A DNA stretch of 63,123 nucleotides, from IMG/VR virus record IMGVR_UViG_3300029928_000270. One strand, 5' to 3'. The translations under genes and the position numbers were made by a program. The stretch is from an uncultured virus (IMG/VR IMGVR_UViG_3300029928_000270) (Duplodnaviria; Heunggongvirae; Uroviricota; Caudoviricetes). Shown piece after piece: positions 1-63,123 of this stretch; positions within the stretch are counted from its first letter, which is position 1, and the number at the start of each line of letters is the position of its first letter. The notes beneath the pieces are model-generated. The model was not told where the DNA came from. It worked only from the letters and a program-made list of their open reading frames with translations, and searched no databases.

Positions 1-444
1 CCTGCAGGACATAGACAAACGAGAAGTGTAGTTAATGCATATGGATTGCATTGCCAGGTAGGTTGTGGGTATAGAGTAAATTGCGGTTTAAGTGAAGGTC
101 AGACAATAGCAACATTCAGCATCGAAGAGCAGAGTGGGTATGTACTAAACCCAGTTTTGAATGTTGTTAAGGGTTCTGTAAAGGCAGTCAGTTTTACTTG
201 GCAGGACGGAAGTGTTGGTGCTTTAACTGTCAGTTCAAATGGCATTTACACATGTACATTAACATATACGGATAATGGTGTAGTCAGGGTTGCAACCTTA
301 TCTTGTGAGGTTACAGATTATGATACTGAGCCACCAGTAATAGAGGGTGTCACTGGGTATGAGAGTAGGGAGAAGTATCACACTATTGCAGTTAGTGCAA
401 CGGATAACTATGGAGTTACTGGTTACATGATAGAGAAGAAATAA
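1..444 (+). CDS. 3' end of a larger protein with an Ig-like/beta-rich domain (truncated by window start)
   Basis: Frame is open from base 1; DTEPPVI...VSATDNYGVTGY resembles bacterial Ig-like repeat ends. Confidence 0.55.
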   Translation, partial: PAGHRQTRSVVNAYGLHCQVGCGYRVNCGLSEGQTIATFSIEEQSGYVLNPVLNVVKGSVKAVSFTWQDGSVGALTVSSNGIYTCTLTYTDNGVVRVATLSCEVTDYDTEPPVIEGVTGYESREKYHTIAVSATDNYGVTGYMIEKK

Positions 445-472
445 TCTTATGGGTATTTAGTCTTTTCTTTTT

Positions 473-512
473 AAATAAGAGATGTCAAAGAATTTTGGCA
501 TCTCTTATTTTT
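473..512 (+). terminator. Intrinsic terminator
   Basis: AAATAAGAGATGTCAAA/TTTGGCATCTCTTATTT hairpin followed by Ts. Confidence 0.75.
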
Positions 513-527
513 ATGTGTCAGTGTCAC

Positions 528-556
528 TTGATTTGAGCCTTATACTATGTTATAAT
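528..556 (+). promoter_or_regulatory. sigma-A-type promoter
   Basis: TTGATT-17-TATAAT with extended TG. Confidence 0.7.
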
Positions 557-582
557 AGTTGTAAATAGGAGGTAGTTGTGTT

Positions 583-1230
583 ATGAAGTATTATGCAGTA
601 GCGAAAGGTAGGAAAACTGGGGTATTTGTCGACTGGAGTGAAGTGTTAGAGTACGTAAAAGGTTTCAGTGGTGCTAAGTATGCTTCGTTTCACGATAAAG
701 AGTCAGCTGAGAATTATGTAAGCTCAGGTGGTGTAAAGCAGGAAGTAAAAGCACCCGAGTCATCGTTTATCAAGAATACGAAAAACATGGGCAGGGTGTA
801 TGCTCAGTGCAAGAGAGATGATGAGAATAAAAAGTTCATTATAAGTGGTGTGGTAGATACACCGAATGGCTTGCATCAGTTCTATAATTGGTCTTGGTTA
901 GAGGACTATGGTGACCTGTCAGAAGTAGATATCCAGTGTTATGCATACGTACATATGCTCAAGGAAGCGTTCAAGTTGGGTATTCACGATATTGTTGTCG
1001 TATATAAGAATGATTGCTTCAAGGGTTGGGGTGAAACGTGGAGGGCAAAGAGTGACGTAGCTAAGTATTATAAAAGTTGCATTCAGTACTTAAGAAGCCG
1101 TTGCAATATACAGTTTGAAAAGTATGATAAGGGTGTTCACTATCATATGGAGTATGGTTCACGCATCAGTTTGCCTTTTGAGTACAAATCAGAGCAGTAC
1201 GAACAGTTTGGGTATACAGGGAATTTCTAA
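583..1230 (+). CDS. Viroplasmin (hybrid-binding) domain + degenerate RNase HI-like domain
   Basis: N-term KYYAVAKGRKTGVFxDWxEVxxxVKGFSGAKYxSF; C-term resembles clostridial RNase HI but lacks the DGS motif. Confidence 0.75.
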   Translation: MKYYAVAKGRKTGVFVDWSEVLEYVKGFSGAKYASFHDKESAENYVSSGGVKQEVKAPESSFIKNTKNMGRVYAQCKRDDENKKFIISGVVDTPNGLHQFYNWSWLEDYGDLSEVDIQCYAYVHMLKEAFKLGIHDIVVVYKNDCFKGWGETWRAKSDVAKYYKSCIQYLRSRCNIQFEKYDKGVHYHMEYGSRISLPFEYKSEQYEQFGYTGNF

Positions 1231-1280
1231 ATAGCGTAAGATGCACCTAACTACTAAAATTTTGGAAGGGGTGCGTCCTT

Positions 1281-1661
1281 ATGTTATTTTCAATTGATAG
1301 TGTTGCTACTGTAGATGAGAATGTAGGTTTTCGTATGATAGGTCATCTTGTTGCACAAACAGATGATGAGAAAGATTTACTGCCCGAACTGGCAGAAAGT
1401 ATGCAGGAGGTTTTAGATACCTATGCAGAAACCGTCCAGCCCGAAATAGGTACTTATATGGATGGAGATGTAAAGCGTAAAACCATATATTATCGTGCAG
1501 TTTCCCTGCCAGAACTGGCATACATCCTTGGGGTATATAATAACGGTTTTCCGTTTAAGACTACTGTTGAGTTATCGTCAGAAGTTAAAATGTATCCCGA
1601 TGACATTGGCGGTATCTTCCAGTTTCAGTTGCAGTGCTTCAAGCAACAGCATAATTTGTAG
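1281..1661 (+). CDS. hypothetical protein
   Basis: 126 aa ORF with RBS, in operon. Confidence 0.6.
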   Translation: MLFSIDSVATVDENVGFRMIGHLVAQTDDEKDLLPELAESMQEVLDTYAETVQPEIGTYMDGDVKRKTIYYRAVSLPELAYILGVYNNGFPFKTTVELSSEVKMYPDDIGGIFQFQLQCFKQQHNL

Positions 1662-1689
1662 TTAAAATTCTAATAGGAGGTAGTAGTAA

Positions 1690-2046
1690 ATGACAGTTAA
1701 GCAGTGTGTGGAAAAAACAAAGAGTATGCTTGAGGAAGAGGATGAGAAGAAAATCTCAAAATCGTATACAAAGTTCTACATAACTATGTTTGTAGCCTTT
1801 GTGATAGTCCTTTACTGGGTATGGTGCATAGTATCGGCAGTTTCCTCAAAGATTGCGTTAGGTGTTGAGTTGGTATTGTCAGCAGCTTTCGTTGTGACCT
1901 TAGATACTTTGCTTAAGATGGCATCTGAAAGCGTGAAAGCATATAAGGGTATTAAGACCTTCGGAAAACTGTTAGTTCTGTTTGTTATCTTGCTGATTAC
2001 AACAGTAGTTGCAGTTTTCTTACTCAAGACCAATTACATTCTGTAA
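1690..2046 (+). CDS. membrane protein (about 3 TM helices)
   Basis: AGGAGG RBS; hydrophobic segments. Confidence 0.65.
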   Translation: MTVKQCVEKTKSMLEEEDEKKISKSYTKFYITMFVAFVIVLYWVWCIVSAVSSKIALGVELVLSAAFVVTLDTLLKMASESVKAYKGIKTFGKLLVLFVILLITTVVAVFLLKTNYIL

Positions 2047-2053
2047 GGCTCTC

Positions 2054-2112
2054 TTGACTTCATTTAATATCTATGCTAAACTATTAGCATAATATTAAAT
2101 GAAGTTTTTTTT
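2054..2112 (+). promoter_or_regulatory. sigma-A-type promoter embedded in a 22-bp hairpin/terminator
   Basis: TTGACT-17-TAAACT inside inverted repeat 2057-2105 followed by a T run. Confidence 0.65.
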
Positions 2113-2559
2113 GTGGAGGAAAAAGACATGATACAGATTGCAGAAGCTATTGGTAGTGAGGACTTAATTCTTACCAGTATGGAGTATGAAAACATTCGTT
2201 TGGACAAGCACTATAAGTTCACTCGAGCAGAGAAGAGAGACATTCTCTTGGAGTTAAAGTTGCGTAGCAGTATGATTGAGGATTGTGGTGTGAAGTTAAC
2301 AAATCAGGGCATGATGAAAATGCTTAAGTTCATGCGCCCCAGCCCTAAGAAGTTCAAAAGATTTCGTATGTTCGGGGATTTCCTTTATGATATGGAGGCA
2401 ATTCTCAATTCAGACAATACAGAGTTCAACTTAGTTCGTTATCTGAACGTGGTATGTGGTTTCCCTATCATGGAGTTAGCATATGCTTTGGGTTTTAGCG
2501 AGGACAAGCAGGAGTTAAGTATAGCAAATCGTATTGCAGATATGTTTGTGAGAGCATAA
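2113..2559 (+). CDS. hypothetical protein
   Basis: 148 aa ORF downstream of promoter. Confidence 0.55.
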   Translation: MEEKDMIQIAEAIGSEDLILTSMEYENIRLDKHYKFTRAEKRDILLELKLRSSMIEDCGVKLTNQGMMKMLKFMRPSPKKFKRFRMFGDFLYDMEAILNSDNTEFNLVRYLNVVCGFPIMELAYALGFSEDKQELSIANRIADMFVRA

Positions 2560-2674
2560 GACATTTACATACGGGAGTTGGAACTGTTGCATTTCCCATT
2601 TTTGTAATATAACAGCCCATTTTTGTAAGATGGGTGTTATATAGCATCTTTGGTTTTGGGGGTATTTTGCGAAG

Positions 2675-3070
2675 ATGTTATATACAAAGGGAGAGCGAAG
2701 TTCCAGCTCCAATTTAATTAAAGTTGTAGATTCAGTAACAAAGGAAGCAATTTATGTTTCAGATGATGACTTAAAGAAGCGACTAATGGAAAATGGCGAT
2801 GTAGTTGGTTGCCACTTAACTATGGGTACGCTTTGTTTTGATAGTTTAACACCTGAGATTTCAAAGTTGCTTTATTTAAATGAGAATGACAGTATTGGAA
2901 TGTTTATGCCAGATATTGAACTTTGGCTGACGTTGGTGTTTCTTGGGTATCGAAATGATACTTTTTATTTCAGGTTAGGCAAGGGGCTGTTTCAGTTATC
3001 TGTTCAAAGTATCGTATACGGACGATATAAGTTTGATACGGTGCATGTTAACATTTTAGGTACGGTTTAA
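2675..3070 (+). CDS. hypothetical protein, member of local paralog family
   Basis: KVVDSVTKE...LKKRLMENGDVVGC resembles the N-termini of 3504, 6046, 36691 and 36945. Confidence 0.55.
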   Translation: MLYTKGERSSSSNLIKVVDSVTKEAIYVSDDDLKKRLMENGDVVGCHLTMGTLCFDSLTPEISKLLYLNENDSIGMFMPDIELWLTLVFLGYRNDTFYFRLGKGLFQLSVQSIVYGRYKFDTVHVNILGTV

Positions 3071-3123
3071 GCTGGTGTGAGAACCAGTTTAGATAAATAA
3101 TAAATCCATAGGAGGATACATTT

Positions 3124-3489
3124 ATGCAGAAAAAGAGTTATGAAACAGTAGCAAAGGTGGCTTTAGGTGTGACAGGTGTTCTCACTTTAGCGAAAGCAGT
3201 GAAAACTGCCTACATAGGAGTAAATCTTCATAAGCTGAATAAGCGTTTGGATGAGTGTAAGAAGGCTCATTCATCATCCAGAGATAAGTATCTTGCTTGG
3301 TTATCCACCTCACCCATACCTGAGGGTATGAATGACCGTGCGGCAGGTGTTTATTACTCAGAGATGATGAAAACCTACCACGAGTTTCTTGGTGCTTGTG
3401 CTGACAAGGCAAAGTTTTGTGTCAAATGGGGTATTCCTGCAAAAGATGTCAGTTTGGCACTTGCTAAGGGCGATTGCTTCGTGAAATAA
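3124..3489 (+). CDS. hypothetical protein
   Basis: AGGAGG RBS, 121 aa. Confidence 0.6.
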   Translation: MQKKSYETVAKVALGVTGVLTLAKAVKTAYIGVNLHKLNKRLDECKKAHSSSRDKYLAWLSTSPIPEGMNDRAAGVYYSEMMKTYHEFLGACADKAKFCVKWGIPAKDVSLALAKGDCFVK

Positions 3490-3503
3490 GGGAGGGTATT
3501 AAG

Positions 3504-3914
3504 ATGTTTTACGTTAGTAGCAGACAGGGAAAGTTAATCGGCATCACAGATACGGCTGACGGTGTCGAGGAGATGATTAACATGGACAAGTTGACATGTT
3601 ATCTTGCAAGGGGTATGGTTTTTGTAGGAGTTAAGTACAAGAACATGAACAGTGACCCTATGGTTAAGCCATTAGGCGCAAACTCAGTTAAACTGATAAG
3701 GTTGCCAATAGGAAGCCCAGTTAGGGTTAAGCTAAAGTCAAACAGTGACTTCAAGCAGTGCATAGTTGCAGGTTTCACTGTAGACGGTGTTACATTGTAT
3801 GATGGAGCGATGTATAACATTAAGTATGATTACATTGACATCGGAGGTGTTCTTGTAGATACAGAGCATAACGATGCAGTTGCTGTTACAAGGTTGCTTC
3901 AGAGTATGAACTAA
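3504..3914 (+). CDS. hypothetical protein, member of local paralog family
   Basis: ATG 3504 after GGAGGG; IGITDTADGVEE...LARGMVFVGV. Confidence 0.6.
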   Translation: MFYVSSRQGKLIGITDTADGVEEMINMDKLTCYLARGMVFVGVKYKNMNSDPMVKPLGANSVKLIRLPIGSPVRVKLKSNSDFKQCIVAGFTVDGVTLYDGAMYNIKYDYIDIGGVLVDTEHNDAVAVTRLLQSMN

Positions 3915-4015
3915 GAAATACAATGGAATTTGGCAAATCGCAATGGGTATTGAAAGTTATTAAAATATCCTTGATTTATTGCCATTTCTGCATAAAGTTA
4001 GTGCTAAGAGTTGTT

Positions 4016-4071
4016 GAACTGCAGGTTGCACTAAAGTGTGTTGATACTTTAGTAAAGCCTGCAGTTCTTTT
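4016..4071 (+). terminator. Intrinsic terminator
   Basis: GAACTGCAGG...CCTGCAGTTC hairpin + TTTT. Confidence 0.65.
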
Positions 4072-4151
4072 CATTTAGAGAGAAGTGTGAATTTTTTAAG
4101 TTTCGATATTAAAGAAAATATGCAAGTATTTATGTATTTACTGGAGTTCGC

Positions 4152-4180
4152 TTGACTTCTTTGAAATATTATGTTATAAT
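4152..4180 (+). promoter_or_regulatory. sigma-A-type promoter
   Basis: TTGACT-17-TATAAT with extended TG. Confidence 0.75.
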
Positions 4181-4210
4181 TATAGTATAAAAATATGAAG
4201 GAGGTCTATT

Positions 4211-5461
4211 ATGGCTAATTTACTATCAGACTACGGACAGGTCATGAATTTTTCCAGTGTTATGTCCGAACTTAAGAAACGTGTTCCTGAATTAGGCACG
4301 CTAAAAACTCAGAATTTTATCTTAGCAGTAAACAAAAGCGTCAAGAAGGGTATCGAGAAGCATCCAGTAAGATATTTTTCTGGTGAGTATCTTGAACTTG
4401 AAGAAGGAGAGCATGGTTGCTTTGCAAGATGGTATCCTACAGATTATCTCTCAAAAGACGGAGATATCATTTACGTTCAATTTACAGGCGGAAGTCCTTG
4501 GACAGGTGCTTTGGTAGGTACTGAGTCAGAAATTTTGGAGTATCAGAAAATTCATGTTAAAAAGCGTATGCCTTTGGAGAAACGCCTTGAAGACGAGTTA
4601 GGTGTATCAGTCGAGGGTATTGAGGGTGTAACAGTTTCCTCAGATGAAGATAAATCGGGTATTTGTACGAAGGTAAGTAAGTCAGATATCTTCATTCAGA
4701 ACTTGCATAAACGCTTACTTATCCCGAACAGCTGGACAGATGAAACTCTTGCAAATTATGTGTACTTGATTATTTGCAGATTAAATAATCTGTTAAAGAA
4801 TGGCGATGCAAGTGTTGATTTCTACATGAAAGTAAATGAGTCAAAAAGTTTAGTCCTTATCAACAGTGGTTTGTTAGACTTGTTTGGTAAGTACATATAT
4901 TTGATTGTACGTGTAAGACGAAGCTCTTTGCACGGTGGTGCTATCGAGGAACTGAGTTTCAATGATGTAGAAATCTCTTTAGGTAAGGCTTATGCAATGC
5001 AGAAAGGCTTCACAAAGATGGATGTCAGCTTAGCCATCGATAGGGTATCCTTTGCATCTGATAAGGAGTTAATGTTCGACGGAAGTTGGCTTGACTTCGA
5101 CTTAAGTGACTGGGAGAGACTTTCCCACTGCATTATCGAGAGGAAAGACCGTTTCCCCGAGGAGTTCCAAAACATGTCCAGTGATGTACTTTTCAGTGAC
5201 ATGTCAAGAGCCATTGAGGTGGCAGTTGAACTTAACAAGTATGATAAGAACTACATAAAGCCGATATACAGTGTTCGCTACGACAGAATACACTTTGTAA
5301 TTCCTTATCATGTTGGGGGTGACTTCCAGAAGAAGCCACAAATGGGCATAGTTGTAAGCAATTATAACGGATTTTGGAACGTGATGACAGTATTGGGTAT
5401 TGAGGAAGTAATGCGTGACATTAAGTTGTTCTCAATGTATGAGAATGAGTCATTCGATTAA
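4211..5461 (+). CDS. DUF3825-like domain protein
   Basis: C-terminal ERKDRFP...NYIKPIY...IHFVIP pattern recalled from DUF3825. Confidence 0.5.
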   Translation: MANLLSDYGQVMNFSSVMSELKKRVPELGTLKTQNFILAVNKSVKKGIEKHPVRYFSGEYLELEEGEHGCFARWYPTDYLSKDGDIIYVQFTGGSPWTGALVGTESEILEYQKIHVKKRMPLEKRLEDELGVSVEGIEGVTVSSDEDKSGICTKVSKSDIFIQNLHKRLLIPNSWTDETLANYVYLIICRLNNLLKNGDASVDFYMKVNESKSLVLINSGLLDLFGKYIYLIVRVRRSSLHGGAIEELSFNDVEISLGKAYAMQKGFTKMDVSLAIDRVSFASDKELMFDGSWLDFDLSDWERLSHCIIERKDRFPEEFQNMSSDVLFSDMSRAIEVAVELNKYDKNYIKPIYSVRYDRIHFVIPYHVGGDFQKKPQMGIVVSNYNGFWNVMTVLGIEEVMRDIKLFSMYENESFD

Positions 5462-5536
5462 GCTGGAGAAACTGTGGACAAGCAGGGTAGTAGCTTTACT
5501 GCCCTGCTTTAGTTGAAAGTAAAAGGGGAAGAGATT

Positions 5537-5989
5537 ATGAGTAGAACGGGAAAGGAAGCAACAAGTCATGAAGTAACAGTGGGTATTGTGTCATATGTCC
5601 TTGGTGGGCGGTCTAAGTTTTGTATTGTGCAGGAGAACAGAAAGTTTTGGTTTTCAGTTAAGAAAGCAAAGTATGGGGAGTGCTACTTTGTATCAGGTGC
5701 TGAGGGGAGTTCACGTAGTTTAGACTACCTTGGAGGAATAAGAGTTAAAACAGACATGAGATATGGGAAGACTCCAATTTCATATTTTTATTCAGATGAA
5801 TGCAAGCAGAGAGGTTTGGAGTATCTGTTAGATGGCTTGTACAAGGTATTATGTTGTAAAGATAGCCAGAATTCAAAAGTTCACATATATCATGATGGAC
5901 GTTGCAGTGTTTGTGGACGAGCCCTTACAGACTTTGAAAGCATTCAGAGGGGTATCGGACCGACTTGTATACAGAAAATTTTTGGGTGA
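5537..5989 (+). CDS. DUF6011 zinc-finger protein
   Basis: CSVCGRALTDFESIQRGIGPTC. Confidence 0.75.
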   Translation: MSRTGKEATSHEVTVGIVSYVLGGRSKFCIVQENRKFWFSVKKAKYGECYFVSGAEGSSRSLDYLGGIRVKTDMRYGKTPISYFYSDECKQRGLEYLLDGLYKVLCCKDSQNSKVHIYHDGRCSVCGRALTDFESIQRGIGPTCIQKIFG

Positions 5990-5996
5990 GTTCCTA

Positions 5997-6025
5997 TTGA
6001 ACTTGTCCTTTGTATATGTTAAAAT
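5997..6025 (+). promoter_or_regulatory. sigma-A-type promoter
   Basis: TTGAAC-17-TAAAAT with TG. Confidence 0.55.
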
Positions 6026-6045
6026 CGTTTTCAAGAGGTGGAGAT

Positions 6046-6534
6046 ATGTTAGTCTGCTATAAGAAATATGATGCTAAGGGAGAAATGCTTTGTATTTTAG
6101 ATACGAAGACAATGAAGTTCAGATTGATGAAAACACTTGATGTTGCAAAACTTGTTGCTAAGGGACATATAATTGGTGGCATAAGAGTTAAGGGTAACAG
6201 GGTAGGTATAAGTGTTAATGAAATAGTATCGGACTTAAATGGTAATCTGTATCAGGGCATCAGCATAGATAAATCTCTTGACTTAGATTATTTAGATGGG
6301 AAACTCCAGATTATTCTTGGGGATATGGAGTATATAAATTTGGATATAAGTGTTGCTAACCTCGAGGAGATAACTCTCTTGAAGGTCTTATGGGCAACCT
6401 ATATAGATTGTAGTTACGAGTCGTGTTTGTTAGTGTATGTTGAGGTTCACAATGTGATGACTCAGTACACCGTACGATACGTCGAGGACAAGTGGGTAGT
6501 TTGTGATGCTATTGAAGTTGATACAAGCAAATAA
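6046..6534 (+). CDS. hypothetical protein, member of local paralog family
   Basis: ATG 6046 after GAGGTGG; LCILDTKT...LVAKGHIIGGI. Confidence 0.6.
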   Translation: MLVCYKKYDAKGEMLCILDTKTMKFRLMKTLDVAKLVAKGHIIGGIRVKGNRVGISVNEIVSDLNGNLYQGISIDKSLDLDYLDGKLQIILGDMEYINLDISVANLEEITLLKVLWATYIDCSYESCLLVYVEVHNVMTQYTVRYVEDKWVVCDAIEVDTSK

Positions 6535-6552
6535 AGCAACGGAGGGTATTTT

Positions 6553-6780
6553 GTGGAAGAGTTATTAAAGGAAGAAGAAAGTTTGAAATCTGAACTTGAG
6601 GAAGTAGTTAAGCGTGAGGAAGTTTTGATTGCAGTGTATCAGACATTGGTAGGTGCTGATGCAGATGACATCGAGGGAGAGTTACGTGAAATAAGGACGG
6701 AGAGAGGTAACATAGTTCACAAACTCCACACTATAAGGTCAAGAATAAAGACCTTAGAAAGCTTGGCAAAGACTAAATAA
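6553..6780 (+). CDS. small coiled-coil protein
   Basis: GGAGG RBS, heptad pattern. Confidence 0.55.
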   Translation: MEELLKEEESLKSELEEVVKREEVLIAVYQTLVGADADDIEGELREIRTERGNIVHKLHTIRSRIKTLESLAKTK

Positions 6781-6799
6781 GAGAGTTGAGGTTGGCACT

Positions 6800-7978
6800 G
6801 TGGGCGATAATAGTACGGCTTGCTTCTTCATATTGGAAGATTTGATAGAGTATAAGCTAAGATTTGCTAATGATAACTTTCTAAAACTCCTTGGGTATGA
6901 TGAAGTTGAGAAACTAACTGATTTACTTTCAGTCAAAGAAGAACGTGACTTGATAGAGGTGACAAGGCTTCATAGAAAGTCTTTTGACTTTAAGTGTGTT
7001 TTGATGGCTAACGGAAGGTACATAGGCGCAAAGCTAAAGTTCTCTCAAATTGGGACTTCCTACTATTGTTATGTAGAGGATTGTGAAAGTGATACAGATT
7101 ACATAAAGAGATTGGAGTTAGAGAACGATAGACTTTCTGCATTAGTTGAGTTGTCAGGAAGTATGTTAGCTGAATTCTCACCTAAAGGAGTTTTGTCTTT
7201 TGCTACGAGTAGTGTATTGTCGGAGTTTTCAGTAAATGTTTTCGAGAGGGGTATTACACATGCCCTTTTCGAAGGCTTTGTTTTCAGAAGTGATATTCGG
7301 AAGTTTATAAAGTTCTTAAGAGGAATAAGTAGTTGCAATGAGGAGTGTTTTTGTGAAGTGAGACTTAAAGTACGTGACATTTATAAGTGGTTTAATTTGA
7401 CAGCAAGGAGTATTTTGGACTCAAGAGAGAAGCTATCAAGAGTAATAGTTAAAGCAGAGGATATTGAGGTTTATAAATCACGTGAGAATGCTCTTAAGAT
7501 GAAGGTAGAAATAGATGATTTGACAAGGTGTTATAAAAAGTCATTCCTTGTTGATGAGTTAAGGGATGTTGATGTCAGGGGGTGCTTAGCATTCTTTGAT
7601 ATAGACAACTTCAAGGGTATTAACGATAGCTTTGGTCATCTTGAGGGTGATAATGCCTTGAAGGGAGTTGCAAACGTCTGTAAATCAGTATTTTGTGAAG
7701 ACGGTGATATTGTATGCAGATTTGGTGGAGATGAATTTTGCATCTATTCAAGATATTCTGACAAAGCAAGGTTCGAGCATAGCATTCAGTTGATGCAAAG
7801 TAAGGTACGAAAGATAAAGTTGTGTAACCAAAATCCTCTAAGTGTGTCAGTAGGTATTGTAGTTGCTTCACCTACATTGAATAGTATACAAGACCTTTTA
7901 GATACAGCTGATACGACTTTGTATATTGTAAAGGAAAATGGTAAAAATTCCTATAAGTTTTTTGACGACTTGAGGTAA
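6800..7978 (+). CDS. PAS-domain diguanylate cyclase (GGDEF)
   Basis: DIDNFKGINDSFGHLEGD, RFGGDEF, SVSVG, AD..LY..KENGKN. Confidence 0.92.
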   Translation: MGDNSTACFFILEDLIEYKLRFANDNFLKLLGYDEVEKLTDLLSVKEERDLIEVTRLHRKSFDFKCVLMANGRYIGAKLKFSQIGTSYYCYVEDCESDTDYIKRLELENDRLSALVELSGSMLAEFSPKGVLSFATSSVLSEFSVNVFERGITHALFEGFVFRSDIRKFIKFLRGISSCNEECFCEVRLKVRDIYKWFNLTARSILDSREKLSRVIVKAEDIEVYKSRENALKMKVEIDDLTRCYKKSFLVDELRDVDVRGCLAFFDIDNFKGINDSFGHLEGDNALKGVANVCKSVFCEDGDIVCRFGGDEFCIYSRYSDKARFEHSIQLMQSKVRKIKLCNQNPLSVSVGIVVASPTLNSIQDLLDTADTTLYIVKENGKNSYKFFDDLR

Positions 7979-7992
7979 TATGTAAGGGATGC

Positions 7993-8021
7993 TTGACTAA
8001 GGATGAGTTATATGTTAAACT
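7993..8021 (+). promoter_or_regulatory. sigma-A-type promoter
   Basis: TTGACT-17-TAAACT with TG. Confidence 0.6.
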
Positions 8022-8108
8022 TATAGCAAATCAATCAAGTGGAGGCTTTGTAGTACATAGTGTAAAAGCTATGGGTAGTTTTTGGTAGTAAAATAAGATT
8101 GATTCGAG

Positions 8109-8702
8109 GTGCATATAATGAGCGACAAGAATGAGGTTAAAAGTGTTTTAAGATATTGTGAAGCAAATAATTTCAATACAGAGGTTTCAGTTGAGCCTAA
8201 TGCAAAAGCAGGTAAGACTGAAGTTAAAGGCGTAAAGTCTAAAAATCAGTTACTTAAGGACGTGAAGAAGTTAGAAAACTATTCAAGTCCAGTAAAGTCA
8301 ACTGATAAGATGTTGAGTGGTAAGCAGTCGAACAGCCTTTTAGGAGATAAACTTAAGTCTAATGCAAAGAAGGCAAATAAAGGTGGAAGTAAGCCTAAGA
8401 AAAAGACGAGCAGTTCTTCTAAGGCTAAGCCTAAGAAAGAGCCTGCAAAGGAGGAAGATATGGGTATTAGAATTGATTTTGAAACTGGTATCGCATATGA
8501 CATTGCTTCGGGTAAGGCATTAAGAGACATGTACACAGACGCTGAAAAGAAGCGTTATTGTGATAGAACCTATGGTAAGGGTAGATGGCGAAAGATGACT
8601 TACGATGAAGTACGTGAGAAGATAAAAATGGACATGGAGTTAAGAAAAATCGCAAAGTCTTTCGATATTGACGAGGACAAGGATGATTATTTGGAGGATT
8701 AG
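8109..8702 (+). CDS. Lys-rich hypothetical protein
   Basis: 197 aa ORF with low-complexity K/S centre; start may be ATG 8118. Confidence 0.6.
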   Translation: MHIMSDKNEVKSVLRYCEANNFNTEVSVEPNAKAGKTEVKGVKSKNQLLKDVKKLENYSSPVKSTDKMLSGKQSNSLLGDKLKSNAKKANKGGSKPKKKTSSSSKAKPKKEPAKEEDMGIRIDFETGIAYDIASGKALRDMYTDAEKKRYCDRTYGKGRWRKMTYDEVREKIKMDMELRKIAKSFDIDEDKDDYLED

Positions 8703-8706
8703 TGGT

Positions 8707-9159
8707 ATGAAAATCTCAGAGGTAGTTGGTAGCTTTTCAAGTTCTGACGTTGAACAGCTTGTTTTAGAGGAAAAATTTGTAAATAAGGTGGGAGATATCA
8801 TTGGGGTATCTTTCAGTGTTGATGACGGAGAGGGACACAGATTTTGTTTTGCTCTCAGTAGAGAGATGTTTAATACTTCCAAGGTTTTTGGAAAAGCATT
8901 TGCTTCTGAGATTAAAAATAGCATTAAAGAAAGCAGAGTATCAGTTGCAAGAGATGATACTGATATTTGGTGTGCAAGGATTGAAGATTGCATCGAAAAG
9001 AGAGATAGCAATTTTGACTGGATGTTTGAGCGTGGCTTGGACAGAGAGTTGTACACCTTAATAAATGGTGGAAAGTACTCAAGAAATGATGTAATCGTCT
9101 TTGATGTGGTGCAGAATATGTTAGATGCTCTTGAGGTTTGCAGAGCCAAAAGAAGCTAA
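8707..9159 (+). CDS. hypothetical protein
   Basis: ATG after GGAGG, coupled to upstream stop. Confidence 0.55.
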   Translation: MKISEVVGSFSSSDVEQLVLEEKFVNKVGDIIGVSFSVDDGEGHRFCFALSREMFNTSKVFGKAFASEIKNSIKESRVSVARDDTDIWCARIEDCIEKRDSNFDWMFERGLDRELYTLINGGKYSRNDVIVFDVVQNMLDALEVCRAKRS

Positions 9160-9197
9160 GATAACCTTAGTGGGTATTTATAGAGGGGTGCATTAAG

Positions 9198-10373
9198 TTG
9201 CAGATAAGAGACGTTTTGTATGGAGATATGAGTTTCTCAGACGATGAAAGTAAGCTGATAAACTCATACTCCTTTAATAGACTTAGAAAAATAAAGCAGT
9301 TAGCCTTTGGTGAGTACATATTTCCGGGAGCAACTCATAATAGATACAGTCATTCGTTAGGAGTTGCAACTGTAATCTCACAGATGTTTGATTCTGTTGA
9401 TGCAAAGAATAAGGGGTATTTGACAGAGGAGGATAGAAATCTATTAAGGATGATGGGTTTAGTTCATGATATGGGGCATAGCCCCTACTCTCATAGTAGT
9501 ATGGCTTTAAGTGAGATTACTCACGAGGACAGGTTACCCGATATTCTCAATTTTGAGTCAAATAATGTGGTTTTGGATAACTCTTTTGGAGTTGACCCTA
9601 AAGATTTGATAACACAGACTTATCTTGGTGAGGGTGCTTTGTTTTACAGTAATGATAAGCTGATACTATTACATGAGTTTATGGACAGTTTTATTGATGC
9701 AGATAAGATGGATTATTTAAGGCGAGACTCTTATATGTGTGGTTTAAGTTATGGTAACTTTGAGTTCCATGACTTAATAAGGTCTTTGACCTTGATACCC
9801 AGTAAATCGGGTGTATACCACTTAGGTATTACTCCAGACGGCTTACATGCTTTGGAGAGTTTTGTTTTGGCAAGGTATTACATGTTCAGTAAGGTCTATT
9901 TAGACCCTATATCCTGCTTATATGATAAGTTATATTTGCAGGAAGTTCGTAGATATCTTCCAAACGGTTGTATGCCCGATGATATAAAGAAGTTCTTAAC
10001 TTGGGATGATACGAAGCTGATTGGTAAGTTGAGTTTCCTTGATGACACGGGATTTGAGTTAGTTTATGACCAAGATTTTGATGAAATTGCTATGCAGGTA
10101 ATCGATTCAAGACTCGGTGGGTATCTGCTTAAGGATATTGTTAAGAAAGCAGTTTACAGGAAGAATGAGAATGACTCTCAAATATATGTACGGGATGATG
10201 TGTTAGGTAGGGTTACCCCTGCAACAGAGTTATCTCCGTTACTTAAGCGTATGGAGTTTGAAAGGTTGCATAGACTTCGGTATTATGCTCCAAAGCCTAT
10301 TGCAGATGAGTTGAGAAATAAAATCAGGGTAGTTTTGGAAGGAGCGTTTAAGTATGCGAAATATGGAGTATGA
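9198..10373 (+). CDS. HD-domain phosphohydrolase (YwfO/SAMHD1-like dNTP triphosphohydrolase)
   Basis: RLRKIKQL, FPGATHNRYSHSLG, HDMGHSPYSH, DADKMDYLRRD. Confidence 0.9.
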   Translation: MQIRDVLYGDMSFSDDESKLINSYSFNRLRKIKQLAFGEYIFPGATHNRYSHSLGVATVISQMFDSVDAKNKGYLTEEDRNLLRMMGLVHDMGHSPYSHSSMALSEITHEDRLPDILNFESNNVVLDNSFGVDPKDLITQTYLGEGALFYSNDKLILLHEFMDSFIDADKMDYLRRDSYMCGLSYGNFEFHDLIRSLTLIPSKSGVYHLGITPDGLHALESFVLARYYMFSKVYLDPISCLYDKLYLQEVRRYLPNGCMPDDIKKFLTWDDTKLIGKLSFLDDTGFELVYDQDFDEIAMQVIDSRLGGYLLKDIVKKAVYRKNENDSQIYVRDDVLGRVTPATELSPLLKRMEFERLHRLRYYAPKPIADELRNKIRVVLEGAFKYAKYGV

Positions 10374-10899
10374 CAGAAGGGTATCCACTTATGTGTTTAC
10401 ATACGGTAAAAAGATAGACAGTGGCAGTTTGATGTGCTATTTATATTTCGCTCAGAAGGTTGGATTTGATTTAGGTTTCAACTTTAGAGCGTCATGTAGC
10501 GGTGTAACATCAAGAAAAGCAGAAGGGTATATCGGTGATTTACTTACCAATGATTTGCTTTGCTATGACAGCCAGTCATTGTCATATACGTATAACGTTA
10601 CAAGAGATAATGAAGTTCGTATCAAGTGCATTGATTTGGATGTGTTAGATGCAATAGTAACCTTAATGGGCGACCTTTCAGCGTGGGAGTTATCTTTTGT
10701 AGCCACTTTGGACATTTTGCAGGACGATGCTTATCACACGTTGAGTGGTCAGGCTTTTGACTATGAGGACGTGAAGAGTATGGTAGTCGCTTCTATGAAG
10801 CGTTTTTGTAATGGGTATACTAATGAGTTGTTCGAAGCAGCATCGGAACGACTTGTTCACTTGTATGAGTTAAAATCAAAATTCAATTTGGAGGTGTAG
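10354..10899 (+). CDS. YwgA-like winged-helix protein
   Basis: LYFAQKVGFDLGFNF...GVTS pattern; overlaps the HD gene as in the ywfO-ywgA pairing. Confidence 0.45.
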   Translation: MRNMEYDRRVSTYVFTYGKKIDSGSLMCYLYFAQKVGFDLGFNFRASCSGVTSRKAEGYIGDLLTNDLLCYDSQSLSYTYNVTRDNEVRIKCIDLDVLDAIVTLMGDLSAWELSFVATLDILQDDAYHTLSGQAFDYEDVKSMVVASMKRFCNGYTNELFEAASERLVHLYELKSKFNLEV

Positions 10900-10901
10900 G
10901 T

Positions 10902-11249
10902 ATGATTTTGTTAGCAGAGGGTAGTGGAGTTTATCCTGCAGATGAGGAAGAACGATTTAAGGAAGGTTCTAAGGAACTTAAGCTGAATGAAGGTAAAGTA
11001 TACATAAGAGAGGTTACACGACAGAACATGTTTGACTTAATTTCAGACCTTGCTATGTTGCACTCAGCCCAGCTCGAAGTATTGAAGGGTATTTATCAAA
11101 ATGAGATTCCTTTGAGCAGTGAAGACCTTAGAGGGTATTTAAATACTTTGCGTGATACAGGTGAGAAATGGCAGAGAGATATTGAGCAGTTGGAGAAGTC
11201 TTTCAGAGATGTGGTGAATTTTGGCACAGAAAGTGCTGAAAATAAATAA
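10902..11249 (+). CDS. hypothetical protein
   Basis: GGAGG RBS, operonic. Confidence 0.6.
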   Translation: MILLAEGSGVYPADEEERFKEGSKELKLNEGKVYIREVTRQNMFDLISDLAMLHSAQLEVLKGIYQNEIPLSSEDLRGYLNTLRDTGEKWQRDIEQLEKSFRDVVNFGTESAENK

Positions 11250-11262
11250 GGAGGATTTATAA

Positions 11263-11865
11263 GTGGAAGTTAGGTATTTTGACTATGCACGTAAGATGTG
11301 CGATGGTAAACCAGTAGTTGAAGGTGAAGGAGAAGGAAGAAAGGAAGTACGTGCTTATGTAGGTGCGCATCTACCGGAGTATCAAACAAGAAATTCAGCA
11401 GGTGCAGATTTTTGCAGTGCAGAAACAGTAACAATTCCCAGTGTTTGGAAAGCACTTAAGCGGATGTGTGAAGCAGGTGTTATGAATAAGGAGACCCTTA
11501 AGTCTTGTGTTGAGAACGAGGAAGTTCTCGGGGATTACTTCAAGCCAGTAAGAGTACATACGGGTATTAAGGCTTGTATGTGCGAAGATGAGGTTCTTGA
11601 ACTTTACAACAGAAGTTCAAATCCTATCAAGTTAGGATTGGTTCTTGCAAACAGTGTTGGGGTAGTTGATGCAGATTACTTTGAGAACAAAGACAATGAT
11701 GGCGAAATCAGTTTTGCTTTCTACAACTTCTCTTACGAGGATGTGACAATCCATGAAGGCGACCGTATTGGTCAGGGAGTTTTCAAGAAGTTTCTCAGAC
11801 CAACTACGAATATCCGTGTAAAGGATGAGGAGAGAGCAGGCGGATACGGTTCAACAGGCAGATAA
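11263..11865 (+). CDS. dut: trimeric dUTPase
   Basis: SAGADF, NRSS, GVVDADY, GDRIGQG, RAGGYGSTG. Confidence 0.93.
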   Translation: MEVRYFDYARKMCDGKPVVEGEGEGRKEVRAYVGAHLPEYQTRNSAGADFCSAETVTIPSVWKALKRMCEAGVMNKETLKSCVENEEVLGDYFKPVRVHTGIKACMCEDEVLELYNRSSNPIKLGLVLANSVGVVDADYFENKDNDGEISFAFYNFSYEDVTIHEGDRIGQGVFKKFLRPTTNIRVKDEERAGGYGSTGR

Positions 11866-11896
11866 GTAAGGTGTCACATTAAGTTGGAGGTTAGCT

Positions 11897-12937
11897 ATGT
11901 TAGTTAGGGAGTTTAAGGAGCAATATTCAGATATGTATCCCGAAGAATTTTTGGGATGCTTGCCCGAGACTTGTTTTAACCCAAGTTGCGGAAGTCCTAC
12001 CGAGATTTCCGCGGTTTTAACTGGTCTGCATTGCAGTAATCCAAGATGTCCCGACAAGATTGTCAAGAGAATAACTCATATCATGAGTGACTTGGGTGTA
12101 AAGGATTTTGGTGGCTCACGTGCGGCAGATTTTGTTGCATCGTATGGAGTTAGAAATCCTCTTGCAGTGTTTGCTTATGAACCGAGTGATGGAACCCTTG
12201 GTTCGGGTATTTCTATGGAGTTAAGCCAGAGAATATTTGACCAGATAAGCAAAAAGAAGAGTTTTGCACTTTGGGAGTATGTTCGTACAGCTCACTTGCC
12301 GTACATACAGAGTAGTGCCTTAACTCTCTTTGGTGGGTTTGATAACTTGGCAGATGCTTATGATAAAATCGAGTCAGGTGGTGTAGAGTACATCAGAGAA
12401 AAGTTGGGTATTCAGAAACAGGACAATAAGATGCCCGAAGATGCAGAGGTTTTGGAGGATGAGTATTCTGACCTTGAAGTAAGTATTCCATCCGTATCTG
12501 TGAGAGCGGTTAAGATTTTTGAAGTTTTGATGACTTTTAAGCAAGACCTCTTTGAGTACCTCGACTTTGTGACAATTATTCCGTTAAATTCGGATGATGT
12601 AGTCACTTTGAAGGCAGTTTGTTCTGAGGAGGTGGGTGCACCTTTCAGTACCAAGGCAGACTTCTATTCTACAGTTAATGGTTTGTACCCTAATCTACAT
12701 GTAGAGTTTCTTAAGACAGTAAATGCTTCAATTGATTATCTTGTTTGGGCGGGCGCAGATGGAAGTCCCGTGCGTGTGACAAATAAGGTAATGAAGGTGA
12801 GAGGGTACAATGAGAAGTATGAGGCACGAAAAGAAAGCGGCAGTCTTAAAGACGGTGACCATTATATTCCAATTGTAACAGCAATGGAGTTCTTGGGTAT
12901 TCTTGAAGGGAAGTCGAAAGGATTGAGTGCTGAATAA
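11897..12937 (+). CDS. NAD-dependent DNA ligase C-terminal-like protein (Zn finger-HhH-BRCT), no adenylation domain
   Basis: LPETC..PSCGS...LHCSNPRCP...ITH...LGVKDFG; C-term TVNASIDYLV..G...NKVMK BRCT-like. Confidence 0.7.
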   Translation: MLVREFKEQYSDMYPEEFLGCLPETCFNPSCGSPTEISAVLTGLHCSNPRCPDKIVKRITHIMSDLGVKDFGGSRAADFVASYGVRNPLAVFAYEPSDGTLGSGISMELSQRIFDQISKKKSFALWEYVRTAHLPYIQSSALTLFGGFDNLADAYDKIESGGVEYIREKLGIQKQDNKMPEDAEVLEDEYSDLEVSIPSVSVRAVKIFEVLMTFKQDLFEYLDFVTIIPLNSDDVVTLKAVCSEEVGAPFSTKADFYSTVNGLYPNLHVEFLKTVNASIDYLVWAGADGSPVRVTNKVMKVRGYNEKYEARKESGSLKDGDHYIPIVTAMEFLGILEGKSKGLSAE

Positions 12938-12950
12938 GTTTGTGAAATAC

Positions 12951-12991
12951 AGGGTTATTACTTATTAGTTGTAAGTAATAACCCTTATTTT
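12951..12991 (+). terminator. Intrinsic terminator
   Basis: AGGGTTATTACTTA/TAAGTAATAACCCT + TATTTT. Confidence 0.75.
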
Positions 12992-12994
12992 GTC

Positions 12995-13023
12995 TTGACT
13001 TTTAATAAGTTGTATGGTATAAT
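12995..13023 (+). promoter_or_regulatory. sigma-A-type promoter
   Basis: TTGACT-17-TATAAT, AGTTGTATGGTATAAT. Confidence 0.8.
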
Positions 13024-13054
13024 ACATACATAAACTGTAAAGGAGGTTTTATGT

Positions 13055-14002
13055 ATGAAAGTAGATTATAACGAGGTAGTTGGTGACTTTAATTCCGATT
13101 TAAGCGTTGATACGGAGAAGGTTTTCAGTAATAATATCTTAGTGCCGTCAACCATAAGTCTTAGAGGTAACGATTATGGAAGAGGAGTTGTACCTTTGAG
13201 CGCATCTGCACCATTGGATGTGATATTTTCCACTCCATATGTGATATATGAGATAACAGCGGAACTTGCTTGCAGAGTATGGGGTAGTTTCGAAGGTATT
13301 GAAGACCTCCATATCTTTATGTATTTTAATGCTTCGGAGGACGAACTTGTAATTCTCAGAGCCGAGGGGGATGAGTTACGTGTAGGTGGTTTTGCTTGTG
13401 GTGTGAGAGTTGATAAGAGTACCTTGGAGTTCTACGGCACTGGCGAGGAGGAATATATTGACGGAAGTCGTGTGTTTGTAGACCCGACAGTTGGGGGTGT
13501 TGTGTTATGGCATTCCATCATGTCTGTGTTCGGTTCAGATGATTCAGAGTTCAATCTTGGAAATCTATTTTACTGGGTAGATTATGTAAACTCAAGGAAG
13601 TCTGGCTTCACAGTAACTCAGGAGGAGTTTGACAATTTAATGGACTCCAAGATTGAGTTTATTGAACGTAACGGGGTTAAGAGACAGGTCAGAGAGTTAC
13701 TCATTGATGAAGAAGATGTTGAGTACCTGTCAGAGTTGTGTGAGCACGATAACGGGTATATGCCCGATGGCACTTGTCTTGCCTTATCAAAGTTTGATAT
13801 GCCCTATTACACTCTCAGACTGGATGGTTTTGAAGTTCCTATTATCCGATTTGGTGCAACTTTTGATGCATCGATGTTTGAGGATGCTGAGTCTGAAGAC
13901 TATGTTGATTTTGGAGAGTTGGATATATTTGATGAAGATGCAGAGCCTTTAGACAAAGATGATGACGATGACTGGTGTGATTGCGGAAACGACAGTCTGT
14001 AA
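13055..14002 (+). CDS. acidic hypothetical protein
   Basis: 315 aa, own promoter, RBS and terminator. Confidence 0.7.
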   Translation: MKVDYNEVVGDFNSDLSVDTEKVFSNNILVPSTISLRGNDYGRGVVPLSASAPLDVIFSTPYVIYEITAELACRVWGSFEGIEDLHIFMYFNASEDELVILRAEGDELRVGGFACGVRVDKSTLEFYGTGEEEYIDGSRVFVDPTVGGVVLWHSIMSVFGSDDSEFNLGNLFYWVDYVNSRKSGFTVTQEEFDNLMDSKIEFIERNGVKRQVRELLIDEEDVEYLSELCEHDNGYMPDGTCLALSKFDMPYYTLRLDGFEVPIIRFGATFDASMFEDAESEDYVDFGELDIFDEDAEPLDKDDDDDWCDCGNDSL

Positions 14003-14015
14003 CCAGTAGTGACAG

Positions 14016-14047
14016 ATAGCGGATACTAAGTTGTATCCGCTATTTTT
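14016..14047 (+). terminator. Intrinsic terminator
   Basis: ATAGCGGATAC/GTATCCGCTAT + TTTT. Confidence 0.75.
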
Positions 14048-14079
14048 ATGTAGACGTTTTTATTTTGGGTGAGGCTATA

Positions 14080-14108
14080 TTGACTACTGTAAAGTTGTAT
14101 GGTAAAAT
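14080..14108 (+). promoter_or_regulatory. sigma-A-type promoter
   Basis: TTGACT-17-TAAAAT, AGTTGTATGG. Confidence 0.7.
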
Positions 14109-14255
14109 ATACCTAAATTAGTTGTAGTGTGATTATTTTTATGAAATGTAGTGCTAAGTGTGCTTCAGAGTATGAAATTTTTGAGTTTCTTAGACGTTAA
14201 GGATTTAGCTAAGTTGCTCTATACTACACATCAAATTTTTGTCGGAGGTTTTGAG

Positions 14256-14546
14256 ATGAATTTACATAGTTCTGACGGAGAGAATATGTATACTTGCGAA
14301 ATGACAGCCAAAGTTGAGGGTATCTTGCATAATACTGGAAATGATGCAAGAGTATTTCTTAAACGTGGTACAGGTTCTACTTTTTACATGTATGCAAATA
14401 AAGTATTAGTTGCACTAATTGAGATTGACTCTGCTGACAATGAAATAGTGGATATTTTCCCTGAGACTTGGTTTGTTAATAAGTATGGCTTACTTCCGTT
14501 ATTACCATATCTTGGACAGGCTATGATATTTGATAAGGAGGTTTAA
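14256..14546 (+). CDS. hypothetical protein
   Basis: ATG 14256 preceded by GGAGG; the ORF could extend to 14151. Confidence 0.5.
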   Translation: MNLHSSDGENMYTCEMTAKVEGILHNTGNDARVFLKRGTGSTFYMYANKVLVALIEIDSADNEIVDIFPETWFVNKYGLLPLLPYLGQAMIFDKEV

Positions 14547-14551
14547 GATAA

Positions 14552-16402
14552 ATGAAAGTAGCAAAGCAGGCGGTTGCATACTATTGTGCAGTAACTGGAA
14601 ATGAGTGGAGTGATTTCTTCTCTAAGTTAGACTTGGCATTGGCAGACCCTCAGCCTACTGGTGAGATGTGGCTGATTAAGAAGCTGATGAAGGTTATAAC
14701 AGAGAGTGGTATCACTGTATCTGAGTTCCGTGCAAACAAGGATGCAATTAAGAAGGAATTCGACGATGAGGGTAGAAAGAATGCGGGTGAGTTCTTCACC
14801 CCGATAGTTTGGGCGGAGGAAGGTCACAAATTAATCGGAAAGTATATCCCAAACTGGAGAGATATGTACCTTTGGGAGTGCAGTGCAGGTTCAGGTAACT
14901 TGGTTAAGACTGCTAAGATGGCTGAAGGTAAGTTGTTCATGTCCACATTACAGCAGGATGACGTTGATATGCTTAAAACTATGCCCGAGTTTGCAAATGC
15001 AAACGTATTTCAGTGCGATTTCCTTGAGGGACTGGATTATGACGTGTATAACACGGATTTCCTTAATAAGTTACCTCAGAGATTGCAGGAAATCATCAGA
15101 AATGATGAACCCCTCATCATATACGCTAACCCCCCTTACAAGGTAGGTTCAGCTAAGGTGACAGATGTCGGAAATTACATGACGGGTATTGGTTTGAGTA
15201 AGGCGGCATGCGACATATATTACCAGTTTGTTTGGAGAGTAATGCATTTCGTTGAGATGTTCAACTTGAAAAACTTATATTTCTGCCATTTCGGACCTCT
15301 TGCATTTTTTACTGGCTCAGGCAGTGGCAAGTTGCTTGCAGAGTACGAACATTGCTTTGAGTTTGTAGATGGCATGTGTCTTGCGGCACAGGAGTTCTCA
15401 GATACATCAAGCAGTATCTCTTGGGGTATCGGTTGTACCCTTTGGAAGTCAAGAGGTGGGTATATGCCTGAGCAGAGTCACAAGGATATTCTGCTTGAGA
15501 AGAAGTACAAACTTCCCGATGGAACAATAGGATGCGAAGGTCGTGTTCTGTATGCTCCACCTCGTCAGAAGTTGTCAGAGTGGGTACAGCCTACAGATGT
15601 TTTGTACTATGAGCAGGTTCCTTTGATGACAAGTCATCTTACTTTCAAGGGTAGTGAGATTAACGTTAAGGTTGCACCTTGTGGAGCAAAGATGGCTAAG
15701 AATGCGTTAGGTACTTTAATGTCCAATAATACATTCACAAGAGTGGAACAGCAGTCAGCGGTGTTATCAATGCCAAGTACAATTCAGCATTGTGATATAA
15801 CTGAAGAGAACTTTTGGAGATGTGTTGCATCCTACACATTTAGACGTCTTTTCAATGCAAGTTGGGCTGTAGCGAAGAAGGAGATTTCAGCTCCCAACAC
15901 TAATGTTGATGGGTATGCAGAGTGGCTTGCCAATTCTTTAGTTATATTCTTGTTTGATTGGAACAGTATGATGAGTGCAATCAGAAATGTTGAGTATGGT
16001 GGTTCTCTGTATCAGGTAAGAAATAAGCTGTTCTATTGCAGTGAGCAGGAAATCAGAGAAAACTGCACTGACGAGAAGATACTTGAGGATGTATTCTACA
16101 ATCCTGCTGAGAACGAGTTTATGTTAAGGCAGATTGAATTAGCAAGGAAGTATTGGAAACCCGAGATTAAGGAGTTATTTGACTTCTGCAAGGGGTATAC
16201 ATTAGCTACCTTAAATCTCAGAAAGACGGTAAACTATGAGGGAAGTCTTGATTGTTGGGATGCAGGTTTCCAGCAGATACGTTCAAGTCTTTGGGAGAAT
16301 GCACAGGAAGAGAAGTTAAAGACTTTGCTTTCCAAGGCTAAGGATGTATTGAGAGAGAACCTTGAGAGTTTTGGTTTCATTTCCGAAGTAGAGGGAGAAT
16401 AA
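14552..16402 (+). CDS. N6-adenine DNA methyltransferase with long C-terminal (specificity?) region
   Basis: GEFFTP, WECSAGSGNL (motif I), ANPPY (motif IV). Confidence 0.85.
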   Translation: MKVAKQAVAYYCAVTGNEWSDFFSKLDLALADPQPTGEMWLIKKLMKVITESGITVSEFRANKDAIKKEFDDEGRKNAGEFFTPIVWAEEGHKLIGKYIPNWRDMYLWECSAGSGNLVKTAKMAEGKLFMSTLQQDDVDMLKTMPEFANANVFQCDFLEGLDYDVYNTDFLNKLPQRLQEIIRNDEPLIIYANPPYKVGSAKVTDVGNYMTGIGLSKAACDIYYQFVWRVMHFVEMFNLKNLYFCHFGPLAFFTGSGSGKLLAEYEHCFEFVDGMCLAAQEFSDTSSSISWGIGCTLWKSRGGYMPEQSHKDILLEKKYKLPDGTIGCEGRVLYAPPRQKLSEWVQPTDVLYYEQVPLMTSHLTFKGSEINVKVAPCGAKMAKNALGTLMSNNTFTRVEQQSAVLSMPSTIQHCDITEENFWRCVASYTFRRLFNASWAVAKKEISAPNTNVDGYAEWLANSLVIFLFDWNSMMSAIRNVEYGGSLYQVRNKLFYCSEQEIRENCTDEKILEDVFYNPAENEFMLRQIELARKYWKPEIKELFDFCKGYTLATLNLRKTVNYEGSLDCWDAGFQQIRSSLWENAQEEKLKTLLSKAKDVLRENLESFGFISEVEGE

Positions 16403-16408
16403 ACGGGT

Positions 16409-17437
16409 ATGATGTTATCAAGCCTTAATCAGAAGGGTACTGCACCAGACGTAGTTCTGTTGCAGTGTCCAAGTTCTGTCTTATCCATGTTCATAGAGGA
16501 TAAGGTTAAGAGTATGTTAAACTCAACTCAGGATACTGTTTTCAAACTGAAAACAAAGAAAGACTTAAAAGACCTGCACATGATATGCAATATTCAGCCA
16601 TTTCAGAGTAAGAAGTGGTTGTATATTGTAGATGTGGATAGTTTCAATCCCGATAAAGAGTTTTACAACTTAGTCAAGTCAAGTACAACTGTATGTTACT
16701 TCATGATATGTTCTAAGTACATGAGTTATAAGAAAGTTAAAGAAGCGGTTAAGGGTTGTGGTGAAGTAATGGACTTTTACCTAAGTTACCTCAAAGGTGC
16801 TGACCTTGGGTATTTACATACTGAGTATGTCATAAAAACGGGTAAGAGCGAGTTACTTAGCAGGGAGATGTATCAGTATCTTAAGGATGGGTATTCCAGT
16901 GACGTTGATTCGGTAATGACCTTGTTAGATTACATAAGGACAGCCCCAGCTGACGAAAAGCCAGTTACAAAGCAGTTGATTACGGAGTTATGCGGATTAG
17001 GTGGTAATACTCTTGAGAGTTTTGTGCTTACTTTGCTTAAACCTGCTCCTAAAGCAACTGAGAGAAGTTTTGAAGTAACAATGCGAAACAGGTTTAGAGC
17101 AGGTGCAGAGTTAGCAAAGGCATATGATGAAGATTGGGGTAGGTTTGGCAACTATTTGAATAAGATAGTTTACAATATAATGTGCATCAAAGAGTTGCAG
17201 ATTTCAAATGCAATCTACAAGAGTATAAGAGATTTACCAGAGGGGTATGACGAAAAAACTCTTGCAAGATATAACCGTTATCTTTGGAGAATAAAGGAAA
17301 TTCCAATGTCGAGGGTATTAAGACTTAAGGCAGTATTATCTGAACATCAGTGGAGTGATGCACTGGATTTCACACATTTCATGTATAAGTATTATGAAGT
17401 GCAAGTAGTTTCTGAAACATTGTTGAGAGCAAATTAA
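16409..17437 (+). CDS. DNA polymerase III delta-like clamp-loader subunit (tentative)
   Basis: Size and VVLL...QPFQSKKWLYIV pattern resemble HolA; replication context. Confidence 0.4.
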   Translation: MMLSSLNQKGTAPDVVLLQCPSSVLSMFIEDKVKSMLNSTQDTVFKLKTKKDLKDLHMICNIQPFQSKKWLYIVDVDSFNPDKEFYNLVKSSTTVCYFMICSKYMSYKKVKEAVKGCGEVMDFYLSYLKGADLGYLHTEYVIKTGKSELLSREMYQYLKDGYSSDVDSVMTLLDYIRTAPADEKPVTKQLITELCGLGGNTLESFVLTLLKPAPKATERSFEVTMRNRFRAGAELAKAYDEDWGRFGNYLNKIVYNIMCIKELQISNAIYKSIRDLPEGYDEKTLARYNRYLWRIKEIPMSRVLRLKAVLSEHQWSDALDFTHFMYKYYEVQVVSETLLRAN

Positions 17438-17457
17438 GTTGTTGAAAGGAGATATTT

Positions 17458-18135
17458 ATGTTAGTAAGAGTTGACTTTGAGGATGCTAAGTCCTTCGGCA
17501 GAAATAAACTTATCACTAAGGTAGGTAACAAAAAGAAGCAGGTTCTACTTTTGGTGAGTGTAGACAATACAAACATCAGAGAAGCAATCGACTTTGCAGT
17601 TGGAAATCCGAGTGTGGCTTCTTTGGTTTATGAGGGCACAGAGCAGTATTTCTCTCTGATTTCCGAGTTAGATACAAAAGGAGTGTATATCTGCAAGGTT
17701 GAGCAGGTAGGTGAAGATGTTTCAGAGGAGAGTATTGCGGAATTACTGCAGATACTTCCTGCTTGGGCGACTCTTGTTGTTGAACTGCCCGAAACTTACA
17801 AAAATATGGAGTTTGTCTGCAAGATGTGCGAAAAGTATCCTCGAGTGCGCTTCAGTGGTGGGTATTTGTTTAACTTTTCAGATGCCAGACTGGGTATTTG
17901 TGGAGATGATATTCTTGAGAAATTAAACAGCAAGCCTGATATTGGTCTTATCCGTGAAGGTGATTGCTGTGGCACTTCAGTTGTAAACTTCAATGAAGTG
18001 GAGATAAGTATTGCAACTGCAAAGGATAGAGTTTCAACAGGAAGTTCAGAGAAATCAGCACCTAAGAAGAAAACAATATCTTTCGGAGATTTGTTTGGTG
18101 GCAATTCTGCCTTTGGCTCTGTTGGCAGTTTGTAA
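17458..18135 (+). CDS. hypothetical protein
   Basis: AAGGAG RBS, 225 aa. Confidence 0.65.
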   Translation: MLVRVDFEDAKSFGRNKLITKVGNKKKQVLLLVSVDNTNIREAIDFAVGNPSVASLVYEGTEQYFSLISELDTKGVYICKVEQVGEDVSEESIAELLQILPAWATLVVELPETYKNMEFVCKMCEKYPRVRFSGGYLFNFSDARLGICGDDILEKLNSKPDIGLIREGDCCGTSVVNFNEVEISIATAKDRVSTGSSEKSAPKKKTISFGDLFGGNSAFGSVGSL

Positions 18136-18159
18136 TCTTTGTGCGTGGGAGGTAGAACT

Positions 18160-18600
18160 ATGCTTGATAGATTGTTTGCTTGGCTTTTCAGCTTGAGTAA
18201 TTCACAGTTATTTGCTTTAATAATTGGAGTAATAGTTTTCTTTGTAGTTTTGTCAGTAGTTAAAAAGGTGTTCAAGTTCATAATGTTGGGTATTGCAGTA
18301 GTTGCCTTGCTCTTGTATTTTGGCTTGGTGACACCCGAACAGTTAAAATCAAGTGCTGAGTTACTTTCCGATAAGGTTAAGCAGGAAGAAATTGTAAACC
18401 TCTCAATCATATCAAACAAGGTGAGGGTATCTAACGGAGTGATTGAGTTCTGTATAAACGATGTATGGTATTGTGTAGATGACATAGAGCGTTTACGTGT
18501 AAATTCAGACGGTGTTTATATGCTTGAGGTTAAAGACTCTGAGGTAAAGGTAGCTGATAAGGATGTTCAGAGGTTATTAGATTGTCTCTCAGAGGACTGA
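18160..18600 (+). CDS. membrane protein
   Basis: Two N-terminal TM helices; GGAGG RBS. Confidence 0.65.
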   Translation: MLDRLFAWLFSLSNSQLFALIIGVIVFFVVLSVVKKVFKFIMLGIAVVALLLYFGLVTPEQLKSSAELLSDKVKQEEIVNLSIISNKVRVSNGVIEFCINDVWYCVDDIERLRVNSDGVYMLEVKDSEVKVADKDVQRLLDCLSED

Positions 18601-18618
18601 TTAGGTGTTCATTCAGCC

Positions 18619-18647
18619 TTGACTTTTAAGTAGTTACATGGTATAAT
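18619..18647 (+). promoter_or_regulatory. sigma-A-type promoter
   Basis: TTGACT-17-TATAAT. Confidence 0.8.
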
Positions 18648-18679
18648 TGTATTACAAAATAAAATCGGAGGTAGTATTT

Positions 18680-19021
18680 ATGTGTAATTGCAGTTGTGAA
18701 AATGATAAATCAATGGGTTCTCAGACTTTAGCTCTGCTTCAGGCAGTAAACAGATTTGTAGTGGAGTGTGACCCTTGGGAAGACCTTGTGTGTGCAATGA
18801 TTGTAGAAGCCTATATCAAGCATGAAAAGAATGAGGAGTTGACTCCGCTTGACAGGGCACTGCTTATGACACGGTATGCAGAGTTCTATCCGTTTCATGC
18901 AGAGGATGAGAGTTTGAGTGCAATCTGCGAGCAGATGCTTCAGAGCCAGTTCCTTTCTATGTTAGGTTTAGAGCGTGTCGAATTTTGGGAAAGATTGCAT
19001 GAGGTTTATGGGTTAGCTTAA
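18680..19021 (+). CDS. hypothetical protein
   Basis: ATG after GGAGG. Confidence 0.6.
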   Translation: MCNCSCENDKSMGSQTLALLQAVNRFVVECDPWEDLVCAMIVEAYIKHEKNEELTPLDRALLMTRYAEFYPFHAEDESLSAICEQMLQSQFLSMLGLERVEFWERLHEVYGLA

Positions 19022-19065
19022 TCAGGTATTTTTGGCGAGTGGTTGTACATTTTTTGTATAACCAC

Positions 19066-19094
19066 TTGCTCTTTTTGTCACAATATGGTATAAT
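19066..19094 (+). promoter_or_regulatory. sigma-A-type promoter overlapping upstream terminator hairpin
   Basis: TTGCTC-17-TATAAT with TG. Confidence 0.55.
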
Positions 19095-19106
19095 TGTAGT
19101 TGACAA

Positions 19107-19718
19107 ATGGAGGGCGGAGATTTGGAAAGTACATTAAAAGCATTTCAGTTCGGAATAATGGATGGGTATTCAGAAATTCCCGAAGGTGTTTGGGGTCTGT
19201 TAAGTGACATGACGAAGAACCCTCAGAAACCTATACCTTATGTGTATGATATTGTAAAAGCTGGCATGGAAGGGAGAATTGATATCCATGCACCGTTTTA
19301 CTTAGATGCTTACTGTAGAGCAATTGAGAGCAATACAAAGATTGCAGAGTTCTCAAAAGCTAAGAAAGTTTTGCATTGTGTCGATGAGATATCGGGAACT
19401 GACAAGTCTGACTGTATGGTAGGCTACGGAGATATAAGTTTATCCAAAGTAAGTCTTGTTGCACGTATGGAAGATGCTTTTGAAAAACTTGCAGATGATG
19501 ACGAGTTAATGTATGCATTGTCGCAGGTTAAGGGTATGAATGATAAATTCATTGTAGAGCATTCAGTTGATTTGGTAACCACATTAAAGTATGCAGTTAA
19601 GGGTATTCCTGCAGCAGTTACTAAACTGAGAGCAGTATGCAATGAGTTTTCAGATATAGCGGAATATGTACGAGTAATTTTGAGTTCTGGCAGAGACTTG
19701 AATGAGTTGTTTGCTTAG
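19107..19718 (+). CDS. hypothetical protein
   Basis: 203 aa ORF. Confidence 0.6.
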   Translation: MEGGDLESTLKAFQFGIMDGYSEIPEGVWGLLSDMTKNPQKPIPYVYDIVKAGMEGRIDIHAPFYLDAYCRAIESNTKIAEFSKAKKVLHCVDEISGTDKSDCMVGYGDISLSKVSLVARMEDAFEKLADDDELMYALSQVKGMNDKFIVEHSVDLVTTLKYAVKGIPAAVTKLRAVCNEFSDIAEYVRVILSSGRDLNELFA

Positions 19719-19759
19719 AGGGTATCTATTTAGATAGAAGGGAGAGGTGCATCAATGAT

Positions 19760-20788
19760 TTGAGAAGTTTTGCTTTTGGTAAGGATTTAGATACAATACT
19801 TCTGTTTGATATTTACAATTCCATACAGTGTTCAAGATACTATTTTTACAAGTATTGTGGAGTTAAGGCAGAAGAAGCGATGCAGTTGACATTGCTCCAT
19901 GCATTGACACATTATGATGCAAGCAGTGGAGATATGGGCGCATATGTTCGTTCTTTGGCGAGAACTATCCTAAAAGATAGATATGCAAACACGGTAACTC
20001 CAGTTGACTTCATTGAAAATACTACTATGGAAACTGGTAAGATAGGCAGTGTTGAAGATGAGGTATTGGAGTATTTGGTTGAAGAGGATTGTTATACTGA
20101 GGTGTCAAAGTTAGCACTTACTTGTATGAGTCAGTTCGTAGTTATGTGTGATGCATTAGAACGAAAAGATGTATCCACTTTGTATGTGCCAGACTATTTT
20201 GCAACGGAGTGTTTATCACTTCAGGGAAGATATGACTCTTTCTTTGTTGTATGTCACGAACTTTACAATACATATAAGGATGATTTCCTTAAGTTTATTG
20301 AAACTGATAAAGAGTGTGAATGGGGAGAGGCTAACTTTACGTTTATTAACTCCCAGAAAAGTGACAGAGTAAAGCTAATAAGCAGGGTAACTGGTCAGTT
20401 ATCGAAAGACCCCGACTTAGAAGATTGTTATGTTAAGGGTAATTTAGGAAACAAGTGCATAGTTAGTATTCCTTATGTTAGTCAGTTAAATAAGATGTGC
20501 AACATGATTGACGAAGAGGGTATTAACGCTATGCGTTTTACAATAGGCGACGAGTACGTTATACGTACTTTAGGCGGAAGTACTTCTGTTTTAAGTCCAA
20601 GTTTGTTCAATGAGTATGACTTGTGTGAAGCAGAGATACTTACAAACCTCTTGAGGTTTACTGGTGGGAGGTTTTTATGCAAGGGTTCAAGAAATATGTA
20701 TTTCTTAGTCCAAAAATTGCATAAGATACCAGTAATCAATGTAAGGGGAGTGACTTTGACATTTGATGTTAAAGTAGAGTTAGAGTAG
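19760..20788 (+). CDS. RNA polymerase sigma-factor-like protein (ECF-type region 2 at N-terminus)
   Basis: AEEAMQLTLLHALTHYDASSGDMGAYVRSLARTILKDRY matches the sigma region 2 pattern AEDxxQExFLxAxxxYDxxxGxFxxWxxxIARNxxxD. Confidence 0.55.
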   Translation: MRSFAFGKDLDTILLFDIYNSIQCSRYYFYKYCGVKAEEAMQLTLLHALTHYDASSGDMGAYVRSLARTILKDRYANTVTPVDFIENTTMETGKIGSVEDEVLEYLVEEDCYTEVSKLALTCMSQFVVMCDALERKDVSTLYVPDYFATECLSLQGRYDSFFVVCHELYNTYKDDFLKFIETDKECEWGEANFTFINSQKSDRVKLISRVTGQLSKDPDLEDCYVKGNLGNKCIVSIPYVSQLNKMCNMIDEEGINAMRFTIGDEYVIRTLGGSTSVLSPSLFNEYDLCEAEILTNLLRFTGGRFLCKGSRNMYFLVQKLHKIPVINVRGVTLTFDVKVELE

Positions 20789-20803
20789 TTGGAGGTAAAG
20801 CAT

Positions 20804-21208
20804 ATGCTTTTGTTAAGTTGTAAGCAGGTAACTGGAATAAATGCAGTGAGCATTCACAAGGATGGGTATTTGTTACAGAAGACGGTTACACGTTTACCTA
20901 AGGATTTAGGATTGTATGGTAATTACATTGAGGGTTTTAAGAGAGCGTTCATTGCGTTGAGTTTGTATATGGAGCGTAATGGGTATGATGAGAGTGTAGT
21001 TGTCGAGTGTAACAGTGAAGTGTTTGTAAACTGGTTGAAGTCCGGTTCCTGTCCAAAGGAGTTTGCTGAAAAGTTCAAGGAGATGTGGATGGAACTTGAT
21101 AAGCTGCCTGTCATGTACACGGTTGTAAGGAGTAAGAAGGTGCAGGCGGAGAGGTACGCTAAAGAGTCAGAGTTACCTAAGTATAAGTTAGAGTCACTTG
21201 ACATTTGA
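20804..21208 (+). CDS. RNase H-like fold protein, probably inactive
   Basis: VVVECNSEVFVNWL corresponds to the VxxxGDSxLVVNxL motif. Confidence 0.45.
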   Translation: MLLLSCKQVTGINAVSIHKDGYLLQKTVTRLPKDLGLYGNYIEGFKRAFIALSLYMERNGYDESVVVECNSEVFVNWLKSGSCPKEFAEKFKEMWMELDKLPVMYTVVRSKKVQAERYAKESELPKYKLESLDI

Positions 21209-21229
21209 TTTTGTAGTTGGAGGTAGGAC

Positions 21230-24200
21230 ATGCTTAGAGGTACTTTACTTTATGCAGATGGAGAGAACACATACAAGTATAACTTAGAGTGTGCAGATAA
21301 TATGCTAACATTCTCAGGCAGAATAACATCGAGCAGTTATAATGCTTTACAGTTCTTAGAGACTGGGGCATCTTCGGAGCAGATGTTCGGCAAAGGGGTA
21401 TGTGAGGAAGTTTTTCTTGAAAAAAGACGTTTTGATGTAGGCGCAACTAACTGCAAGATTGAAACTCTTGTGTTAGAGGACGAGGAGAAAGGTGTAGCTC
21501 CATTCAAGTGGGTACCTAATACTGTTTTCTTCGTTAAGTTAGCCACTTTAATAAGATATATCAAAAACAATTGTAGCCACAAGAACGAAGAGGGGTATAC
21601 AGGTTTAGCTGAGGCTTCAGATGACTTCTTTGCAAGTGTGACGACACGTTATAAGGTTCCTTTAGGTGACTCAGCATATGCAAGGGTAAGGCTTGATATG
21701 GGATATATCAAGAGTATCCATTTTAATTTCAATGGGTATACTTTAGACTTGGAAGATGAGTTCGTAGCGTATCCCGAACCTTTTGGGAAGATTGAAACTA
21801 ATGTGTTATGTGGTCTTTCTTTCACAAAAGAGTATCTTGGCTTTGAAGTAGTTCATAAGTTTAAGCCAGTCATAGATGAGTATACAACTTCTCTCATGTA
21901 TGAAAATTTACAGGAGATTATTGATGCTAACCCTGATAAAGACTTTGCATGGTTGAGAGAGAAGAAATATGAAATAGTTACGGATGAAACCTTAGATGAG
22001 ATATGTGCCAGCATAAGAAACCATGACGGCTTAGTATACTTCGATACCGAAACCACAGGACTTACGTTTAACTTTAAGTGCGAGGTTGGTGAAGGTGATA
22101 AACTTGTAGGTATTATATTATCGTACAAGTATGGTGAGTCTTACTATTTCCCAGTTCGCATGAAGCGCATCAAGAACCTTTGTAATGATGATGATGTATA
22201 CTTTATGGAGCATTACATGAAGCCAATTCTTGAGGGTAAGAACTTGGTAGTTCATAACCTCGAATTCGACTGGAGGGTATGTTATGTTTACGGTATAAAT
22301 GCAAATATCGTACACGATACCATGCTTCTGTTTAAGGTAACTTTAGGGTCTGAAAGACCAGATATGACTGTTAAGTTGAAAGAGTTAACACGTCAGATTT
22401 TGAAACGTGACTCTTTGGAATTAAGTGATTTGGTTAAGACCGATAAGTGGGGCGAGAGTGATATCACCTTTGATGATTTATCAGAGGAATTGACGAGATT
22501 GTATGCTTGCCCCGATACAGACAACCTTATTGGTCTATTGGATTTTGCCACTAAGAATAATCTGTTACAGCGGTATAATGCTACTAAGGTATATCAGATT
22601 GAAATCAACTTTACATATGCAGTTGCTTATCAGGAGTATTATGGTCACTTGGTAGACCTTAAGCGCTTGGAGCAGTTAAAGGCGGAAGTGACTGAGGGTA
22701 TTGCAAACTGCATGGCTAAGATGGAAGAGATTGCAGGGCATAAGTTTAATCCCAACTCATCTCCTCAGTTGCTTAAAATCATGTATGATGAGTTAATGAT
22801 ACCTGCTCAGTACGACAGACAGAGTGGTAGACGTACAACAAGTAAGGATGCCCTTAAGTATCTTGCGGAGTTAACTGATGTTGAGGGTAATGTAAAGTAT
22901 CCTTTTGTTAAGTGGTTGCAGGAGTATCGTGTATACGAGGCAGTTCGTAAGGTAATTGACGCATTCCCTACCTTGATAACCAAAGATGGGTATTTGTTCA
23001 GTAAGGTTGACCAGTTTAAGTCAACAGGTCGTGTCAGTGTAAAAGACCCGAATTATCAGTCGTATAACGATACTATGAAGAAGTACATCGTTCCCAGACC
23101 TGGGTATTACATGACAGACCAAGACTACAGCTCGGTAGAGTCACGTATTCTCGTTTCTATTGTAGGAAATACGGAAACAGTTGAGGCTTTTAAAGACCCA
23201 GATTTTGACTATCACCGTTCAAGAGCATCTCGTATGTTCTCAGTTCCCTATGAAGCGGTTACAAGTGCGTTAAGAAAGCAGTCGAAAGGTGTAAACTTTG
23301 GTTTATTCTATGGTATGGCTGACCCGTCATTAGGATGTCATATTTTCGGTGAGGAAACTCCAGAAAACACTAAGAAGGCGGCGGCATTACGTGCCAAGTA
23401 CTTTGTAGGCATGGAAGATGTAGAACGTGCCATGGAGAGATGGAGAAATGACAGTGTAGCAAATGGGTATACATCCACTTACTTTGGTCGTAGAAGATAT
23501 TATGATAGAAATAAATTTTCTAAGTCTAAAATAAAGCGTCAAGGTGGGAACCAGGTGATACAAGGCACTGCGGCAGATATTTACAAAATGGCAGTTGGAA
23601 ACCTTTTCAAGCGTATATGTAAAGAAGGTTGGTTAGGCAAGGTAATCTTCACTGCTTTTGTACATGATGAGTTGCTTTCAGAAGTAAGTACAGATATTCA
23701 CCCGTCAGACTGGCTGAGGGTATCTCAGGAAGAGTTCCAGGTTAAGATAGAGGGTTGGTGTCCTCTGTACATGGGTTTTGGGTATGGAGATAACTGGTAT
23801 CAGGCGAAAAAGACTGAAATACCTATTCAGTTGCAGTACAAAATGATTGAGGATTTCAAGGGTACTGGTCTTGATTGGAATGGTATCCCCTCAGATTTCT
23901 GCAAGCAGTTACCTAAGTGCATAGATAACTTTACTAAGTCATCAGTAGACGAATACTTGGTTGACAGTTCAAATTATGGTGGGTACATGAAGACCAGTAT
24001 TTATTCTTCTATGATGGATATTCTGTCAGATACTCTTGGAAAAGGTAATGTTCCGAAGGCTCTCGATGACATGATTGCAAAATACTGCGAGATTAGAGGT
24101 ATATCTGTTCCTGCAGGTAGCTTCGTTGAAGCTAAGTTGGATGGAAAGGGTGCAGACATTGAAGCAGACAATTTAGTCAATACTTCTTTCAATATGGGTG

Positions 24201-24493
24201 ACGATGAAGAAGAAATGAGCATAGCAGAAAAGCAGAGAGTTAGGGATTTACGTATTGAAACTCTCGGTCTGTACTTGGATATTGATGAAAAGACTGTATA
24301 TCTGAAACTTGTACCTAAGTATTTTCTTGACCTTATTAAAGGCAGAACCAACATGGAAGGTGTTGGGTATAATATAGTGTTTGTAGACTCAGCTAAGAAA
24401 ACCAATTATACAACTAAGTCTTACTTAGACTCAGGTTCCATTGAGGATATTCAGAGTATGTATATTACTTATATGAACCAAATCAGTGTTTAA
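21230..24493 (+). CDS. polA: family A DNA polymerase with 3'-5' exonuclease
   Basis: DTETTG, HNLEFD; DYSSVESRIL (motif A), RKQSKGVNFGLFYG (B), QGTAADIYK, VHDE (C). Confidence 0.93.
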   Translation: MLRGTLLYADGENTYKYNLECADNMLTFSGRITSSSYNALQFLETGASSEQMFGKGVCEEVFLEKRRFDVGATNCKIETLVLEDEEKGVAPFKWVPNTVFFVKLATLIRYIKNNCSHKNEEGYTGLAEASDDFFASVTTRYKVPLGDSAYARVRLDMGYIKSIHFNFNGYTLDLEDEFVAYPEPFGKIETNVLCGLSFTKEYLGFEVVHKFKPVIDEYTTSLMYENLQEIIDANPDKDFAWLREKKYEIVTDETLDEICASIRNHDGLVYFDTETTGLTFNFKCEVGEGDKLVGIILSYKYGESYYFPVRMKRIKNLCNDDDVYFMEHYMKPILEGKNLVVHNLEFDWRVCYVYGINANIVHDTMLLFKVTLGSERPDMTVKLKELTRQILKRDSLELSDLVKTDKWGESDITFDDLSEELTRLYACPDTDNLIGLLDFATKNNLLQRYNATKVYQIEINFTYAVAYQEYYGHLVDLKRLEQLKAEVTEGIANCMAKMEEIAGHKFNPNSSPQLLKIMYDELMIPAQYDRQSGRRTTSKDALKYLAELTDVEGNVKYPFVKWLQEYRVYEAVRKVIDAFPTLITKDGYLFSKVDQFKSTGRVSVKDPNYQSYNDTMKKYIVPRPGYYMTDQDYSSVESRILVSIVGNTETVEAFKDPDFDYHRSRASRMFSVPYEAVTSALRKQSKGVNFGLFYGMADPSLGCHIFGEETPENTKKAAALRAKYFVGMEDVERAMERWRNDSVANGYTSTYFGRRRYYDRNKFSKSKIKRQGGNQVIQGTAADIYKMAVGNLFKRICKEGWLGKVIFTAFVHDELLSEVSTDIHPSDWLRVSQEEFQVKIEGWCPLYMGFGYGDNWYQAKKTEIPIQLQYKMIEDFKGTGLDWNGIPSDFCKQLPKCIDNFTKSSVDEYLVDSSNYGGYMKTSIYSSMMDILSDTLGKGNVPKALDDMIAKYCEIRGISVPAGSFVEAKLDGKGADIEADNLVNTSFNMGDDEEEMSIAEKQRVRDLRIETLGLYLDIDEKTVYLKLVPKYFLDLIKGRTNMEGVGYNIVFVDSAKKTNYTTKSYLDSGSIEDIQSMYITYMNQISV

Positions 24494-24500
24494 GTTCAGC

Positions 24501-24529
24501 TTGACTTAGAGGCAGTTGTATGGTATAAT
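24501..24529 (+). promoter_or_regulatory. sigma-A-type promoter
   Basis: TTGACT-17-TATAAT, AGTTGTATGGTATAAT. Confidence 0.8.
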
Positions 24530-24562
24530 AATTAAAATAATAAAGTAAAGTTGGTGACAGTC

Positions 24563-24925
24563 ATGGAAGAACCCAAAGTTGGGTATGCAGGTTATGAAGA
24601 TACAAGAACTTTTGATAATGATAAGGATTACTTAGAGGGTTTCTTTTATCCTTGCATCATACTTGATTTGGCAGGTGTGGATGTGCCAAAAAGCAGAATG
24701 CAGACGTTAAAGAGTATGATTGACGGTTCTTCCGTAGATACCAATATTACGGTTGAGCCGGTGAACTTGTACTTCAAGACAGAGAGTAAAACTGTTTTAG
24801 TTGGCAAGTTGCAGGCACGTCAGATAAAGTCGTTCATGAAGTTGTTTGACAGTGTTCCTAAAGTTGGGTATTTAACCGCTGATAAGCAGTTGGAAGGCGA
24901 CATGATTTATGTTTTATCTACATGA
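24563..24925 (+). CDS. hypothetical protein
   Basis: ORF after promoter. Confidence 0.55.
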   Translation: MEEPKVGYAGYEDTRTFDNDKDYLEGFFYPCIILDLAGVDVPKSRMQTLKSMIDGSSVDTNITVEPVNLYFKTESKTVLVGKLQARQIKSFMKLFDSVPKVGYLTADKQLEGDMIYVLST

Positions 24926-24938
24926 GGAGGATTAAGAA

Positions 24939-25913
24939 ATGGATGCAAATGTAAGTGCAATTACAGAAGAGCAGTTAATGAACCTTAAGGCAGGTTCCTT
25001 TATCAGTGGTGTGCTTCTTATCCAGAGTTATTCTGAAAAGACGACAAAGAATGGAAAGCCGTATATTGACGGTATGCTTCAGTCGGGTGCTTCGACTCTT
25101 GCTTTCAAGTGTTGGAATAACTCATCAGCGTATACGAAGTTACACTCAGAAGAGTACAGTGGTGTAGTAGCCTATGTAAGTGGTGAAGTGCAGGAATATC
25201 AGGGTATGCTTTCTGCAGTAGTTGGTGATGTAGCCGCAGTAGATGGTTTTGACATCTCCATGTTCTTGAAAAAGAGATACAATGTAGACTCCTACTGGGC
25301 AGGTTTACGGGATAACTATATGAGTTCTCTTGTAAGTACTAAGTGCATGGGTCTGTTTGACAAGATTTTCTCAGGAGATGTGTTAAGCGCATTTAAGAGA
25401 GAGTTCGCAGCTGCAGGTCACCATGACAACTGCTTAGGCGGTCTGTTAGCACATACCTATAAAATGGTAATGCTCGGAGGTGCAATTCCGAAGTTGTATC
25501 CAAGCCTTTTCACGGTTCAGGGTGAAAAGGAAAAATCTCAGGATAAAGTTGATATCTTCTTGTTGGGTATTTGTATCCATGATATAGGAAAAATAATGGA
25601 GATGCACTTAGGCGTGTATCAGCCATGTTCAAGGGTAACCCACCGCATCTTGGGTATTGAGATAATCGAACCTTACAAAGCTGATATCGTTGAAGCATAC
25701 GGAGAAGTGGCTTATTATGACTTAGTCAGCATTCTTGTACAGCATCATGATGAGTATGATGATAAGGCAAGAACAGTAGTTGCGTATGCAGTGTTCTTGC
25801 TCGACAATATGGAGTCTAAGTTTATGGGACTTCAGCAGGAAGTAGAAGAGCGTGTAATGGGTACTGGTAACGATGCGAGAGTTCGTTTCGATGACCATTA
25901 TCTGTACTTATAG
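24939..25913 (+). CDS. YhaM/Cbf1-like OB-fold + HD 3'-5' exonuclease
   Basis: KTTKNGKPYI OB fold; AAGHHDNCLGGLLAHT; IHDIGK; QHH. Confidence 0.85.
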   Translation: MDANVSAITEEQLMNLKAGSFISGVLLIQSYSEKTTKNGKPYIDGMLQSGASTLAFKCWNNSSAYTKLHSEEYSGVVAYVSGEVQEYQGMLSAVVGDVAAVDGFDISMFLKKRYNVDSYWAGLRDNYMSSLVSTKCMGLFDKIFSGDVLSAFKREFAAAGHHDNCLGGLLAHTYKMVMLGGAIPKLYPSLFTVQGEKEKSQDKVDIFLLGICIHDIGKIMEMHLGVYQPCSRVTHRILGIEIIEPYKADIVEAYGEVAYYDLVSILVQHHDEYDDKARTVVAYAVFLLDNMESKFMGLQQEVEERVMGTGNDARVRFDDHYLYL

Positions 25914-25922
25914 GAGGTAGTT

Positions 25923-26900
25923 ATGACAGATACAGCACAGTGGGATAAGCATAAGAAAGACGGGTATCGCCTTGGTTTTTCCGATTACGAACATCAGTAT
26001 ATGGCGGCACTCAAAGATATAATGGAGTATGGTTTCAGTGACGGTGTAAATGAGAGAACGGCTCATGCCACCAAGAGATTGCCGGGAATTGTTATGAGAG
26101 TGGATGTTGGTACGCAGTTTCCTATCCTTAAGTCAAAGAAGGTATACTGGAAGTCAGCAATCGAAGAGATACTTTGGATTATGCAACGCCAGTCTAACAA
26201 TATCCACGACTTAAGACCACACATTTGGGACAGTTGGGCGGATAAAGATGGTAGCATTGGAAGTGCCTATGGGTATCAGATAAATCGACCTGTAGTTATC
26301 AATATCATAGGTGAAACACGTTATTATCCAAATCAGGTTGCTTTTGTGTTGGAATATCTAAAAGAGTTTCCTAACGGCAGATGGGCAACACTTACACTGT
26401 TAAATCCAACTGAGATGTACAAAATGAACTTAGTTCCTTGCTGTCATACCTCTACATGGAATTTGGACGGTGGCAAGTTGAATTGTGTTCTTGACCAGAG
26501 AAGTGGTGATATGCCAGTAGGTGTTCCTTTTAACACTACTCAGTATGCAGCATTGATGTGTCTTTTTGCACGGCATCTTGGTGTAGAGCCTGGAGTTTTA
26601 ACTCACGTTATCGCAGATGCTCATGTGTATGATAATCAGATGGAATTGGTTGAAAAGCAGTTACGTGAGTTTCAGTCACTCAAGGATGGGTATAGCCTTG
26701 ACAATGGTAGACGTGCAGATGATGCAGTAGAAGGAAAAGACTCAGCAAAAGAGGGGTATGTTGATGGAGATGCAATTCGCTATTCCAGACCCAAATTGGT
26801 CATTGAGGGGGATACGGATTTTTGGAAGGTAGACATTTCCAATATTAAGGTAGTGGATTATGTAAGTAATTCATTTATCCCTTATCCAGTTGTAGAATAG
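25923..26900 (+). CDS. thyA: thymidylate synthase
   Basis: FPILKSKKV, EILW, LVPCCH, QRSGDMPVGVPFN, DAHVYDN. Confidence 0.95.
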   Translation: MTDTAQWDKHKKDGYRLGFSDYEHQYMAALKDIMEYGFSDGVNERTAHATKRLPGIVMRVDVGTQFPILKSKKVYWKSAIEEILWIMQRQSNNIHDLRPHIWDSWADKDGSIGSAYGYQINRPVVINIIGETRYYPNQVAFVLEYLKEFPNGRWATLTLLNPTEMYKMNLVPCCHTSTWNLDGGKLNCVLDQRSGDMPVGVPFNTTQYAALMCLFARHLGVEPGVLTHVIADAHVYDNQMELVEKQLREFQSLKDGYSLDNGRRADDAVEGKDSAKEGYVDGDAIRYSRPKLVIEGDTDFWKVDISNIKVVDYVSNSFIPYPVVE

Positions 26901-27114
26901 TAGTTGAAGTGCCACTTGATTTTGATTTATACTTATTCAGTTTTAAGTGACACTTTTCTTATGTAATAAAGTGTCGTTTTAGAAGTAGTTACCTTAGAGG
27001 TTTTTAATGTGTTATTTTACACTATAAATTTGAAGGTAACTATTTGTGTTTCATTTTGGTTGAGTTAGACTATAAGTCTATTTCAATAATAAAATTTCCA
27101 CAGGGAGGAAAGTT

Positions 27115-28167
27115 ATGAAGAAAAGAAGTTTAGTTGCAGTAGTAATGTGTATGCTTTTAGCATTCGCATTAGTTGGGTGCGGAAAGAAAGCAGATGCTAA
27201 GACACTGATTGAGACTGCATTCAATCAGTTAAAGGATGCAAAATCCTATGAGGGTAATGTGACCTTTGATGTAGGTGTATCCATGGCAAATGAGGATGCA
27301 TCTCAGACCACAGCAATGGGTATTGGTGGCAATATGGATATGACAACTTTTACTGCTGAGGACGGTACAGTTACGGATTATAATAAGGTTTCTGTAACAG
27401 TAGACCTTTTTGGTTTCTCTCAGGCAGTTGAAACTGAAGAGTATGTTGTAACCACTGAAGACGGGGTAACTACATATACTTTATCAGACGGTGTTTGGTC
27501 TAAGACAGTTAGTGAAGCTGAGGACAAGGCAGAGGAAGCTAAGAGCGAATTATCAAACTTAGACTTGTCCAGTTTATACTCATTATTTACAATCGCTGAT
27601 AAGACAGAGAACTTAAACGGATATGATTGCTATGTTCTTGATGCAGTTCTGACACAGGACAGTATTGCAGATATTATGGCTCAGATACCCGCAGACTCAG
27701 AAGCTGGCAAAGCTCTTGAGAGTTATTCTGCAATAAAAGATAAACTGGATTTCAGCATTGCAGTTAAGATTTACGTTGACAAAGAGTCTGGCAATTTGGT
27801 TTCCTTAAGTGTGAGCCTTGACAATATTTCAGAAGATACCTTAAAGGAACTGTTCAGCAGTAGCACTGGAGATGCTGATGTAACTGTATCAGTAGATAAG
27901 TTCGCTTTCAGCGTTTCCTTTGCAAATATTGATGAGGTAGGCGGAATTGACATTCCCGAAGATGCATTAAACGCTGAAGAGGGCACTGTCATATCAGGCG
28001 ATATCATCAATGCCAGTGGCGAAGATACAGGCTTTGGGTATTACGATGGTATTGGCGGAGATTATCTCATCGAAGATGATACTGTTGAGGAAATCGAAGA
28101 TGCTGACATTACCTTTGAAGATGAGGACAAGTCCGCAGAAGATGTAGAGTCCAAGGACAACAAGTAA
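27115..28167 (+). CDS. lipoprotein (LolA/LppX-like, DUF6612-like)
   Basis: Signal peptide with LVGC lipobox; acidic. Confidence 0.7.
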   Translation: MKKRSLVAVVMCMLLAFALVGCGKKADAKTLIETAFNQLKDAKSYEGNVTFDVGVSMANEDASQTTAMGIGGNMDMTTFTAEDGTVTDYNKVSVTVDLFGFSQAVETEEYVVTTEDGVTTYTLSDGVWSKTVSEAEDKAEEAKSELSNLDLSSLYSLFTIADKTENLNGYDCYVLDAVLTQDSIADIMAQIPADSEAGKALESYSAIKDKLDFSIAVKIYVDKESGNLVSLSVSLDNISEDTLKELFSSSTGDADVTVSVDKFAFSVSFANIDEVGGIDIPEDALNAEEGTVISGDIINASGEDTGFGYYDGIGGDYLIEDDTVEEIEDADITFEDEDKSAEDVESKDNK

Positions 28168-28185
28168 GCCCTCGGGTATTTATTC

Positions 28186-28219
28186 AGACCGCTTTGAGTA
28201 ACATCAGAGCGGTCTTTTT
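28186..28219 (+). terminator. Intrinsic terminator
   Basis: AGACCGCTTTGA/TCAGAGCGGTCT + TTTT. Confidence 0.75.
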
Positions 28220-28357
28220 ATGCCCATTTTTATTTGTTGTGAGTTAATATCTCCTTGTAATATGTTGTCATTTTGATATATTGCAATATGGTTGTAATTA
28301 CAGAAATAAATTTTATTTGTTTTGGGGAAATTATGCAGTTTGGAGGTCTTGAAAGCT

Positions 28358-31300
28358 ATGGTAGATTGTTGTGATTTATATGCTATGCTAATGAGTGCTA
28401 ACAGAAGAAACATAAAAAACGTGGGGATTTATTGCTTTGTAAAAGGAGAGATTTCAAGACCCACTGCTTTAAGTAAAGCTGTTTCTTTGCAGGAAGGTGG
28501 AAAGTTTGTAGAAGCTGAAATCTTTGCAGTAGACTTAAAGAGCATAAAGGCAGAATTAGTTAGTAGTGGTCTGATTGGGGAGTCAGACCGTTTCTTGGTT
28601 AATGCTTCTGCATCAGTATATGTAGACAGGTCTTTAATTGAGAATGATTGGTACTTTTTCCGAGGTACACTGATGATGAGTTCGACATCAAGCCGAATTC
28701 CATTAGTTACTTTAATGAATTCAAGACGTGTAGGCACCTCTTGGGTATTGAGTAAAATTTCAGCTTCAGATTTTGAAGTAACTCACTTCTACGGCACAAG
28801 ACGACAGGCTTCTGTCCTTGAGGAGTCCATAAATCGTGGTATGATTGTGCATCCTGCTGATGTAAATATGTTTACACGTTTATATGCAGAATTACCTGAT
28901 AGTTTTGTGGCAAGTAATGCCCCTATTTTGAATATGCCCAAAGCAGAACCGCCAAAAGTAGAGGTAATTAAGCCATCTGAACCTGCAGTTGCTGCAAGTG
29001 TGGAGTATACTGTTGTAGCAGGTGCAGAGACCCCTGCTTCAGGTATTAAGGTTCAGCATAATTGCAAAGAGAGTCGTACAAAAATAAAGGATAAGCCTGC
29101 AATTTTCAATGATATGAAAGATTGGCTGAAAGATGCAGCAGAAACTCAGGATAATTACATAAGCACTCTCAAGGAAGGGTATGAAGTAACTGATGAACAT
29201 GTTGAAGTTGCAAGATTGTTAAATCATGTATTAGCTAACTGGAAAACTCGTGTAGGTAATGCGATAACTGGTCGTATGTTGATAAAGTCTTACATGGAGA
29301 AATCAGGTGAGGACTTGGAACAGGATTATATGGGTGAGTCTTTATTAGATTATATCTTAGATATTAAGGACGAAGTATTTGACTTCTGTTTAGGCGCAGA
29401 CCATGTAACTGCCGAGGGTGAGGCATTATCAATCATTAAGAACTTGTTTGGTTCGCCAGAGATTGTATATGCAGGTATAGTTAGCATATTCTTCGGTTTT
29501 GGGTATGATACTGCAGTTGATATGGCAAAAAGTATGTCATCTCACGGCATTTCATTCTCAAGGGTATTTGAAAACAACCCATATTTGTTCACAATCTGTG
29601 GGTATGACATGAAGTTTGCAGTTACAGAAAATATAGCCTATGCAATGGGTGTTTGGAGCAAGAGAGATATTCAGAAGAGCAGAAACATTGCAATTGTTTC
29701 AGACTATATGTTATATAGTGATACGCAGGATACGAACTATACCGTAGAAAGCATCAGAGAAGCAACTCTTGGTGTAAGAGCGACAAAAGCAGTATTAGAC
29801 AGACTTCGTAATGGACAGAGTATCCTGCCAGTTAGTTGCCAGCGAAGTGTAAATGCTTACTTTCCTGAGAAACGTCAATCCCCTTACCCGACATACGGTT
29901 GGGAGTATAAAGATGGTGCGTACTTCTTAGCATTGGGTACTACGGAAGTAGGACAGGCTATAAACGATGCAGTAAGTGTGGGTATGATTATAAGAAAGAA
30001 AGTCTGTGGGGTAGACATGTTGCTTTGCACCACATTCCTTAAAATGGAGTTATTTGTACTGGATAAGTGCTATAAGTTAGCAAAAAGACCTTGCAGGTAT
30101 AATGACTTAAACAGAATAAATGCATTAATTGATGCGTATGAAAATATGAAAGGCTTTAAGTTAGAACAGGCTCAGCGTCAGGGTGTTCTTACCAGTGTTA
30201 CAAATAATATAAGTGCGATAAGTGGACCTGCTGGTAGTGGTAAAACAACCACGTCAGATTGCTTGGTTTATGTGTACACTCATTACTTTGACTTAGAGGA
30301 TGACGAAGATAATGAGGAAGACGGTGAGGATGAGGAGAGTTTTAACGAAGATGATATTCAGTATGCGGCACCAACTGGCAAGGCGGCTAAGCGTTTACAG
30401 GAAGTTGTAGGTAGACCAGTTAGTACCATGCATAGCAAATTCAAGGTGGGTATTGGTGAAAAAACAGTTCTTGACGGTGAGGATAATGATTTTGTAACAG
30501 AGGGTGGTGCAAGGGTATACATCTTTGACGAGGTTGCAATGTGTACCTTGAAACTGTTGTATACTGTTTTAAGTCGTACTTCAAATGCAACAATAGTTCT
30601 GTTGGGGGACATATGCCAGCTTTCTCCGATAGGTAAAGGTTTACCTTTCAGAGATTTGTTAAAGTTCATACCTTGTACTTTCCTTTTAGTTTCTAAGAGA
30701 AGTCTTGAAGGTAGTGGTCTTACTTTGAACAGTACAATAATAAATGATTACAGTGAGCCAAACAACTTTAAGTTTCTTGAGAATAGTGATGACTTTAAGT
30801 TAATTCCATGCGCAGATGATGATATTGCAAATAAGATATATGCAGTATGTGGATATCATTTAGGCAAAATAACAAAGAACCAAGCCGAGGGTATTTGCCA
30901 TTGTGATATGATAGATATTGACCGCATACACGGAATTAAGCCCGATGACATTCAGGTTGTAATGCCAGTTAGTACAGACAGATATTCATGGGGTGCAAGT
31001 GTTGTAAATGCAAGACTTCAGGATTTGTTTAACCCTAAAACTTTAGGTGTTCGGGAGTTTAAGATACAGAATTTTAACAAGGAAAAGGTTTTCCGTGTAG
31101 GTGACCGTGTAATTCATACAAACAGTAATATGTACACGATGCAGTGGTATTCCAGCTTCAGTGACAAAGCGTTCACTAAGGCATGGGGTTCGGGTATTAT
31201 GAATGGTGATGTTGGTAAGATTGTAGACATTATAGAAGCTAAGAAGCGTTTACGTTTCTTAGACCCGGTTGACCCAATGCCAGAAGGGTATGAGGAGCCT

Positions 31301-31732
31301 AAGCATACAATAAGAAAGGACAAATCTTGGCGAGGAGAAGACCACTATTTTGTAGTTGTGGAGTATTATGATTACGGTAGTGGGAAAAACTATTATATTC
31401 TGTACCAAGCAGCAGTTGATGGGTATGCAAAGGGTGATGGCTTATACCTTGTAGGCGAAGATTTGTCTTTCTTAGATTTGTCGTATGCTTTGACAACTCA
31501 CAAGATGCAGGGTAGTCAGGGTAAGTTGATTGTATATGGTTTAGGCAAGGTTAGACGACAGGGTTTTGTTACAAGAAATGCGGTTTACACTGGCGAAACA
31601 AGAGCAAGTTGCGGAGAGTATATGATTGGTAGCGTAGAGGATGTAATGACCAGCCAGTTGAACATGGCAAGACAGATTGTTGAGCAGGAAGGTGTTAATA
31701 CCATATTAGGTGATATTTGGAATTTGCAGTAA
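28358..31732 (+). CDS. RecD2-like SF1B helicase with long N-terminal region
   Basis: GPAGSGKTT, AAPTGKAAKRL, IFDE, GDICQLSPIGKG, NGDVG, YALTTHKMQGSQ, YTGETRA. Confidence 0.9.
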   Translation: MVDCCDLYAMLMSANRRNIKNVGIYCFVKGEISRPTALSKAVSLQEGGKFVEAEIFAVDLKSIKAELVSSGLIGESDRFLVNASASVYVDRSLIENDWYFFRGTLMMSSTSSRIPLVTLMNSRRVGTSWVLSKISASDFEVTHFYGTRRQASVLEESINRGMIVHPADVNMFTRLYAELPDSFVASNAPILNMPKAEPPKVEVIKPSEPAVAASVEYTVVAGAETPASGIKVQHNCKESRTKIKDKPAIFNDMKDWLKDAAETQDNYISTLKEGYEVTDEHVEVARLLNHVLANWKTRVGNAITGRMLIKSYMEKSGEDLEQDYMGESLLDYILDIKDEVFDFCLGADHVTAEGEALSIIKNLFGSPEIVYAGIVSIFFGFGYDTAVDMAKSMSSHGISFSRVFENNPYLFTICGYDMKFAVTENIAYAMGVWSKRDIQKSRNIAIVSDYMLYSDTQDTNYTVESIREATLGVRATKAVLDRLRNGQSILPVSCQRSVNAYFPEKRQSPYPTYGWEYKDGAYFLALGTTEVGQAINDAVSVGMIIRKKVCGVDMLLCTTFLKMELFVLDKCYKLAKRPCRYNDLNRINALIDAYENMKGFKLEQAQRQGVLTSVTNNISAISGPAGSGKTTTSDCLVYVYTHYFDLEDDEDNEEDGEDEESFNEDDIQYAAPTGKAAKRLQEVVGRPVSTMHSKFKVGIGEKTVLDGEDNDFVTEGGARVYIFDEVAMCTLKLLYTVLSRTSNATIVLLGDICQLSPIGKGLPFRDLLKFIPCTFLLVSKRSLEGSGLTLNSTIINDYSEPNNFKFLENSDDFKLIPCADDDIANKIYAVCGYHLGKITKNQAEGICHCDMIDIDRIHGIKPDDIQVVMPVSTDRYSWGASVVNARLQDLFNPKTLGVREFKIQNFNKEKVFRVGDRVIHTNSNMYTMQWYSSFSDKAFTKAWGSGIMNGDVGKIVDIIEAKKRLRFLDPVDPMPEGYEEPKHTIRKDKSWRGEDHYFVVVEYYDYGSGKNYYILYQAAVDGYAKGDGLYLVGEDLSFLDLSYALTTHKMQGSQGKLIVYGLGKVRRQGFVTRNAVYTGETRASCGEYMIGSVEDVMTSQLNMARQIVEQEGVNTILGDIWNLQ

Positions 31733-31803
31733 AATTATTGTTATGATTGTGCGGATTAGGCGCATATTGTGCCGTATAAGCTCTGAGAAGTTGTCATATT
31801 CTG

Positions 31804-31832
31804 TTGACTTTTGTGTAGTTTCATGGTATAAT
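31804..31832 (+). promoter_or_regulatory. sigma-A-type promoter of the Tas-like gene
   Basis: TTGACT-17-TATAAT with TG. Confidence 0.8.
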
Positions 31833-31905
31833 TATTTCATAATAAATCGTTGGGGGCGGACAAGCTCCCAGTGATAAAAACAATAGAATATGGAGGTAGT
31901 TAACT

Positions 31906-33177
31906 ATGGTAGTTAATGAAGTAACTGGCAAGACAAGTGCAGTTGACGATGTAGTAAAGACTCAGATAAGAAATCTCATCGGAACACTGTATGGGATTCA
32001 GGAAGTTCGTATTGGAACGGGTAACCGCTTAACGGCTCAGTTCAGACAGACCTTGGGTATTGCACCCTCTGCAAAGGCTGAGGATGCGGATAAGGAAGTG
32101 GCTAAGATTTTAGCTACTCTCAAAGAGGATTACAACCGTATCACGGACGGTATTGCCGAGAACAACTATTCACTGAAGAAGCAGATTTCCTTATTGCTGA
32201 AAGATGATAAAACTCCCCTTAAGGCGGTTAGGGACACCACGGATTACAGTTTAATCCGTTCCTATATGTTTCTTTTGGACTCCGAGGCGGAACTTACTAA
32301 GGTTCTTGATACATATGTAAAGAGTCATCCGTTGTGGGATGCGTTCTTTGAGCAGGTTAAGGGTTGTGGCACTTTGATGAGTGCGGTATGTATCGGTTAC
32401 TTAGACCCTTACAAGGCACCTCATGTATCCAGCTTCTTCCGTTATGCAGGTCTTGATGTCGTTCAGGATACTGACAAGAGTGGAGAGCAGTTGTGGTTGG
32501 CAATCCATGATGGGTATCGTGTTGTAAGACAGAGATACACATACATCTACAAGTCCACAAAGGAAGATTACATCGGACGTGTAATCGAGAGCAAGGATGA
32601 GGATGGTATCCCCATCTATACCACGGAGACAGGTGAGTACCTTGAGAAAATCGAAGCCATTTCCAAAGAAGGTGACTACATCTTCGAAGACTTAAACGGT
32701 CAGAACCCTTACGTCGGAGCAGTTATTGCCAAGGAACACGGAAGAAGCATGGGTGACACGGAGATGTTCGAGTACACCAGCAAGGATGGCGAACTGAAGC
32801 TCAAGAGAGGTCTTACATACAACCCGACCCTCAAGAGCAAGTTAATGGGGGTACTGGCAAGTTGCCTTATCAAGGCTAAAGACCCGATTTACTACTCGAT
32901 TTATACAGAGTACAAGAACAGACTGAACAATAGCCCTCGGTATGACAAGTATACCAACGCCAGAAAGAATAACATGGCTGTAAGGTACATGATTAAGCAG
33001 TTTCTGAGAAACCTTTGGGTTGTTTGGAGAGACCTTGAAGGGCTTCCTGTAGATGCTCCTTATGAAGTTGATAAGTTGGGCAGAGAACCTCATCATGTAA
33101 ATGCTTACCAGTACTGTGTGGCTACGGGTACTAAGAAGTCTTACAAGGACTACTGTAACAACTTCAACGAAATCTAA
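31906..33177 (+). CDS. Nop/IS110-related RNA-binding protein; TIGR-associated Tas-like protein without RuvC/HNH (TasA-like)
   Basis: Coiled coil (IQEVRIGTGNRL), VKGCGTLMSA HhH, SSFFRYAGL, YNPTLKSKL, ARKNNMAVRYMIKQFL; no N-terminal DEDD; adjacent dual-spacer array. Confidence 0.8.
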   Translation: MVVNEVTGKTSAVDDVVKTQIRNLIGTLYGIQEVRIGTGNRLTAQFRQTLGIAPSAKAEDADKEVAKILATLKEDYNRITDGIAENNYSLKKQISLLLKDDKTPLKAVRDTTDYSLIRSYMFLLDSEAELTKVLDTYVKSHPLWDAFFEQVKGCGTLMSAVCIGYLDPYKAPHVSSFFRYAGLDVVQDTDKSGEQLWLAIHDGYRVVRQRYTYIYKSTKEDYIGRVIESKDEDGIPIYTTETGEYLEKIEAISKEGDYIFEDLNGQNPYVGAVIAKEHGRSMGDTEMFEYTSKDGELKLKRGLTYNPTLKSKLMGVLASCLIKAKDPIYYSIYTEYKNRLNNSPRYDKYTNARKNNMAVRYMIKQFLRNLWVVWRDLEGLPVDAPYEVDKLGREPHHVNAYQYCVATGTKKSYKDYCNNFNEI

Positions 33178-33183
33178 GAAATA

Positions 33184-33218
33184 AACTGGAGTGGGTATTT
33201 ACTCACTCCAGTTCTTTT
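33184..33218. terminator. Hairpin between tas-like gene and array, possibly a bidirectional terminator
   Basis: AACTGGAGTGGGTA-TT-TACTCACTCCAGTT; CTTTT follows on +, TATTTCTT follows on -. Confidence 0.7.
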
Positions 33219-33231
33219 AACAAAACACCGA

Positions 33232-35172
33232 AGTTATTTCATGACCGTATAGTGTATCAGGCTTATAAAGTAGTTTCAAACAAAGGGAGTGTATCTTATA
33301 ACAAAAGTAATTACGTAGTGAAAAAGTGTATCGTATTAAGGTAGTATATCAGAAGTAACAAGTTGTTGCATTGTACATGAGTGTATCCTTTGGAAAGAGT
33401 AGTTTCATGCGGTAAAAGTGTATCATTTGGAAAAAAGTAGTTTCTTGCGGTGTAAGCGAGCATACTTAGGTTTGCAAATTTTGGGTATTAAGTTTTAGTG
33501 TATCATAACATAATAGCTATTGCTTACAAAGAAAGTGTATCGAGGCATACAAGTATTTTCATTGAGATTTAGTGTATCGGAGGTTTTGAGTTGTTTCTAT
33601 GTCATAAAGTGTATCAAGACGAGTTAGTATTTTCGTTAGTATTAAGTGAGTCAAGAAGTAAAATTATTTTCATAGTTCAATAGCGTATCATAGGAGGAAG
33701 TTATTTAAAGTTAGAACAGTGCATCAAGACAATTTAGTTATTTCATTTGTATTAAGTGTATCGTATAATTTAAGCAGTTTCAAGTTATAATAGTGAGTCA
33801 GGTCAAGCAAGTATTTTCAAATGGACAGTAGCGTATCAGATATGAGAAGTTTTCTCATTAGAGTTAAGTGTATCGTATTATAAAGTTTATTTCATAACAA
33901 GTAAGTGTATCAGTATGCAAAAGTTATATCATACCAAACAAGTGTATCAGCAAGAAAATTTTGTTTCATGATGATGAAGTGTATCTTCTCTGACCAGTTA
34001 TTGCATTTATGGAAAGTGTGTCGATTCATGTAATCAGAACAAGGGTATTTAGCGTATCAGTAAGTAATAGTTTTTTGCATAGAGGGAAAGTGTATCATTT
34101 CAAGATAGTTATTTCATGGTTAAAAAGTGTACCAAGGTAAAGAAAGTTTATCACATTAAATGGTGTAGTGTATCAAGGCATCGAAGTTATTTCAGCAAGG
34201 AAATCAAGTGTATCATTAATTTCAAGTAATTTCATAGATTATTAGTGAGTCTGCTGTCAAAGCGGTTACATAGGTGTCGAACGTATCGTATATGGAAATT
34301 GTTTTCAGTGTAGTTGAGTGTATCGAAGTAATAAAGCTATTTCGTATAAGTTCAGTGTATCACATGGAAAGAGTAGTTTCACTCGAAGCGAGTGTATCAA
34401 GGGTTTGAAGTAATTACAAATATGTTGAGTGTATCAAAAGGTTCAAGTGGTTGCATATCAACCCAGTGTATCAAAAATTATAAGTAGTTTCAAAAAATTT
34501 CAAGTGTATCAGGACTTGTGATAGTGAGTCGTTTAGAAAGAGTGTATCGGTATTATAAAGTGATTTCAATCGTTAAAGTGTGTCGGTTTACTTAGTGAGT
34601 CATAACATGTAAGCGTATCAAGACAATACAGTTGTATCGTTTGGTTTTAGTGTGTCATCTTTAACCAGTACTTTCATGGAAATCCAGCGTATCAGTATAT
34701 TAAATTTATTGCACATGCAGTTAGTGTATCAGATTATGGAAGTCATATCATCGTACTCAAGTGTATCAATATTTTAGAGTCATAGCAAAAATAGGTAGTG
34801 TATCATAGTATTATAGTTATCTCAAAAATCATCAGTGTATCAAAAGGAGGTATTGGTTTCAAATCAGATTAAGTGTATCAGTATGGAATAGTTATCTCTC
34901 AGTTGTTAAGTGCATCATAATAATTAAGTTATTTCATTTATGGTTAGTGTATCAAAGTGTAAAAGTTTTCACAATAAAGAAGAGTGTATCAATTCTGTTG
35001 AGTAGGTTATTGCATTTGAGTGTATCACGTTGGACGAGTAATTTCTATTAAATGCAAGTGTATCAAAGTTGATGATTAGTTCATATGCATTTAGTGTATC
35101 CGAAGTTGAGAGTAGTTTCAAATTTCACCAGTGTATCATGAGTATAGATTGTTTTCATGAGTAGTGAGTGTC
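33232..35172. ncRNA. TIGR-like tandem interspaced guide RNA array, about 50 units of 37 nt
   Basis: AGTGTATC(A)-N9-AGTWRTTTC(A)-N9 periodicity with unique spacers; AGTGTATC at 33251, 33288, 33325 ... 35093, 35130; no ORF. Confidence 0.88.
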
Positions 35173-35213
35173 AAGAAGTTGGGTAGTGTTTAAGGCACTA
35201 CCTAATTTCTTGA
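35171..35213. terminator. Hairpin closing the array
   Basis: TCAAGAAGTTGGGTAGTG...CACTACCTAATTTCTTGA. Confidence 0.6.
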
Positions 35214-35242
35214 GTATTATTCATAAAGACCAAGTTCGCTTG
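35213..35242 (-). promoter_or_regulatory. Bipartite motif CAAGCGAACT-N15-ATACT (candidate alternative-sigma promoter)
   Basis: Identical spacing at 4125, 35213, 45446 and 54365. Confidence 0.45.
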
Positions 35243-35506
35243 GCTTGAACATAAATAAATTTATTTTAAGTCAATTTTTCTTTAATATTCGAATATTTTG
35301 AAGAGATTTGGTTTCTGATAAGCGCAAAATACCTTTAAGGCAAGCAGTAATTAAAAGTATATTTTGTCATCAGTTGTTGGTGTGAATTATTTTGAACAGT
35401 GTTGGGTATTGGAATATTTACAAATACCTAAGAGTTTATTCAAATAAATTGTCATATACAGTTTTTAAGATATTCTATATAGTTAATATTACTGTTATTT
35501 ATAATC

Positions 35507-35535
35507 TTGACATTCGTTCGAGTTAGTGCTATAAT
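35507..35535 (+). promoter_or_regulatory. sigma-A consensus promoter
   Basis: TTGACA-17-TATAAT with TG. Confidence 0.85.
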
Positions 35536-35563
35536 AGAGCCATGTTAAAAGTGGAGGTTTTCT

Positions 35564-36697
35564 ATGAACTGTTTACGAGTAGTTAAAGAGATATCTGAAG
35601 ATAGACTTTTAGTTTACTGCAATTCATGCAAAAGTTATTTTGCAATGGACAAATACGAGTATAACCGCAATTTACAGGGCGGAGATATACGCAGTTGTAA
35701 ATTCTGTTGCAGAACAAGTTTTGGTGATTATGTTCCTTATTATCATCAAAGATATGGAACTCTGCGTATACTTGCAAAACTATGGGCAGAGTACTCTTGC
35801 TACTTTGTATGTAAATGTGATTGTGGTACATATCTTACAGTAGAAAGTTCTTATCTCACAAGTGGGTATGCATTTTCTTGTGGTTGCTTCAAGAGAAGAC
35901 GTCTTATACCTGAGTTTACAGACAAATCAGAGTATGTTTTAACTTCTGAGGATGTAAAGAGTATGGATAGATTGGTGTGCAGTCTGCCCAGAACTTTGAA
36001 GCCAAAGACAAAGGTATATAAGTTAGCTGATAATGAAACTAAACCCGAGATAACTCTTAAGAGTTTAGTGACACAGTATTCTGTTGAGGGCAATGAAGCT
36101 GAGGGTAGTGTTGCTTCTGCGGAAGTGCAGGAAGAGTCAAGCATGGGTATTGATACTTTCGAGTCGGTCAAGATACATGATATTGAGGAAGAAGTAGTGG
36201 ATGTGGGTATCAAGGAAGAGCCTGAGTTACCTTGGGATGAGCCTAAGAAGCTAACTGTTGAGGAAGTCAAGCCAGTTATGGTTGAAGAAAGCCATAAGTG
36301 TGATGAAGTTGTGGAAGAGTCGAGTGAGATGCAGACTGAGGGTACCATAGGTAATACCACTTTCAATTTTTCAGTTACTACAAACAGTCTTTATGAGAAG
36401 AAGCGTGTAGAAATCAGAGGTAATTTTACGAATGTAGATAAGGTAATAAGAGAAGCAGGTTTTGTAACAAGCAAAGAATGTGACATTTCCAGGGTAGCAG
36501 TTTTCATGAATTGCTTTGAGTCAGATTTAGATAAGATGTTAAGTCTGCATTATACTGGAAAGGGAGATTACTTTGTAAGGTTAGATGAAAACAAAAGAAT
36601 TTCAGACATATGTATGTTTGAAGATGATTGTTTGACTGTATTTCGCAGTTCACAATCCGATGGGTATTTAAGGTTAATAGGAGGTTTATTATGTTAG
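35564..36697 (+). CDS. Zn-binding protein with homing-endonuclease-associated CxCDCG domain
   Basis: CNSC...CKFC; YGTLRIL...VCKCDCG...LTSG...SCGC; acidic linker. Confidence 0.6.
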   Translation: MNCLRVVKEISEDRLLVYCNSCKSYFAMDKYEYNRNLQGGDIRSCKFCCRTSFGDYVPYYHQRYGTLRILAKLWAEYSCYFVCKCDCGTYLTVESSYLTSGYAFSCGCFKRRRLIPEFTDKSEYVLTSEDVKSMDRLVCSLPRTLKPKTKVYKLADNETKPEITLKSLVTQYSVEGNEAEGSVASAEVQEESSMGIDTFESVKIHDIEEEVVDVGIKEEPELPWDEPKKLTVEEVKPVMVEESHKCDEVVEESSEMQTEGTIGNTTFNFSVTTNSLYEKKRVEIRGNFTNVDKVIREAGFVTSKECDISRVAVFMNCFESDLDKMLSLHYTGKGDYFVRLDENKRISDICMFEDDCLTVFRSSQSDGYLRLIGGLLC

Positions 36698-36927
36698 TTG
36701 TTACACAGACATTAAGTTACGGTGTTAAAGTATTGGATACAGAAGATGGTGTGTCCGAGTATTGTACTAACACAAGGTTAGTAGACTACATTCAGAGAGG
36801 TGTAAGAGTTTATGGTGCAAGAGTAATTGCAGATATGCTTGGTAACCCTAATGTATTCATCAATTTGGGTGAGTCTTATGATGCTTTGAACAGTATTGGT
36901 TATAGAACAGATGTTATAAAACGATAA
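36691..36927 (+). CDS. small protein, member of local paralog family
   Basis: AGGAGG RBS; VKVLDTEDGVSE...IQRGVRVYG. Confidence 0.6.
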   Translation: MLVVTQTLSYGVKVLDTEDGVSEYCTNTRLVDYIQRGVRVYGARVIADMLGNPNVFINLGESYDALNSIGYRTDVIKR

Positions 36928-36944
36928 AGACTGGAGGCTTTCAA

Positions 36945-37229
36945 ATGTTAGTTTGTGTCAAATCAGGAGTGAAACCGTCAACTGAGTGCCCAGATGGAGT
37001 AGATACTCCTCATAACGTGCGTGGGTATTACATATACAATTCTGAAACAGGTGATGTCAAGTTTCATCATAAGAAGGAACTGGAGAAACGCTTAGATGCA
37101 GGAGAGGAAATCAAGGGTTTGAGAGTATTCATAAACAGTATTGGATTTCTTCAGTTGTATACCATAACTACAGAAAGAGATGCGGTGTTTTACTCATTAG
37201 GTGTTGACAGAAAGACGTTGGTTAAATAG
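36945..37229 (+). CDS. small protein, member of local paralog family
   Basis: YIYNSETGDV...LDAGEEIKGL. Confidence 0.6.
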   Translation: MLVCVKSGVKPSTECPDGVDTPHNVRGYYIYNSETGDVKFHHKKELEKRLDAGEEIKGLRVFINSIGFLQLYTITTERDAVFYSLGVDRKTLVK

Positions 37230-37247
37230 TTATTTTTGGATATATGT

Positions 37248-37276
37248 TTGACAACCTATTCAGTTTATGGTATAAT
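37248..37276 (+). promoter_or_regulatory. sigma-A consensus promoter
   Basis: TTGACA-17-TATAAT with TG. Confidence 0.85.
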
Positions 37277-37303
37277 TACATAAAGTGGAAATGAGGTATG
37301 TAA

Positions 37304-38110
37304 ATGTTAAGAAATCAGGTTTTCCCATACTATAGAAAGTATGTTGAGGATTTAGCCAAAGCCTATGAGGTCATAAAAGAGCAGAAGTGTACAGGAACAG
37401 TTGAGGACTTGTGTGCTTTGCGTGGGTATTTGGAGGGTTCAGAGCAGTATAACCTTATGAAAAAGATAGGTATTCAGGCATATAGCATTTTAGATACTTC
37501 AGTTTTAGGTGACAGACGTAAGGAACTTGCCTTAGTATCTGAGGCTGATAATTATCTGTTAGAGGACAGATTTGTTATACCAGTTTCAAGTGCCAGTGGT
37601 GATTTGCTAACTCTAATTGGGTATTATCCCGACTACAGTAAGTATATCACCCTACCTACAAGGTGTTTCAGTAAGAATATATTGTTTTTCAATATAGACC
37701 ATGCGTTGAAAGTTTCATGGCAAACTTACGGAGGAATTGTATTTCTTGTAGAAGGTATATTTGATGCCTTAAGTTTAAGGTCTTTAGGTCTGCCAGCTAT
37801 AGCAACTATGGGTAACAATGTAGGCTTAGTTAAGGCGGAGTTACTTAAAGTGTTCAGAAAGGTAGTTTACATTCCAGATAACGATACAACGGGTCGTAAG
37901 GAATTGGATAGAAATGATAAGAAGCATGGTTGGCGAGTCCCTTTTAATGCAACTGGAATTAAGTTAAAAGGTTGCTATGATAATGATGGAATTACCATAC
38001 CGATAAAGGATATTGATAAAGCAGTATCTTTGTATGATGCTGAGTCATTAGTGGACTTGCTTTTAGGTTTTGCTGAAAGCAAAGAAGAGTATGAAGAACT
38101 GATTTTCTAA
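37304..38110 (+). CDS. DnaG-like TOPRIM primase (no obvious Zn-binding domain)
   Basis: DRFVIP, KY, FLVEGIFDALSL, ATMG, IPDNDTTG, KD. Confidence 0.8.
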   Translation: MLRNQVFPYYRKYVEDLAKAYEVIKEQKCTGTVEDLCALRGYLEGSEQYNLMKKIGIQAYSILDTSVLGDRRKELALVSEADNYLLEDRFVIPVSSASGDLLTLIGYYPDYSKYITLPTRCFSKNILFFNIDHALKVSWQTYGGIVFLVEGIFDALSLRSLGLPAIATMGNNVGLVKAELLKVFRKVVYIPDNDTTGRKELDRNDKKHGWRVPFNATGIKLKGCYDNDGITIPIKDIDKAVSLYDAESLVDLLLGFAESKEEYEELIF

Positions 38111-38229
38111 GTCATGGGTATTTTGAAGATTGGAAGTCAGTAATCGAATGAAACTTGCTTTTCATTTGGGGTATTTCTGCCCTAAGCAAGTTTAATCAGC
38201 TAAGATATTAATGCCGAAAGGCTTTAGTA

Positions 38230-38295
38230 TGGCTCTAACCTATCGAGTCAATAAATGTAGGTCACAATAATACTATACTATTTTATTTAAGGAGG
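38230..38295 (+). promoter_or_regulatory. Predicted H-type pseudoknot + AU-rich operator upstream of SSB gene
   Basis: S1 TGGCTC/GAGTCA, S2 ACCTAT/GTAGGT, then AU-rich tract and AAGGAGG. Confidence 0.55.
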
Positions 38296-38302
38296 AGTTT
38301 CT

Positions 38303-39415
38303 ATGTTAAAGAGACCGGCACCGAAAACGTTACCCAAAGAAGAGGTAGAACAGATTGTCAAGTCAGGACAGGAACTTGTGGCTCAGACAGGCATCATTAA
38401 GTCTTATGATGAGTCTTTCCCCGTGTTCGATATTCCTGCAGGAAACAAGGTACTTGTATATGTGCCTAACCACACCGTTATGACGGCAGAAGGTGTTTCC
38501 AGTATCAGATGTGACCGTTTCCTTGCACATCCTTGCAGAAACGGCAAGCAGTTTGAAACAGTAAGATGTTCAAACGGCACAGTTTCCCCTACACTCCACT
38601 TAGATGGCACTTGCCCTCTTTGCAACAGTGTAGAAAAGTGTTGGGAGTTATACAATGCTCAGTATGCTGACATGTGTCGTGCTAAGGGTATTGATGCTTC
38701 CACCGAAGACGGCTACAAAGCAGCTCAGCCTATCCGTGATGAACTTCGTAGCAAGTTCGCAGTTGGCAAGTCTGAGATGTGGCTGACTTTCCCTATCGTA
38801 GTTATCGAGTGCGAAGAGCGTGACGGTATCGGCACAGGTATCGCAAAGAAAGATGCGAACGGTCGCATCAATGGTAAGGTGTACTTCTACAGCATCAGAG
38901 AGTCTACCTACACCGATAAGTGGGTTAAACCTCTTGACAGTTTGTCCGTAGATTCCGTGATTACCCATCCTGCAGGTACATGGGCAACTCTGAACTATCA
39001 GGTAACTGATAATACAGGTAAAGTTGTTCAGAACCCGAAAGCAAGAGATGCGGCTAAGTCGCTGACAGTTTCCTACAAGCAGATGCCCCCCGAATACAAT
39101 CAGTGGGCAGAGTACTTTGACAAACTGACCGAAGAGTGGACTCCTGAGAAAGCTATGGAAGTTCTCGTTGCTAACCAGCTGAGAAGCATGGACGAAATGG
39201 TAGAAGCAAACGACATCCTCATGAAGAAAACTAATGAGATGCTTGCTCTTATGAGTTCTGCCAACGCTAACAAGATGTTAGCTCCCTCTCAGGTAGCTGG
39301 GGCAATCGAAGGTGGCGCACAGAGCGCAGAAGAAGCCTTATCCAGTTTCGGAGTAGCTCCTGCAACCGCACCGAATGTTGGTGCAGATGCTCCGACAGGA
39401 GTACCTATCAACTAA
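38303..39415 (+). CDS. gp32-like single-stranded DNA-binding protein (tentative)
   Basis: H..C / C...CPLC Zn ligands, low-complexity tail, position between primase and Rad50/Mre11. Confidence 0.55.
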   Translation: MLKRPAPKTLPKEEVEQIVKSGQELVAQTGIIKSYDESFPVFDIPAGNKVLVYVPNHTVMTAEGVSSIRCDRFLAHPCRNGKQFETVRCSNGTVSPTLHLDGTCPLCNSVEKCWELYNAQYADMCRAKGIDASTEDGYKAAQPIRDELRSKFAVGKSEMWLTFPIVVIECEERDGIGTGIAKKDANGRINGKVYFYSIRESTYTDKWVKPLDSLSVDSVITHPAGTWATLNYQVTDNTGKVVQNPKARDAAKSLTVSYKQMPPEYNQWAEYFDKLTEEWTPEKAMEVLVANQLRSMDEMVEANDILMKKTNEMLALMSSANANKMLAPSQVAGAIEGGAQSAEEALSSFGVAPATAPNVGADAPTGVPIN

Positions 39416-39479
39416 GTAGTTGACTTTAGTAAGGCAATACTCTTAATGGGTATTGCCTTATTTCAGTAAAGGAGTAAAT

Positions 39480-40685
39480 ATGGGTATTGAGAACAATGCA
39501 TCTATTTCAGATGATGGTATGAGCAAGCTTGTAAGTTGGGAAGTTTGGAACTTCATGAGTTTTGAGCATGCGAAGTTTGAGTTTGATGATAGAAATATAA
39601 TTGGTATCGTAGGCTACAATAACAGTGGTAAGTCCACTGCATTGAGAGCCTTAGAAGTGAATATGTATAACAGATTTCCTCAGAGCCAGTTGTCTTTCAT
39701 TAAGGACGGCAAAGACTACTTCAGGGTAGTTAGTACATGGTCTGACGGCATCACAATCCTCAGAGATAAGTATGCAAACGGTCAGAGTTTGTATGAAATG
39801 TGGAAAGATGACCAGTGCATATTCACAACAAAGCAGAACGGAGTGTTAACAAAAATTGCTGATGTCCCTTTGTGTATTCAGCAGTATCTTAACTTGGTTA
39901 AGTTAGAGGACTCTTGCCTTAACAGTAGAAGCTGTTTTGAGAAGCAGTTCCTTGTGCAGAGTAGTGGTAGTGAAAACTATTCAGCTTTGAATACCGTTCT
40001 GAAGAGTGAGGAGTTATCACTTGCAAGTTCCCTTGTAAACACTGATAGAAATAAGTTGTCCTCAGACATAGTTGCAGTAAATGCTGAGTACAACGTGTTG
40101 CAGGAAAGATTCAGAGAGGGTATTGGACTTTCAGAAGACTTGATAAAGGCTCTTGAGAGTGCCGATAAATTACTGGATGTTTCTGAAGCAAAGTCAAGTT
40201 CGCTTGTATCCGTTAAGGAAATCACGGAAAATATTGCAAGAATTCCGGTAGTTGCCGAAATGAAGCAGGTGAGTACAGACTCCTTAAATCTGTTATGTCA
40301 GATAAGTGAGTGTGACGTAAAGCTTTCTTCATTGAGGGAAATCCCGCATGTTGGTACAGTTGACAGCAAGCAGTTAGACTTGTTAGCTTCTGTTGTATCT
40401 TGCGACAGTAAGCTGAGGGCAATCCCTACTTATGATAAGTTAGGTAGTGTTGATACTAAGAGGGTGGAAACTCTAATGGGTATTGAAACTATCTTTAAGA
40501 GATTAGCCGAAGTAGAGCAGGAAACCGAACGGGTAGATGAAAGACTTGTAAAACTTGCTGAGGAGTCTAAGACTTTAGGTCAGCAGTTAAAGGAGTTTGG
40601 TGTTAGGACAGTTAAGTGTAAGAACTGTGGAGCATTAGTTGAAGTTGGAGGTGGCGTAGATGCAGAACAATGCGGTTGTGTGTAA
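39480..40685 (+). CDS. SbcC/Rad50-like ATPase, N-terminal half (Walker A to zinc hook)
   Basis: NFMSF, GYNNSGKS, coiled coil, ends at CKNCG. Confidence 0.8.
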   Translation: MGIENNASISDDGMSKLVSWEVWNFMSFEHAKFEFDDRNIIGIVGYNNSGKSTALRALEVNMYNRFPQSQLSFIKDGKDYFRVVSTWSDGITILRDKYANGQSLYEMWKDDQCIFTTKQNGVLTKIADVPLCIQQYLNLVKLEDSCLNSRSCFEKQFLVQSSGSENYSALNTVLKSEELSLASSLVNTDRNKLSSDIVAVNAEYNVLQERFREGIGLSEDLIKALESADKLLDVSEAKSSSLVSVKEITENIARIPVVAEMKQVSTDSLNLLCQISECDVKLSSLREIPHVGTVDSKQLDLLASVVSCDSKLRAIPTYDKLGSVDTKRVETLMGIETIFKRLAEVEQETERVDERLVKLAEESKTLGQQLKEFGVRTVKCKNCGALVEVGGGVDAEQCGCV

Positions 40686-41688
40686 TAACTTGCTTATTGT
40701 AGGCGATTTACATTTCGATGATACATTTCAGGGTAGACATAAAAATTATGTCAATACCTGCCTTACAACTCTCAAGAAGATTGAAGAGCGTATTGATACT
40801 TCCGATATTGGTTGTTTAGTTCTGTTGGGTGACCTTGTTGGTGTTTCCAGTAGAAACGTTAAGAGTCGTGAAATACTTTCCATTTTATGCTCTTGGTTCA
40901 AGAAGTTAAAGGACAGAGGTGTAAGAGTTATTTCTGTAAGAGGTAATCATGACTTTGGTGATTATCCCGACTTCGAGTTCTTAGTTTCCCTCGGTCTGAT
41001 TGAGACCTCTCAAACCCTTGGTGGGTATTTTGATTATTACGGCAGTGCAGATGCCATTGAACCAGAAGTTCGTTTTCACTTGGTGGACTATGGTATGGAA
41101 GGTCGTAAGTTAGACATTCTTACTGGTGGTCAGGTTACGAACATTGCTTTGACACACAACAACTTCACTATTCAGGGTGTGACAAACTGGTATCAGGCAC
41201 ATGATGGCATCGAGTTAGCTAATCAGACTAATTTCAACGGTATTTACATGGTAATCAATGGGCATATTCATGCTCCGTCACCTGAGATTGCACAGACCGA
41301 TGCAGTTTGGGGTCAGCCTATACTGTTATTTGATTTAGGTTGTCCTACCAGACCCGCCCTTGAGAAGTATACAAGTTGTTGGTTCATGGAGTTCAACTAT
41401 AAAGCAGGAGAGGGCACTTCTTTCAATGCAGTTCCTTTTGAGTTACAGCCTTTGGAAGACGAGTACTTCTTAGATGATGATGACCTTGCAGAGATTGCTG
41501 AAACCCAGGAGCAGGTAGACGAAAAGCAGAGGGTAGAAAATCTTCATGAAATCTTGGGTGAGATTATGGCTTGTAGAATTTCTTCGGGAGATTTAACGGA
41601 ACAGATAAGTCGTATCCCAAATGCTTCAGAGGATGCCAAAAATCTTGCTATATCCTATTTACAAAAAGCCATATTAGAGGTAAAATAA
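40660..41688 (+). CDS. SbcD/Mre11-like metallophosphoesterase nuclease
   Basis: GDLH, LGD, GNHD, THN, GHIH. Confidence 0.88.
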   Translation: MQNNAVVCNNLLIVGDLHFDDTFQGRHKNYVNTCLTTLKKIEERIDTSDIGCLVLLGDLVGVSSRNVKSREILSILCSWFKKLKDRGVRVISVRGNHDFGDYPDFEFLVSLGLIETSQTLGGYFDYYGSADAIEPEVRFHLVDYGMEGRKLDILTGGQVTNIALTHNNFTIQGVTNWYQAHDGIELANQTNFNGIYMVINGHIHAPSPEIAQTDAVWGQPILLFDLGCPTRPALEKYTSCWFMEFNYKAGEGTSFNAVPFELQPLEDEYFLDDDDLAEIAETQEQVDEKQRVENLHEILGEIMACRISSGDLTEQISRIPNASEDAKNLAISYLQKAILEVK

Positions 41689-41748
41689 GGGTATAACAAA
41701 TGTTAATTATAACTGTTAACTTTTGATGTTTTTGAAAGGAGTTTTATA

Positions 41749-42504
41749 ATGAGTTCTTTGGAAGAATTAAGAGGTAGAATTTCCACAGTTAACGCTACCG
41801 TAGCAAAGCTGAATGAACAGCGTAGCAGAAATATGGGTATGCGTGAGACCTTACTCTCTCAGAGAGAGACGGCGGTAAAGCAGTACTTAACTGCTTATGG
41901 TGTTGACCTCAGTAAGGTTAGCATTGAGGAAGAGTTCAATAAGGTAATGGCAGAAAAGAATGCCGAGTTAACCCAGTTGGAGGGTGCTATCAGTGCAATC
42001 AATGCAGGTGATTACGACACAGCAAACAAAATATTGGGTAGTGAGGTTGCTGAACCTGCAAATGAGGTACAGACAGCTCCCGTTCAGGAAGCTATCGCTT
42101 CTGCTCCGAGTGCACCGAGCGTAGCTTCAAGTGAGCCTATTGTTCCAGGTCAGGCAGAGATGCATACACCGCCCACCCAGCCGCAGGTTGCACAGTTTGG
42201 TGCAGTAAGTCCTGCTCCACAGGGAGAAGTAGCACCGCCCCCTACTTTCAACTTCCAGCCTATGAGTGAACCGCCTAAGATGCAGACACCACCTGCACAA
42301 CCTGCAGGAATGGGTATTGCACCTGTTAAGGCAGAACCTGCTGAACCTGCAGTTGCACCGCCCCCTACAATGCATGTTGGTGCGGTAGGTAGTGGCATAA
42401 ACCTCAGTGGTTTGGATTTAAGTGGATTATCTGTACCACTTGAACCTGTAAATAAAGCTACTGACTTCAGTTCAATTCTTGGCGGACAGCCGTTCCAGCC
42501 GTAA
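41749..42504 (+). CDS. coiled-coil protein with Pro/Ala-rich disordered tail
   Basis: AAGGAG RBS; repeated VAPPPT / MxTPPxQP. Confidence 0.65.
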   Translation: MSSLEELRGRISTVNATVAKLNEQRSRNMGMRETLLSQRETAVKQYLTAYGVDLSKVSIEEEFNKVMAEKNAELTQLEGAISAINAGDYDTANKILGSEVAEPANEVQTAPVQEAIASAPSAPSVASSEPIVPGQAEMHTPPTQPQVAQFGAVSPAPQGEVAPPPTFNFQPMSEPPKMQTPPAQPAGMGIAPVKAEPAEPAVAPPPTMHVGAVGSGINLSGLDLSGLSVPLEPVNKATDFSSILGGQPFQP

Positions 42505-42528
42505 GTTAAGGAGAGGGAGGATTAAGCT

Positions 42529-43716
42529 ATGCGTTTAAGTACAAGTTATGAGGTACTTACTGGCACTTTAAGTAACATCGCAAGTGTTGTTGAGGACTCT
42601 TTATCATCTGAAGAGATGAGAAATGTTGTGTTTGCATGTACTGAGGATACCTTACTCATGATTGGTATCAACCAGTTAATCACTTACAGAAAGAAGATTG
42701 AACTGGGTGACTTCAGAGTGGTGTTTGAAGATACGGATAAAAGGAACGAGGATGGCATGTTCTACTTCCAGTTAAACTCCAAGGAGTTGACAGGTTTCTT
42801 AAACTCTTTCAAGGGTATGCGGAAAACGAAGCCGTCAGATGTTATCTTTGAAACAAAGAATGATGGCTTGAAGATTGCTTTAACCGTTGTAGAGGACTCA
42901 CTGTCTGATGCAGAAGTAAAGAACACCTCTGTTTGGGTATTTGATAACCCTCAGATTAACAGAGCTACCTTTGCAGAGTTGTCAAGAAAGTTACCTGCAG
43001 ATGATGCAAACTGGAGTCCAGTTCAGCCAAAGAGTATTCTCTGCTACGTTGCTAATATGTTACCCGTAATGACCAGTGAAGGTAATTCTACACTGTATAA
43101 CATTCTTACTTTTGGCGAGGATTTCGTGGTAGCATTTAATCAGCGGTTTAACACCTTGATGCAGAATGTTTTGCCTGAGGAGTTCAAAGGTATTAGCTTG
43201 AATTACCGTGCAGTTTCCTTTATGAAGAGTGTTATCTGTAATTCTGACATGGTATATGTCAGCAAGACAGAAACCCAGTTGGTATTCAAGACAGATGACT
43301 CAGAAGCCTTTGTTAAGTTTCTTACAAGACTCCCTGCATACAAGGCTTTCGTTGAGAGTTATAAGGAAGACCACGGCATCGTAATCGACCGCCAGTATTT
43401 TAAGGATGTACTTAAGAGACTTGCTCTTGTAAATGAGAACATCACTTTGGTGATTGATGCAAGTAAGGGTAACATTTCAGTAAGCAATACGAAGTTTCAT
43501 CAGAGCATCCCTATCACTCAGTCAAAGGGTATGGAAGAGATGGGAGAAATCCGTCTTAAGGTAAGACCTCAGGTATTCCAGCAGGCTATCATTGGTGATG
43601 ACAGTCAGTTTGGTGACGACCTTTGTGTGTACTTTGTAAAAGGTGACAATGGTGGGTATACTACCATATTCACTGATTTCAGCAAGAGTTGGATGAGTCT
43701 TGCAGTACTTCGTTAG
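42529..43716 (+). CDS. DNA sliding clamp (beta-clamp-like, tentative)
   Basis: 395 aa; three-domain alpha/beta pattern, RLPAYK, IDRQYFKDVLKRLALV. Confidence 0.55.
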   Translation: MRLSTSYEVLTGTLSNIASVVEDSLSSEEMRNVVFACTEDTLLMIGINQLITYRKKIELGDFRVVFEDTDKRNEDGMFYFQLNSKELTGFLNSFKGMRKTKPSDVIFETKNDGLKIALTVVEDSLSDAEVKNTSVWVFDNPQINRATFAELSRKLPADDANWSPVQPKSILCYVANMLPVMTSEGNSTLYNILTFGEDFVVAFNQRFNTLMQNVLPEEFKGISLNYRAVSFMKSVICNSDMVYVSKTETQLVFKTDDSEAFVKFLTRLPAYKAFVESYKEDHGIVIDRQYFKDVLKRLALVNENITLVIDASKGNISVSNTKFHQSIPITQSKGMEEMGEIRLKVRPQVFQQAIIGDDSQFGDDLCVYFVKGDNGGYTTIFTDFSKSWMSLAVLR

Positions 43717-43733
43717 GCATCGGAGGGGTAGAT

Positions 43734-43958
43734 ATGAAAATAATCAAAGAGTGGCATACAAAAGGTGGCGCTATCAGTGCAAGATTTTATTCTTGCACTG
43801 ATAACAATGGAGTAACAGTGTATTTCATTGACATTGAGGGATGTTGTAAAACATATGAGATTGTCCCCAATAAGGACTTGAGAAGTTTCTTGGCATACTG
43901 TAGTGTGTACGGTATCTCCTACAGATATGCAAAGTTCATGTATTCGTACTTCAACTAA
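43734..43958 (+). CDS. small hypothetical protein
   Basis: ATG after GGAGGGG. Confidence 0.5.
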   Translation: MKIIKEWHTKGGAISARFYSCTDNNGVTVYFIDIEGCCKTYEIVPNKDLRSFLAYCSVYGISYRYAKFMYSYFN

Positions 43959-43967
43959 GAAAGAAAG

Positions 43968-44681
43968 GTGGGTATTATGTCGGCTTATAGTTCCGAGATT
44001 TCACGTTTACGCCTTAAGTGGGAACAGCACGAACAGGTAAAGCAGAAGCTGGAAGAGTTAAGTGAGAAAGTTAAGGATATGAACAAGCAGTATGCCGTGT
44101 TTGTAGAAGCACAGCAGTTACTTGGTGTTGTATCTGAGCAGAACACCAATTACGTATTAGATTACGTAACTGGGGTAATCAATAAAACTCTTGCAGAGAT
44201 GTTTCCTTTTGACCCTCAGAAGGTATACTTGGAAAAGACAATGCATGCAGGAAAATATCCTCACATTAAGGTGAAGTTACTTACTTCCAACGGTGAGACC
44301 AGAGACCTTGTTTTACAGTGCGGTACTGGTCAGCGTCAGGTAATTAGTTTCCTTTTTGTGGTATGTCTTATCGAGTTAAGAAAGTGCAGACGTATTCTTC
44401 TGATGGATGAAATTCTCAGTGGTCTACATGTAACAGCAAAGAGGGTAGTTAAGGACATCATGAGGATATTTGCAGAAGAAGGCTTCCAGTTTGTTTTTAT
44501 CGAGCATTCGGGTATGAGTGACTTAGGTAAGACTTACATTGTTGAGAAGCCTGACAATACTGCAACAGCTACTGCACTTGATGGTGAGTATCATAATGAG
44601 GTATTCATATTCAACAGACCTGTCGAAGATGTAGATATGAGTATGCCCGAAGATGACTCAGTTGAGGCGGTTACAGTGTGA
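43968..44681 (+). CDS. SbcC/Rad50-like ATPase, C-terminal half (signature, Walker B, H-loop)
   Basis: Coiled coil, CGTGQRQ, LLMDEILSGLH, FIEH. Confidence 0.8.
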   Translation: MGIMSAYSSEISRLRLKWEQHEQVKQKLEELSEKVKDMNKQYAVFVEAQQLLGVVSEQNTNYVLDYVTGVINKTLAEMFPFDPQKVYLEKTMHAGKYPHIKVKLLTSNGETRDLVLQCGTGQRQVISFLFVVCLIELRKCRRILLMDEILSGLHVTAKRVVKDIMRIFAEEGFQFVFIEHSGMSDLGKTYIVEKPDNTATATALDGEYHNEVFIFNRPVEDVDMSMPEDDSVEAVTV

Positions 44682-44707
44682 TGTATAAATAAATGTGCAA
44701 GGGAAGC

Positions 44708-44759
44708 TTGACTTTGCTTCAGTTGTATGGTATAATTATATCATAAAATTGAAGCAAAG
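44708..44759 (+). promoter_or_regulatory. sigma-A-type promoter inside a 23-bp inverted repeat
   Basis: TTGACT-17-TATAAT; arms 44712-44734 and 44737-44759. Confidence 0.8.
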
Positions 44760-44769
44760 GAGATAGCTT

Positions 44770-45396
44770 ATGAAGAAGTCGAAGGTAGTTGTAGCACTCG
44801 CATCAACAGCCTACTTTGTGGGTATGTTGACATTGGCTCTTAATACAGCCGTAAGTGCGGAAGAAGTAGTTAGTGAGGGTTCTAAACCTGCATCCTCAAC
44901 TTCAGTTCACAAGATTGTGAGTATGAGTGTTGTGGATAGTCTTAAATCCGAAACTGAAGTTCAGTTCTTATCTCTTGAGGATACAGAGAGTGTTATGCAG
45001 GAGGTAGAGGAGTTGGATTTCACAGACCAGTTAGTGGTTTTCGATGTAAATGATTACGAAGACCCAGTAGTTTTCTCGGATTGCCATGTAACAGCGTATG
45101 ACAATTGCAGAAGTTGTTGTGGCGAGTATGCTTGGAAGTATACAACCTCAACGGGTGCAAGACCAACAGAGGGTATCACAGTTGCAGTTGACCCAAAAGT
45201 AATCCCATACGGCTCGATAGTCGAGTTAGACGGACATTTTTACATAGCGCAGGATTGTGGTGGTGCAATAGATGGTATCGAACTTGATGTGTATATCGAG
45301 GATAAAGGCGGTAGACATACGAGATGTTACGAGTTCATGAGAGAACTTGGTCAGGATTACGGAAACGAGATAAGGGTATGGATGCCTAAGCAGTAG
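44770..45396 (+). CDS. secreted 3D-domain (MltA-like) cell-wall protein
   Basis: Signal peptide; VTAY, VAVDP..IPYGS, AQDCGGAI, LDVY. Confidence 0.85.
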   Translation: MKKSKVVVALASTAYFVGMLTLALNTAVSAEEVVSEGSKPASSTSVHKIVSMSVVDSLKSETEVQFLSLEDTESVMQEVEELDFTDQLVVFDVNDYEDPVVFSDCHVTAYDNCRSCCGEYAWKYTTSTGARPTEGITVAVDPKVIPYGSIVELDGHFYIAQDCGGAIDGIELDVYIEDKGGRHTRCYEFMRELGQDYGNEIRVWMPKQ

Positions 45397-45407
45397 TCAG
45401 ACTTCGG

Positions 45408-45442
45408 ATAAGGGAGAGCCTTGCAAGGTTCTCCCTTATTTT
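45408..45442 (+). terminator. Intrinsic terminator
   Basis: ATAAGGGAGAGCCTT/AAGGTTCTCCCTTAT + TTT. Confidence 0.75.
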
Positions 45443-45607
45443 ATGAGTATCTTTTGTAAAGGTAAAGTTCGCTTGGTACTTAGGGACTTTACTTCTGTTT
45501 TATTTTGATTTTCGCTTGATATCCTAAAATTTCTGAAGCAGTATCGGATATTTAGGGTTTTGAGTGTAAAATAAACATTATAGTCTTTGTTTAAGGAGGT
45601 AAAGAAA

Positions 45608-47251
45608 ATGGTTGTAGATGATTCTTGGAGAACGAAGTTTTACATGGACGCAGTCATAGGAATATTACTCTTTGCAGTGATATTGCTTTCAGGTTGCGGA
45701 AAGAAAGCCGATTACACGTCAGAAGTAAGAAAGATGCTGAATGCAGAAACGGGTACGTGGACGGCTGATTGGGAAGTCACTTTAGGTGACAGTGTAACTA
45801 AGCTGGGTATGGAGAAAGTGGTTTTAGGAACTGGGGATGCATCAGTGAGATGCACTTTAGCCATTTCAGATGTTGACAGTGTGGTGTTTAACACCTACAG
45901 GGTATCTGATATGTGGTATCTTGAGTTGAGTACTTTACGTACTTCTCTGTTATCCTGCAAGAATGCTGAGTTAGTGGAGTTAGGAAATAAGTTGCCTAAC
46001 AATATTTCATTTCTCACGTTTGAAGACAGTACACCGATTAAGGATTATCTTGCGGATGCCAGTGAGGACAAAGCAGGTATTGAGGGGGTATTAAATCTTT
46101 CTGAAAGATATGATTTGATATGTAATATGTTACTCGCTGCTTTAGATGGCAACAAAACATTGTCATATAGTTCTGAGAATGGAACTATTACAATGAAGTC
46201 TACTAATGATTTAAGCTCTAATCTGCTCGATGTGTTAGTAAACATTGATAGTTACTATGATAAGTATGCAAAGAACTTAACCTCTTTAGGTTTAGCCAGT
46301 GATTATGAAAGTAAGAGCGGTTTTACTGCTGATAAAGGAAATTTCTTAACAAGTCTTAGTCCTGTTCAGATTAGTTATGAAGTTGCAGGTGCAGAGAGCA
46401 TGAAAGCACAGGCTGAGGGTACTTTATCAGTATTCTCAAGTAAGACTACTGGTGATGAATATGACGGCACTTTTGACATCAGTTGGGTATCTCCTAACTA
46501 TGGAAATTGTAGTGCATCATGCAAGTACTCATACAAGTCTGTTTCTTCAGTAGTTGCTACTGTAAACAGTACGGAGATTGATTTACCTGCTTTTAATGAA
46601 AGCTACTTTGATTTTGATGTAATCTTTGACACTATTTTAAGAGAAGGAAATGTGTTAGGCGGTTGGTACTTAGATGCAGGCAAGAGCACTGGCTCTGAGA
46701 GTGCAGAAGACAAGTTAGCATCCTCAGTAAAGGAAATATTGGGTATTGATTCCACTGCGTCAGCAAGTGATTATATTGCTGAGAATAGTGACTCCGTTGA
46801 AGTAGGTGCTTTAATGACCGTATTGAAGAACGAGTTAGGTGTAGATTTAGGTAGCCCCACTTCAAGTGAAACTGAAGTCACTTCAAGGTATAATGATTTA
46901 TACTTTGAGAGTAATGGTGCAGAGTATACTCTTAGCGTGGATGAGTCAAGAAGTGACAGTTCTTTACTGGTTGTACACTTGAGAGTTCTTAATTCAGCAG
47001 AAGAGCCTTTATCCATTAAGACTAAGGAATTTAAGCTGAAGGATTTAGGTACTAATGTGATTTCAGCAAATGTGAAGACTCAGTTACTTGAAATAAACCC
47101 GGAGTTTGATACATCATTATACTCTGAGGAGTTGGAGATTGGTACTGGTTGCTTTGTAGATACGAATTTGTACTTTGCAGTGCCCGACAGCTTTGGGTAT
47201 CAGGATTTATACTTAGGTGATGACTTGTTTGGCAATCTTGTTAGTTACTAA
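45608..47251 (+). CDS. lipoprotein, Ser-rich, C-terminal Ig-like (DUF4352-like) domain
   Basis: LLSGC lipobox; AAGGAGG RBS. Confidence 0.65.
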   Translation: MVVDDSWRTKFYMDAVIGILLFAVILLSGCGKKADYTSEVRKMLNAETGTWTADWEVTLGDSVTKLGMEKVVLGTGDASVRCTLAISDVDSVVFNTYRVSDMWYLELSTLRTSLLSCKNAELVELGNKLPNNISFLTFEDSTPIKDYLADASEDKAGIEGVLNLSERYDLICNMLLAALDGNKTLSYSSENGTITMKSTNDLSSNLLDVLVNIDSYYDKYAKNLTSLGLASDYESKSGFTADKGNFLTSLSPVQISYEVAGAESMKAQAEGTLSVFSSKTTGDEYDGTFDISWVSPNYGNCSASCKYSYKSVSSVVATVNSTEIDLPAFNESYFDFDVIFDTILREGNVLGGWYLDAGKSTGSESAEDKLASSVKEILGIDSTASASDYIAENSDSVEVGALMTVLKNELGVDLGSPTSSETEVTSRYNDLYFESNGAEYTLSVDESRSDSSLLVVHLRVLNSAEEPLSIKTKEFKLKDLGTNVISANVKTQLLEINPEFDTSLYSEELEIGTGCFVDTNLYFAVPDSFGYQDLYLGDDLFGNLVSY

Positions 47252-47265
47252 GTAGTTGTTTGAAG

Positions 47266-47294
47266 GAGACCACTCTTATGGAGTGGTCTTTTTT
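47266..47294 (+). terminator. Intrinsic terminator
   Basis: AGACCACTC/GAGTGGTCT + TTTTT. Confidence 0.75.
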
Positions 47295-47364
47295 ATTTGA
47301 TTTAGTTTTTACTATTCTTTATTTTGGCATAATTATTTGAAAATTTTTCGGGGAGGTACTGTCT

Positions 47365-48654
47365 ATGAGTAACCAAGCTAATATTGGTAGTTATTGTTAT
47401 GATTTAACTTTGAGTAAAATTCAGTTTAATAGTGATACATCTAAATGGTCACCCAACAATGTCAGACGTATTTTTATAAGCGGTGACGGAACTTGTGTGC
47501 AGTATTTTGTGGGCACTGTAAAGGGTTCATATGGTTGCAGTTTGTTTAATCCTACGAAGGCAGTTAATTGCTTCTGTGATATGGGATTTAAGCCAATAAT
47601 CAGTTGCCTTATCGATTTAGTATGTTCAAACCTTGAGGAAATTGTGTTTTGTACTAAGTCTGCAAGTGGTGTAACCTTAAATCAGTCTGAGTTAAACTTA
47701 TCTGCAATCTTAAAGGGATATTCAGGTGCAATGAACCCAGACTTGGCAAAGAGTTTGTTAGGTCGTTTTGTTAGATTACGTTCAATTTGTATTTACAATG
47801 GCGACCTGCAGAGTGTTGTAGGTATGTTAGATTCAGGTTCTCTTAAGAACCCAGTAAAATTATTCAGTGAAGTCGCACCTAATTGTAGTGTTCAGTTATT
47901 AAATAACGAGAACTGGTATAAGAGTAGAAGATTAAGACCTCAGATTTATTCTTTTGATTGTAAGAACGGTAAACTGGATAAGTATTTTGAGACTGTTCAG
48001 GAGTCCTATGAAAGTAAGCTGAGGGAGAGCAAAATAAATGAAATAAACAAGGGGCGGTATGGCAAGAAAGAAGACGAAGTACGTATGGCAGATGCCTTGG
48101 CTTCTAAGTTAGTGACTTGCCTTAAGAAATATGCTTCATGCAGTCAAAAAACTGAAGTAGATGCAAATCTTCTGACAGTAAACTTGAGAGTTCCTAAGGG
48201 AGATTACTCTAAGTTGGTTTCAAGCACTTCTGCAGAGGTATTAAGCCATGGAGTACAGGTAGAATATAAAGAAACTATGGAATTCTACGAGTTACTTATC
48301 GAAAGTCTAAAGTGCTTGGCACAAAACTGCTATACCCAGATTTTAAGTCTATTTTTCAATGCAGTTGCTTCTTATGAAGACCGTATGGTAACCTTAAACA
48401 TTAAGATGAAGGGTTTTAATGCAGGTAAGGTTGTAGTTCCAGTTGATGTATTTGGCAGAGGTAAAGCTGAGGAACTGTTATCCTGCTCTTTTAAAGTGGG
48501 TATTACTGGTTCTGTAAGAGAGTTAAAGGCATCCACATGTTATATAATGGTGTACCTTTGCAAACTTGTAATTCCACGTTCTCAGGCTAAGAATGTAGCC
48601 GTATACAATAAGAAGTTTTGGGAAGATATTCTCTTTGATGATAAGGAGGTTTAA
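47365..48654 (+). CDS. hypothetical protein
   Basis: 429 aa, GGAGG RBS. Confidence 0.7.
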   Translation: MSNQANIGSYCYDLTLSKIQFNSDTSKWSPNNVRRIFISGDGTCVQYFVGTVKGSYGCSLFNPTKAVNCFCDMGFKPIISCLIDLVCSNLEEIVFCTKSASGVTLNQSELNLSAILKGYSGAMNPDLAKSLLGRFVRLRSICIYNGDLQSVVGMLDSGSLKNPVKLFSEVAPNCSVQLLNNENWYKSRRLRPQIYSFDCKNGKLDKYFETVQESYESKLRESKINEINKGRYGKKEDEVRMADALASKLVTCLKKYASCSQKTEVDANLLTVNLRVPKGDYSKLVSSTSAEVLSHGVQVEYKETMEFYELLIESLKCLAQNCYTQILSLFFNAVASYEDRMVTLNIKMKGFNAGKVVVPVDVFGRGKAEELLSCSFKVGITGSVRELKASTCYIMVYLCKLVIPRSQAKNVAVYNKKFWEDILFDDKEV

Positions 48655-48656
48655 GT

Positions 48657-51569
48657 ATGAGTACTGTAAATTCGGAGAACTTATTTGCAACAGCATCTCA
48701 GTTGATTGACAAACTCATTTCAATGGGAACTGATTCCGATGTTATATTTGACGTTTGCAATGCTATTTGCGCTGAAGACAGTGAGAGTGGAACTAATCAG
48801 CTCTACTTAGATGAGGAAATCTTTGTAACAGTTAGTGCTGAGGATGCTGACATTGCAAAGCTTTTGGAGAAGTTAGGTGTAGAAGCATATGAGGAAGATG
48901 GGACATGTCATGCAGTTCCGAGGGTTCAGTTCTATAGGGTATTAGGTGATGCCTTAGCTATATGTCTTACGCAGGCAGGTGTGGATTTAGGCTCTTTCAC
49001 TTTCCTTACTGTTTGTAGTAAGGTTGTTGCAAACATGGTAGGTACACAGGGTTCTTTCGGAGCGTATGAAGATGCAGATATGAGTCAGGTTTACAGAAAC
49101 TTTGAGCAGTTGCAGAATTGCACAAAAGTTGACTATGTAAAGCCTTATAGAAATCTTGTGGATAACTATATAGACAAGATTTTGGTTGAGTACTCTAAGT
49201 TATTTGAGTCAGGTTTTGGCTCAAGAAAGCCAAAGGGTATTATGTCAACAGAGGGGTTTTACTTTGTTCGTGACGAGGAGTTGTATTTAGACACGGCATT
49301 TAATCCCGATGGAAGTTGCAGTACTTATGACTATGTGAGTATATGTACTGTTTTAAGTTCAGTTCTGCACTTCAAGGCAAGTGGTTTCGGGTATTTTAAT
49401 CCAAATGATGCTATAGTTAAAACAAATTACATACCTCGATTACTTCTGTATTTTGCTTTAGGTTGCACTCCTACTGGTGATGAGAAGTACAGACGTCATG
49501 AGTATTCAAATAACTGGAATAAGTACAAGGAAGAGGTAATAAGACCTTACTTGAAAGATACTGTATTTAGCCAGTATATTGAGTCTGTCGTAGTTGCAGG
49601 TGGTGATACAGAAAGTGTCAGAAGGGGTATGGACTCTTTACTTGATGTAATGACGAGATGTTGTCTTGTAATTGAGTGGGATATGAAAACCTCTATAAAG
49701 TGCAGAATTACCAGTATAAACACTGATTTCTCTGCAAGTACAATTCCTGAGGAGTTATTCGCACAGATTTATCAGTCTGTTGGTGAAAAGATTGTAAGGC
49801 GGGAATTTGGTTTTCTTGAGTTCAAACTTATAAAGGACGTTAAGAAGTATAATAACGAGCCATTGTTTGCTTATGAAGCATTAGACGATATGCTTTCAAA
49901 CAAGTTAGTTCCCTCTTGGGAGAAGGTTATTCTTGGTAGAAAGGCGAACGACATGCCATTTATCTATGATATGTCTAAGAACTTGGCTTACCATGTTGTA
50001 GCTGCATCCCGAATGGGTAAGGGTGTAATGTGTTTGGGTATTTTAGCTTCTGCTTTAGGCTCAAGGTATCCTGTATTTTACTTGGACAGTAAGCCAGATA
50101 TGGCAATAACCATTCATAATATATGTCCCGAAGCAGCAGTTTGTACTGCTGAACAGGGGGTGTCCTTAGGTATTAATGAGACTACCTTTGAGACTAATCT
50201 GCCAAAGTATGCAGTTAATGCTTTAGGAAATACATATGATGCTTTTGGTGGAATTATATATGCAAAGATGCTTCAGTTAATCCTGCTGATTGCAGAGGTA
50301 AGATTTAAGGTTCGTGAAGGTGGTTGGACTAATATTTCTAAGGAAGAACTTGGTTGGGATACAGAGCGTGGTACATGGACTAAGTTAATTGCTTTTGTAG
50401 ATGAGTTAGAGAAGGCTACTGTCCATCTTAATGATGAGTTGGAGATATTGAAAGGTAAGAGTGAACCTTTTCAGGCTACTAAGAAACAGATACAGGAGAG
50501 CGCAGGTGAAGATGGTACTGTAAATCATTTAATTCCAAATGCTCCAGAGTATGCAGTTTTTGCTGACAGAGTAATGACTTGGGAAAAGAAGTTGTGTTCT
50601 GACCTTTTAATGGGTAGTAAGGCAGTAATGGGTAAAGGGCAGTTGCAGATGATTTTTATCTATCAGTCATTTAACCAGTCTGATGAGTTGAAGAAAAGCC
50701 ACAATATAGAGGGTATTTTCAATTCTCTTAAGAGTTTCCCAAGAACTGCTAAGATTATCGGTGGTGATGCAAACTACTACCCGTCAGCTGCACTTAAGAT
50801 AAATGAGTTAGGCGACGTTTTGAATGAGAAGAAGCGTTGGTTTAGTTTGTCAACTTGTGAGCAGGCAGTTTTGGAGAAGCAGTCGAGAGTAATTGAGCAG
50901 TTGGAGAAAGGTACGGTAGTTCCTTTCAAGCCATACTTACTTTTGAATTCAAGTGATATGAGTTCTGCTTGTGTTGAAGAGTTTCTTAGTGGCGACCCTG
51001 AGAGATATGAAAGATATGTAAAGGATGGAAAGCTTTTTGAGCCAAGAATAGGTTTTGAGCCATATGTAAATTACATGTTATCAGCAGGGGGTAGTGATGC
51101 TACTGCTTATGATTTGTTGCGTTCAGGTGCTATAATTGCAAATAGCCTTGTAAGACGTCTTGGTTTCTCAGATATAAATGACTTCCTCTTTGATATGTCA
51201 ATTGGAACTTTCTTATCTATATCTGAATGGCTTGATTTGCTTAAGAATGACTCTCAGGTAAACAGAACCGCATCTGCAAGTTCAGTAGTATTTGATACTG
51301 AGAAGTTTAAGCCAAATCCCATGTCAGCTGAAGGTAGCTCAAGTGAAGCTGAAAAGAGCAGACGTCAGAAAATGATGGACGAGTATAATTCACGTTCTGA
51401 AGGTTCTATTTATTTCCCGACAGTTGAGGAAATCGAGGAAACTATAGAAGAGTTAGTTGCAAGGCAGAAACCTAAATACGACTATGTATTCTCCACAAAG
51501 GCTGAGTTACACGCCTTTGCTTCAAGTGTAGCTGACTTTGTAAAAGAACAAGGGGGTATTGCTTTATGA
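48657..51569 (+). CDS. large protein with FtsK/HerA-like P-loop domain (tentative)
   Basis: HVVAASRMGKG (Walker A-like), YLDSKPD, AFVDE (Walker B), IFIYQ. Confidence 0.5.
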   Translation: MSTVNSENLFATASQLIDKLISMGTDSDVIFDVCNAICAEDSESGTNQLYLDEEIFVTVSAEDADIAKLLEKLGVEAYEEDGTCHAVPRVQFYRVLGDALAICLTQAGVDLGSFTFLTVCSKVVANMVGTQGSFGAYEDADMSQVYRNFEQLQNCTKVDYVKPYRNLVDNYIDKILVEYSKLFESGFGSRKPKGIMSTEGFYFVRDEELYLDTAFNPDGSCSTYDYVSICTVLSSVLHFKASGFGYFNPNDAIVKTNYIPRLLLYFALGCTPTGDEKYRRHEYSNNWNKYKEEVIRPYLKDTVFSQYIESVVVAGGDTESVRRGMDSLLDVMTRCCLVIEWDMKTSIKCRITSINTDFSASTIPEELFAQIYQSVGEKIVRREFGFLEFKLIKDVKKYNNEPLFAYEALDDMLSNKLVPSWEKVILGRKANDMPFIYDMSKNLAYHVVAASRMGKGVMCLGILASALGSRYPVFYLDSKPDMAITIHNICPEAAVCTAEQGVSLGINETTFETNLPKYAVNALGNTYDAFGGIIYAKMLQLILLIAEVRFKVREGGWTNISKEELGWDTERGTWTKLIAFVDELEKATVHLNDELEILKGKSEPFQATKKQIQESAGEDGTVNHLIPNAPEYAVFADRVMTWEKKLCSDLLMGSKAVMGKGQLQMIFIYQSFNQSDELKKSHNIEGIFNSLKSFPRTAKIIGGDANYYPSAALKINELGDVLNEKKRWFSLSTCEQAVLEKQSRVIEQLEKGTVVPFKPYLLLNSSDMSSACVEEFLSGDPERYERYVKDGKLFEPRIGFEPYVNYMLSAGGSDATAYDLLRSGAIIANSLVRRLGFSDINDFLFDMSIGTFLSISEWLDLLKNDSQVNRTASASSVVFDTEKFKPNPMSAEGSSSEAEKSRRQKMMDEYNSRSEGSIYFPTVEEIEETIEELVARQKPKYDYVFSTKAELHAFASSVADFVKEQGGIAL

Positions 51570-52750
51570 TGAACAAAGATGAGTTTTTGAGTTTTCTTAC
51601 AAAGGCTTTAGATGATGCAGTTGAGCAAAAGCAAAATGGGTATGCAAAAGCTGACTTTAGTAGCTTTGAAACTGGAGAGGGTACTGAGGAACCTTATGAG
51701 GATTATCCAGAAGAGGGAGAGTTTGAAGAAGAGTATGATGAGGAAGATGAAGAGCCTATTCAGAGTTCAACTCCTTTGAATTTTAGTTCTTCTGAGGGCG
51801 GACAGAGAAAGGCTTTTGACCTTTCAAATGACTTCACACAGGACTTATTTAGTTCTTTAATAAATAAGTTTAATCCCTCTGATGAGGTACGAAATGCGGT
51901 GTTTAATACCAAGCAGTCTTTTGAAGATATACCTACTGAAAGTGATACCATTCAGTTTTGTGGTAAGCCTATGAAGTATGTCAGATATGAAAAACCTTTG
52001 GAGTTACCCGAGGACTTAGTATTAAATACGAATGGTAGCTTAGAGGAGAGCCTTAACAGTTACAATGATTTGCTTGAGTATATCATGAATGAGGTAGAAA
52101 GAGTTTACTCAGGCAGAGATAGAATAGAGAGTATTGCAGTTGTTTCTGAAATTGTGATAATAAACGGTGTTGCATTTGAGCCGTTGCTTAAAGACAGTTT
52201 AATAGAGTCTTTGCCATATGACCTGCAATATGCCGTAAGAAACGGCTGTTTTGCGTATCTGTTTGACTTTAGTTGCTTGTACAGATACAAGAATATTACC
52301 AGTTTGAAGTTTGACAGTGTAGATTTCTTGTATCAGAAGGTAAGAATTGACCTTGGCAAGGGAAATGACTTTGAGCCAAAAGACTTATTCAGGGTATGTA
52401 AGAAACTCGATACTCTCAACTTAGGTGAGTATGTAATCACAAGACGAAATGTAAACGAGCACAGAGATGTGTTTAGAGTAGTTAAAAGAAGTACAGAGAT
52501 TGCTGATAAACTCGAAGACCTTGGATGGACGGGTACTAAGAAGGGTTGGAACTGCATGAAAGATATCTTTATGAGCAAGGATACACGTGCAGTTTGGAAG
52601 GTGTTGAAGTTAGCCGTTGTAGGTTCTGTAACTACAGCTGCTGCAGTTGGAACTTCTGCATTTAAGATAGCACGTGTAGCTGGTGCAGTTGGAAGTACTG
52701 TAAAGAAGAGCATACAGAATTTATCAGATGCAATAAGGGAGAACAGTTAA
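51566..52750 (+). CDS. hypothetical protein with acidic N-terminus and hydrophobic C-terminal segment
   Basis: 394 aa, overlaps upstream stop (ATGA). Confidence 0.7.
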   Translation: MMNKDEFLSFLTKALDDAVEQKQNGYAKADFSSFETGEGTEEPYEDYPEEGEFEEEYDEEDEEPIQSSTPLNFSSSEGGQRKAFDLSNDFTQDLFSSLINKFNPSDEVRNAVFNTKQSFEDIPTESDTIQFCGKPMKYVRYEKPLELPEDLVLNTNGSLEESLNSYNDLLEYIMNEVERVYSGRDRIESIAVVSEIVIINGVAFEPLLKDSLIESLPYDLQYAVRNGCFAYLFDFSCLYRYKNITSLKFDSVDFLYQKVRIDLGKGNDFEPKDLFRVCKKLDTLNLGEYVITRRNVNEHRDVFRVVKRSTEIADKLEDLGWTGTKKGWNCMKDIFMSKDTRAVWKVLKLAVVGSVTTAAAVGTSAFKIARVAGAVGSTVKKSIQNLSDAIRENS

Positions 52751-52819
52751 TATACCTTGTATTGAAGCGGAGTATTTGATTCTTTGTGCTATATTTTTTG
52801 TTTTATTGATTAGTTACTA

Positions 52820-52848
52820 TTGCATTTCAATGAGTTATATGTTAAAAT
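52820..52848 (+). promoter_or_regulatory. sigma-A-type promoter
   Basis: TTGCAT-17-TAAAAT with TG. Confidence 0.6.
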
Positions 52849-52881
52849 ATAACAAAATGGTGAATAAGGGAACTTGTCCAA

Positions 52882-53604
52882 TTGGAGGTGAGAGTATTGA
52901 GTAAAAAGGTAGTAGTCGTTGACGTAGACGATGTTCTCTATGGTTTGAATGAGGCTTTAGAGTCTGTTTTGAAAGATAGATATCCAAAGTATTCACGTGA
53001 GAATGTGAAGACTTGGAAGTTCAATTCAGACTTATCAGACGAAAGCAAACGGGCTTTGGGTATCGACTTAAAAGACCAGACAAACGGTTTAGGTGTTCCT
53101 TTAGAAGATATCTATTTCAGACTTCATACAACTTCTCTTTTCAGACATGAGTCTGATTTCAGATATGACATTCCTCGCTTCAAGGAGTTGTGCGATAAAT
53201 GTGAAGTTGTTATCAGTACTTCAGGAACGACAATAGATATCTGCAAGTTCAAGGTTGCTATGTTAAACAGCTTTTTGAATGAGTTGGGTGCAAAGGCTTG
53301 CATAAGCGTTCACTTGTGTTCAGATTATGTAACGGAGTATATTGCAGATGGCAGAAGTACATATAAACAGGTAAGGGGTTCAGTTCCTAAGCCTGCAATC
53401 GCATGTGATTGTGTTATCGAGGACTCAGTTGACAATCTCAAAAGATATGCTTCAACTGTATCAAAGTTCCTTGTAGACAAGCCGTACAATCAGTTAAGTT
53501 ACTGTAAGGAGGAAGATGTATCTTTCTTAATCGAGCCAAGAAATCAGGTGTTGAGGGTATCAGATGTAAATGAAGCCATCGACAAAATTCTTTCGGAGGA
53601 TTAG
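52882..53604 (+). CDS. HAD-family 5'(3')-deoxyribonucleotidase (NT5C-like)
   Basis: VDVDDVL, K...VIEDS..NL, DKPYN; start may be TTG 52897. Confidence 0.75.
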   Translation: MEVRVLSKKVVVVDVDDVLYGLNEALESVLKDRYPKYSRENVKTWKFNSDLSDESKRALGIDLKDQTNGLGVPLEDIYFRLHTTSLFRHESDFRYDIPRFKELCDKCEVVISTSGTTIDICKFKVAMLNSFLNELGAKACISVHLCSDYVTEYIADGRSTYKQVRGSVPKPAIACDCVIEDSVDNLKRYASTVSKFLVDKPYNQLSYCKEEDVSFLIEPRNQVLRVSDVNEAIDKILSED

Positions 53605-53610
53605 TTGGGT

Positions 53611-53841
53611 ATGCAGAGTCCTTACAGTGTGTTGGAAGTTCCTGAGGGTTCTTCCTTAGAAGTTTGTAAGTCAGCTTTCAGACGGCTGAGCAAGTTGTAT
53701 CATCCCGACTCAGGTGGGGATGCAAATAAGTTTGCTATGGTGACTAAGGCGTGGAAAGACATTTCCAGTGGTTCTTATGTAGCACCTATGCATAGAACAG
53801 GGGTAACCCATGTATCAATTTTCTCTTTTAGAGAAGTTTAA
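53611..53841 (+). CDS. small DnaJ (J-domain) protein
   Basis: PYSVLEV...KSAFRRLSKLYHPDSGG...F. Confidence 0.88.
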   Translation: MQSPYSVLEVPEGSSLEVCKSAFRRLSKLYHPDSGGDANKFAMVTKAWKDISSGSYVAPMHRTGVTHVSIFSFREV

Positions 53842-53864
53842 CAAAATTCAAGGAGGATTTTAAG

Positions 53865-54296
53865 ATGAAGAAAATCAATGGTGTTGACTGGGATGAGAAG
53901 GGTCTTGTGATGACGAAGAACAATATCGGTAATGTGTTCCTCTTAGGAGCAGCAAATTACCCGAATGCAAGTGGGGAAATGATTACAGTTTTCTTCACTT
54001 CTGAGAGAGCGTTTTTCTTCGTTGACGAGCAGGGTAACTGGAGCATGAAAGAACTCAGAGATGAGTACGTAGCTAAGGACAGCGCACTGAGATACGGTGA
54101 TTTTCCTATCGATTTCGATGGCTACCGTGAAATCTGCGTAGCTTCCAACGATGACGGCGAAGACTTCGTAGGTGACGTAAACATGGACATGCTTTCCACT
54201 TTCGGCATCGGTACTGCCGAAGTTGCAGAGGATATTCAGAAGCGTCTGGAGAGTCTTGCAAAATTTCGTGTTGAAGTTGATATGCTGAAGCAGTGA
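53865..54296 (+). CDS. hypothetical protein
   Basis: AAGGAGG RBS; C-ending codon bias. Confidence 0.7.
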   Translation: MKKINGVDWDEKGLVMTKNNIGNVFLLGAANYPNASGEMITVFFTSERAFFFVDEQGNWSMKELRDEYVAKDSALRYGDFPIDFDGYREICVASNDDGEDFVGDVNMDMLSTFGIGTAEVAEDIQKRLESLAKFRVEVDMLKQ

Positions 54297-54332
54297 TAAC
54301 TTCCCAGTTGCATATATGCTGTAGTTAAATAA

Positions 54333-54361
54333 TAGAGAGCGTCCTAAGACGCTCTCTTTTT
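54333..54361 (+). terminator. Intrinsic terminator
   Basis: AGAGAGCGTC-CTAA-GACGCTCTCT + TTTTT. Confidence 0.8.
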
Positions 54362-54399
54362 ATGAGTATTTTTCTTCTAAGCCAAGTTCGCTTGTATAA

Positions 54400-55890
54400 A
54401 CGAGTGTTTGACTGGACTTTTCTTTTATTTTCGTGGAAGTTTCTGTTTTTATCAATTCTCATGTCTTAAAATACCTTTTAGGTTGTGTCTTTCGGTTTTG
54501 AAATTTTGCTTCAGTTGTGTGTTGAATTTCCTTTGTGTACTGACGCATCCCTACAGGATTAAAGAGCCATTTGTGGGTATTTGTGTCAGGTTATGGTGAG
54601 TTGTTGCTTTTTGTTTGGTGTTGCTTTGTGATTGAGTAGATTGACTGTCATTTGCAGTTAGTCTTATTTAGTTTTTAGTTTTGCAAGTGTGATGCATGTG
54701 CTTATATTGTGTATAGTGAGTTGTTTATATCTTTATTTTTAGTTTGACTGATTTCAAACGTATCTATGCAATGTGTTGAGTGAGTGTTATCATTTATCGT
54801 TTTCATTTAGACTGATTTTATTCTCAGGTTTGAAACTTTTTAGTGATTTGTTGTGTTTGTCATTCTTGTTTAGACTGAGTTGTGTCTTATATTGACTTTG
54901 CCATTCTTACTTTCACTGAATTCATTTTTAGTTATCTGTTCTCCCTCTTACTTTCACTAAATTCGTTTTTGGTTTTGCAACATCAGTATTTAGTTTGTCT
55001 TATTTAGGTTTTAGTTCTACTGAGTTTTCTAATATCAGGGGTTGTTACCTTTACTTATGTTGTATTTTTGTGTGTTCGTTACTTGTCAGTTTTAGTCTTT
55101 TGCTTTACTGCTTTAGTGTTCTTAATGTTGACCTATTTTAGTCTTTAGATTTGGTAGTTTCCTTGTTTGTGCCAAAGATTCATATTGTTCCTTTAGGAGA
55201 ATTTAGTTGTACGTTTTGTGTTTCTATGCTGCTGTAGTTGCAAAGTTGACTGTTATGTTTTGCGTTATTGTCAGTGAAACTTATGCTGAAAGTTGTAGAA
55301 GCGTGGTGTGCATCCTGTTGGGTATTATGGGTGAGTCGTTGTCTGCTGTAGTCGTTTGTGTTATCGATTTTTAGTTTATCTTTCTTGCTATTAGGTGTTA
55401 GCTTGTTAACCAGTTTACTTTTCACATGGAGTGTGTTCCTTTGGTGTTGCAAGAAAACTGGGTATTTGTCAGTCATTTTCCGCTTGTTTATTTTTCGTGA
55501 ATTTAGTTTATTTAGTTGTTTTGTTTTTGGAGTGTGTAGTTACTTTACCTCTTTATTTAGTTCAATTTTTAGAAATTTTGGTTTGTGAATTTGGTTTTTC
55601 GAATTTCTATTTTTTATAGAATTATTTTGTGAAGAAATTGTAACAAATTTTTGGAAAGCATATAAAAATGCCAATTTTTGTTTAATTTACTTGGGTTTTG
55701 AAAAATCCAAGAGTCAACAGGTAAGCCATTTTCGTAACAATTTATGAAGTTACTGCTACACTTGTCACAAATTCTTGGAGAAAAATTCACAAATATCTTA
55801 GAAGTATTTGTTAGTTTTTCTTGTGATATTTAGCTGAAACTTTGATGAATTATGTTTGTATTTATAATAATTTGTTTGTTTTTTGTTTTA
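54400..55890. other. 1.5 kb non-coding T/G-skewed region with short repeats (candidate origin or ncRNA locus)
   Basis: No credible ORF; CTTACTTTCACTRAATTC x2, TTTAGACTGA x3, TTGT(A/C)ACAA-like boxes. Confidence 0.4.
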
Positions 55891-55897
55891 GTTTGTC

Positions 55898-55926
55898 TTG
55901 CCTTTGTTGTAGTTTTATGTTATAAT
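55898..55926 (+). promoter_or_regulatory. sigma-A-type promoter
   Basis: TTGCCT-17-TATAAT with TG. Confidence 0.65.
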
Positions 55927-56025
55927 ATTATTAAGTAAGTTGGGATGGGACAAGCGTTTTAGTTCTGTTCTGTGTTGGTTTTATTTAGACTGATTTTAGT
56001 ATCAGTTTAGCTGAAGGAGGTTGTT

Positions 56026-56628
56026 ATGCGAACTATTGTTAGGGAGATAAACCGTGGAGAGTCAATCATTCGCCTTGGTGGTATTAGTGAAGAAAGAGTT
56101 GCACTCTTTAATCGTTTTAAGGACTATGTTGTACGTGGGAGTTACTTCTCTTACAGCAAGCACGATATTTTGTTTTCTCATTTGTTTGACAACGATATAG
56201 TTTTAGCTATTAAGTTGGACGTTTCGGATATGGCAGTTAGAAAACTTCGCTCAACTCTCAGTAAGGAACTTTATAAGACAGTTGGTGTGGATATAGTGGA
56301 CAAAATACTTTGGGGAAATGAGTACGAACTTAGGGACGTGACCAAGACTTTGGACTTGGCGGAGATTGAGTTATCCGTTGCCGATATGTTTCCTGCTGAA
56401 CTTCTGAAGTTTATAAGAGACCAGTCGGAAGGAAACGAAAACACGTATGAAGTTGGGGAGTTTGACAAAGAGTTAGGTTTCTTTAAGAAGTTTCTTGTAA
56501 AATCTATGAAGACCGAGGCTTTGGACTGTGATATTAACAAACTTGGTTTTATCTTACGAAGTCTAAGTACTGGTGCTTGGGACTCTCAGACAAATAAATA
56601 CATAGTGGACAGGCTTCTGTTCAAGTAG
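56026..56628 (+). CDS. hypothetical protein (possible HTH)
   Basis: AAGGAGG RBS; LAIKLDVSDMAVRK. Confidence 0.6.
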   Translation: MRTIVREINRGESIIRLGGISEERVALFNRFKDYVVRGSYFSYSKHDILFSHLFDNDIVLAIKLDVSDMAVRKLRSTLSKELYKTVGVDIVDKILWGNEYELRDVTKTLDLAEIELSVADMFPAELLKFIRDQSEGNENTYEVGEFDKELGFFKKFLVKSMKTEALDCDINKLGFILRSLSTGAWDSQTNKYIVDRLLFK

Positions 56629-56636
56629 GAGGTTAT

Positions 56637-57905
56637 ATGCAGTTTTCATTGAGTCAGATTTATCCTTGTTCAAAAGTTGAACTTGGAAGCGAGTTGTTTT
56701 ACATATGTGAGTTAGGCAAGTACTTGCAGACTCACGGACACGTTCTCAGCCTTTCGGGTATTGTGTTTAGTTCAGACTTGAAAAAGTCAAACTATTGGAA
56801 TTATCTTCAGGTAGCCTATCGTAACGGATGGCTTGTGGACATGCCCGACAGTTTTGAAGAAAGTCTGTCACCAGTTACTCTCCACCTTGTGAAGAATATT
56901 CAAATCGTGGAAGACTACGTTCCTTGGAATGCAGAAGAAGATACAAGGAGAAAGACAGACGAAGAATACAATACATATATGCCACGCAAGAAGCAGGTTA
57001 TCTTCGCAACAAAGACTGATGATGTTTGGGAGTTTTCTTCCTGCGAGGAAGGTGCTAAAAACTCTGTTAATATTCAGAGTCTGAAGGATGATTTAATCTC
57101 CCAGTCTTTCGTATCCTTGACTGCTTACGTAGCGGTAAATCGTTTATTAACGGGTGTACCTAAGTCATTCTTCTTAGCTCCGCAATTTGACTTCTTAGCT
57201 ATCACTTTGTCGTTTGCAGATATGACTCTTCTTTTTGAAGAAACAAACGCTTTGAATGGTTGGTGTTTTGCGGATACTGGGGAAGAAGCTCGCTTTAGTT
57301 ATGAGGGTTGGTGGTTCAAGTATTCAGATTTAGGATATATGTCAAGGTATTATAATCCCTCAGAAAAGAAAGCCGAGTTCAAGAAGTTAGGTTTTTGCAG
57401 GGGAGACGTTGTGTTCTTGTATAAGAGAGACAAATGTCAGGTTCTGAACAACATTAAGTCCATCAGTTCCTGCAACTACGCTATTATACGTGACGTAAAT
57501 CGTGGGGGTCTTATCCTTGACGTGTTCTTCACAAGAAATACGAGATTTGGCGAGTCCTTAAGATTTGAGTCTTATCCAAAGGAGTTACAGAATATGTATT
57601 TTAGTGACTCTTACAAGAATTGCAGACATTCAATTAAGGCAATACCTTGGGACGCCTTGGGTATTGAATATATGCTTTATGATGAGGAGTTCTTCATTTC
57701 TTGTATTGAGAAGGCGGACAACCTTGTAGTTCAGGATTGTACAGAAGACTTGGAAGAGAGGGAGTTCACTTTAGATTGTGTAAACGCTATCTATTGGCTT
57801 CTGAAAGACCACGAGATTGACTTTGACGATGAGTTGTATCGGAAGAAGCACTTCAAGGGGGTACTTCCTATGTGGGATGCTTTCAAGCAGGGTAAACTGA
57901 AATAA
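56637..57905 (+). CDS. hypothetical protein
   Basis: 422 aa, AGGAGG RBS. Confidence 0.7.
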   Translation: MQFSLSQIYPCSKVELGSELFYICELGKYLQTHGHVLSLSGIVFSSDLKKSNYWNYLQVAYRNGWLVDMPDSFEESLSPVTLHLVKNIQIVEDYVPWNAEEDTRRKTDEEYNTYMPRKKQVIFATKTDDVWEFSSCEEGAKNSVNIQSLKDDLISQSFVSLTAYVAVNRLLTGVPKSFFLAPQFDFLAITLSFADMTLLFEETNALNGWCFADTGEEARFSYEGWWFKYSDLGYMSRYYNPSEKKAEFKKLGFCRGDVVFLYKRDKCQVLNNIKSISSCNYAIIRDVNRGGLILDVFFTRNTRFGESLRFESYPKELQNMYFSDSYKNCRHSIKAIPWDALGIEYMLYDEEFFISCIEKADNLVVQDCTEDLEEREFTLDCVNAIYWLLKDHEIDFDDELYRKKHFKGVLPMWDAFKQGKLK

Positions 57906-57932
57906 GTCTTAGTGCAACTGGAGGTGTTGTAG

Positions 57933-58280
57933 TTGAATGAATTAAGTTTGGTACGTGTAGCTAAGGAGTTGTTGACAATTCAGGAGAACTTTCCTTTCTA
58001 CGTGAGAAGAGATATGAGAGAATTTTCTTTGGATATTTTTACTCAGGTGTGGGGTAGTTCATCGGGTGGTTTTGACGGGGTAGGTTGCTCTGTTATGACT
58101 CCAATGCAGACTTATGTCCTTTCAAGTTTAACTGATAATCGTTGCTATGTGTTCTTTGGTGGGCGATATGCTTACTGTGTGGAAGCAGATGACGCTTTCT
58201 GTGAGGACTTAAAGAACAGAGATTTGAAAGGTTGTTGGGAGTGCAAGCGTTATTATAAAGTATTGGGGGTAGTTGAATGA
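57933..58280 (+). CDS. hypothetical protein
   Basis: TTG start after GGAGG. Confidence 0.6.
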   Translation: MNELSLVRVAKELLTIQENFPFYVRRDMREFSLDIFTQVWGSSSGGFDGVGCSVMTPMQTYVLSSLTDNRCYVFFGGRYAYCVEADDAFCEDLKNRDLKGCWECKRYYKVLGVVE

Positions 58281-60499
58281 GTGCTTTTGAAAGAATTCAA
58301 ACTTACAGTTCAAGTTCTATAAGTGGATTGGAAAGAGCATCGCAAAATACGGAAGTTACAAACAGTAAATACGATACTTCTAAACCAACGGGAGAATTCC
58401 TTGCAAAATTAGAGGCTATGCACTTTAATATGGAAGAGTTGGAGAAAGTTCTTGTTTGTGAGGATGACCAGCTAATTGAGTCGGGCGCAGGTAGTGGCAA
58501 GAGTACGACTCTTATCTTCAAGATTATGTATGATTTGATTTCAGGCAGGTCTACTTGTGAAAAGAAATTACCCGAAGGTCAAACGGTAACAGTACCAGAC
58601 AAAATCTGGGTATCAACTTTCTTGCGTTCAGGCGCAGATGAGTTAAAGACAAAGTTAGGAAAATGGCAGTCAAAGTTAGGCTATCCTATTTCCGCAGATG
58701 CAGTAGAATTCAGTACAATGCATGCCGAATTCAAACGTGCTTTAACTGAAATGGGTGTTAAGATAAACTTATGCCCAACAGACCCTAAGTCTGCAACCTC
58801 AGCACGAAGTCTTTTAAGAAAGGCAATAAACGATATGGGTATTCTTCCCTCAGACCATGAGAAGTTGACAGAAGATGACTATCAGGCAATCGAGGGTATG
58901 GTTACCAGTTACAGAAACCGCCTTGACGAGTCGAAGTATGATATAACTACTATGTTGTATTACGGCATGACCACAATCATTATGGACGCTTTAGTTGAGT
59001 CGTTCAGACAGAAGAGATTGGCAAGTGGTGTAATGGACTTTGAAGACTTGCAGGAGTTGCTTTATAAATATTTGTATGTAACTCCTAACAAGGCAGTTCA
59101 GGACTTTATTGCCAGTAGATATAAGTATATCTACTTAGACGAGTTTCAGGATACTTCACAGATACAATATGCTATTCTTCAGTTCTATGCAAGAGGTCGC
59201 CTTGTGTATAACAAGGAAACCAAAGCTGGGTACAAGCAACCAATTTTTGACGGTTTATACGTGCCTTATGAGAGAATGGAACAAAGAATAGTTGCTTGTG
59301 GTGACAGTGACCAGTGTATTTACTCTTGGAGAGGTTCTGACGTACGCATCATATCAGAATGGTTTGAGAGAGATTTTCATCCGACAGTTTCCCAGTTAAC
59401 TGTAAACTACAGATGTCCTGCAAACATCCTAAAACCCGTCATTCCAAGCATTGAGAGAAATACAATGAGACATGAGAAACCCTTGGTATCTTTCAGAGAG
59501 GGTGGTGAGTATAACATTCTCTTGAACAATGACCTCTTTTTCATGTTGGAAGATATGTGCAAGCGTATTGAAGCTGACGTTCAGAACGGTCTTTCCGTTG
59601 CAGTAATCTGTCGTACAAACTACGATGGGGTATTACCTGCGTTATATCTTGAAATGATGGGTAAGTTCAAGTTCAGTATTAGTGGTGCAACTATGACTTT
59701 GGATACCGCTTTACCGAGAAAACTTCTTGCAATGGCAAGTCTGTTTACAGAGAGGTCATCTTTAAACGTAAAGAACAGCTTGTCTATGTTCGTAGGCAAA
59801 CAGAACGAATGGCGAGTAGCTCAAATGGTAAAAGCAATGAAGAACGATAACTCAAGTATATGGGAGGTTGACCTTGAAGACGTAGCTTACAGTTGCCCAG
59901 ACTTACTTCCCATAATCAAGATGCTTCGTACTATGGTGTTAGACGAAGACGGCAAACGGGTACGTGAAAATGAACCGAATGCGTTACTTCACTTATATTC
60001 TGTGTTGTATTCACAGGTTTACGTAGGGGACAGTATTTTCTGCTTAAATGCAAGACTGTTCTTATCAGTTTTCATAAAGATACTTGAAGATAACGACTTC
60101 TCCAGTATTTTTGAGTTTCAGGAGAGAATGTCTTTATACGGTGACTCTCTCAAGAGTAGAATTAAGGCAGAGAATGCTCCAGTTTCAGTTGTAACAGTTC
60201 ACGAGTTCAAGGGTAAAGAGCGTGACAGTGTGTATTTATGGCATGACTCCATAGATACGTTCCCTGCAAAGAAATGCGACCTTTCAAACGATGTTCAGTT
60301 GGAAGAAGAACGAAGAGTTCATTACATAGCCTGCACCAGAGCAAGAAAAAAGATGACGATATATGCTCAATCCTCAAATTTAGGTAAGTTCTTGAGAGAG
60401 TTAGATGCAAAGCGGACGGAGTTGAGAAAGCCAATTTCAGGCAGTATCGGAAAAGATTCGGCAGAAGCATCCGATGGGGTATGGTCTGAATTTATTTAG
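58277..60499 (+). CDS. UvrD/PcrA-like SF1A helicase
   Basis: SGAGSGKS, STMH, LDEFQDTS, GDSDQCIYSWRG, NYRC, TVHEFKGKE, EERRVHYIACTRA. Confidence 0.92.
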   Translation: MSAFERIQTYSSSSISGLERASQNTEVTNSKYDTSKPTGEFLAKLEAMHFNMEELEKVLVCEDDQLIESGAGSGKSTTLIFKIMYDLISGRSTCEKKLPEGQTVTVPDKIWVSTFLRSGADELKTKLGKWQSKLGYPISADAVEFSTMHAEFKRALTEMGVKINLCPTDPKSATSARSLLRKAINDMGILPSDHEKLTEDDYQAIEGMVTSYRNRLDESKYDITTMLYYGMTTIIMDALVESFRQKRLASGVMDFEDLQELLYKYLYVTPNKAVQDFIASRYKYIYLDEFQDTSQIQYAILQFYARGRLVYNKETKAGYKQPIFDGLYVPYERMEQRIVACGDSDQCIYSWRGSDVRIISEWFERDFHPTVSQLTVNYRCPANILKPVIPSIERNTMRHEKPLVSFREGGEYNILLNNDLFFMLEDMCKRIEADVQNGLSVAVICRTNYDGVLPALYLEMMGKFKFSISGATMTLDTALPRKLLAMASLFTERSSLNVKNSLSMFVGKQNEWRVAQMVKAMKNDNSSIWEVDLEDVAYSCPDLLPIIKMLRTMVLDEDGKRVRENEPNALLHLYSVLYSQVYVGDSIFCLNARLFLSVFIKILEDNDFSSIFEFQERMSLYGDSLKSRIKAENAPVSVVTVHEFKGKERDSVYLWHDSIDTFPAKKCDLSNDVQLEEERRVHYIACTRARKKMTIYAQSSNLGKFLRELDAKRTELRKPISGSIGKDSAEASDGVWSEFI

Positions 60500-60518
60500 T
60501 TAGTTGGAGGTGTTTCAA

Positions 60519-61469
60519 ATGTCAGTTACTATAAATGGAAAAGTTTGTACTCTCGCAAACTATTTACAGCTTACAGATGGTTATTCACCCGACATACAAG
60601 ATGAAGTAAGGAGCGCCATATTAGATGACACTCCTATCGGAGGGTATATAGAGAAGTGTAAGGGAGACAGTTTCAAGTTAAACCAGATAAGGCTTGCAAT
60701 TCGTGAGTATGTTCCTGCAAGATACATTAGTCAACGTTTAAGTGCATCTAATCTGCGTTTAATCCGCACTGCCCACAGGGAGGGTTTGTCATTAAACCAC
60801 TTAGAAAAGTATATAACTCCAAGGGGGATATTGTCTATTTCTTGTGACAGCTTGGATTTAATACTCAGTGCATATCTTGACGGAGCAGATATTTCTCAGG
60901 TAGATTTTACTCATGTACGTGAGGATACAGTTGATTTGTTCTGCTCAGGCTTAAGAAAGGGGTATCCAATGTGGGTAGTTACTACAGAAGACCCTACAAT
61001 AAGTCGTAGTAAGTTATCACTTTTAATGAAGTGCATGAACTTGAACTTAGATATCCATCCGTTCTTAACTCGAAACTGGACTTTGAGTTGCATAAATCTG
61101 ATTGCAGTTAATGCAAACAAGCTCGAGTATACTGTTCTTATGAAGCATGTAAATGAAAGGTTTTCTGAGGAACAGTTAACTGAGGTAATAAGCGTAGCTA
61201 CTGAGTGGTTAGACTTCCTACCATTATGCTTAAAAGATGAGCAGGGCAATCCGCTTTTCAACGAGTATCAGATGTCAGTACTTGGTAGTATTATCAAGTA
61301 CAACTCAAGGCAGGAAAACTTAGGAAAGCAAACTGTAAAGATTGAGGAGTTCTTGAAGCCTAACATGTCAGATATGAAAATGTTAGAGATGTTTGACAAA
61401 AAGAAAGCAGAGATTTCTGTAGAGGAGAGTAAGGTGTTAGGTGGAAAGCTCCCAAAGAGGGGTATTTAG
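60519..61469 (+). CDS. hypothetical helical-repeat protein
   Basis: About 317 aa; repeated Q..E(V/I)R.A motifs. Confidence 0.6.
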   Translation: MSVTINGKVCTLANYLQLTDGYSPDIQDEVRSAILDDTPIGGYIEKCKGDSFKLNQIRLAIREYVPARYISQRLSASNLRLIRTAHREGLSLNHLEKYITPRGILSISCDSLDLILSAYLDGADISQVDFTHVREDTVDLFCSGLRKGYPMWVVTTEDPTISRSKLSLLMKCMNLNLDIHPFLTRNWTLSCINLIAVNANKLEYTVLMKHVNERFSEEQLTEVISVATEWLDFLPLCLKDEQGNPLFNEYQMSVLGSIIKYNSRQENLGKQTVKIEEFLKPNMSDMKMLEMFDKKKAEISVEESKVLGGKLPKRGI

Positions 61470-61549
61470 GTGAGTGCTTTTATTTTCTGCTTCATGTCCG
61501 CATAAGTAACAAATATCTTTTAATTTTAATTCCAGCAGGAGGGTAAATT

Positions 61550-62029
61550 ATGGTTAAGAAGAGTTTCAAAAATCATGTAGTTTGTGCCACACTTATATCA
61601 GTAGTTTTCACTTTGTGTGGATGTTCTGCAAAAACTTCAGTTGCCACAGTATTCGGTGTTGCGACGGGAGATAAGGTAAGAATTGAGTACGATACTACTT
61701 CTACGGATAACGGTTTGTACTCAGAGGATGCTGAGTTCTATGTAGGTATTAAGGGTGAAAATCCAATAGTATCAGGTTGTTTCTCAAATCAGGATACTTG
61801 GGATTATTACTCAGAAGCAGTTAAGCAGACAGAAGAAGCTGAGGTACTTGAGTGTGTAGAAACTGTGGGCGAGGAGTGCATTTATTATGCAATAGACTCA
61901 GAAGTTGGTATGCAGTATATCAAAATCTTCAGGGTTCCCGAGTCGAACACTTTTGTTATCTTAGCTTCTTTGAAAGATAAGGCTGAGGTAGATGATAACA
62001 TTGAAAGGTTGACTTTCTCAGTGGAGTAA
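61550..62029 (+). CDS. lipoprotein
   Basis: LCGC lipobox after hydrophobic signal. Confidence 0.65.
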   Translation: MVKKSFKNHVVCATLISVVFTLCGCSAKTSVATVFGVATGDKVRIEYDTTSTDNGLYSEDAEFYVGIKGENPIVSGCFSNQDTWDYYSEAVKQTEEAEVLECVETVGEECIYYAIDSEVGMQYIKIFRVPESNTFVILASLKDKAEVDDNIERLTFSVE

Positions 62030-62133
62030 TATACTAACGGAAACATGAGGTTGTGAGAATTTTACGAGAATTACCTCTCAAAGTAAAGTTCTCATGACCT
62101 TTGTTTCATTTCCTTTGGAAATGGAGTGATTAT

Positions 62134-63123
62134 ATGAAAGATTATGCAGTCAAGATATGGTTAGCATTGTCGATTTTCATTTTGGTAGTATGTACGGCTC
62201 TATGTTGGAGGCTTGGGTATAAGAACAATGGGCAAGACAAGGTTTCAGCAAAGGAAACCGATGGGTATTCAGGTGTAGTTACGTTATGTGAAAATTTAAA
62301 TAGTGTTAAGCAGTATGAGGATTTAGGTTTAGGTGCAAAAGGTGATTTAATAGGGGAGAGTTCAGAAGAAAGTGTAGAGGAGAATACATCTTGGTTCAGT
62401 GTAGACACATTGAGGGGTACGATGTATGCTACAACCAGTGTAAATATAAGGAAAGAACCGTCCAAGGATGCAGACAGAGTTGGTTTATTATCTTATGGAA
62501 ACGAGATAGAAATATCAGGGGTATGTAATAATGGTTGGTATCAAGTTGTATACGGTGGAGGTGTAGCTTACATATCAGGTAGGTATTTGACGGAAACAAA
62601 ACCCTCAGTTGTCAGTTACCCATCGTATGAAGGGTTTATTGTAAACGGTGGGAACGTGGCAGACAAATGGCTCTTTAAGTTGGATGCAAATTACTGCAAG
62701 ATACCTGAGAACGTGCGTTCAAGTTTTCAGAAGAACGGTTGGCAGGTAGTGTGTACATCTGAGGATTTAGGTGACAAGTTCTTCAGTTCGCAGGTAACGG
62801 TTCAAGCGGTTGCTGATAAGGGCTCAAAGACAATATATGTTGAAGCCCGAGAAGCGGCTATGACAAGTATATTGCATGAAATCGGTCATTATATTGACTG
62901 GGAGTGCGGATGGGTATCTTCCACTAAGGAGTTTTTATCAATTTACAGGTCAGAAGTAGATGTATTTAAATCAGTTGTTACAACAAGTGATAATAACACG
63001 GCATCTGCAACGGAGTATTTTGCGGAAGCATATCAGGTATACTTAGAGTATCCTGAGTTATTAAGTAAGTATTGCCCAAATACATACTCATATGTTGTTG
63101 GGTATTCAGAAAGTCTAAATTAA
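62134..63123 (+). CDS. membrane-anchored SH3b + zinc metallopeptidase (anthrax-LF/PPEP-1-like)
   Basis: N-terminal TM; VNIRKEPS...GWYQV...YISGRYL (SH3b); LHEIGH and EYFAE. Confidence 0.8.
   Translation: MKDYAVKIWLALSIFILVVCTALCWRLGYKNNGQDKVSAKETDGYSGVVTLCENLNSVKQYEDLGLGAKGDLIGESSEESVEENTSWFSVDTLRGTMYATTSVNIRKEPSKDADRVGLLSYGNEIEISGVCNNGWYQVVYGGGVAYISGRYLTETKPSVVSYPSYEGFIVNGGNVADKWLFKLDANYCKIPENVRSSFQKNGWQVVCTSEDLGDKFFSSQVTVQAVADKGSKTIYVEAREAAMTSILHEIGHYIDWECGWVSSTKEFLSIYRSEVDVFKSVVTTSDNNTASATEYFAEAYQVYLEYPELLSKYCPNTYSYVVGYSESLN

Follow-up and report, generated by a model that had tools for sequence, protein, structure and literature searches.

The tasA gene and the repeat array downstream of it, in a 63,123-nucleotide stretch of uncultured virus DNA (the window), are best explained, with good confidence, as a TIGR-TasA system with dual repeats that belongs to the FpTasA clade and is carried on a large phage-like replicon. 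The system type itself is already published, having been described in 2025. Family cutoff, fold, array anatomy, edge pairing and the register of spacers A and B agree in placing the locus in TIGR-Tas, as in the original prediction, and the subtype is now sharpened to TasA. Coordinates are collected in Table 1.

Table 1. Features of the tasA locus, in window positions.
Feature	Position	Strand	Remarks
Sigma70/sigmaA-type promoter match	31804..31832	+	TTGACT-17-TATAAT, extended -10; consensus match only, 11/12
tasA	31906..33177	+	423 aa; solo Nop-domain Tas protein, no N-terminal nuclease
Beta-rich region at the wedge position	32458..32814	+	Residues 185-303; 119 aa, acidic
Processing-loop codons Y386, R393, H396	33061..33093	+	From alignment to SpTasH
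13-bp hairpin with U-rich tail, between tasA stop codon and array	33184..33213	+	-23.4 kcal/mol, z -4.0
Dual-repeat TIGR array	33218..35171	+	52 guide units between two truncated edges
Unit order			Edge AGTGTATCA, spacer A, loop AGTWRTTTCA, spacer B; 37 nt
5'-truncated edge	33218-33222	+	
First spacer	33223-33231	+	
Guide, predicted target a ribosome-binding site and start codon	33571..33607	+	16/18 to L029 tas start
Guide, predicted target a -10 promoter region	34909..34945	+	17/18 to L028 tas promoter; 15/18 to own
3'-truncated edge	35167-35171	+	
Intrinsic terminator closing the array	35171..35213	+	-31.9 kcal/mol, z -8.6

The tasA product, encoded directly upstream of the array as had been described, scored 115.7 bits against the TIGR-Tas model NCBIfam NF052498, above the cutoff of 100, and phmmer matched it to TaTasR (9mty) at E 6.5e-10. 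The structures nearest to its predicted model (AF2 pLDDT 88.7) were those of Tas proteins, TaTasR (9mty; Z 18.1, rmsd 2.4 over 200) and SpTasH (21kl; Z 18.0, rmsd 3.1 over 218), compared with Z 12.9 for the IS110 recombinase 9t56. In Foldseek, all ten matches at E ≤ 0.001 were TasH or TasR, and the box C/D Nop5 structures 3nmu and 3nvi were also in the list. The Nop/IS110 fold that had been claimed for this protein is thus borne out. The aligned chain ranges begin at 110 (9mty) and 66 (21kl), so the RuvC and HNH domains have no counterpart in the tasA protein, which is helical from residue 10 and whose ORF opens with the first start codon to follow a stop. The lack of a nuclease assigns the protein to the TasA subtype. 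These results indicate that the tasA product is a TIGR-Tas family member of the TasA subtype, close to the published FpTasA, and by analogy its function is likely RNA-guided DNA binding and repression.

In the array, a dynamic-programming segmentation yielded 52 edge-type and 52 loop-type repeats, in agreement with the approximately 52 copies of the short repeat counted originally. The alternation of edge, 9-mer, loop and 9-mer was likewise recovered, with spacers of 9 nt in 89 of 104 cases (range 8–13), no two of them alike, loops of 10 nt, and a modal unit of 37 nt (34 of 52 edge-to-edge steps). The periodic, non-coding, dual-repeat character of the stretch stands as first proposed, but its start lies 14 nt earlier, at 33218 rather than 33232. 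Exact copies of AGTGTATC numbered 35 in 33232–35180, compared with one on the plus strand and none on the minus strand of the remaining window. The base-match autocorrelation reached 0.44 at lags 37 and 74 and had half-period peaks at 18–19, while most other lags gave about 0.28. Among 33 regular units, which were picked on the edge motif, positions 1–9 and 19–28 were conserved and both 9-mers were near background. The irregularities are a half unit (edge-spacer-edge) at 33325, degeneration of the unit at 33455, and an edge-like repeat in place of the loop at both 34523 and 34594. The array ends, with their truncated edges and the terminator, match the description of TIGR arrays by Faure et al. 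(PMC12045711).

Box D and box C (AG...UCA) are common to both repeats. Given an extraction motif that allowed these letters, pairing within the edge is possible for 2:7 in 52/52 and for 3:6 in 46/52 repeats, and the loop box pair in 35/52. Across relatives, the edge exhibited compensatory swaps (C-G, U-A, U-G and G-C, G-U, A-U). The array RNA is unstructured (folding z 0.9 and -0.3 for two stretches).

The final bases of spacers A and B were complementary to each other in 166/391 gut-clade guides (null 119) and in 84/244 guides outside this clade (null 62), whereas the loop-first register gave no such signal (99/288, null 90; 47/190, null 48). Since the A9:B9 covariation appears only in the edge-first register, this register is confirmed. 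For the window array alone, the excess was not significant (14/37, null 9.8, p 0.07). The clade-wide covariation departs from the statement of Faure et al. that spacers lack obvious covariation, and is relevant to the acquisition of spacer pairs.

We regard it as extremely improbable that the locus is instead a bridge-RNA transposase of the IS110 family, or a CRISPR array in decay. The protein does match PHROG 4285, annotated as transposase (E 3e-29), and weakly Pfam Transposase_20 (E 0.094), but it reached only 15.3 bits against the IS110 family model, whose cutoff is 140, and it has no DEDD/RuvC N-terminal domain, nothing preceding the coiled coil. The array alternates two 9–10-nt repeats with 9-nt spacers rather than one 25–36-nt repeat with similar-sized spacers, Rfam gave no match at E ≤ 0.1, and no cas-like family was found in the 58 window ORFs scanned against PHROGs, which upholds the earlier remark that the repeats are too short for CRISPR and that cas genes are absent.

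The tasA gene was said to have its own promoter, and a consensus match is found there (Table 1). This match is assigned to tasA and probably serves the array too; similar promoters precede tas in loci L023–L028. No promoter match was found between the hairpin and the array. The hairpin, which did not figure in the original prediction, may be a leaky terminator or a 3' protector of the tas mRNA; like hairpins follow tas in L014, L029 and L049 and are absent in most of the nine non-gut loci folded. Transcription could end at the hairpin, which counts against read-through into the array.

Judging from published relatives, the TIGR-TasA locus would be expressed as a single transcript that starts at the promoter, covers tasA, reads through the hairpin and ends at the terminator behind the array. 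On each unit, box D (AG) and box C (UCA) would be bound by TasA dimers, and cuts within the edge repeats would release from the precursor about 52 guides of 37 nt (5 + 9 + 10 + 9 + 4). Spacer A would pair with one strand of a 17–18-bp site and spacer B with the opposite strand, with no PAM, and the bound complex would block transcription without cleavage; repression has been demonstrated for MbTasA (Xu et al., 10.64898/2026.09.09.750476). The most likely targets would be mobile elements sharing the cell, chiefly related phages, including gene control regions, which is the least supported step.

For the processing step, Y386 corresponds to SpTasH Y289 and is Tyr in 65/65 homologues, whereas R393 occupies the column of SpTasH H296, which holds N in 45, H in 14, R in 3, Q in 2 and I in 1 of the 65. 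In SpTasH, according to PMC13421893, Y289 and H296 form a C-terminal Tyr/His processing dyad. With Arg393 in the His column, self-processing would require H396, which is His in 65/65 homologues, or a host enzyme; from the alignment, H396 may substitute for the dyad His.

The region at the wedge position, assigned to it by the order of segments that Xu et al. give, spans 119 aa, compared with 33–39 aa in compact relatives and 36 in FpTasA (the latter counted by eye). In addition, the coiled-coil tip is longer than in TaTasR and SpTasH. No recognised PDB or Pfam family was found for the wedge region, Atlas matches of the insertion were all under 0.9, and folding it from the single sequence gave pLDDT 47, too poor for a structure search. 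An origin by internal duplication was considered and found weak (1/6 module pairs, p 0.002). Among the 9,182 rows listed of Table S1 of Faure et al., two motifs of the long-form Tas had no match, and compact relatives were present. If the guides are aimed at rival tas genes, as considered below, the clade-specific beta domain might offer a further surface for contacting DNA beside the site, or RNA polymerase. Together, the 37-nt guide, the displaced catalytic His and the extra folded domain offer a test of the "36-nt ruler" and of the fixity of the Y/H dyad.

The search of spacer pairs against related phage DNA, as had been suggested, gave two near matches, both in the A + rc(B) form: guide 34909 to the L028 tas promoter with a single mismatch, in the final base of spacer B, and guide 33571 to the L029 tas start with two, at A8 and B1. 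The total, however, was at background: over 815 kb of related DNA, 568 guides gave 6 matches at one mismatch and 60 at two, compared with 0–7 and 37–67 in re-paired controls, and the result was the same for gaps of 0 and 1 and when the two spacer matches were allowed to overlap, or to lie apart, by up to two bases. A reading of the window guides as promoter and ribosome-binding-site sequences was dropped, as none of seven motifs was significantly enriched. In exact scans for two guide targets, one had no match. That of guide 33571 had a single one, in the unrelated complete phage G409, where a gene with an HD motif starts; it was rejected as chance-level because the other 46 guides are at background there. 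A repeat-pattern scan of viral contigs gave five stretches, all of them low-complexity coding repeats without tas. The matches of guides to tas control regions are a candidate lead, weakly supported, to natural targets.

These matches raise a special case of the TIGR-TasA explanation, in which guides silence the tas genes of rival phages at the promoter -10 box, ribosome-binding site or start codon in an arms race; we hold it to be possible, though rather unlikely. The tas 5' regions were matched by 2/47 window guides (L028 and L029; null 0.05) and by 2/367 guides of other arrays (L023 to L033/L034 and L029 to L035; null 0.15, p 0.013); over the clade, 4/399 guides matched compared with 0.3 in shuffles, and every match was non-self. 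Counting matches centred in these regions gave 5 guides against 0.41 (0/2090 re-pairings), with other DNA at background (19 against 17.8); 19 further 5' regions with promoters, matched in total length, gave none, and the loop-first register 0/51. However, the tas 5' region was picked post hoc, after the two window matches, reversed and rotated guides gave 3 and 0–3 matches against the 4 observed, and non-window guides at ≤3 mismatches were at background (3 against 2.6). Moreover, TGGTATAAT, present seven times in the window, is a generic promoter core of these phages, the tas ORFs are without any guide match, and in non-gut loci 0/252 guides matched 20 tas 5' regions (controls also 0).

That the guides repress promoters of their own phage, including imperfect feedback on the own tas promoter, is distinctly unlikely. 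Guide 34909 does match the own tas promoter at 15/18 (mismatches at A1 and B9, a wobble at B3) and another window promoter at 15/18, and the self-target search spans 63 of the 191 kb of the replicon. Yet in the 63-kb window outside the array, searched in four arrangements and two registers, 0/52 guides matched at ≤1 mismatch, as expected for non-self targets, and counts at two mismatches equalled those of control arrangements. Likewise, in the complete 70.7-kb relative G003, 0/34 own-type guides matched at ≤2 mismatches, and no other array matched its own tas 5' region at ≤3.

Repression of host chromosomal genes, as host takeover or counter-defence, also seems unlikely. It would accord with the silencing of a chromosomal gene in E. 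coli by TasA (Xu et al.) and with the enrichment of AGGAG/GGAGG in other gut-clade arrays (16/296 against 7.7; p 0.002, uncorrected, one of seven motifs), consistent with gene starts in either host or phage. On the other hand, the GC content of the spacers (29.7%) is below that of the window (38.8%) and closer to AT-rich intergenic or phage DNA, and the sole long array match, to a Lachnospiraceae fliD-like gene, runs without a break through the repeats, contrary to the tandem rule.

Overall, the sequence makes a large phage-like replicon of Firmicutes plausible as the carrier of the TIGR-TasA locus. Replication genes are present, and no virion gene was recognised among the 58 window ORFs scanned against PHROGs. 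DNA likeness to 401 Lachnospiraceae genomes gave gene-level matches and identified no host, and six short Lachnospiraceae matches that were inspected held no CRISPR repeats. An HNH-like neighbour at 35564 was rejected as a conserved partner, Tas alone of 15 window proteins being found in 14 related loci. According to Faure et al. and Xu et al., the natural targets of TIGR systems and their spacer acquisition are unknown. The locus supplies two concrete candidate guide-target pairs, testable by a simple reporter assay; if the targeting of rival tas genes is true, it would name natural targets for dual-repeat TasA and explain the very long, fast-changing arrays of the clade, and without the target lead this is one more TIGR-TasA among thousands catalogued.

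No close relatives were found in viral_contigs or in deposited phages, where the best was at 34%. Hundreds of contigs of 150–400 kb encode relatives. The window edge repeat also flanks tas in L023–L026, L028 and L029, and long arrays are normal in the clade, that of L029 having 102 units. FpTIGR-TasA of Flavonifractor plautii (PMC12045711, Table S1) is likewise a solo Nop protein with the array downstream of its gene. By eye, it shares 36/48 identical residues over 141–188, and its repeats, of the AGTGTACC / AGTAACCC type, include an edge near-identical to that of the window, with 9-nt spacers in both. The tail PYEVxKLGxxPH is also common to both, but the residue after KLG is His in FpTasA and Arg here. 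FpTasA, which binds 36-nt guides (PMC12045711), further differs in its shorter wedge, its 9-nt loop and 36-nt unit, its box C (CCA rather than UCA, a G-U pair) and its array, a 921-character entry compared with about 1.95 kb.

TaTasR (9mty) and SpTasH (9w03, 9w04, 21kl) have the same Nop fold with coiled coil and edge/loop dual-repeat guides, and their dyad Tyr is kept here, whereas the dyad His is out of its column, RuvC and HNH are missing and the wedge domain is large. The IS110 bridge recombinases and box C/D Nop5 share the Nop RNA-binding fold, but the former use one bridge RNA, whereas the window has arrayed guides and no recombinase domain. The stem-loop TasA repressors MbTasA, BlTasA and PlTasA (Xu et al.; Guan et al., 10.64898/2026.08.11.744272) are nuclease-free Tas proteins with large Nop insertions, as here, and by analogy the window TasA is expected to bind DNA and repress transcription as they do, although its array, unlike theirs, is dual-repeat and unstructured. 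In the picture given by Xu et al., dual-repeat Tas proteins are compact and use a fixed 36-nt guide, from which the window clade departs with units of 35, 36 and 37 nt.

Repeat counts, autocorrelation and segmentation showed that the periodic two-repeat array had been accurately described in the original prediction. Autocorrelation peaks at 37 and 74 nt (0.44 versus about 0.28), in agreement with the 37-nt period, and segmentation yielded 52 edge-type and 52 loop-type repeats where about 52 short-repeat copies had been claimed. AGTGTATC is present in 35 exact copies within the array, and the rest of the 63-kb window has one more on the plus strand. All array spacers are distinct, 89 of the 104 being 9 nt long, and 34 of the 52 steps measure 37 nt. 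By the rules of Faure et al. (PMC12045711), AGTGTATCA is the edge repeat, because it is truncated at both array ends and is able to form two pairs (2:7 in 52/52 copies and 3:6 in 46/52, with compensatory swaps among relatives). The hairpin between gene and array recurs in three related loci (L014, L029 and L049).

Boundary features of the TIGR array
Feature	Position	Strand
Truncated edge, array 5' end	33218	+
Truncated edge, array 3' end, running into the terminator	35167	+
Terminator closing the array	35171-35213	+
Second hairpin, between tasA and the array	33184-33213	+

The edge-first register is supported by covariation between spacers A (after the edge) and B (after the loop). With near-duplicate guides and non-9-nt spacers excluded, the last bases of A and B were complementary in 166 of the 391 guides of the gut clade, where the null is 119, and in 84 of the 244 other guides, where it is 62, adjacent-base ratios within spacers being 0.9-1.1 when pooled. 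The window array by itself gave 14/37 (p 0.07), and the other register gave no A/B covariation signal. By an arithmetic estimate, the covariation suggests that about one in six guides has a middle base shared by A and B.

Several irregularities were observed within the array. A half unit that holds a single spacer lies at 33325 and a degenerate unit at 33455, and the loop positions at 34523 and 34594 carry edge-like repeats; all of these may be intermediates in the growth or decay of the array. Two near-duplicate guide pairs (33380-33454 and 33608/33718), one of them adjacent, differ at 3 of 18 positions, which suggests that units were duplicated and then drifted apart. On the minus strand of 33218-35175, loop and edge read together in reverse complement give a -35/-10-like pair with 17-nt spacing in 28 units, so that weak antisense transcription from the array is possible; these pairs may be a side effect of the repeat sequences.

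For the Tas protein, the claimed IS110/Nop RNA-binding fold was upheld, the AlphaFold model (65 sequences, pLDDT 88.7) matching TasR and TasH better than an IS110 recombinase. The model aligned with TasR 9mty at Z 18.1 (rmsd 2.4, 200 aligned) and with TasH 21kl at Z 18.0 (rmsd 3.1, 218 aligned), whereas the IS110 recombinase reached Z 12.9 and unrelated helical bundles 9.7 or less. Likewise, the NCBIfam TIGR-Tas model scored 115.7, above its cutoff of 100, and the IS110 model 15.3, below its cutoff of 140. The nuclease parts of 9mty and 21kl have no counterpart in the model, indicating that the protein is a TasA. A beta-rich region, modelled with confidence, spans residues 185-303 (119 aa, against 33-39 in compact relatives) and matched no PDB or Pfam family; its profile found 9 matches in 1.84 billion representatives, every one alignable to the window Tas.

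On all structural features, the locus is a real member of the dual-repeat TIGR-TasA group; processing and binding at this locus are predicted by analogy. Scoring of 7,999 candidates found 564 relatives, many on 100-400 kb contigs. When 15 window proteins were looked for in 14 related loci, Tas alone was found, indicating that the unit is gene plus array without a fixed partner. The window is identical in sequence to locus L022, part of a 191,202-base metagenome contig. Its genes are of phage replication type, and no virion gene was recognised among the 58 ORFs scanned, so that phage status is one that we infer.

Three further features of the window were noted. The gene at 35564-36697, 3' of the array, has a perfect consensus promoter (12/12) and a weak HNH-endonuclease-family match at residues 62-118; in 14 relatives it was not found next to tas. 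The tas 5' leader carries a small hairpin (31850-31872) with a GCGGACAAGC core, also present upstream of tas in L027, which is possibly a translational control site. Over about 1.7 kb (54300-56025) no ORF reaches 100 aa and there are T-rich TTTAGT-type direct repeats; this stretch may be an origin of replication or a region of non-coding RNA.

The spacer-pair search for targets in the window and related DNA established none. There was no self match at <=1 mismatch within the window, and in 815 kb of related DNA the guides matched at background level. Two window guides were notable for where they match: for guide 34909 the site is the -10 region of the tas promoter in L028 (17/18), and for guide 33571 it is the L029 tas ribosome-binding site and start (16/18). 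In three related phages, a single shared gene has its start and ribosome-binding site matched at 16/18 by a guide from L028 (L024 3551, L025 3876, L026 3443); the counts are within background. In addition, 34150-34178 (loop end, 11-nt spacer and edge of an irregular unit) has a contiguous 28/29 match in one Lachnospiraceae genome among 401 searched (G054:C57:46634-46662; L083 2135-2163), inside a gene that is presumably fliD-like from its sequence and neighbours. Because the search E-values are about fivefold optimistic, this match is borderline chance; if real, the stretch would be captured host DNA.

That guides are aimed at the tas control regions of related phages, TIGR against TIGR, is unlikely, although, across 18 tas 5' regions, 4 of 399 distinct guides match with <=2 mismatches where dinucleotide shuffles give 0.30, and 0 of 2,364 shuffles reached four. 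The two matches from other arrays taken alone gave p 0.013-0.022, and no guide matched 19 other promoter-bearing regions. However, the test was devised post hoc, reversed guides gave 3 matches and rotations 0-3, and 0 of 252 guides from non-gut arrays matched. Moreover, the promoter core is common among these phages, the promoter of 34909's own locus being just 3 mismatches off, and an exact match of 33571 in an unrelated phage illustrates that chance alone can produce such sites. In the literature searched, which included few subscription papers, no paper reporting natural TIGR targets or tas-promoter targeting was recognised from its title or the opening of its abstract. The locus is of note for this testable target lead and for its divergent protein and guide geometry.

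By analogy with relatives, transcription would proceed from the promoter through tasA and read through into the array, the precursor would be cut within the edges to give 37-nt guides on a TasA dimer, and PAM-free binding to a 17-18-bp site would follow. Bound TasA might then repress sterically, as does MbTasA, whose repression is demonstrated by Xu et al. (10.64898/2026.09.09.750476).

Relatives at 43-53% identity retain the same edge, with loops of 8, 9 or 10 nt giving 35-, 36- or 37-nt units. Strict extraction gave 102 units in L029, 56 in L014 and 47 in L003, and the 52-unit length is not special in this clade. The very long arrays of L029 (11222-16150) and L014 (2712-6395) mix 35-37-nt units within one array. 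In the related phages L024, L025, L026 and L028, tas is preceded by two sub-arrays, across which the phages have guides in common with order kept; L026 and L028 have an additional array about 10 kb downstream. The dual-repeat survey of Xu et al. (10.64898/2026.09.09.750476) reports 65,635 guides in 4,126 arrays, and the 52 units here are about three times the mean that these counts give.

Compared with SpTasH, whose dyad residues are given as Y289 and H296 in PMC13421893, the dyad His is displaced in the window Tas: Y386 matches Y289, Arg occupies the H296 column, where 14 of 65 homologues have His, and H396 is invariant. FpTasA, as listed in Table S1 of PMC12045711, is close, with 36 identities by eye among the 48 residues 141-188, and its array repeats, also by eye, resemble those of the window.

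Follow-up and report, generated by a model that had tools for sequence, protein, structure and literature searches.

The DNA analysed here, hereafter the window, is a single stretch of 63,123 nucleotides recorded under IMG/VR accession IMGVR_UViG_3300029928_000270. Nearly all of its long ORFs lie on the plus strand, its GC skew is positive throughout, and it carries a replication module consisting of a family A DNA polymerase, a thymidylate synthase, a dUTPase, a primase and helicases. It looks like part of an uncultured phage, and its DNA polymerase shares at most 29% identity with that of any phage compared. An intact tas ORF lies 173 nt from an upstream gene for a RecD-like helicase (domains AAA_30, SH3_13 and UvrD_C_2), and a long repeat array is found on its other side (Table 1). 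The promoter-like site in the tas upstream region, a candidate as to activity since it was scored on consensus only, ends 74 nt before the tas start. Two motifs resembling the loop repeat of the array fall within this promoter (positions 31814 and 31830), where about 0.1 would be expected; the excess is not significant window-wide.

Table 1. Features of the tas locus and of the adjoining array (positions are those of the window)
Feature	Position	Strand	Description and basis
Promoter-like site, TTGACT-17 nt-TATAAT with TG extension	31804..31832	+	11/12 consensus matches; candidate by consensus alone
Shine-Dalgarno-like GGAGG	31893..31897	+	8 nt 5' of the tas ATG (sequence reading)
tasA ORF	31906..33177	+	423 aa, ATG start; nuclease-free TIGR-associated Nop-domain protein
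Coiled-coil helices, aa 20-137	31963..32316	+	symmetric dimer interface predicted at residues 20-45 and 112-137
Whole wedge region, aa 185-303, all-beta	32458..32814	+	9MTY alignment; equivalent to TaTasR wedge G210-K230
Clade-specific acidic beta-hairpin module, aa 197-273	32494..32724	+	77 aa, net charge -6; A1 occupancy, charge, profile
C-terminal loop with Y386 and H396	33061..33093	+	candidate tigRNA-processing dyad; conservation, SpTasH alignment
Hairpin followed by UUCUUUU, between tas stop and array	33179..33225	+	-21.1 kcal/mol, z -5.9
Dual-repeat TIGR array	33214..35174	+	about 50 units, 37-nt period; repeat parsing; directly 3' of tas
Terminator-like hairpin at array end	35171..35213	+	20 pairs; -30.1 kcal/mol, z -7.8

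Each unit of the array consists, in this order, of an edge repeat AGTGTATC, a spacer A of about 10 nt, a loop repeat AGTWRTTTCA and a spacer B of about 9 nt, and 43 units could be parsed cleanly. The loop motif was observed 68 times in the window against 35 expected, with 26 of these occurrences inside the array. The array is irregular in places, showing a 51-nt break at 33446-33496, edge-edge spacings and several degenerate units. Dual-repeat TIGR units have been described by Faure et al. 2025 (PMC12045711) as 36 nt long, with alternating 8-12-nt edge and loop repeats and two short spacers, and the arrays, according to the same description, end in a truncated repeat and a rho-independent terminator. 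The present array is like these in its layout and its closing terminator, but its unit measures 37 nt rather than 36. The hairpin that lies between the tas stop and the array was equalled by none of 200 shuffles, and was not among the results of the terminator scan; as this strong hairpin with its U-run separates the two elements, co-transcription of tas and the array is not assured. The promoter scan returned no separate array promoter. In 117 of 160 related loci, a crude periodicity test revealed an array next to tas with a period of about 36 nt, and in three of the closest loci (L081, L082 and L085) the arrays, placed either upstream or downstream of tas, have the identical AGTGTATC edge and unit periods of 35-37 nt. 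When the 43 spacer pairs were compared with the 63-kb window in four geometries and on both strands, no match occurred at 0-1 mismatches, while the three matches with 2 mismatches, like the number of those with 3, were at the level of shuffled spacers.

Against Pfam, the tas protein gave a single match, to Transposase_20 (aa 148-188; 13.5 bits, below the cut-off of 21.3; E = 0.094), and no nuclease family, neither a RuvC nor an HNH domain, was recognised by this search. Against PHROGs, it matched phrog_4285, labelled 'transposase' (E = 3e-29), in an alignment that places residues 18-394 of the protein onto profile positions 24-266 and thereby leaves about 130 extra residues in the query. As prediction from the single sequence yielded a pLDDT of only 35.8, we used instead a structure model built with a 150-sequence alignment (A1), which reached a pLDDT of 90.3 and a pTM of 0.85 over the whole chain. 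The ten best Foldseek matches of this whole model in the PDB were all TasH or TasR chains (E from 1.7e-7 to 3.2e-5), these matches being dominated by the Nop core, and a sequence search of the PDB retrieved TaTasR (9MTY; E = 6.5e-10) and TasH (E = 0.004). The protein has a Nop-domain fold like that of the solved Tas proteins. An earlier note on this DNA had stated that the protein starts directly with the coiled coil, devoid of RuvC and HNH, and the model agrees: it is helical from residue 6 onward, and the structural alignments begin with model residue 15 at residue 111 of the TasR chain, past its RuvC domain, and with model residue 16 at residue 66 of the TasH chain. In contrast, TaTasR (PDB 9MTY) and SpTasH (PDB 9W04 and 21KL) carry an N-terminal RuvC or HNH domain and cut DNA. 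Because a Tas Nop fold is here combined with the absence of a nuclease, we read the protein as TasA, the solo Nop-domain class of TIGR-Tas as defined by Faure et al. 2025 (PMC12045711). The nuclease-free state, which the earlier note took to be unusual, is in fact what defines TasA. Nuclease-free members make up the majority of TIGR-Tas proteins. Archaeal Nop5 and eukaryotic Nop56/58, the proteins of box C/D RNPs, are a distant match, and their fibrillarin-binding domain is absent here; moreover, the guides of TIGR-Tas target DNA, whereas box C/D guides target rRNA.

The transposase labels could be taken to mean that the gene encodes a bridge recombinase of the IS110 type, intact or as a remnant, next to unrelated repeats. 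Besides the weak Transposase_20 match and the PHROG label, this reading can draw on a Ser-Gly pair (S192-G193) situated in the loop past the helix-hairpin-helix region, which recalls S241-G242 of IS621; the catalytic S241 of IS621 is located in a Tnp-domain loop according to the published account (PMC11208158), in line with the earlier note, which had placed the catalytic serine of IS110 recombinases in this loop. Nevertheless, column 192 is occupied by Asp in 58% of the 93 long-wedge relatives, and there is accordingly no conserved serine nucleophile; the RuvC DEDD domain is absent, the Transposase_20 score stays under its cut-off, Tas structures match far better than IS110 structures, and the adjacent array has the TIGR layout. 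Compared with IS110/IS621 as described (PMC11208158), the locus has no RuvC, no conserved serine and no bridge RNA, and the loop in question is a folded module. A bridge recombinase is contradicted by these data, and we give it virtually no credence.

Prediction of a complex of two tas copies gave an ipSAE of 0.60, versus 0.00 in the best of 3 controls; the runs share at least 58% of contacts, with a partner pLDDT of at least 81. Of 30 proteins whose solved structures are one-chain pairs, 20 attain this mark, as against 1 of 23 with single-chain structures, and the passing score of the predicted coiled-coil dimer may reflect its likeness to solved Tas dimers. Near the C terminus, Y386 and H396 are each conserved at 90% or more in the 150-sequence alignment. 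In SpTasH, the tigRNA-processing dyad is reported to be a Tyr/His pair (Y289 and H296) on a C-terminal loop (PMC13421893). Y386 aligns with Y289, while H296 aligns with R393, 3 residues before H396, in the sole alignment made. A word-index search retrieved 564 homologs of tas, and among the 120 listed of these the identity ranges from 48 to 93%, with a query coverage of at least 91% and a length of 360-461 aa.

The most conspicuous feature of the protein is an insertion in its Nop core. The earlier note had described a beta-hairpin insertion with recurring (D/S/T)xxG turns between two anchors, RYAGLDVV (aa 179-186) and YNPTLK (aa 305-310), which enclose nt 32464-32817, and had proposed that the structure of this segment be predicted. 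In the whole-protein model the segment is all-beta, residues 185-303 forming about 13 predicted strands with a pLDDT of 86-95, and the motifs DKSGE (190), DEDGI (231), TETGE (240), SKEGD (253), DLNGQ (262) and SKDGE (292) are all six present and located at turns between predicted beta strands; motifs, coordinates and strands therefore bear out that description. In the alignment with 9MTY, query residues 117-185 correspond to residues 144-213 and query residues 298-392 to residues 220-311, so that query 185 falls on residue 213 and query 298 on residue 220 of TaTasR, leaving 112 extra residues in the query. Since the gap of this alignment falls within the segment defined as the wedge (G210-K230 of TaTasR; Xu et al. 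2026, bioRxiv 10.64898/2026.09.09.750476, Methods), the insertion is an expansion of the wedge. This element is a short loop in TaTasR (21 residues) and SpTasH, and in the TasR structure, as described by Faure et al. (PMC12045711), the wedge loop parts the non-complementary DNA strand from its partner.

When the nearest short-wedge relatives are taken as the reference, the extra part narrows to aa 197-273 (77 aa), as the hairpin arms 185-196 and 274-303 are common to the short relatives too, judging from A1 column occupancy. The columns of aa 197-273 are filled in 0-6% of 34 short-wedge relatives, as against 47-100% (for the most part 90-100%) of 93 long-wedge ones. The net charge of the insert is negative in all 91 A1 members in which it spans at least 60 residues (mean -8.4, range -14 to -1), and the remainder of the protein, the module excluded, has a mean charge of +7. 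Within the module, residues G219, Y222, G224, G234, G243, E261, Y269, G271 and V273 are 82-88% conserved among the long-wedge members. Searches with aa 185-304 alone linked this region to no known family: Pfam returned a single match, Peptidase_C13 (E = 0.16), the best hit of the PDB sequence search was a designed helical protein (E = 0.0011), which we took as compositional, and in the Atlas comparison feature scores were 0.82 or lower, with no cluster matched. Intragenic tigRNA units in tas, such as are found in BlTasA, were also considered and rejected, as the coding sequence holds only three weak loop-like motifs, under background density; array units embedded in the module are likewise absent.

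In order to delineate the distribution of long wedges, representatives at 50% identity were searched with the tas protein, giving 2061 matches at E <= 0.001; among the 150 of these that were listed, most match in two stretches that leave out approximately residues 195-276. For the 148 representatives with both anchors, the segment equivalent to query 186-298 measured 10-39 residues in 104, 40-99 in 24, and at least 100 in 20. A profile of the module, built from the aa 197-273 part of 74 close homologs, matched 130 of the 270 collected proteins, but no more than 10 representative clusters, every one belonging to the query's clade, while 26 representatives with a wedge of at least 60 residues were unmatched by it. 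A FastTree tree was computed from 100 of the 270 collected proteins (chosen A1 rows), using the core without the wedge columns and a midpoint root for drawing only. The set containing the query (SH-like support 98) comprises 34 rows, 30 with a long, 3 with a mid-sized and 1 with a short wedge, and the long wedges elsewhere in the tree require at least 3 changes on well-supported branches. From the scope of the profile and the placement in the tree it follows that (i) the module is a feature of the whole clade rather than of this gene alone, and (ii) the wedge tip is a site at which different modules arose, other clades bearing unrelated modules there. The earlier note had conceded that its reading would fail if the insertion were present in all homologs as a known domain; this is not the case, the module being confined to one clade and falling in no known family. 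N-terminal extensions of more than 40 aa were seen in 18 of 105 short-wedge, 1 of 23 mid-wedge and 0 of 23 long-wedge rows, the rows being related to one another, and no nuclease family was recognisable in the 11 longest of these extensions. In IMG/VR, the single tas protein as query found no close relatives, and the alignment as query gave a best full-length match of 33% identity; among the cultured phages searched, the only relatives were those of Ralstonia phage phiRSL1 (34% identity, 71% coverage) and Microcystis phage Mvi-JY20.

Among known systems, the dual-repeat FpTasA of Flavonifractor plautii, as described in PMC12045711, resembles the present protein in being a phage-borne solo Nop protein with a coiled coil and no nuclease, and also, by description, in having an adjacent edge/loop array with two short spacers per unit and a closing terminator. 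The locus studied here differs from systems of the FpTasA type in its acidic beta module and its 37-nt unit (36 nt in the former), the length of its wedge having been compared with that of TaTasR only. The account of Xu et al. 2026 (bioRxiv 10.64898/2026.09.09.750476) counts the wedge as one of the Nop core's variable segments and states that the Nop core of dual-repeat Tas proteins stays compact and varies minimally; the dual-repeat clade described here departs from the latter statement, its wedge being 112 residues longer than that of TaTasR.

Blocking of transcription by RNA-guided TasA was proposed by Faure et al. 2025 (PMC12045711). In the description of Xu et al. 2026 (bioRxiv 10.64898/2026.09.09.750476), MbTasA represses a reporter, binding the target DNA but not cleaving it, and two TasRs with a dead RuvC (PateTasR and CsTasR) act as reversible RNA-guided transcriptional repressors, likewise without cleavage. 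All three resemble the present protein as nuclease-inactive Tas proteins, and it is their repression mechanism that we adopt here, although PateTasR and CsTasR differ from it in being stem-loop-binding and in lacking the Y/H loop. MbTasA originates from a Minisyncoccota bacterium, a member of the insertion-rich CPR lineage (bioRxiv 10.64898/2026.09.09.750476). As it is a different TasA, its extension to the dual-repeat phage clade is by homology only, and by this homology the present protein would be a transcription-blocking RNA-guided DNA binder.

Overall, the gene product is probably TasA, acting as the effector, devoid of a nuclease, in a dual-repeat TIGR-Tas system and working as a non-cutting RNA-guided binder, with the module perhaps as its cap. 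By analogy with the work on relatives, the array transcript would be cut into single dual-spacer tigRNAs. According to Faure et al. (PMC12045711), a target of about 18 bp is unwound and bent, one of its strands pairing with spacer A and the other with spacer B; in the same way, a TasA dimer loaded with one tigRNA would open a target of this length, with spacer A on one strand and spacer B on the other. TasA would then stay bound without cutting, and the DNA of the host or of a rival element could thereby be barred from transcription, or from replication. The enlarged wedge would serve as a beta hairpin that keeps the two DNA strands apart, its tip carrying the rigid, acidic 77-residue beta-meander module at the place where TasH and TasR dock their nuclease domains. 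There the module would act sterically and structurally, as a cap making the roadblock larger and more stable, a role to which we give about even odds. Its acidity speaks against the simplest idea, that of additional DNA contacts; a position facing protein, or repulsion of the displaced strand, is more probable than a grip on duplex DNA. As to its possible roles, we favour the structural cap first, partner docking second and an autoinhibitory gate third.

Under the second of these roles, the acidic beta module would be a docking platform, TasA finding the site and a recruited protein (helicase, RNA polymerase, trans-acting nuclease or partition protein) carrying out the actual function. The module is acidic in 91/91 carriers and the remaining protein is basic, which suits contact with protein over contact with DNA; in SpTasH, the wedge loop together with a beta hairpin is described as the docking surface of the HNH domain (PMC13421893); TasA-ParB operons have been described (PMC12045711); and one relative (P0183) bears a C-terminal RNA polymerase alpha-CTD domain (E = 1.5e-14), a fusion indicating that links of Tas to other machinery do occur. 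The gene neighbourhood, however, offers no conserved partner. The earlier note had suggested that the neighbouring RecD2 helicase is recruited, a proposal that comparison of the loci does not support, as tblastn with the RecD-like helicase of the window found 3 weak matches among the 160 related tas loci (22% identity, 2-3 kb off) and none in the five closest (L081-L085). Similarly, the downstream ORF 35564-36697 had no match in any of the 160 loci, and the 21 neighbouring proteins of the five closest loci included no helicase family and no recurrent family. We hold docking to be a distinctly less probable role. In a related and equally minor reading, the acidic module would serve as the effector part of TasA in this clade: its surface, through docking or by mimicking DNA, would recruit or hold fast a protein of the host or the phage at the guided site, with RNA polymerase, helicases, nucleoid proteins and trans-acting nucleases as the candidates. 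Since other clades have unrelated modules at the wedge tip, that tip would amount to a socket for interchangeable effectors.

Less probable still is a third role, in which the module acts as a built-in gate or DNA mimic that fills the DNA groove as long as the complex is free and gives way to nothing but a fully matched 18-19-nt target, raising specificity. The conserved negative charge does lie beside a positively charged nucleic-acid-binding core, on an element that must move between the DNA strands, and closure of the groove by the wedge loops of SpTasH is reported to be sensitive to mismatches (PMC13421893). Yet the model (pTM 0.85) places the module confidently in one position, and the short-wedge relatives evidently function without such a gate.

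TasA itself, its absence of a nuclease and its likely role as a repressor are already published, and since TasA repression is published, the main inference of the earlier note is not new. For the acidic beta wedge module, in contrast, no description was found in the full-text literature searched on TIGR-Tas, which for the preprint comprised text and legends, and the clade may be catalogued already in TIGRSafari or in the supplements of Xu et al. 2026. TIGR-Tas proteins are under development as very small, PAM-free programmable DNA binders. In this respect, the strand-separating wedge is seen to tolerate a rigid module of 77 residues, which the whole dual-repeat clade keeps acidic. Because the module is tolerated, is kept in the clade and is replaced by unrelated ones elsewhere, we mark the wedge tip as a natural insertion site for engineered fusions. 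Should the module recruit a partner, it would show how nuclease-free Tas proteins act beyond simple roadblocking; should it be only structural, the finding amounts to a catalogue entry.

The codon usage of tas stands out within the window. Its GC3 of 0.512 ranks first of 56 ORFs (mean 0.388, sd 0.05) and its C/(C+T) ratio, 0.452, ranks second of 56; of its 141 two-fold NNY codons 78 end in C, compared with 1945 out of 5439 for the remaining 55 ORFs (Fisher P = 3e-6). The codon analysis that the earlier note had called for thus upholds its remark on the richness of tas in C-ending codons; the likeness to an SSB gene, mentioned in the same remark, could not be confirmed, no SSB family having been found among the scanned window ORFs of at least 100 aa. 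GC1 and GC2 of tas are ordinary and the third position is biased, so that selection on synonymous sites fits better than foreign composition, and on the strength of this bias tas may be highly expressed. That the locus is a decaying relic devoid of present function is, in our view, very improbable. It would account for the degenerate and irregular array units, the 51-nt break and the edge-edge spacings, as well as for the failure to find a spacer target in the window; against it stand the intact ORF with its many conserved full-length homologs, the conservation of both core and module residues, the strongest third-position codon bias of the window, and the presence of promoter-like and ribosome-binding signals. 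Two further ORFs, 53865-54296 and 38303-39415, neither of which matched any family, display a codon bias similar to that of tas.

Two of the Tas relatives matched by the exhaustive protein search, both representatives of 50%-identity clusters, carry additional domains. P0183, a protein of 487 aa, ends in an RNA polymerase alpha-subunit C-terminal domain (PF03118, E = 1.5e-14, aa 398-457), and this natural fusion hints at a direct link of nuclease-free Tas proteins with transcription. The second relative, P0269 (672 aa), contains an intein at or near the wedge, the strand-separating loop (Hint, Intein_splicing and LAGLIDADG_3 matches; aa ~155-534), and this insertion produces its apparent 'wedge' of 390 residues.

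Among the five most closely related tas loci, one (L085) encodes a relative with 43% identity to the query; behind its gene, some 5 kb devoid of ORFs (positions 9116-14226 of that locus) are packed with 35-37-nt units bearing the TGTATCA edge also found in the TIGR array of the window. An array of this extent would comprise well over 100 units. The array of the window itself is irregular at 33325-33360, 33446-33496 and 34244-34316; the irregularities comprise a second edge-like repeat 18 nt after an edge repeat at one spot, one break of 51 nt devoid of repeats (33446-33496), and one degenerate stretch of ~80 nt. Two motifs resembling the loop repeat, each with 1 mismatch, also occur at 31814-31839, within and just past the -35/-10 spacer of the promoter-like site of tas, and since about 40 such matches are present elsewhere in the window, this pair is probably due to chance.

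The features flanking tas and its array are listed below. The N-terminal ~570 residues of the RecD-like helicase gave no family match, and a strongly acidic stretch (aa ~655-680) is located inside its AAA_30 ATPase region, directly past the P-loop. For the ORF downstream of the array, the Pfam scan returned no match; its Cys-rich N-terminal part showed weak similarity (E = 1.6e-5) to a PHROG annotated as HNH endonuclease, and a counterpart was absent from all 160 related tas loci searched.

Features flanking tas and the array (window coordinates)
Feature	Coordinates	Location
RecD-like SF1 helicase, 1136 aa	28322-31732	upstream of tas
Sigma-70 promoter-like site, 12/12 consensus + TG	35507-35535	ahead of ORF 35564-36697
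ORF of 377 aa	35564-36697	

Only two other ORFs in the window, 53865-54296 and 38303-39415, share the bias of tas towards C-ending codons. No family was found for either of them in Pfam or PHROGs, nor did a PDB sequence search return a match for 38303-39415. The earlier note had likened the codon usage of tas to that of an 'SSB gene', which may correspond to one of these two ORFs.

Elsewhere in the window, one phage gene product (6800-7978) contains a GGDEF diguanylate cyclase domain (E = 3e-27), which suggests that the phage manipulates the c-di-GMP signalling of its host. An ORF still open at the window end (62101-63123) combines an SH3_3 domain with a match (E = 3e-9) to PF07737, a Pfam family whose name refers to the N/C-terminal domain of anthrax lethal factor, and a weak match to a PHROG labelled 'amidase, lysis'; its predicted product probably binds the cell wall and serves as a lysis or peptidase protein.
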